DNA from: Mobula hypostoma
Taxonomy: Eukaryota
DNA length: 64,000 bases
NCBI RefSeq assembly: GCF_963921235.1
Contig: NC_086097.1
Span: 118,794,001 to 118,858,000 of the forward strand
Direction: 5' to 3'
Each line of letters starts with the position of its first letter. The first letter of the stretch is position 1. A program made the position numbers and the translations under genes. The notes beneath the pieces were generated by a model. That model worked only from the letters and a program-made list of their open reading frames with translations, did not search any database and was not told the DNA's origin. Shown piece by piece: positions 1 to 64,000 of this stretch.

Positions 1-189
1 GTTTGACAAGGTATAGAATATATCCTGTAGTAGGCAATTGAAGTAAACACAAAGCCAATTTCAAGCAATGTGATTGAAAAATCTTAAGTGAGCCAAGTTC
101 TTGATTCAGTTCCAAGCAACATCCTTTGTAGGAATTGCATTAGACTAGAAAAATTGAGAATCAGGGAGACATGCTTATCCTAAATTATA

Positions 190-415
190 ATAGCCAGGTA
201 AATGGGCTGAAGTTTGGCAAATGGCTTTCAATTTGTTTAAGTGGGGTGTGTTGAATTTTGGAAAGTCAGAACAGATAGGGCTTAGGAGGACAAGTACATA
301 GTTCATTGATGTGGTATAGATGATAGACAGGGAGGTGAAGAAGGTATTTTGGCATGCTGGCTTTCATCAGGCAATGCAACAAATAAAGGAGTTCAGACGT
401 TACGTTGCAATTGTA
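190..415 (+). mobile_element. Old, degenerate CR1 LINE RT C-terminal fragment
   Basis: ggtaaatgggctgaagtttggcaaatggctttcaat reads (G)KWAEVWQMAFN, resembling 'GEWANSWQMQFN' in the better preserved CR1 copies of this window; heavily decayed. Confidence 0.55.
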
Positions 416-1217
416 CTTTATTTCCACTGTTTTCCTCCTCATTTTAGCAGACTCATTTCAATAATTAAAATGAAATCTTTATTCTTCAAGATGATTTTGC
501 ATAAGTAGCAAATATTGCAAATAATATTACAACAGTTAATAATAAATAAATAAGTTAAAAATGTGTATGTCCAAATGACATCCATGCAAGGCTCTGTTAG
601 AAATGGGAGTTCATTGAAGAAGACGACTGTTTCCGCAGACTGAATAAATTCTAACACAGACATATTTAGGTAGAAAACTGTAATTATCCAAGGAATTTGT
701 TTATATTGAGTAATAGGGTAGATGCTTTAAAAAAAATCATTTAAGATGACCAGTTGAATAAATGAAACATAGCAGGGAAATTACAATTTCAAGAAATTAA
801 ATGTGAGTCTTACTAAACTGATATAATAGATGGGAGAACTTCATGAATGAAAGCAGTCCAACAGAGATGGGCATTATGATTTTCAGAACGCCTTCCATAA
901 GGCACCTCACAAGAGAGTACTCTACAAAAAAGGACCTTGCAGAATTAATGATGGCCTGCTGCAGATTAAAACTTTGCAGAATTCCCTTTGGAAAAGTGTT
1001 TTATCATTGGAATATGATCAATTCGTACTGGACCTTTATTTTCTGGATGATTCTGAGCTTGTGCTGCAAATGAAATGAAAATCCCCAAATATCAATGTTG
1101 TTATCTGTATTAGTTTTGATCAGCGATGTCTTTATTTTCCCTCTATTATCTTTTTCTTTGACTGTTTTGTTCATTGAAAACTGTTGTTTTCAGGTCCTTT
1201 GTTTTAGTTGGAAGCAT

Positions 1218-2195
1218 TAAGATAAGATCAGATAAAATAAAACTTTATTATTTCAAAGGAAATTATTGTTGCAAGGTTGTTCAGTCAGAAATATATACTT
1301 TAAAATACAAAATGTAAGCATTGAGGTATGAAAAAATACAAAATGTGCATAAAAATAATAGTGTAAAATAAAAATGTGCAATGAAACCATAGACTTATAT
1401 ATATAAGGAGGAGGCATTGTAGTGTCTTACATCCACAGGGAGAAGGATCTCCTGTGGCATTAAAGGTGCTCCTCTGTTTGCCCAGTATGTCATTGTCCGT
1501 AATGCACCTTAGCTTCTGCATCCTCCTCTCAGACACAACCACCAGGGAATACAGTTCCACCCCCAGATCAGAACCAGCCTTCCTGACGAGCTTACCGACC
1601 TCCCTGGCATCAGCTGCTCTCACCCTGCTGCCCCACAGACTACAGCGTAGAATAGAATGCTGGCCACCGCTGAGTCATAGAACATCTGTAGCACAGTACT
1701 GCAGACGTTGAATCACTGGAGCCTTCTTGGGAAGTACAGTCGGCTCTGCCCCTTCTTGTACAGAGCCCCTGTAATTTTAGTCCAGTCCAGTTTATTGTCC
1801 AGGTGAGATCCCAGGTATTTGTAGTCCCAGACGACTTCCACATCCGATCCCCTGATGGAGATAGGAATGCAGGGTGTTTTCACTTCCCTGAAGTCCACCA
1901 CCAACTCCTTTGTCTTAGTGATGTTGAGTTACTGGTGATTCAGCCCACACTACTTAATTAAAGTTGTCCACTACTCTTCTGTACTCAGTTCCTTGACTCC
2001 ATCTGCCCACATCTGCCAAATTGTCTGAAACTTTCTGTAGGTAGCAGGACTCCAAGTTGTATCTGAAGTCCGAGGTGTAGACAATGAACAGGAGGGGGGT
2101 CAGGACAGTCCCCTAATGTGCCCCTGTACTGCTAACCACAGTATCTGAAACACAGCTCTGCAGTCTCTGGGCAGGCCATCTAGACAGGTAGTTAA
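1218..2195 (-). mobile_element. 5'-truncated Rex1/Babar-like LINE (RT C-terminus plus 3' tail)
   Basis: ORF 1713-1904 MVVDFR...YKYLGSHLDNKLDW...KKGQSRLYF is homologous to ORF 25464-25988; upstream on the minus strand lie GAH*GTVLTPLLFIVYTSDF-like and QKVSD motifs; short-repeat tail near 1218-1250. Confidence 0.85.
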
Positions 2196-2657
2196 TACAT
2201 TTGACATTAAAATTTGCTACTGTTAGAGAATACTGAATCCTCTGAAGTGACCCTGCATGAACTCCTTCAAGAGTTATAAATCACATACATTGATAGAATC
2301 CTTAATGGGTTTCATTGAGAGGTGCCTAGAGGAAAGTCCCTTTAGCAAGTGCAAATGTCAGTCTCCATGAAGATCTGTTTAAAGCAAGCTAGTATGTCAG
2401 TACAGTAAATGGATTATCTCCCTTGACACATTTTGAAACTTGACATCCTCAGTTTTATTCCACTTAACATGGCAATTCTGCTGGAACAGTTTTAAAATCA
2501 AGACAATCAAGTTGTGGAGTGGCAGAAGTGGATAAAATAGTTCTCTGTGTTGGACCAAAAAAAAACCTGCCTTAGTACTGCACCTTGCAGCAGCTTCTTG
2601 TATATTAGTGTTAATGTAGTGACCATAAACTTGTTGAGAGGGTCCACAGAGTATATA

Positions 2658-5018
2658 TGCTCATTGGCCATTTTATTAGGTACCTCCTGTACCTAATAAA
2701 GTAGCCATTGAGTGTATGTTCGTAGTCTTCTGCAGTTGTAGCCATGCACCTCAAGGCTCAACGTCTTGTGGGTTCTGAGGTGCTCTTCTGCACATCACTG
2801 TTGTAACATATGGTTATTTAGGTTATTGTTATAGGGTAACATAATTGAGAGAAACATACATAATTTACAACCACTGAAATTGAGTTGGAGTTTCAATTTA
2901 ACAGGCTGGTCTGATGTGATTATATTGTTCCAGGTTTTGGAATTCAATAAAATGCGTTATAGGTTTCATTAAGCAAAAAATGCCTCACTTTGTTTTATTT
3001 CCGAAAACCTATGTTGATGGCCCCGACGCTCTAGGATGATTCCAGAGTTATTGAATATTGAATGCAGGTGCTTTGAAACTGCTGGAGCTTTGGGAGCAAA
3101 ATGCCATGGCTTGGTTTGTGCAAGTTGAGACCGTTAGCTCTGTGAGAAATCTCTGCTGACAGCACCAAATTCTATTATGTGCTACTGTTGCTCAGCAATT
3201 CCATGGCAGCAAGGGTGGTGAGTCTGCTTGAACACCCACCTGAACACACTAAATACCGATCACGGAAAACCAACTTTTGGACTATTAGAGACTGAGCGCA
3301 CAAAACAGTTGGTCTCCTTACCAGGCCTTGGCGATAATTGGCCTTTGGATATAATGGTCCGCATGCTGTCTCTCCTGGGAAATCACCATCCTTGTTTTGT
3401 TTTTAAATAAATCTTCATGCAGCAAATGCCTCATCCAGTCTACATAGTCCTTACGAATGCACCCCAGAAGGTCTATAGGCTGACAGTCTACACTCAGCTG
3501 GGCAGCAGTGCATCATTCCTCCTTCCTTTCTCTGCCTTAATAAGTCTGTTTAGCAAGGCCTCCAGCATAAGGACGTGCGTAGCTACGAAACAAATAACGT
3601 CAGGTCTGTGTTTTTACCACGCATGCTTTGGTACAAGCTCTTGGAAGTGCCACTCGCCTTGCAGCTTCAACAGTGCTAGCACATCAGGACATCAGAGGGC
3701 TGTGAACACATGGGCCCCAGCTGCCAGAGTGGCTTGCTCACCACAGACACCCTGGCAAGGTGACGCTTCCTGTGTGACACGGGTGTTCAAGTGAGTGTGC
3801 AGTCAGCATCGCCTATTGATGAGACGGCAAAGAGCAATGAAACCTTGCTGGAGGTCGCCAATGGCAGCAGGATCTAGACTTATGGGACACGATAGGTGAT
3901 GCTCTGCCTCTGTGGGTAACCTTACATATAGGACTTCGTCCTGGCTGAAGTGGCTAGACCTCTGCCCAGTGCAGATTTCCTGTGTGCCCGAAGACTGGTG
4001 GTTGATCTTAAGAACTGCCATCTGGTGGATGCCAAGGACTATGGGTCATTACCCTGCTGCCCCAGGAAGTTCCCCACCATGACTCATTCAAGCGCGTGTG
4101 AGTTAACGCGGCTGCTGGGCAAGTTCCCAAACCTCACAAAGCCCACATTATCCATGACAGTCAAAAAACGTGGGGTAAAGCACCACCTTCCCACGAGAGG
4201 CCCACCAGTGCACGCCTGTGCGCATAGACTGGACCCAGAAAAGCTAACAACGGTGAAGGCTGTTTGCCAATGTGAAAAGACTCATCATTTTCTGCCAGTC
4301 GAATAGCCCCTGAGCTTTACCCCTTCATACGGTCTCTAAGTCCAATGGTGGTTGCCGCCTGTGGACGGAGAAACGTAGCATAGGTTTTCCAATGGCTGAT
4401 GGACTCTGTATTAAAGAACTTAGATTTTCTTTTTCTTTACCTGGATGACATACTTGTCACTAGTGCATTCAAATCTGAACACGTATTTTATCTCCGCACA
4501 GTTTTGCGTGCTGAAGCCAACACAGGTTGATTATTAACCCTGCTAAATGCCAGTTTGAGTTATGAACCATTGACTTTCTGGGCTATCGCATCTCTGCAGA
4601 AGGTGCAAATCCCCTCCTATCAAAAGTAGACACTATTATGAATTTCTCACCATCCCACACAACTGAAAAAACTACAGGAACTTTTAGGCATAATGAATTT
4701 CTATCACCACTTCATTGCAATTTTTCCCACAGAACTGACTCTCACTGGATGTTATTTGTTTTCTGCACGATTCTCTCTAATTTCTGGATACATTTGTGCA
4801 TGAAAATCCCAGGGGATCAGCAGTTTCTAAGATACACAAGCCACCCTGTCTGGCACCAACAACCATTGCAGAGTCAGAGTCACTTAGAAGAACAACTGAA
4901 CCTCTTGACCATGCCTGCATGCTTTTATGCGTTGAGTTGCTGCAACATAATAGGCTGGAAAGATATTTGCATTAACCAGCAGGTGTATAGGTGCACCCAA
5001 TAAAGTGGCCACTGAAAG
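2658..5018 (+). mobile_element. Tc1/mariner-like MITE split by a Gypsy fragment (left part 2658-2826, right part about 4719-5018)
   Basis: TIR-like ends (tgctcattggccattttattagg ... cccaataaagtggccactga) flanked by TA; both halves are colinear with the intact copy at 38250-38811. Confidence 0.8.
2827..4718 (+). mobile_element. Truncated Gypsy LTR retrotransposon (short LTR about 2827-3012, decayed gag, protease and RT start)
   Basis: TG start and AATAAA at about 2947; degenerate PBS-like ttgatggccccgacg at about 3014; gag-like LKLLE.WEQNAMAWFVQVE...DSTKFYYV; ORF 3950-4306 (VKHHLPTRGPPVHA..RLDPEKL); YLDDILV at about 4437-4457; no 3' LTR seen. Confidence 0.8.
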
Positions 5019-5439
5019 TAGTTTTCAGTATTGGAACAAAAAGAAATGCTGGCTTAATACTACAACTCATTGCAGCATCCTGTACATTAGTGTTAATGCA
5101 GTAATCATTAACCAGTTGCCAGAATACACAGAGCATATATATAAGGCTGACATACCACAGCATTTTGTTTCCAGCAACAACATTTGTCACTTTGCTCGTA
5201 CAAGACTTTCTAAGGAGCAATTCAGGCATAGCAATGGATGCATGGGCTCTTTTTTGTTGGCATCAGTATAAACGTTAAGCATTGATGACTGGAATGAGCC
5301 AGCAGAGATAATGAGCAGGAAAGTTGCAATCAATCATTTTGTGCTTACCTCATCACAGACATGAGAAAATGTGTTAGCTGGACTGAAGGAAGAGAAAAAG
5401 GAGGTGGAAGTTGAGTAAAAGGCTGTCAGAGCAGAGGAC

Positions 5440-5899
5440 AAGTTGCATCAATACACAAATTGGAAAGGTCGGTTACAGACTGAATCGAGGCGGTGTGGTC
5501 CAGTCCCAGAGCGTATCAAAGTCCCTAACCCAATGTTTGGACAACGATTTAAGCACTTCCCGAATTGGAAAGGTCGTGTACAGGCCAAATCGGAAAAGTC
5601 GGGATATTGGGACCTGAGGCGAGGGACGGTTCAGCTCACTGTTCGGAGACTCTGACTCGGCTCTGCACTGATCTGGGGCTGTTGCTTCATGCCTGTGGAA
5701 GGACTGTCTTTTGTGGATTTCACTTCTGAATGCTGTAGCTTGCTTTTATTTATTGTTTACATGATTTGTTTTTATTCTGCATGTTGGGTACTTGTTGTTC
5801 TTTTTTTACTGGATTCTTCTGGGTTTCTTTGTTCTGTGGCTGCCTGTAAGGAGACAAATCTCAAAATTGTATAATGTATACATACTTTGAACTTTGAAC
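5440..5899 (+). mobile_element. Non-autonomous retroposon carrying the shared LINE-like 3' tail
   Basis: Ends in aatctcaaaattgtataatgtatacatactttgaactttgaac, a tail seen on several other elements here; internal direct repeat aattggaaaggtcg at about 5458 and 5563. Confidence 0.55.
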
Positions 5900-6561
5900 A
5901 ATGTAGGACAGTTTTATCCTCTATATTTTGCCAACTTAACCAGAGATTTTTTCACCTCTCCATGAAAGAAATAAAGAGCATGCATTTCAGGCTGAGACCC
6001 TTCATCAGGACGTGGCTTGATATGTCAATTTTTATTCCTTTACATTGGTGGTGTATAGGGTGCACGAGAGGGGTAGCACCTCTAGATGGGAGGCTCGTCG
6101 CACTCCTTGGAGTGGCTCGTCATCTATTACTCCCCACCAATGCTCAGCTCTCACCTGTGGCTCCTCGTAGCTGTTTGCATGTGACAGCAGCCACATCCTG
6201 GGCAATGGCTTCGACAGGCCGGCTAAACCAAGTGAGGGTAGCCAATGGGTCTGAAACCCTGGGTGAGATAGGAATTTGCTCATTGCAGCATGTGAAGACT
6301 GCTTCGGTGGATCAGGCAGAGGAAACCCCGGGGGTTCAACGGCTGAGAAGGCGTTGCAGCAGCGCATTGTGGAGTGCGTAGGGCATGGCAGAGCACTTGA
6401 GAAGATGCGGTCATCCAATGCAGCCAAGGAAGTTGCCAGACGTAACCATTCTTCATGCCACTGGATCCTGACTTCTGAGGCCAAGAGAGTGAGAGCATCT
6501 CTGTGCAAGGCTTTTCCACTTTAATATCTTTCACGCACTGGTTACATTGTGCAAAAGGTCA

Positions 6562-6702
6562 GCTGGTGACGCAGTGAGATCAGCACCAGGCTCGAGAATG
6601 GTGGTTCCCGAGTTCGATCCAGTGACAGACCGCCCCCGAGCGTGCTCTACATCCGTGCCGGGTTGATATCGAGCTCACAACTCCACCTCGTAAAAAAAAA
6701 AC
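6562..6702 (+). mobile_element. tRNA-derived SINE
   Basis: A-box-like tggtgacgcagtgag, B-box-like gagttcgatcc, GC-rich body and A-rich run at about 6692-6701. Confidence 0.6.
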
Positions 6703-6992
6703 ACTGCCACCCTGCACAATGTAGTCTTCCTCGGACCCCGAAAGACAACCAACCACATTGTTGCTGACTGACCTGCGGATTTCCTGCAGTAGTTTGTATG
6801 TGTTACTCTGGACTTCCAGCATCTGGAGAAGCTTGAGTGTTTATAACTGTGATTGTATAGCTAGGTGGCTCAGTTGGTCTTTCTCTGGTCACTCTCCTCA
6901 TTTATTTGCCATCCCTTCACTGCCTAATGGATGCCAGGTTTGGGGGTGAGAGCTATCACCTCTGAGTCAGAAAGATGTGGGCTCTAATTATG

Positions 6993-7405
6993 AGAGATAC
7001 TGCAGATGCAGGAAAACCAGAGCAACACATAAAATGCTGGAGGAACTCAGCATCTATGAATGGGAATAAGCAGTCGCCATGGCAAGGAAGTGGAAAGGAG
7101 CCAGGAAGAGAAGGTCAAGCTGGGACGTGATTGGTGAAGCCAGATGAAGGGGAAGGTGGGTGGGTGAGGAGGGGGGCTGAATCCAGAAGCTGGGAGGTGA
7201 TGGGTGGAAAAGGTAAAGGGCTGAAAAAGAAGGAATCTGACAGGAGAGGAGCGTCAACCATGGGAGAAAGGGAAGGGAGAGTGGCATCAGAAGGAGGTGA
7301 TGGGCAGGTGAGGAGATGAGAAAGGCCAAGAGGAGAGCAAGAATTGGGAATGGAAAAAGAGAGACAGGGAGGGGGAGATATTACTTGAAGTTACAAAAAT
7401 CAATT
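6993..7405 (-). mobile_element. Penelope-like element terminal fragment
   Basis: ctgcagatgcagga...acacataaaatgctggaggaactcagc followed by a purine-rich tract; same repeat as the end of the GIY-YIG-bearing copy at 42966-44098. Confidence 0.7.
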
Positions 7406-7746
7406 TTGACTCCAGCATTGGGTGCAGAAAACTAGACTGCTACTTTGTCACAGTTGCTGTATTTTGAATAAAATATTTAACAGAGGCTCTGTTTGGTGAA
7501 TATACAATATACCATAAAAACAAATGCAGATTCAAGGTTTGTTAATGTCATTTCCAATACACAAATGTAAAGGAAAACAAAGTAATGGTTACTCCATATC
7601 TGATGCAGCATATAATATACACAATAAGATAAAGAATAGTACAAACAGACAAAAAGATAAATGCATACAATAGCTTTTACATTTAGATTGATTGTATGTC
7701 CATAAATTGATGGTCAGAATCAGATTTAATATCACTGGCATATGTG

Positions 7747-8110
7747 TATAAGCTGACGAGGGGTTTTGATTTTGTGGATAGCCAGAGGCTGTCTCCCACG
7801 GCTGAAATGGCTAACAGGAAGGGGCATAGTTTTAAGGTGCTTGGAAATAGTTACTGAGGGGATGTCAGGGGTAAGTTTTTAACACAGAGAGTGGTGGGTA
7901 CGTGGAATGCACTGCTGGCAGCAGTGGTGAAAGTAGATACAATAGGGTCTTTTAAGAGCCTCTCAGATAGGTACATGGAGCTGAGAAAAATAGAGGGCTA
8001 TGCGCCAGGGAAATTCTAGGCAGCTTCTTGAGTAGGTTACATGGTTGGTACAACATTGTGGGTCGAAGGGCCTGTAACGTGCTGTAAATTTTTATGTTCT
8101 ATGTTCTATG
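7747..8110 (+). mobile_element. CR1 LINE 3' fragment
   Basis: ORF2-end motifs (GHSFKV...F*TQRVVGTWNAL) and a (ttctatg)n-type tail at about 8093-8110. Confidence 0.8.
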
Positions 8111-8787
8111 TCAAGAAATTTGCCAGGCAGAGGAATGGTTATATATAAAGGTCTCAAATGCAGGGTTTGGACACAAAGCTTTGACTTTCCAATTCTCTCT
8201 ATAGGTGCTGCCTGACTCAGTTACATTTCTTCAACAGCTTATTTGTTGCTTCAGATTTCAGCATCTGCTGTCTCTTTTATCTCCACTCTTTCGAGGGTGC
8301 TGAGAGTGTGGAAGATGCCAAATAAATCAACTCTTTCCTTTTCTCTTCCTTGTATTCGAGTTTAATCCAAACCATTCAAAACCATTGAAGTGTTCTAAGG
8401 ACCTTTTTTTTTCTATTTAATCCCTGCTTTTTTATGACAAGACCTATAAACCAGTTTTGCCATTGGTGGACTATGGTGTCTTCTCAAATCCGGGTTTTGT
8501 TTTTAATATAATGTTAGCATAGCTACACAGGCATGCAAGGTGTTACACAGAGGGTGAGTTCTCCACTTAAATTTGCTGCAATATTACATATAACATCTAT
8601 CAGGTTTATAAATTCTCTACTTTCCTAAGTATCCTAATGATCCTGCAGAGTTGCACCTCAATTGAACTGACCTGCTATAAAAAAATGAATGGCTGTTTTG
8701 CCTTGAAATCAAAGTCACTGGGCCAGATTATCCAATTGCCACTCATAATATGTGGTGGTTACTCCATTTAGTGATGGAATGTTATCG

Positions 8788-9209
8788 TGTTACCCGGTTT
8801 GGATATGGCCCAAGTGTGGAGTGAGAGACACTGAAGCAGGTCGATAGTTCACAGACGTTAATGCAAACAGTGTTAAAGGAAAAATAAAACAATAAATGCT
8901 AGGCCAACCAGGGCCATTAACTAAAACTATCAAATGGAAAGCAAAGCCTACTCTGTGGCTGAAAATAGCATCTGAACTTTAAATGAATACCACTAGTCTT
9001 CAGACTACCTTGACAGTCCAGTTTCTCAGGGAAGACCGAATGGAAACAGGCAGCAAAGCATTGCTGTGCTCTGTCCAAGTCTTGACAAGCACTAGGACGA
9101 CACGTATGGAGTTAAATACTATCACGATTAAATAATAATTAGCTGGCACGTGCATATTCACAAGTGCAATTGCTGTATCTACTGCGCTGCCGAATCAGTA
9201 GTTGTGACA
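8788..9209 (-). repeat. 3' LTR of the sushi-like element (422 bp)
   Basis: TGTTAC...GTGACA termini; colinear with 17930-18356; minus-strand polypurine tract agagagggaggccc immediately internal (9210-9223). Confidence 0.95.
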
Positions 9210-9249
9210 GGGCCTCCCTCTCTAGGTGCAGCCCCTGAGACACCACAGA

Positions 9250-10561
9250 CCTGTGTCTGCTGGAAGTCCCGAATTAGCGACTTGTCCAAGATGTCCTTTG
9301 CCTGGATCCAAGTACATTCTTCTGTGCCATACCCTTCTCAGCTCATAAGGTACCAGACCTTACCACGTACCCGGCAAGATGCCAGGAGGCGCCACACAGT
9401 ATAGACAAGGGAACCATCCACCAGGTGGGGAGGAGGGGGAGAAGGGGTGACTGGAGCCAGGGGAAAGGTAGTAACCGGCTGGAGCTGGGAAATATGGAAT
9501 ACTGGATGGATCTTCAGTGATGTTGGTAGACGCAATTGATAGGACACCTTGTTGACAGCCTTTTCCACTACAAATGGTCCCATGTAGCGCAGTGCCAATT
9601 TCCGGTTCTCGACTTTCAGGGGACGATACCTTGATGCCAACCAGACCTCCTCTCCCAGCTTGAATGGACTTACCTGTCGATGGAGCCGATCAGCCTGCCG
9701 GGAATGCTGTTTCTGGCCAAGCAGCAGAGAAACCCTGGCTCATCTCCAGGTGTGCTTGTAGCACTGGATCAGCTGATCAGGGAAGAACGGGGTCTAGAAT
9801 CTCTTCTGGCATTCAAAGGGAGACATACCGGTAGACAGCAACCAGAGGTTATTGTGGGTGATCTCTGCCTAAACCAATTGGGAGCTCCAGGATTTGGGGT
9901 TGGAAGAGGCGAGACAATGCAGGATTGTCTCTAACTTCTGGTTCACTCTCTCAGTTTGGCCATTAGATTGGGGGTGGAAGCCAGAAGGGAGACTGGCGAA
10001 GGCTCCTATGAGAGAACAGAAAGCCTTTCAAAAGCAGGAAGAGAACTGTGATCCACGATCAGACACTATGTCTTGACGAAAGGCATGGAGCCTAAACACA
10101 TGTTGAACCATGAGTGTGGCAGTCTCATGACTCAATGGGAGGGCAATGTGGTGGGCAGTCTTGGAAAATTGATCCACAATGACCAAAATGGTGGTGTTTC
10201 CATTAAACAGGAACAGACCACTGATGAAATCTACTGAGAGGTGGGACCAAGGGCGGTGGGGCACAGGCAGTGGACATAACAGACCTGCAGGACACAGGCG
10301 TGATGTCTTGTTCCGAGTGCAGATGGGACAGGCAGATACAAATTTGCGGACATCCTGTGACATAGGTGGCCACCAGAAGTGTCCCTTTATAAGCTCCTGA
10401 ATCCGTTGAGTTCCCGGATGTCCAGCCAGACAAGAGGAGTGGAATGTACTGTAGCAGGGGCAAACGGCCAGCTGGGAAGTACCCCACTCGGGCTTGGACC
10501 TGATTGTTGGGCGGCCCTCACCACTGCCTCTGTTCCCCAGATCACCGGAGCAATGATACAC
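9250..10561 (-). pseudogene. Gypsy integrase with HHCC, core, GPY/F and chromodomain (frameshifted)
   Basis: HSS..GHPG...C..C zinc finger; [80 protein letters not shown] chromodomain. Confidence 0.93.
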
Positions 10562-10599
10562 GAGCGAGGAAGAATGGGCTCTGGATCAGCATTGTCCTC

Positions 10600-11536
10600 A
10601 GATCCGTCAGACTGCCAGGAGAGAGCGTCAGCCTTTGTATTCTTGCTGCTGGGATGATAAGTGAAGATGAAATTGAACAGTGTGAAGAAGAGATCTCACC
10701 AGGCTTGACGAGAGTTGAGTCTGTTAGCATTCTGAATATAGGAGAGGCTCTTGTGATCTGTCCAAACAAAGAATAGATTATTTTCAAGAAGGCATCTGAG
10801 TACTCTCCAGATATGCTAGACGTGCTACTGATGAGAGCGGGAATAGATAAGGATGTCATCTAAATACACAAACAGAAGTTGGCTCAACATGTCCCTGAGC
10901 ACATTGCTAACCAAGTCCTGGAATAATGCAGGGGCGTCGGCCAGAAGAAAAGGTCTCAACAGGTATTCAGAGTGGCCATTAGAAGTGTTGAAAGCTGTTT
11001 TCCACTCATCTTTGTCTCTTATGCGTATCAGATTGTAAGCATTGCGCAGATCAATTTTGGAAAATATAGTTGCTCCCTGGAGATGTTCAAACACAGATGC
11101 CAGCAAGGGAAGAGGGTAGTGGTTCTTCACAGTGATGTTGTTCAGGAGCCGATAATTGATGCAGGAACAGAGCTTGCCACCTTTCTTGTTCACAGAAAAG
11201 AGGCCCGCTTCTGCCGGTGAAGTTGACGGACGGATAAACCCCACGTTCAATGGCTCCTTAATGTATTCCCCCATGGCCACCATTTCAGGATGAGAGAGGG
11301 AAAAGAGCCAAGCCCGGGGAGGACTAGTGCCAGGTAGGAGGTCTATGGCACAGTCGTATGGCCGCTGTGGGGACAGGATGGTGGCCTTTCTTTTACTGAA
11401 AACCTCAAGGAGATCTGAATTTTCAGCTGGAATCCCAGACAGATCCACATCTTTAGCTGACACAGGAGGGGATTCATGGAACTGAACTTGAGCCAGACCC
11501 GGACAGGTAGACGGGCATGTCGTTCCCCTATCTGAG
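10600..11536 (-). pseudogene. Gypsy reverse transcriptase fused to the RNase H tail by an internal deletion
   Basis: [53 protein letters not shown]; then LLENNLF is joined directly to FVWTDHKSL at about 10770. Confidence 0.93.
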
Positions 11537-14500
11537 AAACATAGAAACAGAGAAAATAGGTGCAGGAGTAGGCCATTTGGCCCTTCGAGCCTGCACCGCC
11601 ATTCAGTATGATCATGGCTGATCATCCAACTCAGAACCCTGTTTCTCTCCATACTCCCTGATCCCTTTAGCCACAAGGGCCATATCTAACTCCCTCTTAA
11701 ATATAGCCAATGAACTGACCTCAACTGTTTCCTGTGGCAGAGAATTCCACAGATACACCACTCTCTGTGCGAAAAAGTTTTTCCTCATCTCGGTCCTAAA
11801 AGGCTTCCCTTTTATTCTTAAACTGTGACCCCTCGTTCTGGACTTCCCCAACATCGGGAACAATCTTCCTGCATCTAGCCTGTCCAATTCCTTTAGAATT
11901 TTATATTTTTCAATAAGATCCCCCCTCAATCTTCTAAATTCCAGAGAGTATAAGCCTAGTCGATCCAGTCTTTCTTCATATGAAAGTCCTGCCATCCCAG
12001 GAATCAATCTGGTGAACCTTCTTTGTACTCCCTCTATGGCAATAATGTCTCCTTAGATTAGGGGACCAAAACTGCACTCCAGGTGTGGTCTCACCAAGGC
12101 CTTGTACAACTGCAGTAAAACCTCCCTGCTCCTGTACTCAAATCCTCTTGCTATGATGCCAGCATACCATTCACCTTTTTCACTGCCTGCTGTACCTGCA
12201 TGCCCACTTTCAATGACTGATGTACAATGACACTCAGGTCTCGTTGCACCTCCCCTTTTCCTAATCGGCCACCATTCAGATAATAATCTGTTTTCCTGTT
12301 CTTGCCACCAAAGTGGATAACCTCATATTTATCCATATTAAATTGCATCTGCCATGAATTTGCCCACTCACCTAACCTATCCAAGTCACCCTGCATCCTC
12401 TTAGCATCCTCCTCACAGCTAACACTGCCGCCCAGTGTCGTGTCATCCGCGAACTTGGAGATGCTGCTTTTAATTCCCTCATCTAAATCATCAATATATA
12501 TTGTAAACAGCTGGCGTCCCAGCACTGAGCCCTGTGGTACCCCACTAGTCACTGCCTGCCATTCTGAAAAGGTCTCGTTTATTCCCACTCTTTGCTTCCT
12601 GTCTGCCAACCAATTCTCTATCCACATCAATACCTTACCCGCAATACCATGTGCTTTAAGTTCGCACACTAATCTCCTGTGTAGGACCTTGTCAAAAGCC
12701 TTTTGAAAATCCAAATATACCACATCCACTGGTTCTCCCCATCCACTCTACTAGTTACATCCTCAAAAAATTCTATGAGATTCGTCAGACATGATTTTCC
12801 TTTCACAAATCCATGCTGACTTTGTCCGATGATTTCACCGCTTTGCAAATGTGCTGTTATCACATCTTTAATAACTGACTCCAGCATTTTCCCCACCACC
12901 AATGTCAGGCTAACCGGTCTATAATTCCCTGGTTTCTCTCTCCCTCCTTTTTTAAAAAGTGGGGTTATATTAGCCACCCTCCAATCCTCAGGAACTAATC
13001 CAGAATCTAAAGATTTTTGAAAAATTATCACTAAAGCATCCACTATTTCTTGGGCTACTTCCTTAAGCACTCTGGGATGCAGACCATCTGACCCTGGGGA
13101 TTTATCTGCCTTTAATCCCTTCAATTTACCTAACACCACTTCCCTACTAACATGTATTTTCCTCAGTTCCTCCATCTCACTAGACCCTCGGTCCCCTACT
13201 ATTTCCGAAAGATTATTTATGTCTTCCTTGGTAAAGACAGAACCAAAGCAGTTATTCAATTGGTCTGCCATGTCCTTGTTCCCCATGATCAATTCACCTG
13301 TTTCTGACCGTAAGGGACCTATATTTGTCTTAAGCAATCTTTTTCTTTTCACATATCTATAAAAGCTTTTACAGTCAGTTTTTATGTTCCCTGCCAGCTT
13401 TCTCTCATAATCTTTTTTTCCCTTTTCTAATTAAGCCGTTTGTCCTCCTCTGCTGGACACTGAATTTCTCCCAGTCTTCAGGTGTGCTGCTTTTTCTGGC
13501 TAATTTGTATGTTTCCTCTTTGGAATTGATACTATCCCTAATCTCCCTTGTCAGCCATGCGTGCACTACCTTCCCTGGTTTATTCTTTTGCCAAACTGGG
13601 ATGAACAATTGCATGGTTCATCCATGCGATCTTTAAATGCTTGCCAATGCATATCTACTGTCAACCCTTTAAGTATCATTTGCCAGTCTATCTTAGCTAA
13701 TTCACGTCTCATACCTTCAAAGTTACCCTTCTTTAAGTTCAGAACCTTTGTTTCTGAATTAACTATGTCACTCTCCATTTTAATGAAGAATTCCACCATA
13801 TTATGGTCACTCTTACCCAAGGGGCGTCTCACGACAAGATTGCTAATTAACCCTTCCTCATTGCTCAATACCCAATCTAGAATAGCCTGCTCTCTAGTTG
13901 GTTCCTCGACATGTTGGTTCAGAAAACCAACCCGCATATATTCCAAGAAATCCTCTTCCTCAACACCCTTACCAATTTGGTTCACCCAATCTATATGTAG
14001 ATTGAAGTCACCCATTATAACTGCTGTTCCTTTATTGCACGCATTTCTAATTTCCTGCTTAATGCCATCCCCAATCTCACTACTACCGTTAGGTGGCCTG
14101 TACACAACTCTCACCAGCGTTTTCTGCCCCTTAGTGTTATGCAGCTCCACATTCTCCAGGCTAATGTCCTTCCTTCCTATTGCATGAATCTCCTCTCTAA
14201 CCAGCAATGCTACCCCACCTCCTTTTCTTTCATGTCTATCCGTCCTGAATATTGAATATCCCTGAAAGTTGGCTCCCATCCTTGGTCACCCTGGAGCCAT
14301 GTCCCTGTGATCCCAACTATATCATATTCATTAATAACTATCTGCACATTCAATTCATCCACCTTGTTACGAATGCTCCTGGCACTGACACACAAAGCCT
14401 TCAGGCTCACTTTTACAACACTCTTAGCCCTTACACAATTATGTTGAAAAGTGGCCCTTTTTGATTTTTGCCCTGGATTTGCCTGCCTGCCACTTATACT

Positions 14501-15494
14501 TTTCACCTTACTACTTTTTGATTCTACCCTCATTTTACAACCCTCTGTCTCTCTGCACTTGTTCCCATCCCCCTGCCACATTAGTTTAAATCCTCCTGAA
14601 CAACAGTGGCAAATGCTCCCCCTGGGACATTGGTTCCAGCCCAGCCCAGGTGCAGACCGTCCTGTTTGTACCAGTCCCACCTCCTCCAGAACTGGTTCCA
14701 ATGCCACAGAAATTTGAATTCCCACCCCCCCCCGCACCATTTTTTCAAGCCACATATTCATCTGATATGTCCTCCTATTCCTATTCTGACTAGCATGTGG
14801 CACTGGTAGTAATCCAGAGATTATTACCTTTGTGGTCCTACTTTTTAGTTTATCTCCTAACTCCCTAAATTCACCTTGTAGGACCTCATCCCATTTTTTA
14901 CTTATATCGTTGGTACCTATGTGCACCATGACCACTGGCTGTTCACCCTCCCACTCCAGAATTTCCTGCAGCCGCTCAGAGACATCCTTGACCCTTACAC
15001 CAGGGAGGCAACATACCTTCCTGGAGTCTCGTTTGTGGCCACAGAAACGCCTATCTATTCCCCTTAAAATCAAATCCCTTATCACTATAGTTCTCCCACT
15101 CCTTTTCCTTCCCTCCAGTGCTGCAGAGCCACCCATGGTGCCATGAACTCGGTTGCTGTTGCCTTCCCCAACAGTATCCAAAACAGTATATCTGTTTGGG
15201 AGGGAGATGACCTCAGGGGACTCCTGCACTACCTGCCTACTGCTACACTGTCTAGTGGCCACCCATTCCCTTTCTGTCTGTGTAGCCTTTACCTGCGGTG
15301 TGGCCAACTCACTGAACGTGCTATTCACGATTTTCTCAGCACCACGGATGCTCCAGTATGAATCTAGTCGCAGCTCCAGCCGCTCAATGCGGTCTGCCAG
15401 AAGCTGCAGCTGGACAAGTTTCCTGCACACACAGTTGTCAGGGACACTGGAAGTATCCCTGATTTCCCACATGCTGCAGGATGAACAAACCATG
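11537..15494 (-). mobile_element. Near full-length CR1 LINE (ORF1 zinc finger/esterase; ORF2 APE endonuclease plus RT), frameshifted, inserted in Gypsy pol
   Basis: ORF1 MVCSSCSMWE..; VCCLPG..VHIGTND (SGNH-like); EN motifs VIMGDFN, LGKSDHN; RT motifs NYRPVSL, YLDFQKAFDKV, GVPQGSVLG, KFADDT; tail agaaacatagaaac at 11535-11548; GAG duplicated at 11534-11536 and 15495-15497. Confidence 0.95.
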
Positions 15495-17908
15495 GAGTAT
15501 CTTCAGAGACCAATTGATCCGTGGGTTATATCGAGGTAACCGGGGAGACCAAGTACCAGTGGCAGTTCAGGTGAATTAACCAGATAGAAAGATATTTCTT
15601 CATGATAGTTTCCTTCGAGCACCAGTCGGAGGGGTTGAGTGGAAAGGTGGATCTGGCCGGTTTCCAGAGGTCGACCATCCAGCACCTTGACGTTGATCTT
15701 TTCTCTCCATTCCTGAGTTGGAACTCCCCATCTTTGAGCGACAGAGATGTCCATAAGATTCCCGGCTGCACTGGAGTCATTAAACGCCTTAAGTTTATGG
15801 GTCTGATAATTCCACAACAAGGAAGCTGCGAGCATTACAGAATGAGGGGAAGCTGACTGAAGAGAGAATCAACCCGTCAGGATTCCCCTCCCTGCTGACA
15901 GGTATTCTCGTTTACCAGACGCTTGGAACATGCCGCCCGGAAGTGTCCTGGATCACCACAATAGAGGCAGGAACCTGTTCTCTGGCGCTGGTCTCATTCC
16001 TCCTGAGACAGGCGCATGTGTCCCACTTGCATAGGCTCCTCCGTGGGCTGGGTGCTGGGTGGTGAGGGAGGGGTAGAGGGCGACGAAAGTTGGTGATCAG
16101 GCGGCACGTAAGAAGTTTGAACATTCTTTCCCTGTGCTATTCAGTTACCCGGTCGTCAACTCGAACAGCCAGATTAATCAGGTCATCCAGACTACCTTGC
16201 TCATCCTGGACAGCAACCTCATGCCAGATCCCTGCATTCAGTCCACGCTGGAAGGCAGTGATGAGAGATTTCTCATTCCATCCCATCTCTGCTGCAAGGG
16301 TATGGAATTTAACTGCTGTGACGACAAACCAAGTTATCAGAAGATAGATGCTGATGAGAGAGATAAGGGAGACAATGGAGAAACATTCAAAATGCTAATA
16401 AGAGAGAAGAGAGAGATTAACGAGAAAGAAACACATTTCAGAATATTGACAGACCGGCTGCTTTGAACCTGAACTGGTTGAAGTTTGATGGACAGGCGAT
16501 ACCCCAGCAGGGGGATAAAAAGAACAAGTTCGTTAAGGCTCGACACACACCATGAGGTAATGAGACCCTGGAAGAGCGGTGTGCCCCCACAAGTTGGTGA
16601 GAGTTGGAGGTCTGGTTCGAGGGAACCGATCATAGACTGACAGGGTGAAAAGGGACGATCGGTGGGAACCTGGTATGTGTGTCCACCCTTGCCTGGGTGC
16701 CGGGTTCACCGCGGAAGAAAGGTCGTATCCAGAACGGAGGGGTCACAGTCGGTGACCACAGAAGACATTAAAGGGTTCGCCCGAAAGCTAACTGCGAAGA
16801 ACATCAAAGGTCTGTTTGAATCAAAATTTCCATTCTCTCTCTCTCCAACGGCACAACAACGATTATTGCAAACTGTACTAAGCTGAACTGAACTCTGCGT
16901 CACTTGAGACTGATCATTTTACCCCTAGACTGCGATAGAGCTTGGTTGATTCCTATTACCCTAGTTCTGTGTACATGTGTGTTTTATCATTGCTAACTTG
17001 TTGCATTTATATCCTTACGATTAGAGTACTGTGTTACTTATTTCTTTAATAAAACTTCATTAGTTTCTGTTAAACCAGACTCCAACTAAGTGGTCCATTT
17101 CTGCTGGTTTGGCAACCCAGTTACGGGGTACGTAACACTGCATAGACTCTCAACCATTCTTCTACCTTGGCACAGGTCCAAGAGTCAGTGGGCAGCCTCC
17201 TGACCCCATACTGGAAGATCAAGCACCCTCCTTAACTCCACCACAAAATGTCAGAACGACTGGGCTGCGGGGTATCTTTGCTCCTGTAAAGCATTGAACA
17301 GGCTGAGTGGAGGTCCGTCAAGAAGATTGACTATGTACGCCAATTTTCACGCATCACCACCAAAATGACTAGGCTGGGCTTGGAATGTCAGCTTGCATTG
17401 GGTGATAAAATTCCTGCAACCATCAGGATCAGCGGAATATCTGCCTGGTGGTGGAATCCTCGGTTCCTATACGGTGGTGGGAGTCGGCTCTGGTCCAGGC
17501 GTGGGAGCGGGAGCATTAGTAGCAGAGATTGTCGGGGCAGCAGGAAAGGAGTTATCTGCGAGATGCTGGGAGTGGGACTGAGGCGGCCTGAAGCTGCTGA
17601 ATTGCGTTGGCGAGAATGTTAATGGCTGTCAGCTGATGCTGGCTGTTCACAGTAAGTTCGTGGTCAGCGGCCGTGAGTGTGGAAATCGCAGACACCTGAG
17701 TCCAATTGTCTGTGGTGAGCTGTTGAACAATTGCGGCTAGGAACGATACCTTTTCCTCCAAGTGAGACTGGGCTTGTTGGCCCAAGATTATCTGCCTCAT
17801 TGCCTCCATAATTTCACTGAGAACAGATTCCATTTCCTGTAGCTTGTCTCCTACCTGACCAATGAATCTCACGGCCAAAGTCAGCTGCTCTCTCTCTGCT
17901 GGGTCCAC
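15495..17908 (-). pseudogene. Gypsy gag and aspartic protease remnants, interrupted by a solo LTR
   Basis: Start (GTG)DPAEREQL at 17908; YAVKFHTLAAEMGWNE restored across the insertion; CLYCGDPGHFRAAC zinc knuckle at about 15929-15970; protease-like KAFNDSSAAGNLMD and ELPLVLGLP. Confidence 0.88.
16317..17137 (+). mobile_element. Solo LTR (821 bp) of an unrelated LTR element, inserted in gag
   Basis: TGTGACG...CGTAACA inverted termini; 4-bp TSD CTGC (16313-16316, 17138-17141); TATA-like GATAAAA at about 16514; AATAAA at 17048; removing it restores the gag reading. Confidence 0.9.
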
Positions 17909-17929
17909 CTTTGTGTGGTCGAGACTTGC

Positions 17930-18356
17930 TGTTACCCAGTTTGGATATGGCCCAAATGCAGAGTGAGAGACACTGAAGTGAGTCGATAGTTCACAAAATT
18001 TTAATGCGAATACTGTTCAAGGCAAAATTAAACAATAAACGCTAGGCCAAACAGGGCCGTTAACTAAAACCCTCAAATGGAAAATGAAGCTACCCTGCAG
18101 CTGACAAGAACATCTAAACATTAAATGAATACTGCTAGTCTTCAGAGTCAGTTAACATGACAGTCCAATTTCTCAGGGAACGCCAAATGCAAATAGGCAG
18201 CGAAGTGTTGCTGTGCTCTGTCCAGGTCTGGACAAGCACTAGGACGACAAGTATAGAGTTAAATATTATCACAATTAAATAATAATTAGCTGACACGTGC
18301 ATATTCACAAGCCCAATCGCCGTATCTACTGTGTTGCTGAATCCGTGGTTGTGACG
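17930..18356 (-). repeat. 5' LTR of the sushi-like element (427 bp)
   Basis: Colinear with 8788-9209, roughly 85% identical by eye; terminal CA mutated to CG; lies 21 bp from the gag start. Confidence 0.95.
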
Positions 18357-19445
18357 TATTGTCTTCACAGGAGCACCCACTCATCAGCGATCAATTGGTG
18401 ATCTGATTTTTTTTCCAAGTGCCAGTTTTTTGCTGTGGTGCTATTCTCGTCCGAAGTTCAGAATCCCTCCAGACTTTAGAAGGTGACTATTATATCTGGT
18501 GATCTGGCTTAAGTCAACAAAACTGTGTGTCAAGAGACCTCTGGATTAACAAAACACCAGCAAGGAAAGGCACTCTGTGAGTCAGACTGGTTAGCAAAGT
18601 AAGAAGACCATTCCAATATTACACTTTATTGGATTCAATTGAATTAGCAGCTGAAATATCTTTTTCACCAGGAAATACTTGATATAGAAAACTTTACGTC
18701 CCTACTTTATCATTTTTTGTCATCTGTTCAATACCGGAGATTCACAAGGAGCAACTCTCAGAATTGCATGTACGCATTACAAAGCCACTGGTCTGTGACC
18801 AATATCACACTGTAGCCATTTGCTTTTATTATTATTTTCAGAATGTTGTATGGGATTGCATATTCACCACTGATGCTGACTCACCTGGTGCATTTCTAGC
18901 TGTTTCAGTTTTTGTTATAAGTTACATTGCATTGTACAGAAGGCGTGCAGGACATGAGCTGAAGGCTTGTCAGCTGACTTACTCCCACTGCTGATTAGAC
19001 AGAACCTGAATAGTACTGCTGCTTAAAGAAAAGTTCCAAACATTGATTGATAATGAAATATGCAGGCAGATAACAGGGAAGGGGAAATAGTATATTGAAA
19101 TAGATATTGAAAGGAGGAATAACAAAACAGTGGAAATTCTAAGGGCCTATGAACAAAGGAAAAACAGCAGTGGTTTAAGTTTGCAAGCTTTAACATAAAA
19201 AATGGAATAAGCTCTAAGCATCTATGGTAAAAGGAATTAACATTTCTCTGTAAGTAATTCCACGTTAAGCATGTGTGTGAACTCTTGCATTTGTAGTTAT
19301 ATTGCTTGGATTGGTGTAACGTTTGTAATTATGAAAGTCTACATATAATTAGATATTGTTAGTGTCCATGAGAAGTGATGATACAGTCTGTACTGAACAG
19401 GGTAGCTGGCCGCTGACCTCCGATGGGAATTCAACAAGGACAACA

Positions 19446-19943
19446 AAGTTCAAAGTTCAAAGTAATTTTATGATCAAAGTGAGCATACCTCACCTTATAC
19501 TACACCGTGATTCATTTTCTGGCAGGCATTCACAGCAGAACAAAAAAAAATACAAACAGAATCAGTAAAAAACTGCACACAAACCAAGGCAGACAAGCAA
19601 CCAATGTGCAAAGGAATGTTAAAATAAAACATGAGTAAATAATAACAAAAACTTGAGTTGTAGAATCCTTGATAATGAGTCCATAGTTTATAGAATCAGT
19701 TCACTGTTGATGTGAGTGAAGTTATCCACACTGGTTTAGGAGCCTGATGGTTTAAGAGTAATACATGTTCCTGAACCTGGCTCAGTGGGACCTAAAGCTC
19801 CTGTAGCTCCTTCCCGAAGGCAACAGCAAGAAGACAGCATGGACAAAAAGGTGCAGGTCATTGATGGCAGATGCTGCTTTCTTGTGGCAGCACTCCTTGT
19901 AGGTGTGCTCAGTGGTGGGGAGTACTTTTCCTGTGATGGACTG
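19446..19943 (-). mobile_element. Rex1-like LINE 3' fragment
   Basis: Reverse complement of the shared tail (aaagttcaaagttcaaagtaa) plus decayed ORF2-end sequence homologous to about 31480-31670. Confidence 0.7.
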
Positions 19944-20344
19944 AATAAGAACTTATTAGTCCTGTGACGGAGTAATAAGTTGACCAAAGGCCCATTTTGA
20001 ACTTATCGGCAGCACCACCATCAATACCAACATCTGCAACAACTTCAGCAAGTCTTAGTTTGACTTCAACAGCAGTAGTGCCAAGCAACATACCATCAGC
20101 ACAAGGTACGGTTATAGAGATGTAATATCTTACCCCTGCGATTGTTGCACAGCGAACATTTGCAGATGTTGTAAATCTAAATAAAAATAGAGAATGTTGG
20201 GCAGATTACATTGTACCTGTTGAGAGAAAAATGGATTTAATGTTTTACGATAATGGCCTTTCAAAAGAACTGAAGGTATTGCTGAGGATCTGTATTGTGA
20301 GTATGCCTGAAGTATGACAAGCAGTCATTAGACTGAAGACTCCA

Positions 20345-20670
20345 AGCAGATTCTTTCTTCTTCAGCCCTTTATCTTTTCCATCTACACCTCCCAGCTTCT
20401 CATTTCACCTCCCCCTCCCCTACCCACGTGCCCTCCCTTTCACCTGGTTTCACTTGTCGCCTACCAGCTTATAGTTGTTCCCTTCCCTCCACCCACCCAT
20501 GTTATTATTCTGGCTTTCTTCCCAGTCCTTTCCAGTCCTGATGAAGGGCCTCACTCTGAAACAACTGCTGCTCTTCCTCTTCCATGGGTGCTGCGAGACC
20601 TGCTGAGTTCTTCTAGCATTTTGTGTATTTTGCCCAGGATCTAGGGCATCAGCAGAATCTCTTGTGTTTA
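20345..20670 (+). mobile_element. Penelope-like terminal fragment
   Basis: Pyrimidine-rich tract, cagtcctgatgaaggg and cctgctgagttcttctagcattttgtgt, the reverse complement of the repeat at 6993 and 42966. Confidence 0.7.
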
Positions 20671-21557
20671 TTCTATGTTGAAATCATATTATTAATGCCA
20701 GTAATAATACAAGACCAAGCTGCCTATTAGAATACTGATATGCTCAAAGAAATCATCATGAAAATAGGGCAGTAGAATTTCATCCAATCACCTTCTGTCA
20801 CTAAGACCCAGATCATAAAAAACTGCATTCTGAAACTTAGCCAAGTAAAATGTCATCCATCCACTGCCTTGCAATTTTCATGGTAGCCTCATTAAGTTTT
20901 CACTTTTCTCAATATATTGAATTCACCTTTGGGAAACAAAATCTTGTGGAACTGCAATCCAAGTGATCACAACTCTGGGTAATTTTTTCTCATCTTCCTT
21001 TTGGGTATTCATTTTAATTTTGTTTACTCTCACTGCCAACTCTTTTGCAGGTAGAAACAGTGGGTTCCCCACACTGGAACTCAAGTTCTGTTGGATGGCC
21101 TTCAATCTGGAATACTAACTTTCTATCGCCACAAGTGCTATCTGACCTGCTTAGAGTCCCCAGAACTTTAATTTCAGATTTCCAGCATCTACAGCTTTCT
21201 GCTTTCAGAGAATATCTGGGAAATATAAATAACTGAACGAGTGAAATCTGAAGCACTGAGAGAGAGGGGGGGAAGAAAAACTATGAATGCTGGAAATGTG
21301 AGATACAAGACTCTCATGGTTAATAATTTGAAATCCTTCATTTTGATGCTGAATCCTGATGACTCTAGTGTACCAAGTTGAAAGATAAAGTGCTTCGTTT
21401 CAGCTGATCCAACAGCATTGGAGGCCAAAAATGGAGAGTTCTATCAGGGAGTGGGTAGAGATGAACAAAAAGAACTTGTACGAACTTAATAAAGGTGTTC
21501 AATAAAGCGATTTCCGGTGTGAAGATACCACATCATGAACATTGAAAGTAAGAAGTA

Positions 21558-22000
21558 CGAGGGGTGATTGATAAGTTTGTGGCCTAAGGTAGAAGGAGTC
21601 AATTTTAGAAAACCTAGCACATTTATTTTCAACATAGTCCCTCCTACATTTACACATTTAGTCCTGTGGTCGTGGAGCATACGGATCCTGGACCTCCAGA
21701 AAGTGTCCACATCAGGGGTGATTGATAAGTTCGTGGCCTGCGGTAGAAGGAGATGAGTTATACGGTTCTTGTTACATGCACGTGCAGTTCAACTCTTTGA
21801 GTGATTATGCAGAAAGTTTGAAGTTAATAACTTATCAGGGGTGATGGATAAGTTCATGGCCTAAGGTAGAAGAAGATGAGTTATTAACTTCAAACTTTTT
21901 GCATAATCACTCAAAGAGTTGAACTGCACGTGCATGTAACGAGAGCTGTATAACTCATCTCCTTCTACCTTAGGCCACAAACTTAATCAATCACCCCTCG
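21558..22000. mobile_element. Mariner-like MITE (443 bp) with reiterated TIRs
   Basis: TA|CGAGGGGTGATTGATAAG ... ATCAATCACCCCTCG|TA; TA TSD at 21556-21557 and 22001-22002; internal TIR copies at about 21713 and 21836. Confidence 0.9.
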
Positions 22001-22029
22001 TACATTAACATGAAGCACATTTACAAGGA

Positions 22030-23090
22030 GCACTGCCAGCATCCAACATCATGCTCCCTTCTCATGACGACCATTGGGCAGGAGGTATGGGAGCCTTAGG
22101 TTTCACCCCACCAGGTTCAGGAAGAATTATTACCCTGCAAGCATCAGGTTCCTCAACAGATATGGATAACTTCACCCGCCTCAACTCTGAACTGATTCTA
22201 CAACCTAGACTCACTTTCAGGAACTCTGCAACTCATAATCATAAACAAATCATAAACAAATAATGTTATTTTTTTTATTTGCACTATTTGTCTTCTTTTG
22301 CACATTGGCTCTTTGTCAGTCTTTATTTATGCATAGATTTCCATAAATTCTATTGTATTTCTGTGTTTTCTGTAATTGCCTGCAGGAAAATGAATCTCAA
22401 GGTAGCATACAGTAATTTAAAATTAAGTTTACTTTGAATTTAATTTGACTTAAACTAAATAGGAAGAAATACAAACAAACTGCAGCTTCTCTTGGTAAGA
22501 ACACTTTGTCCCTGGATGACAAGAATGGAATTGCTAAAATGGCATCTCTTTTAGTTGCATTAAAGATAGTTGGAGAAAGCTACTGGAAGTTTTGGAGATG
22601 GCAGAGTGATAAAAAGCACCCGGAAGCAACAGGAAAATTTGCCGTGGATGTAGAAAGCTGCCAGAAGAAAGCCAGCAATATCATGAAGGATCCTACTTAC
22701 CCTGCTCATGGACTGTTTGCCGTACTGCCATCAGTGAAGAGGCTACACAGCACCAGATCTGGACCACCAGACTCAAAAGCAGTTACTTCTCCCAAGCTGA
22801 CCAGTTGATCAGCGCCTCTGCCCACGAACCCACCTCACCCCACCACTACTTTATCAATTCCTGTCAGAATTACATTATGTTTAGATACATCTGCATCTAC
22901 AGCCACTTAGTGTATATGCAATTAGTCTATGTATATAGGCTCATCTTGCTGTATGTGTTTGTATTTATTGTGTTTTTCTAACATGTCCTCTATGCTTATT
23001 GTATTTTTTTATGCTGCATCAGAACCAGAGAGACAACTATATCACTCTTCTTTACACTTGTGTAGTGGAAATCACATTAAACAATTTTGG
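22030..23090 (+). mobile_element. Two adjacent Rex1-like 3' fragments (about 22030-22450 and 22645-23090)
   Basis: KKASNIMKDPTYPAHGLFAVLPS..RL resembles ARIIKDTTHP..LFIPLPSGRRL in ORF 54489-55127; shared tail at about 22380-22450. Confidence 0.65.
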
Positions 23091-23149
23091 AATATGTCCT
23101 TGTTGGCAGGTAGGTTTGTGCTGATGTTCCATGGACAGTTTTAACAACT

Positions 23150-23655
23150 CGATGTAGAGCTCTCTTGTCTGCCACAGTGCAGTTTCCATACCACACAGTA
23201 ATGCACATGTTCAGATGCTCTCAACAGCGCATCTGCAGGATGATGTGAGTATTGATGTGCATAGTCCATTTCTCTTGAGCTTCATAAGAAACTAAAGGCA
23301 ATGGAGAGCTTTCCTGATTGTGTAGGATGTGTTCTGGGACCATGAGAGGTTCTGTGAGTAGTCCACTCCCAGGAGTTTGAAACTGCTCACAGTTTCCACT
23401 GCTATGCCTGCCAACGTGAAGAGGAGTTTGAGTTGTGCAAGTTTTTCTGAAGTCAATAACCATCTCCTTTGTCTATTTGCCTGTACCAGGTCTCGAGCAC
23501 TATCACCTCCTCTATGTAGGCTGTCTCATCATTGTTGGTGATGAGACTCACCGTTGCTGTGTCCTTGGCAACTTTTATGATGTGATGCTTGGATGTTTGG
23601 CTGTGAAGTCATGTGTGGACAGAGTGTACTGCAGTGGGCTCAGCACATAGCCCTC
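23150..23655 (-). mobile_element. Rex1-like RT C-terminal fragment
   Basis: VLSPLQYTLSTHD motif near 23610-23648; ORF 23221-23463 begins MVIDFRK. Confidence 0.75.
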
Positions 23656-24381
23656 CATTGAACTTTCAGTGACTCCATTATAGACATTCCATTAAAGGTT
23701 ACATTAGAAACACTTGCCAGACAGCCCCTCAGTTACTTTAGTCGTCTTTACATGTAACCAGGGGTGGTAGCAGAGGCCGATACATTAGGGGCATTTAAGA
23801 AACTCTTAGATAGGCATATGGATGATAGAAAAACTGGAAAGCTACTTAGGAAGAAAGAGTTAGATTAATCTTAGAGTAGGTTAAAGGTCAGCACAACATT
23901 GTGGGCCAAATGGCCTGCACTGTGCTGTAATGTTGCACGTTTCATGTCTGGTTGTAAGGGCCATTTGACTATGGTAGTCACAAAAATGACTAAAGTAAAG
24001 ATGAACAATTAAACAACAGAGTAACTCCTTTCTGTTCACACCCTTTGGATAGATTAACTCAAAGTTAGAAGGCCTGAGATCTAGTGTGGGAATTGCGTAA
24101 CCAGATGTAGATGAAGATCTCATAGCGTGTTTGCAGCTTGAAATAAAAGCAAGTCGTCAAGCGGTGATAATAACTGCCAGCTATTGTGGGGCAAGCAGAA
24201 TAAGAGGTAACTTGGCAGAAAAATTCTATTTAAAGAAAATACTGAAAAGTCACCTTCTTAATTAATTTATATGAGATATGAAGGTCCCAAATGTTCCAAA
24301 GTTGAAAATTCAAAGTAAAATTTATTATCAAAGTATAAACATGTCACCATATACAACACTGAGATTCTTTTTTTTTCTTTT

Positions 24382-25024
24382 TGTATGGGGTCTTTTCTTT
24401 GTATGTTAAATTTAAAATGGCTTCTTTGTTATGTTAATCTTTTAAACTGCTGCGTATGTGGATTAAAATGGCTTCTATGTTATGTTAAATGCTGAGAAAG
24501 TCTCTAGCTAGAAATTTGCTTGGGTTAATACAGACAGCAGGGTGCTATTAGCCAGTGGGTGTTCATGTTATTATTTCTTGCGGTGATAATGCTGTCTCAT
24601 ATGACTGGGAACGGGGGTGTTTGGCGGGGAGTTGGAGGAGAGACGGGGAGGACGGCGGACGTGCGGGAAGGCTCCGGTCAATCACTCCGGGTGGTCCTGA
24701 GCCGTGAGTTGACAGGGTCCGGGTGGTCCCGAAGAACTTCCTGAGCTCCAACTGCTTGTGCACGAAGAACTTGAACTTTGATAAGTCTGGCCCCGTCTTT
24801 TTCCATTCCTTCTTTTTCTGTATTGAACTTATATTAATTTCATAGACTTAGTAATATCTATAAAGTGTACTTGATAAAACGTACTGTGTGTGCTGGCTGA
24901 TGATTGATGTTCGGGACTGATTCGGGTGGCAGTGGTACAGCAACCGACCCAACTGGAGGCATCCAGGTGGGTGCTGGGTGGGATTTCCCCTAATATATAT
25001 GAGCCAATATAGCGGAGCTTTACA
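24382..25024 (+). mobile_element. Probable solo LTR (643 bp) inserted in a T-run of a LINE tail
   Basis: TGTA...TACA termini with T-runs on both sides; interrupts the reverse-strand shared tail (catatacaacactgagattc ... ttttctgtggacat); internal repeats of aaaatggcttct. Confidence 0.65.
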
Positions 25025-25209
25025 TTTTTTCTGTGGACATTTCTAGAAAATCAAGAGAAGGAACATGGTGCACACAGGCAGCAACTATCTAGGAGCAATC
25101 ATGCACAGAAGGAGGACCCAGAGGCTGGAACTCAGAGAAGACTGCAACCCATCCAAGTGAACCTGGTCAATTATTCTTGGACCAGTAGTATAAATCCAAG
25201 TTGTATGAT

Positions 25210-26400
25210 ATGGTATCGTAGTGGTTAGCACAACACTTTACGACACAAAATGGAAGATTAGGATTTGATTCCCACTGTAGTCTGTAAGGAGTTTGTACCC
25301 TATGACAATGTGGGTTTCCTCTTCAGAAGTTTTCAGATGACTCTGCCATAGTTGGATGCATCAGCAAGGGAGATGAGGCTGAGTACAGGGCTACGGTAGG
25401 AAACTTTGTCACATGGTGTGAGCAGAATTATCTGCAGCTTAATGTGAAAAGACTAAGGAGCTGGTGGTAGACCTGAGGAGAGCTAAGGTACCGGTGACCC
25501 CTGTTTCCATCCAGGGGGTCAGTCTGGACATGGTGGAGGATTACAAATACCTGGGGATACGAATTGACAATAAACTGGACTGGTCAAAGAACACAGAGGC
25601 TGTCTACAAGAAGGGACAGAGCCGTCTCTATTTCCCGAAGAGACTGAGGTCCTTTAACATCTGCCGGACGATGCTGAGGATGTTCTACGAGTCTGTAGTG
25701 GCTAGTGCTATCATGTTTACTATTGTGTGCTGGGGCAGCAGGCTGCGAGTAGCAGACACCAACAGAATCAACAAACTCATTCGTAAGGCCAGTGATGTTG
25801 TGGGGATGGAACTGGACTCTCTGGCGGTGGTGTCTGAAAAAGGGATGCTGTTCAAGTTGCATGCCATCTTGGTCAATGTCTCCCATCCACTACATAATGT
25901 ACTGGGTGGGCACAGGAGTAATTCAGCCAGAGACTCATTCCACCGAGATCCAGCACAGAGCGTGATAGGAAGTCATTCCTGCCTGTAGCCATCAAACTTT
26001 ACAACTCCTCCCTTGGAGGGTCAGACACCCTCAGCCGATAGGCTGGTCCTGGACTTATTTCATAATTTACTGGCATAATTTACATATTAGTATTTAACTA
26101 TTTATGGTTCTAATACTATTTATTATTCATGGTACAACTGTAACGAAAAACCAATTTCCCCCGAGATCAATAAAGTATGACTATGACTATGACTATGACT
26201 CTGGGTGCTCCAGTTTCCTCCCACATTCCAAAGACATGCGGTTTTAGTTAGAGAGTGGTGGGTATGCACTGTTGGTGCTGGAAGCATGACAACACCTGTG
26301 GGCTGCACCCAGTATAATCCTTGCTGATTTAATTTAATGCAAACAATGCATTTCACTGTATATTTTGATATACACATGGCAAATAAACCTAATGTTTAAT
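25210..26400 (+). mobile_element. tRNA-type SINE split by the Rex1-like insertion
   Basis: A-box-like cgtagtggttagc, B-box-like gatttgattccc, core ctgtaaggagtttgtac...gggtgctccagtttcctcccacattcc; related copies at about 27860-28040 (+), 33690-33905 (-), 59705-60035 (-) and 61257-61550 (-). Confidence 0.7.
25325..26200 (+). mobile_element. 5'-truncated Rex1/Babar-like LINE inserted into a SINE
   Basis: QKFSDDSAIVG motif; ORF 25464-25988; AATAAA followed by a (TATGAC)4 tail at 26176-26199; flanks (tgggtttcct | ctgggtgctccagtttcctccc) rejoin as a SINE body. Confidence 0.9.
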
Positions 26401-28139
26401 GTTTTCCATTATGTTATGGTTTAATAAATTGAATGAAAAGGTAGTATGGTGAGTTAAATGTGGTCATTAAGAGTCACAATGATAAATTGAATACCTGTAT
26501 TTAAGACATTTTATTCTTCATTAAGGATCCTCACCACCCAGGACACGTCTTCTTCACACTGTTACCATCGGAAAGAAGGTACAGAAGCCTGAGGGCACAC
26601 AATCAGCAATTCAGCAACAACTTCTTCCCCTCTGACATCCGATTTCTAAATGGACATTGAAACCATGAACACTATCTCACTACTTTTATATTTCTGATTT
26701 TTGCACTACTCATTTTAACTGAACTCTTTAATAGACATATATATAATGTAATTCAGTGTTTTTCTCTGTATTTATTTATCTTGTATTTCATTATACTGCT
26801 GCCGTAAATTTAACAAATGCAAGATGGTGAGCAGCCAAGACTCATACAACACTCAGCCACGAGCTGTAAGTGGCATGTTACATTTATGCATGAGTATGTG
26901 GTCAAGGACCACGTATGCCATAATGATTTAAAAGGGAAGCTCACAGACCTCTGTCTAAAATGCATGCAGTGTAGCAGTTATGGTAATGCTATTACAGCAT
27001 CAGTGACCCAGGTTCAATTCCACCCCCCACATTCCAAAGACAAATGGGTCAATAGGTTAATTGATCACATGAGTGTATTTGGGTGGTGCAGGCTTATTGG
27101 GCTGGAAAGGCTGTATCTCTAAATATAAAAAAAATATAAATACAGAATCCTTGACAGAAAGATCCCAGAATTAACAGACAACCCACAATTTTCACACACG
27201 CATGTAGGAGGTTAAATCTTTGTTTCCTGCCCTATAATTCTTGAATTAGATAATGATAAAGGCTGTGGAATCCGTGCACCATGATATCTTCAGAAGTGCT
27301 TATTTACAGAATTGCTTACACTGGCCTTTCATTTAGCAGGTTCACTTTAATTCAAAACATTAGTTGCCTTGGTAACACCCCCTCCCCTGGTACACACAAA
27401 TCTTCTGTTCTTCATAACATGATTAATTGGACAGCGATGTATGTAAATGCTGGTTTAATCAGCATTGCAAAGTCACTGGAATACTCACCGTGATATATTG
27501 ATTGTCCTTTTTTTATTTATACTGAAGACCTTCTCAACATTTATAAGGACAGCAATTTGTGCCACTTTGAATCTGCTCATGAAAAGGAAATGAGTTACTC
27601 CCTCCTTAAGTATTTGAATTCTATTCAAAGTGATGCCTACATTATGCTTTCTGACAGTGAGTTCCAGCACTTTGAACCAGTTGCAATGAAAAATGATGGC
27701 ATAATTCCAAGCCAGTGCAGAGTGTGATTTTGAGTAGCATTTGCATTTGGTGACCATCACAAACATTGCTGATATTCTTTTGCTGTTCAGGGTCACCACT
27801 TTAGTTTATAAGCAGATCATTTTTTAAGAAAAAAGGATTTTTTAGTTAATAAACTCACCAGACGGGTGGCACGGTAGTGTTGCGGTTTGCGTAACATTTT
27901 ACAATGCTAGCGATCACTGATTGACGTTCAATTCCACTATTGTCTGTATGAAGTTTGTACTTTCCTCCATGACTGCATGGGTTTCCTTTGGGTGCTCCTG
28001 TTTTCTCCGAGGTTCCAAAAGACATACTGATTAGGGTTAGAATTGCAGGGGGATGGGAACAAAAGGGCAGGCCTGTTAGCAGAGAGGTTGTGGAGGCAGA
28101 TTTTGGTAAGACCTCAGACAAAGTTAGGAATCAAAAGGT

Positions 28140-28875
28140 TAAGCGTGGTGCGACTAGTGTCTTCTGTACCTCCTACCTCCTACCTGAAGGTAGCAGTGAG
28201 AAAAGGGCATGCCCTGGGTGCTGGGGGTCCTTAATAATGGACACTGCCTTTTTGAGACATCACTCCTTGAAGATGTCCTGCGTACTTTTTAGGCTAGTGC
28301 CCAAGTTGGAGCTGACTAAATTTATGACCCTCTGTAGCTTCTTTTGGTCCAGTGCAGAAGCCTCCCGCCCCCACCACACCCCCCATACCAGACAGTGATG
28401 CAGCCTGTCAAAGTGCTCTCTACGGTATATCTATGGAAGTTTTGAGTGTTTTTGTTGCCATACCAAATCTCGCCAAATTCCTAATGAGAGGAAGTCATTG
28501 TTTTGCCTTCTTTATAGCTGCATCGATATGTTGGGACCAGGTTAGGTCATCAGAGATCTTGACACCCAGGAACTTGAATCTGCTCACTCTCTCCACTTCT
28601 GATCCCTCTATGAGGATTGTTACGTCTTCCTTTATCTTACTCTTGCTGAAGTCCACAATCAGCTCTTTCGTCTTACTGACATCGAGTGCAAGGTTGTTGC
28701 TATAACACCACACCATTAGTTGGTATATTTCACTCCTGTACGTCCTCTCACCTCCATCTGAGATTCTACCAACAATGGTTGTATCATGAGCAAATTTATA
28801 GCTGGTATTTGAGCTATACCTAGTTATACAGTCATGGGTATAGAGAGTAGAGCAATGGGCTAAGCACACACCTTG
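28140..28875 (-). mobile_element. Rex1-like RT fragment
   Basis: QGVCL..TLYTHDC..YKFAHDTTIVG..SKTKELIVDF..FKFLGV.ISDDLTWS in ORF 28495-28959. Confidence 0.88.
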
Positions 28876-28877
28876 AG

Positions 28878-29335
28878 ATGAATGGCTTGTCATGTGAAGA
28901 GCGTTTAATGGCTCTGGGCCTGTATTTGCGAGAATTGAGAAGAAGGGGGGTGACCTCATTGAAACCTATCAAATGATGAAAGGCCTTGATAGAGTGGATG
29001 TGGCAAGGATGTTTTCTATGGTGGGGAAGTTTAAAACCAGAGGACACATCGTCAGAATAGACGGGTGTTCTTTGAGAGCGGAGATGAGGAGGAATTTCTT
29101 TAGCCAGAGGGTGGCGAATCTGTGGAATTCAATGCCACAGGCAGCTGTGGAGGCCAAGTCTTTATATATATTTAAGGCAGAGTTTGATAGGTCAGGGAAT
29201 GAAGTGATACGGGGAGAAGGCAGGAAATTGGGGCTGAGAGGAAAATTGGATCAGCCATGATAAAATGGTGGAGCAGACTCGATGGGCCAAACGTTCTAAT
29301 TCTGCTCCTATATCTTATGGTCTTATGGTCTTATA
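28878..29335 (+). mobile_element. CR1 LINE 3' fragment, head-to-head with the Rex1-like fragment
   Basis: ORF 28973-29260 TRGH..NFFSQRVANLWNS; (tcttatgg)n tail at about 29312-29335. Confidence 0.88.
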
Positions 29336-29984
29336 ATAAGTTGTGGATATGCTATGTTGACAGCAGAAGCACTCTGACACTTGTGGTCTGCGCCCAGCAC
29401 TTCTTCGGGCTGTGTTGGTCATTGATGCAAACAATATATTTAATGCTTAAGTTTGATGCTTTAGTGTACTTGTGACAAATATGCTAATCTTTAAAAAATA
29501 TCTCTGAACTTAAATACATTTATAATTCACAACTGCACAATATCTTTAAGAATTGGTTATATTTTGTGGCATATGTTAATGCACTCCAATACTCTTTAGT
29601 TGATAATTCACTTCCCTCAATGAACAAAGTTCTGTTGGTGTCACCATTTCCTTTACCTTTTTGAAAGCCACCTGCCCAATTATCATCAGCACATACCTGT
29701 AGCGTCTGAAGTCCCAACACAGTGGACCACAATTATACTAAGATAAGAAATGCTTCTGTTTCATGCCCTGGCTACATTTCGGTAAATCTGATCACTTGGC
29801 TGTCCCTCTCATTCATGCATACAGGTAGAGGCCTAAGAGCAAACGATCTATAGGTAAAGACAACAGAGGGGTGGGTGTGGGAGGCAGAGGAGAGGCTATG
29901 GGATCGCTCTGGTTGGTACACTGTGGCCTCACCTGTGGGTCTGAATGAATACAACATGCTTGTCATGGACATAATAAAACAGTT

Positions 29985-31991
29985 GTATACGAGTGTGCTG
30001 CCAGAAGATTATTCAATTTTTCCCAACTAGAAGCCCTGGATGAACTATGAGTTCCACAATCTGTTGAAAACCAGGACAGAAACATTCAAGTCTGTTGGCC
30101 AAGAAAGTTGTACGATATCCGGAAAGCCATCTCATGGGGGAAGTGGCAATTCCAGATTAAACTTGAAACAGTGAAGGATACTCAACAACTGTGTCGGGGC
30201 TTGAATGTTATCACTTCTTATAAAGTAAAATCAAGCAACATAGGCAACAATAGGGCTTTGCTTCCAGATGAGCTCAATGCCTTTTGTGCTCGATTTGATC
30301 GACAAAACATTGAGGAACTATCACAAGCTCTGGCTGCTATGATGATCCTGTGATTTCAGCCTCTGAGACTGACATGAGAGGAGCCTTCAGGAGGATGAAC
30401 CCACGAAATGCCTCCAGCCCAGACGGGGCACCTGGCCAAGTACTAAAAACTTGTGCTGGTCAACTGGCTGGAGTGTCCTCTGAGATGTTTAACCTCTCGC
30501 TTCTGCAGTCTGAAGTGCCCACTTGCTTCAAGCAGACATCACTTATACCAGTGTCTAAGAACAACTCACCTCAATGATTATCACCCAGTAGTGCTTACAT
30601 CCACAGTGATAGAGTGTGCTGAGAGTTTGGTGCCTGAGAAGCAACTGGAATCTGCTCTAGTTTGCCTACTGGAGCAATAGTTCCACGGTAATTGCCATCT
30701 CATTGGCTGTTCACGCAACCCTGGAACATCCACATAGAAAAGATGCATAGATCATCATGCTCTTTATCGACTGCAGCTTGGCATTCAGTACTATCATCCC
30801 CTCAGAACTAATCAATAAATTCCAAGACCTTGGTGTCAACATGTTCTTGTGCAATTGGATCCTAGATTTCCTCACTCATGGACCCCAGTCAGTTTGGATT
30901 GGCCAATTCCTAACAATTTTCATCAGCACAGGTGTACTACAAGGCTGTGTGCTTAGCCCCCTGTTCTATTCGCTTCATACTTATGACTGTAAGGCAAAGC
31001 TCAGTTCCAAGGTAATACTGAAGTTTGCTGTCATAGGCCGAATCAAAGGAGGTGATAAATCAGCATTAAGGAGGGAAATTGAGAATCTGGCTGAGTGGTA
31101 ACGACTTCTTACTCAATATCAGCAAAACCAAGGAGCTGATTATTGACTTGAGGAGGAGGAAACCAGAGCTTCATGAGCCAGTCATCATTGGAGGGTCAGA
31201 GGTGGAGATGGTCAGCAGCTTTATATTCCTTGATGTTGTCATTTTAGAGCACCTGTCCTGTGCCCAGAACATAGAGCACTTATGAAGAAAGCATAGCAGC
31301 ACCTCTACTTCCTTAGAATGTTGCGAAGAATCAATATGACATCTAAAACTTTGACAAACTTCTATACATGAGTGGTGGACAGTATATTGATTGTCCGCAT
31401 CACAGCCTGGTATGGAAACACCAACAACCTTGAACAGAAAATTCTACACAAAGTAGTGGGTACGGCCCAGTCCATCTTGGGTAAAACCCTCTCCACGATG
31501 GAGCACATCTACATGAAGCACTGTCACAGCAAAGCAGCATTCATCATCAGTGACCACACCACTAGGTCATGCTCTCTTCTCACTGCTGCCATCAGGAAAA
31601 AGATTCAGGAGCCTCCACACTCACACCACCAGGTTAAGGAACAATTATTACCATTCAACCATCAGGCTCTTGAACCAAAGGGGATAACTCCATTTAACTT
31701 CACTTGCCCCATCATTGAATTGTTCCCACAACATTTCAAAGACTCTTCATCTCATGTTCTCGATATTTATTGCTTTGTTATGTATTATCATTATTTCTTT
31801 GTTTTATATTTGCACAATTTGTTGTCTTTAGCACACTTGAATGCCCAAGTTGGTGAGGTATTTCATTATTATTATTATTATTATTATTATTAATATGAAT
31901 TATTATTTATTATGGTTATTTTTCCATTATGGATTTTTTGAGCATGCCTACCAGAAAATGAATCTCACAGTTGTATATAGTGATGTATATG
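29985..31991 (+). mobile_element. Degenerate Rex1-like LINE (RT region to tail)
   Basis: [57 protein letters not shown]; multiple frameshifts; tail ends in tttgaactttgaactt. Confidence 0.9.
31865..31893. repeat. (TAT)n microsatellite
   Basis: attattattattattattattattattaa. Confidence 0.9.
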
Positions 31992-32049
31992 TACTTTGAA
32001 CTTTGAACTTTGACTGCTCTATCTTTATTATTTGCCTTAGTAAGCAGCA

Positions 32050-32500
32050 ATAACATATCAGATGGTTTGTCCTTGGCTGAGTCCATACTGTACATAGATC
32101 CAATCATAAAGAAGGCACCCCAGTATCTTGACATCCTTAGGAGGGTGAGGAGATTTGTGTTGTCTCTGAGTAGTCCAGTAAACTTCCATAGACATACTAT
32201 TGAAATTATCCTGACTGGTTACGTCAGAGTCCGGTACAACAAATCAAATGCACAAGAATGCAAGAAGCTGTGGAGAGAACTCTTCCCAATACATTACGGG
32301 CACAGTCCATGCCACCATCATTTGTGTCTGCGGCATGCACTGCCTAAAGAAGACAACATCGATCATCAAAGATCACCACCATCTGGCCCATAATATTTTC
32401 TCACAGCTATCATTGGGCACGAACTACAGAAGCCTAAAGTCCCACACTACAAAGTTCAAGAGCAATAATTTTCCTTCAAACATCTACTGCTTGAACTAGC
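32050..32500 (+). mobile_element. Old Rex1-like ORF2 3' fragment
   Basis: IIKKAPQYL..LRRVRRF.LS...NFHRHTIE.IL and SIIKDHHH..NYRSLKSHTTKFK. Confidence 0.7.
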
Positions 32501-34452
32501 TGGTACAACTGTAATCACTACAACACACACAAAATGCTGAAGGAACTGAGAAGGTCAGGAGCATGAATAGATGGTCGATGTGTCAGGACAAGACCCTTTT
32601 TCAGGATTACTATTTAGAAACAGAATGACCACTTTGATCACTGTGCACTAAAATAGATTTTATGTTTGGGTCTAAACACAAGAGATTCTGCAGATGTTGG
32701 AAATCTTGAGCAATAAATTTTACACACAAAATACTGGAGGAACTCAGCAAATCAGACAGCATCAATGGAGGGCAATAAACAGTTGACGTAACTGGGTGAG
32801 TTCTTATTGGGTTTCTTTTTTGTAAAGAATGTGTCAAATTTATGTTAATTTTTGTTTGTAAATGCTGCTGCAGGTAAGTTTTTTTTCATTGCACTTGTGT
32901 ACGTGACTATAAACTTGACTTTGTGTTTGAGGAAAGGAAAGAATAGTGTATTCTATAGTAAAGTCAACTAAGCCTTTGAAAGAGAAATAATTTACAGACC
33001 TTCTTTGGTCAGGTATTGTGCAATCATGTAATGTATAGACTGCAAAATGAAAAAATTCTAATGAAACAGCAATACTGCATGAATACAGGCTCACTGGCCT
33101 ATGTAGTCCATGTTGACCATGGTATCCACCCAGCCAGTTCCAATTTCCTGTATTCCACCCATATTCCTTTAAACCCACAGGACGTTATTATATAAAGGAA
33201 CATGTAAATTGATCACTATTATAGAAACAATACTTAAAAATCTGAGTAGTTTTGGCTTAATGCATGAATCTAAGGTACAAATAGGAAACAAGCCCAGAGG
33301 AATGGTAATCACTGGGGGGTGGTCTCCTTCATCTTCATGGCTAAGTCATCTGGATATTAAATAGAACATTGAACACTACAGAATAGTAATGACCCTTCAC
33401 GCACAATGTAATGATAATTACTTAACCTACATTTTTTCTAGTTAAAAATTAAGGCAAATGATTAGTGCAGACAATGGAGAGGAGGGCGAAGTTGAGGGTT
33501 GATGTGTGAGGATACGAGGCGAAGTCTGTTCGAGGTCAAGGCATGTTTGAGGTAAAGTCAGGGTGAGGTTAGGGCATATTGGAGGTGAAGTCAGATTCTT
33601 TCACACATTAGAGATGGTTAATTAGCCATCCATTCCATTATTTGCACCAAATCAAATAAGTGAGGACTGGGCAGGGCAGCCCACAAGTGTTACCATGCTT
33701 CCAGTGCCAACATAGCATGCTCACAACTTTCTGACTCTGAACCTTTGTCTTTGGAAAGTCGGAGGAAGCTGAAGCACCCAGAGGAAATCCATGTGTTCAT
33801 GGGGAGGATGTAGGAACTCCTTAGAGACAGCTGGGGGAATTGAACCCCGATCTTACAGCTGGTGCTGTAAAGCACTTTGTTGATCACTATACTACTGAGC
33901 CACCCAATCAGTGTTATAAGAACTCCCTTATCTGCCTTAATAAGAGGCAACTCAAAATAAACTGGAGGTACCAAGTTACATGAGCTCAATGTTTCAAAGA
34001 CAAAAACACTAACATGCTTCGTAACGGTAAAGAAAAACATTCTGTAGGGTCCCATTGCTTTAGTGTTCAGTAAAACTGTCTGATCTGCAAACAGCATTGT
34101 CTTTCGCAAACCAATTCAGATCATATTTAAAATGTCAACTATCTATTCACTTCCATTGATGTTGACTGACCAGCTGTGCTCCTCCAGCATTTTGTGCACG
34201 TTGCTCAAACATATAATCCCTTTTTGTATGACAAAATGCCTTTACTAAAAGTAATCTTAAAGAAATGCTATGCTGGAAGATTTTCCCTTTATTTTACATT
34301 TAATTACTGAAAAATAAATATTTTAGATAGGTTATTGATATGCATTCATTATACTATAGACACAGAAAAATTGAAATTAATTTGTGTGTGATCATGGTAT
34401 GCATTGATCTCAGCAGCACAAGTGTATCTTGGTGAAGAAAAAACCACAAGGG

Positions 34453-34492
34453 TTTTTAGAAATTTTAGAAATTTTTAGAAATTTTTAGAAAT
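34453..34492. repeat. Tandem repeat (TTTTTAGAAA) x4
   Basis: tttttagaaattttagaaatttttagaaatttttagaaat. Confidence 0.9.
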
Positions 34493-35854
34493 CTGTGTAG
34501 CAGGTCCACCGGCATGCTATGATATTTCTTTATGTTCATCTTCTCTAAGTATGGCCAAGAAGAGATAGGAGTATATCGAATATAAGCTGAGATGTCAGTG
34601 AAACTGTTAATTACAGATTCTGGCACATTGCTGGTGGCAGTGTTATTAAATCTTCAGCCAGCCTGGATTTTGATTTGCAAATGCAAAATGACTTTTAGAT
34701 TTGGTTCTTCATTCACCTTGAATGTCATCTTGTATCGTGATCAAAACACATGGCACATTAATTATCAACTGTTCAAGAGGGCTGGGTCATTAGATCATTA
34801 AAAACAGAACAGATTTAAATGATGGATTTGGCCCTACCTGTGAAAAGTAAGAAGACTACAAGACCAACTTCAAGATACTCAAATATTAGAAAGAATGGTG
34901 TGTTATGTAACACCTTCCACATCATCAAACTCTTCTGAGATGAGATATGTTGCCATGACAGCACCCATCTGCAAATGGAAGTTCTCTGAAATAATAGTTT
35001 TGGTAGAGATGACTAGTACAGTGAGTGTTTGCTACTTTTCCCTCAAATATAGCTGTAGGATTCTTTCTTAACACACAAACTAAACACTGGGACCTCAGTT
35101 TAACCTCTGCCTGTCTAATACTGGCATACTCTCTCAGTACTGTCGTGACAGGTCAGCCTAAATGACTTGTTTTGGAGTGTGTATGGAAATTATGATTTTT
35201 TGACCCAAAAGTAATGCTACAACATGGCCAGAAGTTCAAAGGATATCATCTCTATTATATTATCAGAATAATTAATTGAACAATAGTGCAAAACAATGTC
35301 ATCAGTAATTCACTTTATAATCACCATTGATTTTAATAACATACCATGCTCAAAAATGTTCAGATATGTTGACTACAGTTTTATATCTGTATTTTAGAAT
35401 TTTTATACGTTTTTTAAAAATTTCATAGAACAAAAACAGGAACAGGACATATGGTCATGATGTTTGTGCCATCATGATACCAATTTAAACTACGTATGCT
35501 TGCAGGGTATCTATATGCCTCTATCCCCTGTCTGTCCAGGTGCCTATCTATATGCCTATTAAATGTTGCAATCATATCTTCTTCCCCTAGCAGTGTGGCC
35601 AAGGCAACTACTATGATCTATGTAAAAAAAAGTTGCTGCATAAATCTCCTTTAAACTTTCCCCCTCTCATCTTAAAGCTTGTATTTGACATTTCCACCCT
35701 GGGATAAAAGACTGTGAATATCTATCCTGTCTATGCCTGTCCTAATTTGATAAACATCTACCAGGTCAGAACTACACAAAATACTGCAAACATAACCAAC
35801 GATTTATACAGTTGCAACATGAATTCCTTATCAAATTCATACAAACCTTCACAA

Positions 35855-36518
35855 ACTCCCACAGCCCTGATGACCCTCTGATATCAGTCGACATGAGAGC
35901 ATCCTTCAGGGGGGTGAACTCAGGGAAAGCACTCAGCCCAGATGGGGGTACCTGGCCGAGAACTAAAAACCTGTGCTGATCAACTGGCTGGAGTCATCAC
36001 CAATATCTTAAACATTTCACTTCGGCATTCTGAGATAACCACCTGCTTCAAGTAGGCTTCAATTATACCGGTAATCTGGAACGTGGTAACCTGCCTGAAT
36101 GACTATCACTCAGTAGCACTTATATCCACTGTGATGAAGTGTTTTGACAGGTTAATGATGAAACACATTAACTCCTGTCTGAGAAGGGACTTGGATTTTC
36201 TCCGATTTGCCTAGTGGCACAACAGGTCCACTGCAGATGCCAGTTCATTGGCTCTTCACTCAAGCCTGGAACATCTGGACAGCAAAAGTACATACATCGG
36301 GATGCTACTTATTGATCAGAGCTCGACATTCAATACTATCATCCCCTCAAAACTAATCAATAAGCTTCAAGGCCTTGGCCTCAATACCTCCTTGTGCAAT
36401 TGGATCCTTGATCCTTTGCTTGCAGATCTCTGTATACAAACAAGAAAATGAACCTTAGGTTAGTATATGCTGATGTATATGTCCTTTGATAATTAATTTA
36501 CTTTGATTTTTGAACTTG
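35855..36518 (+). mobile_element. Rex1-like RT fragment joined to the shared tail
   Basis: [50 protein letters not shown]; jumps to the tail after about 36425. Confidence 0.8.
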
Positions 36519-38062
36519 GAAAGAGGTGACATAAGATTGGAAGGTGTAAAATTCTTGTGGATACAGTTAAGAAATAGCAAGGTTAAAATGACTCTGATTG
36601 GAGTTATATACAGGCCTCTGAACCGTCCCCAGGACATGGGGTACAAATTGCATGTGAGGAGATGGAAAAGCCATGCAAAAATGGCAATGTTATAAAGGTT
36701 ATGGGAGTTTTCAATATGTATTGCAGGTAGACTGAGAAAATCAGGTTTGTGCTGAATCCCAAGAGAAGGAATTTGTAGAACACCTACAAGATGGCTCTTG
36801 AGAGCAGCTTGTGATTGAGCCCTGTAGGTAAAATATAATTTTAGATTAGTTACTGTGTAAAGAACAAGATTTGATTAATGAGCTTAAGGTAAAGGAACCC
36901 TTACAAGACAGTGATTATAATATGATAGAATTCACCCTGCAATTTGAGAGAGAAAAGCTGAAATCAAATGTATCCGTGTTACAGTGGAGTAAAGGGAATT
37001 ACAAAGTCATGAGAAAGGAGTTGGCCAAAGTTGAAGGAATGATGGTAAAACAGCAAAGTCTAGAGTTTCTGGGAGCGATTCAGAAGGTGCAGGACAGATA
37101 CATCTCAAAAAAGAAGTATTCTAAAGGGAGACTGAGGCAATGGTGGCTGCCAAGGGAAGTCAAAGACAGCACAAAAGAAAAAGAAAGGGCATATAATAAA
37201 ACAAAAATTAGCAAGAGGACTGGGAAGCTTTTTAAACCAACAGAAAGTAACTAAAACGCAATAATGAGCTAAAATATGAAATATGAAGGTAAGCTGGCTA
37301 AAACATATAAGAGGAAACCAAAAGTTGTTTTTTTTTTCAAATATACTGTATAAAGAAAGACGAGAGTGAACATCAGACTGAGGGAAAATGATTATGGATT
37401 GGTAGTAATGGGGAGGGCAAAGAAATGGCAGATGAACTCTAAGTATTTTATGTCAGTCTTCACTGAGGAGGACACCAGCAATATGCTAGAAATTCAAGGG
37501 TGCAAGGGGCATAAGTGAGTTTAGCTGCTACTGCAAATGAGAAAGTGCTTGGGAAGCTTAAAGGTCTGAAGGTAGATAAGTTATCTGGTACAGAAGGACT
37601 ACACCCCAGGGTTCTGACAGACGTAGCTGACGAGATTGCATTAGTAATGATCTTTCAAGAATCATTAGATCCTGGAATGGCTCCAGAGTACTGGAAAACT
37701 GCAAATGAATCACCACTTTCAGAAGGGAAGGAGGCAAAAAACAGGACATTGTAGGCCAGTTAGCCTGACTTCAGTGGTTGGTAAGATGTTGGAGTCTTCT
37801 GTTAAGGATGACGTGTCGGTGTGCTTACAGGTATATGATAAAATAGGCCAAAGTCAGCATGGTATCCTTAAGGGGAAATCCTGCCTGACAGATCTATTGG
37901 AATTCTTTAAAGAAATAACAGGCAGGAGAGACAAAGGAATGTCAGTGGATATCATTTACTTGGATTTTCAGAAAGCCCTGGACAAAGTGCCACACTTGAG
38001 ACTGCTAAACAAGATAAAAGTTCATGGCATTACAGGAAAGATACCAGCTTGAATAGAAGATT
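36519..38062 (+). mobile_element. Degenerate CR1 ORF2 (EN end to RT), both ends missing
   Basis: GVIYRP, DSDYNMIEF, GLHPRVL, RPVSLTSVVGKMLES, GKSCLTDL, YLDFQKALDKVPH. Confidence 0.9.
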
Positions 38063-38249
38063 GTTTCTTAACTAGAACATTGATAATTTCTTTCCCCAGT
38101 TTGAACTTTTCGACAGTCTGATTTTGTCCAGCAGATAATTTGTTGCTCCAGATTCTAGCGACTGCAGACTCACTTCTTCTTGATACTTAAATCTGAAATG
38201 ACATAAAAATCAATATGCTGTCTGGAAAACAGGAATCTGGTTTGATAGC

Positions 38250-38811
38250 CACTCAGTGACCACTTTATTAGGCACCTCCAGTACCTAATAAAGTGGCTAC
38301 TGAGTGTATATTCAATGTCTCCTGCTGCTGTAACGCATCCACTTCAAGAATCAATGTGCTGTGCATTCAGAGATGACCTTCTGCACATCAGTGTTTTAAC
38401 ATGTGGTTATTGGAATTATTATCATCCTCCTGTCAGTTTGAAACAATTTGGCTATTCTTCTTTGTGATCTCTCATTGACAAGGTGTTTTCACCCAGAGCA
38501 GAGCTGCTCACTGAATGTTTTGTTTTGTTTTTTGTACCATTCTCTGTGAACCCTAGATGTTGTTGTGCATGAAGATCCCAGGAGATCAGCTGTTTCTGAG
38601 ATACTCAAAACATCCTGTCTGGCATCATTCCACTGCCAAAGTCACGTGGGTCACATTTCTTCCACATTCTGATGTTTGGTCTGAACAACAAATGAACACT
38701 TGACATATCTTCCTGTTCTTATGCATTGAGTTGCTGCCACATGATTGGCTGATTAGATAATTGCATTAATGAGCAGGTGTACAGGTGTACCTAATAAAGT
38801 GGCCACTGAGT
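38250..38811 (+). mobile_element. Tc1/mariner-like MITE (about 560 bp)
   Basis: TIRs cactcagtgaccactttattagg ... cctaataaagtggccactgagt; non-coding; homologous to 2658-5018 and 39818-40373. Confidence 0.85.
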
Positions 38812-39817
38812 CCAGGCTACACAGTCCAAACTATCACTGTGTACAACACGCAACACCAGAGCAATCCAGTTATATTGTCTTTTTTTTAATGTGGTTCTTG
38901 GCTCATGAAACAACACCTGATTCATTCTGAAAGGCATATTCATTTTGTTAGACTAAATGAAAAAGTCAAATTTCCACAGAGATTTCTTTCACATGATCCC
39001 TGTGATATGACGTCAAGTGAAAAATATAGTTATCCAGGGAAATCAGTGTAAGCAACATTTATATCTCTTTTTTCCTGCTTCCATACAGGTTTTGACAGAG
39101 AAGCAGAAGGACCTCCCAAAGAGAATCATCCCTGATGCATCATTCTAAGGATGATGTACTTTATTGCAGGTACATTGTCTACAGTGTCTGGATAAATATG
39201 TGTAACCTTGTACATGTGGGATCTGAATTATTTTCCAAATATATGAGAAGGACCTAGCTTGATCTAATTTCCCATGATAGTCACGACTGTCAAAGTTCAT
39301 GCAGTTGTTGGCAGATAGATTTTTTGCTGTAACCATAGTAACTCAGGCATTGGAGTAATGTTTACTTGCTGTTTTCAATACATTTAATGCAGTGCAAATA
39401 TAGTTGTGCTTTTCAGTAAAGAATGGGAACTGAATAACGTTTGTCTATTGTGCACCTTTAAAAGCTTTCTCCTGAGACTCCTCATATCTCCTGAACACCT
39501 TAGCACGTCTCAAATGAGCACATTTTTATCTGCCCTGGTTCTGCAATTCTCTTCTTGATCCCTTAGGATTTCCTTCACAACAGTTCTGTGGGGTCTCACC
39601 TGATTGGTTGACCAATGTAATGTCTGTAGGTTCTCAGCAGAGGCAAGACTAGTGGTGGGTGAGGGAGTGGTGTGTGGTGTGCCCTCTTCTTATTTCTAAC
39701 ATCAGGGAAGAGGTAGGGGAGCCCTGAAGACAGGCATTCAACAGTTTAGGAACAGCTTCTTTCCCTCCAGTGTCAGATTTTTGAATGGTCCACGAACTGA
39801 TGAAGATTGCCACAGTA

Positions 39818-40373
39818 CATTCAGTGGATACTTTACCAAATACCTCCTGTAGCTAAGTAAAAGTGGATACAGAGTGCATGTTCATGGTCTTCTGCTGCTG
39901 TAGCCCAATTAGTTCAAGGTTTGACATGTTGTGCATTCAATGGTGCTCTTTTGCACTGTTGTAACGTGTGGTTATCTGAGTCATGGTCACTTTCTGACAG
40001 CTTGAACTAGTCTTGGCTATTTTCCACTGACCTCCCATTAGCAGGGCATTTTTACCCACAGAACTGCTACACACTGGATTTCTTTTGTTTGTTTTTTTAC
40101 ACCATTCTCTGTAAACTTGTGCATGAAAATCCCATGAGATCAACGGTTTCTGAGATACTCAAACCATCCATCTGGCACTAATAATTGTTTCACAGTCAAA
40201 GTCAGTTGGGTCACATTTCTGTCCCCATTCTGTTGTTTAGTCTTAACAACACTGAACCTGTTGATTATGTCTGCATGATTTTATCATTGAGTTGCTGCCA
40301 TTTGATTGGCTGATTAGATTTTTGCATTAATGAGCAGTGATACAGGTTTACTTAAAAAAGTGGTCATTAAGTG
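39818..40373 (+). mobile_element. Older copy of the same Tc1-like MITE
   Basis: TA|cattcagtggatacttt ... aaagtggtcattaagtg; colinear with 38250-38811. Confidence 0.8.
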
Positions 40374-42965
40374 TGTGTTCTATGTTATTAAATTCATGTT
40401 TGACAGGATAGCACTGCTCCCTACCCTACCATTTGCTTCTAATATTTAGGTTACCTACAGTTGGCAGGTCTTTGGTCCTAACTGTCTCTGCTTTATCATA
40501 GGCATCAGTCTCTATACATCTCCATTCTTCATTGGAAAGGACATAGGGCGCACCATTTCTTTCTTAAAGACCCAATCACTTCCCTTCAACAAATATTCAT
40601 CCTCTTGGAGAAAATGTCCTCGAAATAACCTCTTATATTCTACTTGTATAGTTTACAATCCAGAAGTATGAATGCAGAAGTTTTTCAGGTAACCCATATC
40701 CATTGTAGTTTTCTTCCACAGATATCTACCTCCTCACCTAGTTCTCTTCTCCCTTTGTTCACTTCAATTGTTTCCCCCTCCCATCCACCGAGTTTCACCT
40801 GCTCACAATCCCCTCCTCATGTGGCTTCACCTATCACCTACAAACCCCTCTCCTTCTCCATCTTGTATTGCAATTGACTGTCTCTTTGCTCTAAGTCCTC
40901 ATGCAGGGTCTCAGCCTCAAGTGTTGACTTATACCTTTTGCTTCTATGGATATTTTTGACCTGCTAAAACCTTCCAGTGTTTTGTTTTTGTTGAGAGCAC
41001 TTTGGTATTCAGTGCTGTGGTTGTTTGCAGGGGAGAGGACTCTGGTGTTTGATTACTTATCCTGATTGTGGTTTTCAAGAATTTTTCAAAGCCAGAGCTG
41101 GTATTATCTCTGTAGTGCCTGCAATAGGTAACCTTTGTCTTAAAAGCACATAGGAAGGCCAGAAGTAGTTCTATCACGAATTTAAGAACATTGAACATAA
41201 AACATTAGAACACACGACAGACCCTTCAGCCTACGATGTTCCGCTGACATTTTAACTTATATTTGAAGATCAAGTTAACCCTTCCCTCCTTCATAACTCT
41301 CCATTTTTCTATCATTCATGTGCCTATTTATGAATTTCTTAAATGCCCCTACCACTACCATACACCCACCAGACTCTTTGTAAAGAATTTACCTCTGAGA
41401 TCCTCCAATCACCTTAACATTACTCCCCCCCGGTATTAGCCATTTCTGACCTGGGGAAAGAAGTTTCTGGCATACTACTCAATTGGTTCTAGGTTTGTGG
41501 TCTTGACCTTCAAATGATACTCTCTACAGATAGTTAATACTGAAGGGAATTTTATCTTTGCTATCTGTTTTCACAGTGAGGTGGCTATTTGGTTGTCAAC
41601 TATTTCCAGGCTCTTGCTGTGGACCTTCTTTTTGGAATGCAATGATATACATTGAGAAGATTTGTGCATAACCTTTGCTTCATGAATGTTAACTATCCAA
41701 CTTCTCCTGCTTCAATTAACAAGTTGATGACTTGCAACCCCAAATGTACACTTGGATAACCATGTGCGCCTGCCGGAGTGAAGGTTCAAGACGTTACCCT
41801 GAAGTCTCCTTCTCCATTTTGAGAGGTTATAGGCCAGAGATTCACGTAAGTCATTGGAGGTGGATGGGAAAATTTTATTTTTGCAAGAAGGCTTTGAGCA
41901 CACTTTTGATCATTTACTCTGTCCACCAAGATAGAGATCATAGCAGAGTGTCAATTTAGGAGTTTGGTCTCAGTCAGATGGACAGGGAAGCCTGCCTAAC
42001 TTCAACATATGAAGGTAACTAGGAGCAGAAATTTTTAAGGGCATGCCTGGTGAATGAACGTTACTTGAGAGAAACTGACTAGGTCTTCATTTTCTTCTAT
42101 TTCTTCTATCTCTTACACAAGGTACATAAACAGGATAGCATTGGTAAGTCTTTGACTCAACATACTCTATCCTTGCCTGAGTAAACTTCTTTCTTTGTAC
42201 CTAGATTTTGTTCTGATGTCCCATTCCGCTTACATCCAGGACTCCACTCAGACTCTCCACTATTTTGATAACTTCAGATGTACCCTCTGAATGCAGACAT
42301 GCCCAAGCATCTCCTGTACACCGCAACTTGATGAATGAGGCAGGGTTGACTTTTGCTCTGTAGCGGAGATGATATAAGTTTGACATTTATTTTTCATTGG
42401 TCCTTTAGATTAGTTCCACATGGGCAGGAAACTCACTGGATGTGAACTGAATCATTGTGGTGAGAAAGATTGAAACTAGTGTCGAGCTGATGACCTAGCG
42501 TTGCTCGACTCTAATCCATATCAAGATTGGATCTGCTGTGAACTATTAGATTGGATCATGGATTGCATGCCATCAAAAAGCCAACATGAGATAGAGTGAA
42601 TATCTGCAGAAGTCAAAGTTGAAGAGGGTGTTCCACAGTGCTTCCATATTGGCAGACTCAAAAACATCCTGCAACCAAAATTGAAAAGAACACACACACA
42701 ATAGCTGATGCCGTTGACAGTATTTCTCTTGAATTTTTGTAGTGAAGGCCACTAGATGGATGGAGCTCACACTGAGAAACAAGGAACAGCTCTTCTGCCT
42801 CTGGACAGAGATGATTAAGGAGGACTAACAGGCGACCTTCTCTGTGGTACCCCTCTGTAGTTGTCCCCTTTCCTGAAAATAATCACAATCTCTTTAATCC
42901 CAAAGGAAGAATTTTCTGTCATTGCCATCTTTATTTTGAAGATAAATATCACCAGTAGGTCTGTG

Positions 42966-44098
42966 ACACAAGAAATTCTGTAGATGCTGGAAATATTAAC
43001 CAACAAACACAAAATGCTGGAGAACCTCAGGACAGGCAGCACCTATGACAGGAGATTGTTCAGGTTGAGACCTTTCATCAGGACTGAAAAGGAAAGTGGC
43101 AGAAGCCAGAAAAAGAAGCTGAGGTGAGGGGAAAGGATACAAGTTAGCAGGTGATAGTTGAAACCAGGTGAGGGGGAAGATGAGTGGATAGGAGAGTGGG
43201 GATGAAGTAAGAAGCTGGGAGGGGGTAGGTGGAAGAGGTAAAGTGCTGAAGAAGATAAATCTGATAGGACAGGACAGTGGAATTAAAAGAAGAAGGTGGG
43301 AAAATGGAGGGAGCTAATGGGCACGTCATGAGGGTAAGGGAGAAGAAGAGAGGGGATGAAAAGGTTATCGAAGAGGGGGGGGCACAAAACAATGAGAAGA
43401 GGGTGGAAACAGAGGGGTGTGGTTATCAGAAGTCAGAGAAATCGATGTTCATGCTATTAGGTTGAAGACTAATCTGACAGAATATGAGATGCTGATGCTC
43501 CAACCTGTGTTTGGCCTCATCATGGTGGTAGAAGGGAGGTCAGTGGGAGACATGTCGGTGTGGAAATGGGAACTTGCATTGAACTGGTGGCCACCTTTTG
43601 CAGTAGACAGAGCAAAGGTGCTCAATGAAGCAGTACCTCAATCTGCGTTGGGTCTCAGCAATGTTGAGGAGATCGCATTGGATGCAACCAATAACCCCTG
43701 TGGATTCACTGGTGGAGTTCTGCCTCCTCTGGAAGGAATGTTTAAGGACCAGAATGGTAGTGAGGGAGGAGATGTAGAAGCAGGAATAAAACGTGTCATA
43801 GTTACAGGGATAAGTGCCTGGTGGGAGATCTGTGGAGAGGAACGAGTAGATAAGGGAGTCTGGGAGAGAGCAATCCTTGCAGAAGGAAGAGGTGGGGAAT
43901 GTAAAGATGTGCCATGTGGTGGAAGATGGTGGAAGTTGCATAGATTGATATGCTGGATATGGAGGCACATGGGGTGGTAGATGAGTACAAGTTATGTTGA
44001 AGTGGGAAGGGAGTAAGGGCAGTTGTGTGGGAAAGGAAGGAGATACGGGTGAGGGCAGCATTGACAGTGGTGGAAGAGAAATCTAATTTTCTGTAGAA
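42966..44098 (-). mobile_element. Penelope-like element with a GIY-YIG endonuclease remnant
   Basis: ORF 43540-44061 contains TSESTGVIGCIQC.LLNIAETQRRLR.CFIEHL, a decayed GIY-YIG (VIY-x-C..YIGET.R.L..R..EH), followed by the terminal repeat common in this window. Confidence 0.8.
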
Positions 44099-44856
44099 AC
44101 AAGCAACAGATGAGAAATTAGTTCTTGGTTATTTGTACTAATATAAATCCATGGGGATCACCTGACTTGTACTTTACATTTGGACCTTTGGATCCAAACA
44201 ATATTCATGCACACATGTAGCCAGTTAAGACTAATTGCTCCCCAATTAAGTTTTCTTTCTGAATATACAGTATCTACACAATCAGACTTATTTCTAAATT
44301 CTTAGCAAAAGTTAAACTACTGGTAAATTTTCAGAACTTCTGATAAATGGTGAACTGCACTCTGCCTCTGAACACGCTTAAAATCGCGGCTTGTTCCACA
44401 GAGGAGAAGGTATTACTGGATCTCTGGCTGCCGAACTGAGAACCCTCTGCTGATTTGAAGCTCCATAGGTGTCTTCAATAAAGATAAAGCTCCTGTGGTA
44501 TTACCACAAATGAAATCTGCCAGCCTTGTGTCACAGGTAATATCTTCGGGTAACCTTAGGGGACAGGCAGCCTACTTCACAATCCTGTTGCACAAATATG
44601 AATTTAAAGTCTCATTACTCTGAAACTGCTGGCAGCTTTCTGTTTTACCTTTGGGAAGTTAACACATCTCCAGACACTTTCCCATTCATCTCTCCATCAG
44701 TTGCTCTGACAACATTTGTAAGTCATCTGGGGTCCAGAGAGAGAGAATTAGCACCCAGGTACAAATGGATAAAAATTTCTAATTAAGATTCAGATTTATT
44801 TGTCACATGTGCTTCGAAACGTACAGTGAAATGTGAAATTTGCATTAGCAACAAAC

Positions 44857-45535
44857 ATTAGATTATTAGATTATGAGGACACGCAGTCCTCTTTTATTGT
44901 CATTTAGTATTGCATGCATTAAGAAATGATACAATGTTCCTCCGGTGTGATATCACAGAAACACAAGGCAGACCGATACTGAAAAACTGACAAAAACCAC
45001 GTAATTATAACATATAGTTACAACAGTGCAAGCAATACCGTAACTTGACGAAGAACAGGCCATGGGCATAGTAAAAAAAGGTTCAAAGTCTCTCGAAAGT
45101 CCCACATCTCACGCATATGAGAGAAGGAAGAAAACTCTCCCTGCCATAAGCTTCCAGCACTGCAAGCTTGCCGATGCAGCATCCTGGAAGCACCCGACCG
45201 CAGTCCAACTCTGAGTCATCTGAAAACTTCAAACCTCCGACCAGTCCTCCGACACCGAGCACCGAGCACCATCACTGCCGAGCGCTTCAACCCCAGCCCC
45301 GGCCACCAGCAACAGGAAAAGCTGAGGATTTGGGGCCTTCCCCTCTGGAGATCCTCGATCGCACAGTAGCAGCGGCAGTGAACCGGGCATTGCAGAAGTT
45401 TCTCCAGATGTTCCTCTGTGCTTTTCACGACTGTCTCCATCAAATCAGAATCATGCACGGCCCCTATTTAACAAATATGATGTCATTTCACCGGAGAGGC
45501 CACGCGCGCTGCGTCGCGTCGCCATCTCCTCCTCC
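44857..45535 (-). mobile_element. Apparently complete non-autonomous retroposon inserted in a SINE
   Basis: CpG-rich 5' end on the minus strand (ggaggagatggcgacgcgacgcagcgcgcg); AATAAA and a short-repeat tail (attagattattagatt on plus); flanks rejoin a SINE tail. Confidence 0.65.
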
Positions 45536-45659
45536 TGCCAACATAACCTAAGGATCTGTTGGGGGCAGCCTGCAAGTGTTGCCACACATTCCGGTGCTAA
45601 TATAAAATGCCCACAATGCTTTGCTGAGCAACACCAAACACAACAAGCACCAAAGCACG

Positions 45660-45940
45660 AGCAACAAACACAAAATGCTGAAGGAATTCAGCAGTCCAGG
45701 CAATGTCTATGAAGGGGACTAAACAGTTGACCTTTCTGGCTGAGACCTTTCTTCAGGACTGGAAAGGAAGGGGGAAGGCACCAGAATAAAAAGGTGGGGC
45801 GAGGGGAAGCAGGATTAGCTAAAAGATGAATGGTGAAGCCAGGTGGGTAGGAAAGATAAAGGGCTGGAGAGGAAGGCATCTGATAGAAGAGAAGAGTGGA
45901 CCATAGGAGAAAGGGAAGGAGGAGGTGTTGGCCAGGAAGA
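45660..45940 (-). mobile_element. Penelope-like terminal fragment (further copies at about 32520-32790, 46140-46290, 49160-49440, 56935-57090, 60255-60480, 62790-62915, 63460-63595)
   Basis: Recurrent caaaatgctg(g/a)aggaa(c/t)tcagc...ttcaggactgga motif plus a purine tract. Confidence 0.7.
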
Positions 45941-46768
45941 ACTACTACGAGGAACATATGGCCGGCAGCAGAAACTCCTTTTTAACTGCCATTATATTTT
46001 CTATTCTTTGACTGTTCTTGGAAGGTCAGGAAAACTTAGTAGGTATGCACACAGGTATTTGGCTGTGTAAGTTCACGTGTTCTTCCATTTAGACAATAAA
46101 GGTACTTGCGATAATTACAGATTCTCTCTATGCCTCCTGATCATTATAACTTGAGGAGGCGTAGGGGGAGGCGATAGGCAGATGAAAAGAGGTAAGATGC
46201 CAGAATTGGGAAATGAAGAAGTGGGGAGGGGAGGGGAATTTCGATTTACCGGAAGGAGAAATCGATATCCATGCCATCAGGTAGGATGACATCAAATCAA
46301 GCCCCTTTCCTCCCTCCCACCCACCCACACACATGGACAGTCCTCCGGCTCCAGGAGAGGCCTCTAGCCTCCAGTCTACAGGTGCCCTTTGTCACCCATC
46401 AACATTACTGTATTTTGAATGCAGAAAGTGAAACACATCCCTGTCCATAAACCCAGATCTGGCCTCGAACATGCTCACATCACTGCCCCTAAACCCTAAC
46501 CTGATCTCTAACTCTGTTCTCCTTCCCAAAACTATCTCTACAAATTTAAAAACTAAGTCTGAGCCACAATCTTGACAGAGAATGCAGCTTGGTGCCACCT
46601 TGAAAAAAATCAGCAGTACTTGGGACCGGAGATAGAATTTTTTTTAATATAAGTAAATAATGCAAAAACAAAAATTCCCATCTCTTTTTCCTCATCATCA
46701 TCTTTTATCTCCTATATATATTCATTGTTAACATTGAACTTCTGGAAAGATACAACGAGACATTACAT

Positions 46769-48181
46769 AATTATAGACCGGTTAGCCTAACGTCGGTGGT
46801 GGGGAAACTGCTGGAGTCAGTTATCAAGGATGTGATAACAGCACATTTGGAAAGCGGTGAAATGATCGGACAAAGTCAGCATGGATTTGTGAAAGGAAAA
46901 TCATGTCTGACGAATCTCATAGAATTTTTTGAGGATGTAACTAGTAGAGTGGATAGGGGAGAACCAGTGGATGTGGTATATTTGGATTTTCAAAAGGCTT
47001 TTGACAAGGTCCCACACAGGAGATTAGTGTGCAAACTTAAAGCACATGGTATTGGGGGTAAGGTATTGTTGTGGGTGGAGAATTGGTTAGCAGACAGGAA
47101 GCAAAGAGTGGGAATAAACGGGACCTTTTCAGAATGGCAGGCAGTGACTAGTGGGGTACCGCAAGGCTCAGTGCTGGGACCCCAGTTGTTTACAATTTAT
47201 ATTAATGACTTGGATGAGGGAATTAAATGCAGCATCTCCAAGTCTGCGGATGACACGAAGCTGGGTGGCAGTGTTAGCTGTGAGGAGGATGCTAAGAGGA
47301 TGCAGGGTGACTTGGATAGGTTGGGTGAGTGGGCAAACTCATGGCAGATGCAATTTAATGTGGATAAATGTGAAGTTATCCACTTTGGTGGCAAAAATAG
47401 GAAAACAGATTATTATCTGAATGGTGGCCGATTAGGAAAAGGGGAGGTGCAACGAGACCTGGGTGTCATTGTACACCAGTCATTGAAAGTGGGAATGCAG
47501 GTACAGCAGGCGGTGAAAAAGGCGAATGGTATGCTGGCATTTACAGCGAGAGGATTCGAGTACAGGAGCAGGGAGGTACTACTGCAGTTGTACAAGGCCT
47601 TGGTGAGACCACACCTGGAGTATTGTGTGCAGTTTTGGTCCCCTAATCTGAGGAAAGACATCCTTGCCATAGAGGGAGTACAAAGGAGGTTCACCAGATT
47701 GATTCCTGGGATGGCAGGACTTTCATATGAAGAAAGACTGGATGAGCTGGGCTTGTACTCGTTGGAATTTAGAAGATTGAGGGGGGATCTGATTGAAACA
47801 TATAAGATCCTAAAGGGATTGGACAGGCTAGATGCAGGAAGATTGTTCCCAATGTTGGGGAAGTCCAGAACGAGGGGCCACAGTTTGAGGATAGAGGGGA
47901 AGCCTTTTAGGACCAAGATTAGGAAAAACTTCTTCACGCAGAGAGTGGTGAATCTGTGGAATTCTCTGCCACAGGAAACAGTTGAGGCCAGATCATTGGC
48001 TATATTTAAGAGGGAGTTAGATATGGCCCTTGTGGCTACGGGGGTCAGGGGGTATGGAGGGAAGGCTGGGGCGGGGTTCTGAGTTGGATGATCAGCCATG
48101 ATCATAATAAATGGCGGTGCAGGCTCGAAGGGCCGAATGGCCTACTCCTGCACCTATTTTCTATGCTTCTATGTTTCTATG
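46769..48181 (+). mobile_element. Young 5'-truncated CR1 LINE with an uninterrupted RT ORF
   Basis: Near-identical to the reverse complement of about 11537-12925; tail ttctatgcttctatgtttctatg. Confidence 0.95.
46796..48082 (+). CDS. CR1 ORF2 reverse transcriptase domain and C-terminus (428 aa, partial, no EN domain)
   Basis: QHGF..KSCLTNL, YLDFQKAFDKVPH, GVPQGSVLGP, SADD (FADD in the sister copy), LVRPHLEYC, TRGH; no stops or frameshifts. Confidence 0.85.
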   Translation: MVGKLLESVIKDVITAHLESGEMIGQSQHGFVKGKSCLTNLIEFFEDVTSRVDRGEPVDVVYLDFQKAFDKVPHRRLVCKLKAHGIGGKVLLWVENWLADRKQRVGINGTFSEWQAVTSGVPQGSVLGPQLFTIYINDLDEGIKCSISKSADDTKLGGSVSCEEDAKRMQGDLDRLGEWANSWQMQFNVDKCEVIHFGGKNRKTDYYLNGGRLGKGEVQRDLGVIVHQSLKVGMQVQQAVKKANGMLAFTARGFEYRSREVLLQLYKALVRPHLEYCVQFWSPNLRKDILAIEGVQRRFTRLIPGMAGLSYEERLDELGLYSLEFRRLRGDLIETYKILKGLDRLDAGRLFPMLGKSRTRGHSLRIEGKPFRTKIRKNFFTQRVVNLWNSLPQETVEARSLAIFKRELDMALVATGVRGYGGKAGAGF

Positions 48182-48675
48182 TATAATATATTGATGAGGC
48201 CTAATTTGGAGTATTGTGTGCAGTTCTGGTCACCTACTTACAGGAAAGATGTAAATAAGATTGAAACTGTACAGAGAAAATTTAAAAGAATTTTGCCGGG
48301 ACTGGAGGATTTGAGTTATGAAGAAAGATTGAATATTTTAGGATTTTATTCCTTAGAACATAGAAGAATGAGGAGAGATTTCAAAGATGTATACAAAATT
48401 ATGAGCGTAGATAGGGTAACTGCAAGCAGCCTTTCTCCATGAGGGGAAACTTCTTCACTCAGAGGTGTGGAACAGGCTGCCAGTGCAAGTGGTGCATGTG
48501 AGCTCAATTTCAATGTTTAAAAGAAATTTCGATAGGTACATGGATGGTAGGGGAATGGAGGGCTATGGTCCTGGTGCAGGTCAATGGGAGTAAGAAGTTT
48601 TAATAGTTTGGCACAGATTAGATGGCCCAAAACACGTGTTTCTATGCTGTACTTTTCTATGACTCAATGACTCTA
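48182..48675 (+). mobile_element. Older CR1 3' fragment directly downstream of the young copy
   Basis: LMRPNLEYCVQFWSP.YRKD..LSYEERL; tail tctatgactcaatgactct. Confidence 0.85.
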
Positions 48676-51208
48676 AAGGAATCAGTGGCTGAAAATTCTT
48701 TATGTGCGATTAAGGAGATAATGGAGACTGTGGTGGCTTATGTCTGAGAGGTATTCAGCTAAACATCAGAATGACAGTATTGGTGCCCATTAGCCAATAA
48801 TGTAAAATGCCAGTAGATATATCCCTGGTGTCTTTAGCCCTTCAACATACTAAAGGTTTGAATATGACATAAAAGTGGAATGATAAATGAATTGGCATTG
48901 AAATGTGAAAGCCTGATGAATTTCAACTAGCTAAGGTGGCAACTAACACAATGGTGAAGGAACAACAATGAGTGTGACCAGTGATGAACTCTGAAGAGCA
49001 TAAGTAAGATAGGGATGTGGAAGTTTTCAACACAGTAGCCTTGGTGTTGTCTGGTTCCATGCCATGTGCTCTATCAAATACTCTCAGCTGTTGCTGCAGA
49101 TAGATTTCTGTGATAGCAGGGTTGTCGCAGGGACCAGATATACTGTATCATCTACATGAGAAAGTCTGCAGATGCTGGAAATCCAAAGCAACGCACACAA
49201 AAGGAAGGAACCTAGCAGGTCAGGCAGCATCTATGGAAATGAATAAATAGTCAAGTTTTCAGGCCGAGACTCTCCTTCAGGACTGGAAAGCAAGGGGGAA
49301 GATGCAGAATAAAAAGATGGAGGGAGGGGAAGGAAACAAGCCGGAAGGTGGTAAGTAAAGACAGCTGGGTGCAACGGATAAAGGGCAGGAGAGGAAAGAA
49401 TTGGATAGGAGAGGAGAGTGGGCCATAAGAGAAAGGGAAAGATAATGTATCATCCACTTGATACACCTGGCTAGAGCTGCCTGCAAGGTTCTCAGCCACT
49501 CTCTTCATTGTCATTGGAAGGGATGTACAGGAGCTTTCAGTACCATACTGCCAGCTTCTGGATCCATCATTCCGCTTACTTATCTATTGATTTTTTTCAA
49601 ATTTCTACAATTTGCCTTCTAGTTTTTCATTGATTCTGATACATTTCAATATTCTACTATAAATACCAAGAAATCTCAGGCTAGTATACGGTGACATATA
49701 CGTACTTCGATAATTAATTTACTTTCAACTTTGTCTTTGGCTTTCACATACTATCCTCCTCCATTTTTGAACATAGAACTCTGTCCTTCTTTCAGATTCT
49801 TAGTTGTCCCACCATTATTCATGGTGGGATGTAGAACTTTAAACCAGGCAGTAAATATCAGATTTTAGTGGAATCTAATTCTTCTGCTGCTGCTGTCAGT
49901 GACTCTTATGCTTATACAGACCACGGAACAAAACAGACCATGATTTTGCACCGACCTTTTAACCTACACTAAGATCAATCTAACCTTTCCCTTCTACATA
50001 GCCTTCCAGTTTTTTTTTCTCTCTATTATCCATATGCCCATCTGAGAGTTTCTTAACTGCTGCTAATGTTTCTGCCTCTATCACCAGCCCTGGCAGGGAG
50101 TACCCACCACTCTCTGTGTAAAAACTTGCTTCTTACATGCTTGCTATACTTTCCTCCAATCATCTTCAAAATGAGGCCTCCTTCTATTCACTTTATTAGT
50201 GCCCAGTTTTGAACTGGCAAATCTGTTGAGTCCCCCTGTGTGGAATAGTACCTTATCTCCATGACAACGCTGTGGTATTCTACTTTTAACAGTGTTGCTA
50301 TGGACAGATGTATCTGTCACAGACAAGTATGCAAAGACAGATCAAAGTTTCATCCTTCATGCGGGTTCATTTTCTCAATTATTTATGTCCTGCAGGACTC
50401 ATTTAGCTTGGTCTATGATGTTGTAGAACATGATGATGGTCACAGAATACCCAGAGTACGTGCTATGTGCGGGCAGGAGGTACCGGAGTCCTAGGTCCCA
50501 CACCACCAGGTTAAGGAACAGTTATTATCCCATAACCATTAGACTCTGAACTACCTTGGTTAACTTCACTCACCACAACTCTGAACTGATTCCACAACCT
50601 TCAGACCCCACTTTCAAAGACTCTACAACTGATGTTGTCAGTATTATTTGCAATTTTTTACTTCCACAATTTGTCTCCTTTTGCAAAATGGTTGTTTGCT
50701 GGTCCTTGTTATGTGTATTTTTTCATACATTCTATTATAGTTCTTTATTTTCCTGCCTGTCAATGAATCTCAAGGTAGTATATGAAACATATATGTACTT
50801 TAATAATAAATTTACTTTGACTTCGATGTTGACATTGAAATGTGTGGTGACACTTGCGTACTGCCCCCAGCGCACCCTAGAGTGCACTTGTTAATGCAAA
50901 CAATGCATTTCATTCTTTATTTTGTGGTACATGTGATAAATTAATTTGAATCTGCTCTACCTATTCTACTCTTGATGCCCCTTCCGTGTGTTCCATGAGG
51001 AAAACTGATCTATTGATTGAGAGTGCAAAGTAGCTAGCAATAAATAAAAGATTCTTCTGGCACGTTTATTTTATTTCTGGAAAATTTCTGGATTTGGAGT
51101 ACCATTTTCCCTCACATATACTTACTCACCTGTTTCCTGCCTGTTACGCTGCTGGCATTTCGATCAGCAACAAAGGTCCTCCATCTCTGTTTGTCCATAC
51201 CGTTGCAC

Positions 51209-52233
51209 TGTCATAAGGAGGTGGCTGGGAACGGACCCAAGTGCAAGACCAGACACTGAAGGACTAGGGACAGGGCTAGGATACAGGGTGAGAGCAAGGA
51301 CATGGACACAAAAACCGGGAACCCAGAACAGGAGTGGACAAGAGAGCTAGGAGCCCAGGCTTGCACTCCGAGCCAGAGACTGGACAAGGACCCAGTACCT
51401 GGCTCTTGCCTCTGGCTTGAACCCCAGAACTAGGCAAGGACGAGGCTTGGCTGGCAGGCAGGATGAGGCTGGAGTTTTAAGGCTTGAGGCTAGAGGCTAG
51501 AGACTCGAGACGAGGCTAGGCAGGAGGCAGGAGGCTGGAGTCTTCAGGCTTGAGGCTAGAGGTTAAAGACTTGAGGCGAGGCTTGGCAGGAGGCAGGAGG
51601 CTGGAGACTTGAGGCTTGAGGCTAGAGGCCAGAGACTTGAGGCGAGGCTTGGGGCTGGAGGCTGGGGGCTTCTCCTGGGCAGGGCACGGTTCTTCACCCA
51701 ACGGAGGCAAGGGACAAGAAGGGACAGAACCAACTGTAGGTAACGGCAATATGGCCTGGCTTACCCGACAGAGGCTAGGGACAGGAAGGGACAGAACCAG
51801 CTGCAGGGTAATGGCAAGACAGCCTGACTTACCCAGTGGAGGCAAGGGACAGGAGTGGAGTTAGGTACGGGGTGTCTCCAGGACAAGACTGAAGGCGAGA
51901 TGAGGCGTGAGTTACCAGCAAGACCAGGTAAGGCTTCAGGCAATGTAACGCAAAACGAGAATTTCAGGCGAGGCGAGAGTTACCGGCAAAACAAGGCAGG
52001 GCTTCAGGCGAGGAAACAGAAGGCAGAGGAAGGGATACAAGGAGTAAGGACAAGAACAATCCAGCAGCCACACCCTGGTCTCTGAAGGTATTTATGCAGC
52101 CAGCCCCAACGAGCATCAGCTGCCTCAATTAGAGCTCAACAAGACAGAAACAGGGTAGACAGGAAAACCTGGAGCAAGGGTCGATGGACCGGACTGTAAC
52201 CGGAATACAGACTTCACAGACCAGACCATGACA
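51209..52233 (-). mobile_element. Solo LTR (1025 bp) with internal tandem repeats, probably sushi-like
   Basis: TGTCAT...ATGACA perfect 6-bp inverted termini; perfect 5-bp TSD TGCAC (51204-51208, 52234-52238); shares cccaagtg..agacactgaag with the LTR at 8788; strand inferred from that similarity. Confidence 0.9.
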
Positions 52234-52250
52234 TGCACACAGATATAGAA

Positions 52251-55200
52251 CATAGAACATAGAAATCTACAGCACATTACAGGCCCTTTGGCCCACAATG
52301 TTGTGCTGACTATGTAACCTACGCTAGGAACTGCCTAGAATTACCCTACTGCATAGCCCTATGCTTTTCTAAGCTCCATGTACCTATATTTCTTAAAAGA
52401 CCCACCAACATCAAAGAGCTGACAACAACACATTGCATCAATAGAAACCTGGAAAGATGCACTACTTACCGATGAAGCATGGGAAAAGAGCTGGGCTGCT
52501 GGTCAGATTGAAGCTGAGGGACTTCAGGGTCCCTGTGCCCACCATCCTACTAGCTAATGTGCAAGCCATAGAGAACAAGGTGGATGATCTTAAAGGGAGA
52601 CTCACCTACTGCAGGGAGATGCAGAACTGCTGTGTATTCTGTTTCACCGAGACCTGGCTCTCCCCTAACACCCCTGACTGTGCCATCCAACTGGAGGGAT
52701 TATCCATCCATCGGATGGACCGCATGGTGTCTTCGGGCAAGACAAAGGGAGGTGGTGTCTGCCTACTGATCAACACTGGGTGGTGCTCGGACACAGTGGC
52801 ACTGACAAGCTCCTGTAGCCCGGACCTGAAACACCTGTCGGTGAAGTGTCGTCCCTATTATCTGCCACGGGAATTCACCTCGGTCATACTGACAGCGGTC
52901 TACATTCCCCCCCCACCCCCAGGCGGACGTGGAGTGTGCTCTGAACACACTGTATGCCACATCAGTGAACTTGAGACCAGGTATCCGGAGGCTTTGCTCA
53001 TTACAGCCGGGGAGTTTAACCAGGCCAACCTCAGAAAGGCGCTGCCAAAGTTATACCAACATGTCTCCTGCCCCACTAGAGGCCCGAATATACGACCACT
53101 GCTACACAGCAGTCAAGGATGCCTATCGTTCCGTCCCACGACTTCACTTCGGAAAATCGACCATCAGGCCATATTCCTCCTCTCGGCTTACAAACAGAAA
53201 CTGAAGCAGGAGGTCACGGTGTCAAAAGTGGTGTCGCATTGGACGGAGGAAACGGATTAGGTCCTCCGTGACTGCTTTGAATCGGTGGACTGGTTAGTAT
53301 TCAAGGACTTGGCAGCTAACCTCGATGAGTATGTCTCAGCTGTAACGGACTTTATTTGGAAATGCACGGAGGACTGTGTGTCTCGCAAGACAATCCGGGT
53401 ATTCCCTAACCGGAAACTTTGGATGAACTATGAGGTCAAGTCCCTTTTAAAGGCTAGGGCTGCGGCTTTTAGGTCCAGGGATGCCAGTCGCTACACGGAA
53501 TCCAGGTGTGAACTCCGGAAAGCCATTAAGGGTGCCAAGAGGCAATATCGAGCCAAGTTGGAAGCCCAGGCTAACCAAAGGGATGCCAGTAGACTATGGC
53601 AGGATCTAAATGAGATCACTGGGCGCAAAGAAAAGGCTGGGAATATCAATAACTGTGGTGCTTCTCTTCCTGATGAACTTAACGTATTCTATGCAAGATT
53701 CGAACAGAAGAGGAGCATCCCACTCCCTCCGGATGAACCTGACCCGGTTGCATCGAGATTCATCGTCACTGAGGAGGACATTAGAAGGGCCTTCCTGAAG
53801 ATAAATCCAGTGAAGGCAATGGGCCCAGATGGCGTCCTGGGACGGGTTCTCCAGGCCTGTGCAAGCGAGCAAGCTGGAGTGTTTGCTGACATCTTCAACT
53901 GCTCCTTGCTTCAGTCTAAGATCCCCTCGTGTTTTAAGAAGGCAAAGATAATCCCAGTGCCAAAGAAGAGCAAGATGGCATGCCTGAATGACTATCGACC
54001 TGTGGCTCTGACATCAATTGCTATGAAGTGCTTTGAGAGATTGGTTATGGCACACATCAACCACAGCCTACCGGTCAACCCCGACGCTTTGCAATTCACC
54101 TACCGGAGCAACAGGTCAACAGCAGATGTCATCTCTCTGGCCCTACATTCCTCCCTAGAACACCTGGAGAATAAAGACGCATATGTAAGGTTCCTTTTCA
54201 TTGACTACAGCTCTGCCTTTAATACCATCATTCCAAATAATCTGATTCCTAAGCTCCAGAACCAGGGCATCAGCACTCAGATCTGCAGCTGGATCTTCAA
54301 CTTTCTCACAGACAGCACCCAGGCTGTAAAAATAGGGGACAAGCTCTCCTCTACAATCACTCTGAGCACCGGTGCCCCACAGGGCTGTGTACTCAGCCCC
54401 CTGCTGTACTCACTGTACACCCATGATTGTGTAACCAAGTTTCCATCGAACTCAATATATGAGTTTGTGATGACACAACAATTGTACCTTGGGTAATGAT
54501 GAGTTTGAGTACAGAGAGGAAATTAAGAACCTGGTGGCATGGTGCGAAGACAATAACCTATCCCTCAATGTCAGCAAAACGAAGGAATTGGTTGTTGACT
54601 TCAGAAGGAGTAGCGACCCAATTTACATCGGTGGTGCGCAAGTGGAACAGGTCAAAAGCTTTAAGTTCCTCAGGGTCAATATCACAAATGACCTGACTTG
54701 GTCCAACCAAGCAGAGTTCACTGACAAGAAGGCCCACCTGTGCCTTTACTTCCTGAGAAAACTAAAGAAATTTGTCCTGTCCCCTAAAACCCTCACTAAT
54801 TTTTATAGATGCACAGTAGAAAGCATTCTTCTAGGGTGCATCGCAACCTGGTATGGAAGTTGTTCTGTTCAAGATAGAAAGAAGCTGCAGAAGATCGTGA
54901 ACATGGCGCAGCACATCACACAAACCAATCTTCTGTCCGTGGACTCACTTTACACTGCACGCTGTCAGAACAGTGCTGCCAGGATAATCAAGGACACGAC
55001 CCACCCAACCAACACACTTTTCATCCCTCTTCCTTCTGGGAGAAGGCTCAGGAGCTTGAAGACTCGTACGGCCAGATTTGGGAATAGCTTCTTTCCAACT
55101 GTGCTAAGACTGCTGAATGGATCCTGACCCGGATCTGGGCCGTACCCTCCAAATATCCGGACATGCCTCTTGATTTTTTTGCACTACCTTACTTCTCATT

Positions 55201-56672
55201 TTTCTATTTTATATTTATGATTTATAATTTAAATTTTTAATATTTACTAATTTAACTATTTTTAATATTTAATATTTGTAATCCAGGGAGTGTGAAGCAC
55301 AGAATCAAATATCGCTGTGATGATTGTACGTTCTAGTACCAATTGTTTGGGGACAATAAAGTATAAAGTAAAAGACCCTATTGTATCCATCTCTATCACC
55401 TTCACTGGCAGTGTATTTCACATACTCACCACTCTGTGTGTGAAAAACACAACCCTGACACCCCCTCGGTAAGTACTTCCAAGCACCTTAAAACTATGCC
55501 TCCTCATGTTAGACACGATCAATGCCTCTCATCATCTTATACATCTTTATCTCATCCTCCATCACTCCAAGGAGAAAAGGCCGAGTTCATTCAACCTATT
55601 CTCATAAAGCACTCTCTCCTATCCAGGCAATATTCTTGTAAATCTCCTCTGCACACATTCTCTAGTATCCACATCCTTCCTGTAGTGAGGTGACCAGAAA
55701 TAAACACAGTACTCCAAGTGGGGTCTGACCAAGGTCTTAAATAGCTGTAACATTACCCCTCTGCTCTTGAACTCAATCCCACGGTTGATGAATACCAACA
55801 CACCATACGCCTTCTTAACAACACTGTCAACCTGCACAGCAGCTTTGAGTGTCATATGGACACGGACCCCAAGATCTCCCTGTTCCTCCACACTGCCAAG
55901 AGTCTTACCATTAATACTATATTCTGTCTTCAAATTTGTCCTCCCAAAATGCAACATTTCACACTTATCTGGATTGAACTCCATCAGCCTCTTCTCAGCC
56001 CAGTTCTGCATCCTATTGATGTCCTGCTGTAACCTCTGACATCCCTCCAGACTATCCACAACATCCCCAACATTTATGTCATCAGCAAACTTACTAACCC
56101 ACCCTTGTACTTCTTCATCCTGGTCGTTTATAGAAATCACAAAGGGGAGGAATCCCAGAACAGATCCCTGTGGAACACCACTGGCCACTGACCTCCATGC
56201 AGAATACGAACCATCTACAACCACTGTTCGCCTTCTGTAGGCAAGTCAATTCTGGATCCACAAAGCAAGCTCTCCTTGGATCCCATGCCTCCTTACTTTA
56301 TGAATGAACCTTGCATGAGGAAACTTATCAAATGCTTTACTGAAATCCATATACACTACACTTACTGTTCTACCTTCATCAATGTGTTTTGTTACCTCCT
56401 CGAAGAATTCAATCAGGCTCGTAGAGAACGACCTGCCCTTGACAAAGCCATGCTGACTAACTTTAATCATATTATGCCTCTCCAAATGCTTATAAATCCT
56501 GCTTCTCAGGATCTTCTCCAACAACTTGCTCACCACTGAAGTAAGACTCACAGACTTATAATTTCCCAACCCCATGCAAATCTAGTTTAAGCCCTCTCCA
56601 ATAGCATTAGCAAACCTCACAACCAAGATTTTGGTCCCGATTGGATTCAGGTACAACCCGTCCTTTTTCTTT
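52251..56672 (-). mobile_element. CR1 LINE, internally deleted, split by a Rex1-like insertion
   Basis: (catagaa)n tail at about 52250-52265; RT ORFs 55619-56224 and 56246-56575 (GVPQGSVLG, KFADD, YMDFSKAFDK); ORF1-end peptide DGLYLNPIGTKIL..FANAIGEGLN* at about 56582-56662. Confidence 0.88.
52404..55368 (+). mobile_element. Near full-length Rex1/Babar-like LINE (APE endonuclease plus RT), a few frameshifts and stops
   Basis: [82 protein letters not shown]; tail aataaagtataaag; 10-bp TSD TAAAAGACCC (52394-52403, 55369-55378). Confidence 0.95.
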
Positions 56673-57883
56673 ATAAAGAAAGATTTTTCGTTGCTATTTC
56701 TGTAACATTCGCGGTTGTTAGCCCTGAAATGAGCCCTGAATCTGTAAGAATGTGTGACCACTCTTAGTCTGGTCTTTATCCTTTGACATGCTTAGCAGAG
56801 GTGACCCTACCAAGAATGCGGAGCACAAGGCCCTGGCTCCAGCCAACATAGCTCTCCGGGTCATTGAGGCACTCAAGTCTCCAAGCCCTACAACAAGGTT
56901 GTAGTCCTCTTGGATGCTGCCATGTACAGTATTGTGTAAAAGTCTAATGCCACCCTCAGGGTGGAGGAGCAACTCTCTATATTCTGTTTGGGTAGCTTCC
57001 AACCTGATGGCATGAAAATCGATTTCTCCTTCTGGTAAAAAAAATATTTCTCTTCCCCTCCTCTCTTCTGCTTTTCTCCACTCTGGCCTCTTACAGCATT
57101 ATACTAAAGTCTTAGGCATGTATATAGAGCTAGAGTGCCTAAGACTTTCACACAGTATTGTAGTAATTTTAGGTATTGCACTGTACTGCTGATGCAGAAA
57201 ATAACAAATTTCATGACATATGATAAACCTGATTATGATACAGGTCTTTATTGTGGACTGAAAGTGGAAAGGGGACAGAGAGAAGGGAATCATGGTTGGA
57301 AAAAGAAGGGAGAGGTAATGGAGTGAGATGTACCAGAGAGACATTCTGTAATGATCAATAAACCAATTGTTTTGGGATCAAATGACCTTCCCTGATGTCT
57401 CAGGGCTAGTTATGTCTGCACCAGCTCCACTCTCACCATTCATAACATCCTTCGCTCCCACCAGATATACAAACTTGTTCTCTGCTCCACATAGACAAAT
57501 ACAGTACTGTGCAAAAGTCTTAGGCACGCTTGCTATATAAATATATATATGAGCCCAGGACTTTTGCGCCGTACAGTATACAACTGCACTATCATGTTGC
57601 CCTCTGAATCCAAATGACACTTGGAATTGGAAATGGAATTGGAATTGGTTAATTATTATTACATTCACTGAGTTAGAGTGAAAAGCTTGACTTGCATACG
57701 GTCCATAGAGATCAATTCATTACTCAATGCATTGAGATGGCACAAAGTAAAGCAATACTGTAACAGAATGCAAAACAAAGTGAAACAGCTGCAGAGAAAG
57801 TGCAGCGTAGGTAAACAATAAAGTGCAAGATTACAATGAGGTAGATTGTGATGTCAAGAGTCCATTTTATTGTATTAGGGAAC

Positions 57884-58125
57884 TGTTATGTTTTGTAACC
57901 TCAAAGCATGAAATTAATCCAAATGAAGACACTCGTCTGGGAATACGAGTCTAGTTCGAATTAGCGAGGTGTGCATGTATCACGTGGTAACATGATGACG
58001 TATGCAGTTACATATAACCCGTTTGCTTTACATATAATTTGTTTATTTAAATAAACAAGAGTGCTTAATCAAACAATATATACATAAGTTTACTCAAATA
58101 TGATTGAAATATTAAATACACAACA
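57884..58125. mobile_element. Short solo LTR (242 bp)
   Basis: TGTT...AACA termini and perfect 5-bp TSD GGAAC (57879-57883, 58126-58130). Confidence 0.85.
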
Positions 58126-58987
58126 GGAACCATTCAATATTCTTATAACGGTGAGATAGAAGTGTCCTTGAGCCTGGTGGTATATGCTTTCAGGATGTTC
58201 AATGTAGTAATTCGGAAAGAAAGTGTCATGGAATATTACTGGGATAAATGATGAAGTGAAAAATCCACAAACTTTCTTTATTTTACCTGTCTGTGTAGGA
58301 GGGTGAAGGCTGAAGAATCATTTTAAAGGTTTCGCAGAAGATTTGACTGCTGATTTATCAATGCCTGATGCAGTATGAATATGTATCAGGAGATTTTGGA
58401 ACCCACGTGTGAAATTCTCTACCTACACACCAGTGATAGCAAAATTGCTGCAAGTAGTTGAAAGAATTGTAACAATAATCTCAGATAGACACAACTCACT
58501 GACAGGCTGCTTAGCCTAAAATAGATCTGCAGCATGAACTGTAAGCCACCATTGATCATGTATGGAAGAATGATGACAGGATTCTTACGACACAGTGTCT
58601 TTATGGATTAATTCAATGTGTGGTTTCAGTGAGAGAGCAGTTCAATAAAGACTGGTTGCTCACATTCAGATGAATGGTCAAATGTGTAAACTCTTGTTAT
58701 AGACTCATAGAATAATACAGCACTGAGACAGGCCCGTTGGCTCAACTTATCAATAATAACTATTGTGCCCTCCTATGCAGTCCTGCTTGACTGCATTTGG
58801 CCTGTGTTAGGACATATTCTGGAGCTATGAAATATAGCAAATATTAATTTCAACAGCAACCAGTCTTCAGATCCGAATATGGATTGTAGGTTCGATTCAA
58901 AATACAGCTCAGAACAATGGTCTACCTGCAGCTGTAATTTGGAGTTAATTGCAGATCAGGAAACACCCCATTGACCTCAATCAAGCA

Positions 58988-59075
58988 ATATATATACATG
59001 CACACACACACACACATATATATATATAATACACATACACACACACATACACACACACATACACACACATACACA

Positions 59076-59125
<50 letters not shown>

Positions 59126-59133
59126 TATATATA
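58988..59133. repeat. Compound (CA)n/(TA)n/(CACATA)n microsatellite
   Basis: Direct reading of the sequence. Confidence 0.97.
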
Positions 59134-61119
59134 AGATTACTCAAATAATATTGAAATATTAAATGCACAGCAGGAACCACTCAATATTTTTATAACAGTG
59201 AGGCAGAATGTGTATGTGGTTGAGTGGGATCTGGGACCAGCCATGGTGGAAGGGTGGAGCAGACTCGATGGGCTGTATGACCTAATTCTGCTCCTATGTC
59301 TTATGGTGTGATGGACCTGAGATATCTCCATATGCACACATGCAATAAGTACCCCATTCACCCAAGATGTCCACATATGCATGAATGCAGTTTAGACAGC
59401 AGTGATTAGCAATTAATGCGCTGGTGTGAACACCTAGGTATTTGAAAATTATATGTAACCTAACTGAAGCATTATGAATGATTTGTAACTGTAGAAGTAA
59501 TTTGTTGTTACCTTTGATCTTTAACATATAAACATATGATGTACCACTGGGTCAGGGAGCCTCTCTCTGGAGTGACTCCAAATGCAACCAGCTTGTGTGT
59601 GTCAAATAATGACATCAAGTACTACCAGATTCTTACTCTCAGGAAGCTATCATTGACAGTCACAGCACCCTGCATTCCTCTAAACTCCTAAAGAGAGAGA
59701 ATGATTAAAGATTAGCTTTATTTGTCCCATATACATTGAAACATTGAGACATACAGTGAAATGTGTCATTTGCATCAACGACCAATATAGACCGAGGACC
59801 GTGCTGGGGGCTGCTCACCACACTGCTGGTGTCAACATAATATGCCCACAATTCACTAATCCTAACCATATACCTTCAGAATGTGAGAGGAAAACAGATC
59901 AGCCAGAGAAAATCCATGCAATCACAGGGAGAACTTACAAACTCCTTACAGACAGCAGTCGGAGGAATTGAACCCCAGTTGGTGATCTCTGACATTGTAA
60001 ACCATTGCGCTAACCGTTATGCTACTGTCCCACCTTCGTATACAAAGATATTTGGGTAAGTACATAGATTGCATATTTCTCTTGATTTTCTTTATAAAAG
60101 TTCTATAAGATCTTTATTACCCATTTCAGAGGATGTCTGACACATTATCCATGATGTACCCAAATACCTTTGGAACTGGTATTTAAGAAGCAAAGACACA
60201 TCCAGGTGAACATTTTTTGAGGAGTCAAGTGTAACAAGCAGTTTTTGTTATGAGCAAGAGAAAATATGCAGATGCTGGATAACCAAGCAACATACACAAA
60301 AGCTGGAGGAACTCAGCAGGTCAGGCAGTATCCATGGAAAAGAGAACAGTTGATGTTTCAGGCTGAGACACTTCAACAGAACAGTCCTGATGAAGGATCT
60401 TGGCCTGAGACGTCGACTGTACTCTTTTCCATAGATGCTGCCCAGCCTGCTGAGTTGTTCCAGCATTTTGTGAGTTTTTGTTATATCATCTTTAACTCAG
60501 ATACACTGAATACGCTGAGGAACCGTTCATTGCCAGGAAATGGCTGTAGTTGGCTAGTGTCAGCTGGGACTACATCTGCAACCATCCACTGAAGCACTCT
60601 CTCCCCTGAGTTACATTCCTGATAGTCCAAAATCCTACTCCAGAGATTTAAACAAAATTTACTTTGAGCTTTGAAGAAAAGCAGGAAAAATCTCCCTCAC
60701 ATCTCAGAGATAATATTTATTGCTCAAACACTGAAATATTTGATCATAATGACATTTCTGGAAGATTATTGTGTGCAAACCAACTGCCAAAAACTCCCTC
60801 TGCTGCAACCAGCATGTTTCCTTGTGGGCAACAAAGTTGTTTTAAGACAAGTGGAAATGAACGTGTACTTCAGTGTTTCACACTGGGTGTGATGTGTTTA
60901 GTAATGTTCTGAAGGTGACATGGAAGGTGGTATCTCAGTGCCAATTTATTTTTTAAATACTGTATGTCACTTCTCTCCAAATATGAAACATTTGTCCCAT
61001 TATGGCTTTGTGCATGCAAGTAACACACAGAAAATATACTTATGTTAGCTGTATCACAGAACCGCCTGTAAGACATCCAAAGAGATACACACAAACCCAG
61101 TAGTCAACCATAACACTTT

Positions 61120-61805
61120 CTGGTAATCTCATTGAAACCTGCTGAATATTAAAAGGCCTAGATACAGTGGATGTGGAAAGGATGTTTCCTATAGTGGGAG
61201 AGTCTAGGATCTGAGGGCACAGCCTCAGAGTACAAGAACGTCCCTTTAGAACAGAGAATTTATTTTATTTTTATTTAGAGATACAGCACAGAATAGACCC
61301 GTCTGGCCCTTCGAACAGTACTGCCAACTCAAATGTAACACTAATCTAACAATGGGACAATTCACAACAACCAATTAATCGACCCAGCATGACTTTGGAA
61401 TGTGGGAGGAAACCAGGGGGGCCGGAGAAAAACCACGCATTCCATAGGGAGGACATGTAGAGACTCCTTAAGCAGGATGCCAGGATTGAACTCCGAACTC
61501 CGACGCCCCGAGCTGTGATAGGGCTGTGATCATTGCTGTGTTACCATGGCATGTATGAGATGAGGAACCTATGAGATTTAGCCGGAGAATGCTGAATCTG
61601 TGGAATTCATTGCCATAGATGGCTGTGGAGCCCAAGTATTGCACATATTTAAAACAAAGGTTGATGAGTTCTTCATTAGTAATGAGTTCAAATGTTATGG
61701 GGAGAATGCATGAGTATAGGGTTGAGAGAGATAATAAATCAGCCATAATGAAATAGATTCAATGGGTAGAATGACTTAATTATGTTCTTATGTCTTATTG
61801 TTTTA
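61120..61805 (+). mobile_element. CR1 3' fragment split by a minus-strand SINE (about 61257-61550)
   Basis: GLDTVDVERMFP..GHSLRV..PFRTE, then the SINE, then MLNLWNSLP; tail ttcttatgtcttattg. Confidence 0.75.
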
Positions 61806-64000
61806 CAGCATTTTTTCTTACTTTTGGGCCCAATGGTGAGAGGAGTGGGGTGCTAGCACACATTTTAATCTTAACCCTCACACCGATACAGAAGAGTCTG
61901 GTAGGGTCACTTTGCCCCTTTTTATAAAGGGAATTGTAGATTGATATTCAGATACATTTTCCAGTTGCCGCAGTTAGTCGTGTCTTGGGCAGGTCCCAGA
62001 GATTATGACTAATGAGAGAGGTTGTTTAAAATCATGAAACATCTCCTGTCCATCGCTGATGATGCAAGTCTCAAGGTTACCACATATTGTACTGTGGTAA
62101 TAACTTTTACTTCCACTTTAAAAACAATCGCTGTCATTGGAAAGACAGCGTATGGGGAATGTTGGCCTGTCCAACCGAGCTGCAAATGGGGGAAGATGAA
62201 TTTGGGCAGATGAGAGAGGGAATAAACAATGCCATATCTGTGAACTGCAGAACACAGCAGCTGCTGGATTTATAAAACTAAAAAAAGACTGCTAGAAATA
62301 CTCAGCAATTCAGGCAGAAAGGGGAAAAAAGAACAGTCAGTGCCCTTACATCAAAAGTGTCTGGTTCTAACTCAGTTCTGGAAAAATGTCATTGACCTGA
62401 ATCCTTTACTCTTAATCTCTCTGACAGGCACAGAGTATATCCAGAATTTTGTGTTTCTATTGCCAAATAAAAATAGATGGGTTCCTATATAGATTTGTAC
62501 GACCACCAGACTCTCTTCATGATTAAAGCTATCTCACCACCATTTCCCCATTGCTGTCAAAGTATGTTAATTTCTTCTTTAGTTTATTGACTGATGTTTA
62601 AAAGGTTCCTTACAGGTGTTTGCAGTATGACTGGAAAGCACCCTATTGTAAAAATTTTTCCCCTCTATGTGAATGATGGTTAGAAGAGACTGCACGCACA
62701 CCTGCAACAAGACACACACGTGACTGAGGGAGGTAAAAGTCTGCAATTTCACACTCTGCTGTTGGACCAAGATGCAGGGCAAAAGCTGGAAATAATGGAA
62801 AGTCACACATGAAATGCTGCAGGAAGTCAGCGGGTAAGGCAGCATTTATAGTGGGAAAAGGATTGTCAACTTTTTGGATTGGGATCTTTCACCTGGACTG
62901 AAAGGTGGAAGGGAGATTTGCATTTTGCAATTCCTTACGATACAGATGAATATTTTTACACTGTGTCACGTTAGCTGGAATGCTTTGCTACTCATTAATT
63001 GAGTCTCCATGTGAAAGAACAACTCAGGAAAGCAGCAACCATCATAAAGGACCCCCACCATTCAGGCCAAGCTTACTTTTCACTACTATATCTGGCAGGA
63101 ATTGCAGAGGTTCCACACCACCACCAGTTGTTTGACAATTTTTATTGATGCATAATTTTTTATATATTATTTTGTATTTCCTTATTTTCCTGTAAATGCC
63201 TGCAAGAAAACGAATCTCAAGGTAGAACCTCAAACTTTACAACTTTCTTCTTTGGTGTTTAAGCTTTCATTATTTTCAAATATTGATTGAACTCTATCCA
63301 TCAATACATGCTAAATGGTGTCAGCTAGGCACATGCAAATTGCATCAGAGCCTGTGTTCCGCCCCTGTGTGTCCAGAATGGTTTTTACTTTGGATAGCGA
63401 GGAGGATACAAAAGGCTCCCAAAGTGAAATAACATTTTTGATGAATAAAATAGTCCCGATGAAGTGATGAAGTGTCCTTGCCCAAGACATCAACCGTTTA
63501 TTCTCCTTCCCAGATACTGCTTGACCTGCTCTGTTCCTCCAGCATTTTGTGTGTGTTGCTTTGGATTTTTAGCATCTGCGAAATCTCTTGTGTTTATAAC
63601 ATGGTGAGTAATTGCCACACTTGTGGTTACCCCTTTTCAATAACTACCGACAGCACAGGTTGCATCAAGTGCTTTCAGAAGATCTGCACAGTAAGAGGAA
63701 GTATTTCAAAGGAGACTCATTAGCCTTCGCCTGGGCAGAATCTAACGTTGTGCATCCCATAAAGAATTGCTAGGAGTGTTGAAGGTCACATTGGTGATGC
63801 AGCTTTCTTCTCGTATCTGTCAACTTTCCAATCACACTTCATGAAATGGTAAAACTGTGAATTAAACTAGTCCGGGTTTCATCTTGCAACAGTGAGAGTT
63901 TCCTAATCTGTCCTGTACAATTAGATTAGTTTTATTTGTCACATGTACGTCAAAATATACAGTAAATTGTGCCAATTGCAGCAGATCAAATCAGCGAGAA

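Follow-up and report, generated by a model that had tools for sequence, protein, structure and literature searches.

Self-priming, in which the 5' end of an element's own mRNA primes reverse transcription, is described as common to the Tf1/sushi elements of fungi and vertebrates in the relevant parts of PMC10085805, PMC6317226, and PMC4600332, with which those of PMC5341516 agree; PMC3601003, PMC2864245, PMC3035444, and PMC4340606 contribute little more. The relevant passages report experimental demonstration for Tf1/Tf2 of Schizosaccharomyces pombe (PMC4600332, PMC5341516, PMC10085805, PMC11042837) and prediction for plant Tcn1 chromoviruses and TAR copia elements (PMC6317226). A 'pretzel' of three duplexes has been described, with Butler 2001 cited for vertebrates (PMC10085805, in part). 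In the available portions of these sources, self-priming of the vertebrate Tf1/sushi group is inferred from sequence, and the experiments cited are those on yeast Tf1/Tf2 only.

A first-pass annotation of the window, as we call the whole 64,000-nucleotide stretch of DNA analysed here, had assigned such a mechanism to a chromoviral Gypsy element and had rightly presented it as already known from Tf1/sushi. The observation is real, well supported, and expected for the clade of the element, for which self-priming was already predicted. With the vertebrate Tf1/sushi group (V-clade of GyDB, including sushi-ichi and Amn-ichi), as far as the available source portions describe it, the element shares the chromodomain Ty3/gypsy type, the absence of a tRNA primer-binding site (PBS), a PBS complementary to the predicted RNA start, and a U5-leader duplex; nothing fundamental differs, and it represents a further family in another host. 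Like Tf1/Tf2, it and the related families studied here have a primer of 10-11 nt whose first base is a purine preceded by a pyrimidine and which lies about 30 nt past a TATA box (in Tf1, that of the LTR), and, according to the same portions, a duplex 3' of the PBS. In contrast to Tf1/Tf2, R measures about 240-650 nt in these families and, with so short a leader, the stem doubles as coding sequence. The source places the start of the Tf2 PBS at the LTR end, whereas the families studied pair positions 2 or 3 to 12. The Tcn1 chromoviruses and TAR copia elements, from other hosts and clades, share a self-complementary PBS that the source passage predicts from sequence. The locus thus adds one more family, and its comparison with relatives yields a map of the leader that covariation supports and that covers the primer register, the bulged U5-gag stem, and the invariant C, pinpointing individual bases worth testing in an active fish element.

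Element anatomy and clade placement

The element, a decayed copy, belongs to a high-copy family of chromoviral Ty3/gypsy retrotransposons of the Tf1/sushi type, likely from a vertebrate, and is composed as follows.

17930..18356, minus strand: 5' LTR (427 nt; first base in the present copy not the usual T)
8788..9209, minus strand: 3' LTR (422 nt, TG..CA ends)
18357..18361, minus strand: left target duplication (5 bp with one mismatch, 4/5 to 8783-8787)
9213..9223, minus strand: polypurine tract ahead of the 3' LTR
18000..18005, minus strand: ATTAAA, resembling a poly(A) signal by motif only
9242..17908, minus strand: broken gag-pol (RT, integrase zinc finger and core, Tf2-1-like SH3, chromodomain)
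16317..17137, no strand assigned: insert in gag (821 nt, TG..CA ends, 4-bp duplication), resembling a solo LTR of another family
11535..15502, minus strand: nested LINE (about 4 kb, ends approximate; esterase-like, endonuclease, RT)

The two LTRs are identical at only 358 of 421 aligned bases, indicating that the copy is old, and gag-pol contains many stops and frameshifts. When family copies from sequencing-run contigs are aligned, the alignment breaks at 18355, beyond which the flanks are unlike. The first ORF of the nested LINE is esterase-like, and an inverted partial copy of this LINE is located at window 46769-48178; with 92-95% identity between the two, the nested LINE must be younger than its host element. 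Two close inverted repeats at window 21726-21985 (111-nt arms, 93% complementary) and 60298-60468 (85-nt arms, 79% complementary) are unrelated to the element.

Pfam identified RVT_1, Integrase_H2C2, SH3_Tf2-1, and a chromodomain (28.4 bits against a cut-off of 25.1, one stop being read as X) in the element, with rve below its cut-off, and RNase H and protease were undetected by Pfam in the pieces of the element scanned. The domains follow the Ty3/gypsy order, RT preceding an integrase with a C-terminal chromodomain. The RT is 65-68% identical to its best full-length relatives, the named ones of which are from fishes and amphibians, pointing to a vertebrate host. It is found inside a clade of 47 rows (SH-aLRT 97) that also holds 22 of 23 self-matching loci, in a quick tree where the window row is a long branch and named sushi, Tf1, and Maggy sequences are absent. 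The identity to fish sequences and the 47-row clade group the RT with vertebrate chromoviruses. By its sequence, the element belongs to the vertebrate clade of the Tf1/sushi group and displays the group features tested. An Rfam search returned nothing relevant within the element, and no tRNA genes were found in the window.

Primer-binding site and its complement in the LTRs

17918..17928, minus strand: PBS (positions 2-12 past the LTR end; no TGG)
18223..18233, minus strand: predicted self-primer in the 5' LTR (9/11 to the PBS), the putative first 11 nt of the RNA
9076..9086, minus strand: primer motif in the 3' LTR (10/11 to the PBS)
18259..18265, minus strand: TATA-like box in the 5' LTR (same spacing in relatives)
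9112..9118, minus strand: TATA-like box in the 3' LTR (TATTTAA)

The first-pass annotation had noted that no tRNA-type TGG follows the 5' LTR and that 17928-17918 is complementary to 9086-9076 at 10 of 11 and to 18233-18223 at 9 of 11 positions, with the LTR motif about 32 nt past a TATTTAA. Our sequence check agrees on all of these points, including coordinates and counts: TATTTAA begins 32 nt ahead of the primer motif in both LTRs, a second TATTTA lies 16 nt farther upstream, and each motif is the best PBS-pairing site of its respective LTR. A 10/11 match was reached by 5 of 3000 shuffled 3' LTRs, and 10 of 2892 internal 11-mers of the element pair equally well with the 3' LTR. A 9/11 match was reached by 102 of 3000 shuffled 5' LTRs, and the 5' LTR match is therefore weak taken alone. 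The latter figure, together with a whole-region folding z of about -1.4, is what could be said for regarding the matches in the window copy as chance inverted repeats.

Contigs of four public sequencing runs (three organisms) were aligned to 17700-18420 at 80% likeness, and since 199 to 6463 contigs per run align, the family is abundant. The pairing base accounts for 81-88% of the depth at position 18230 and for 97-100% at position 18225 across the four runs, in contigs that leave primer and PBS letters unlinked on single molecules. The PBS is free of variants among the 40 variant rows listed, besides which there are 238 weaker rows. Both positions that are mismatched in the window copy thus read the pairing base in most copies, and the improved complementarity across the family that the first-pass annotation had named as a test of its proposal is found. 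Its suggestion that the present GTG start was ancestrally ATG is likewise borne out by the other copies, which have a standard start codon at position 17908 in 88-96% of the depth (four runs). We infer that the mismatches in the window copy reflect decay after insertion.

Covariation of primer and PBS among related families

A polymerase alignment search provided the best 80 of 227 metagenome loci, plus 36 loci in prokaryotic genome records. Of these, 33 close-relative metagenome loci that retain the gag start and whose LTR end could be recognised were condensed into 24 families; relatives without the gag 5' end, three loci with no recognisable end (L012, L043, and L049), and distant loci were left out. 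The metagenome loci are probably of fish origin, judging from their sequences. The eukaryotic Ty3/gypsy sequence in the 36 prokaryotic genome records (L085-L120) is likely due to binning contamination, and searches of viral contigs turned up 3, 1, and 0 loci, without a useful one among them.

A perfect 10-11 nt complement of the PBS is present in the family's own LTR, in the same register, in 15 of the 24 families. This complement ends at PBS position 12, except in L033, where it ends at position 15 and the boundary may have been placed 3 nt away from its true site. The nine families without a match comprise eight with only 126-423 nt upstream and L019, with a tail that has no polypurine tract, and are explained by the absence of the needed part of the LTR; among loci scored beforehand as having enough LTR, 18/20 match (12/13 families). 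When PBS and LTR were paired across families, only 3 of 364 combinations reached 10 nt, each of them involving families whose PBS cores are identical. Among the 15 matching families, 13 different 10-mers occur, each opening with a purine after a pyrimidine and thus initiator-like. An AT-rich hexamer is found 28-32 nt upstream of the motif in 13/15 families, counted with looser TATA patterns that were picked after the sequences had been inspected, and the strict TATWWA in 7/15. A screen of all 120 loci that used no PBS pattern arrived at these sites again and, in addition, at L045. The window element has the register and TATA spacing of the matching families.

These results leave almost no room for chance inverted repeats, which are refuted by the family copies, the cross-family matches, and the stem covariation (see below): register and spacing in the window copy are the same as in 15 families, and the other copies of its family are more complementary, not less. 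Priming by a host tRNA or tRNA fragment, with the LTR match incidental, would have a precedent in the half-tRNA priming that a passage of PMC6317226 describes for some copia groups. However, a tRNA-type TGG is absent past the LTR in the window copy and in the 24 families, and the PBS varies between families and is matched by their own LTR, not by those of other families, making this explanation highly improbable.

The family therefore very probably used the initial 10-11 bases of its own RNA to prime reverse transcription, as read from a sequence layout that is backed by same-family copies and by covariation over 15 families and that upholds the proposal of the first-pass annotation. TATA spacing, the pyrimidine-purine step, and the sharp end of the pairing point indirectly to an RNA start at the first base of the primer, and transcription would begin at the purine opening the LTR motif. 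The capped 5' end of the RNA would then fold onto the PBS through its first 10-11 bases, the loop holding the PBS being closed by a U5-gag stem that may fill the structural role of the Tf1 U5-leader duplex. RT/RNase H would cut after base 10 or 11 and extend the resulting piece, as in Tf1.

Two distant loci were noted in the pattern-free screen. L045 (positions 1-80) is an element with 42% identity that has the same 3-12 register and a following CA, and L086 is an ambiguous candidate.

U5-gag stem, leader folding, and the gag start codon

17947..17975, minus strand: U5 arm of the U5-gag stem (3-nt bulge)
17882..17908, minus strand: gag start region forming the 3' arm of the stem (non-standard first codon in the window copy)
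17933..17947, minus strand: weak U5 hairpin (-4.0 kcal/mol; unconserved in relatives)

The imperfect stem between U5 and the gag start that the first-pass annotation had described, with a U5 arm reading CCAT, is confirmed. In the window copy, the U5/gag duplex reaches -36.2 kcal/mol, which none of 200 shuffles equalled, and folding of the whole 131-nt region gives a weak z of about -1.4 to -1.5. The overlap of the stem with gag probably follows from a leader only 16-21 nt long. In a MAFFT alignment of 23 families and the window (L010 being omitted for its long U5 loop), 8 of 13 pairs change on both sides, with 17 such compensatory cells against 5.2 in shuffled alignments (0/500). The stem cells are paired in 81%, against 29-48% when slid, for a structure that was drawn from the aligned sequences themselves and is thereby favoured over the slid control. 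The stem comprises two helices, the first of 6-7 bp, with a bulge of 3-4 nt in the U5 strand between them; RNAalifold alone found five of the stem pairs. The cognate U5/gag duplex averages -28.4 kcal/mol, compared with -21.8 kcal/mol for other partners, and ranks top among 25 partners in only 9/25 cases because the arms are conserved. The changes in the stem alter Gag residues 2-3 (MDPA, MNPA, MDTA, MDSA, MEPA), so that the Gag N-terminus follows the RNA.

Folding of the whole leader gave weak z-scores, and the primer:PBS duplex rarely forms. In equilibrium folding from the predicted start, the mean primer:PBS pair probability is at most 0.12 in 10/13 families and 0.00 in the window copy, whose 5' LTR motif folds on itself owing to its own mismatches. 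The poor folding of this duplex could reflect chaperoning by Gag or a weakness of the method for loops of 300-600 nt. The duplex of U5 with sequence 3' of the PBS corresponds to one part of the Tf1 'pretzel'. A third, Tf1-like duplex 5' of the PBS was not found: it beats shuffles in 1 of 13 families, and most families have a weak U5 hairpin or none. We thus do not file the element as a full 'pretzel'. In one related family (L010:80-150 and L011:150-225), a U5 loop of about 80 nt forms two hairpins at -27 kcal/mol; it looks tRNA-like, a resemblance for which neither Rfam nor ARAGORN gave support.

The first-pass annotation had further proposed that the stem sequesters the gag start and couples translation to priming, and this part is poorly supported. 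A stem kept mainly to hide the gag AUG, switching the RNA between translation and priming or packaging, would fit the window family, in which all three AUG bases can pair, and the 20 of 24 families with an ATG at the stem end; a ribosome at the AUG would have to open a helix over +3 to +13. However, a pair to the A of AUG is present in only 6/22 sequences and one to the U in only 8/23, and the conserved helix starts at the G, spanning gag bases +3 to +13. Moreover, four families (L028, L032, L033, and L042) keep the stem with an in-frame ATG inside the PBS or the last six LTR bases instead, meaning that the PBS is translated, and a duplex of this kind is present in the 5' UTR of Tf1 (PMC10085805, in part), so priming alone explains the stem. 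We consider such a switch unlikely. Across the families compared, the stem is conserved and the hiding of the AUG is not, as far as the aligned sequences tell, which weakens the case for start-codon concealment as the purpose of the stem. An effect of the stem on translation is possible, with the helix covering +3 to +13. The position of the ATG past the LTR end varies from 17 to 20, so that the frame from LTR end to ATG is unconserved. The unusual ATG sites are L028:1263-1275, L032:150-170, L033:135-160, and L042:209-230, and two database proteins (P0042 and P0078) start like the families whose PBS is translated.

An invariant C after the PBS

17916..17917, minus strand: CA at positions 13-14 (C at 17917, where the mRNA cap would fall)

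Position 13 is a C in 24/24 families. The first search pattern demanded CCA; the pattern-free screen, which is independent of that demand, gives a C at 13 in 15/15 matching families and in the distant L045. A pyrimidine precedes the primer in all cases, Tf1 included, leaving the C at position 13 with no encoded partner and opposite the presumed site of the cap. RT can copy the G of a cap. Tentatively, the C might thus be the partner of the m7G cap: while the primer is still attached and capped, RT would copy it into plus-strand strong-stop DNA, and the cap would add a twelfth base to the pairing in priming or in second-strand transfer. A copied PBS is retained at the 3' end of about half of the Tf1 cDNA, and a C follows the PBS in Tf2, according to the portions of PMC11042837 that include supplement table S5. 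No statement linking cap and PBS was found in the literature searched, outside which lie Butler 2001 and Lin and Levin 1998.

The CA may instead be a mere Kozak-like context of translation start that is unrelated to the cap, an idea that we also hold with some doubt. With an ATG at position 17, found in 9/24 families, the A of CA stands at -3; yet the C is kept at position 13 in families whose ATG lies at 18-20 or elsewhere, as well as in L045 and Tf2. If the pairing of the C with the cap is real, the transcript start of any self-priming element could be read from its PBS to the exact base, and RNA structure, not protein function, would account for the MDPA-like N-terminus of Gag. Should it also be absent from the Levin and Butler papers, it would matter to specialists of retroelements.

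The predicted leader (window 17930-18233) contains three upstream ATGs before gag, and relatives have 0-4, so translation of gag must bypass them.
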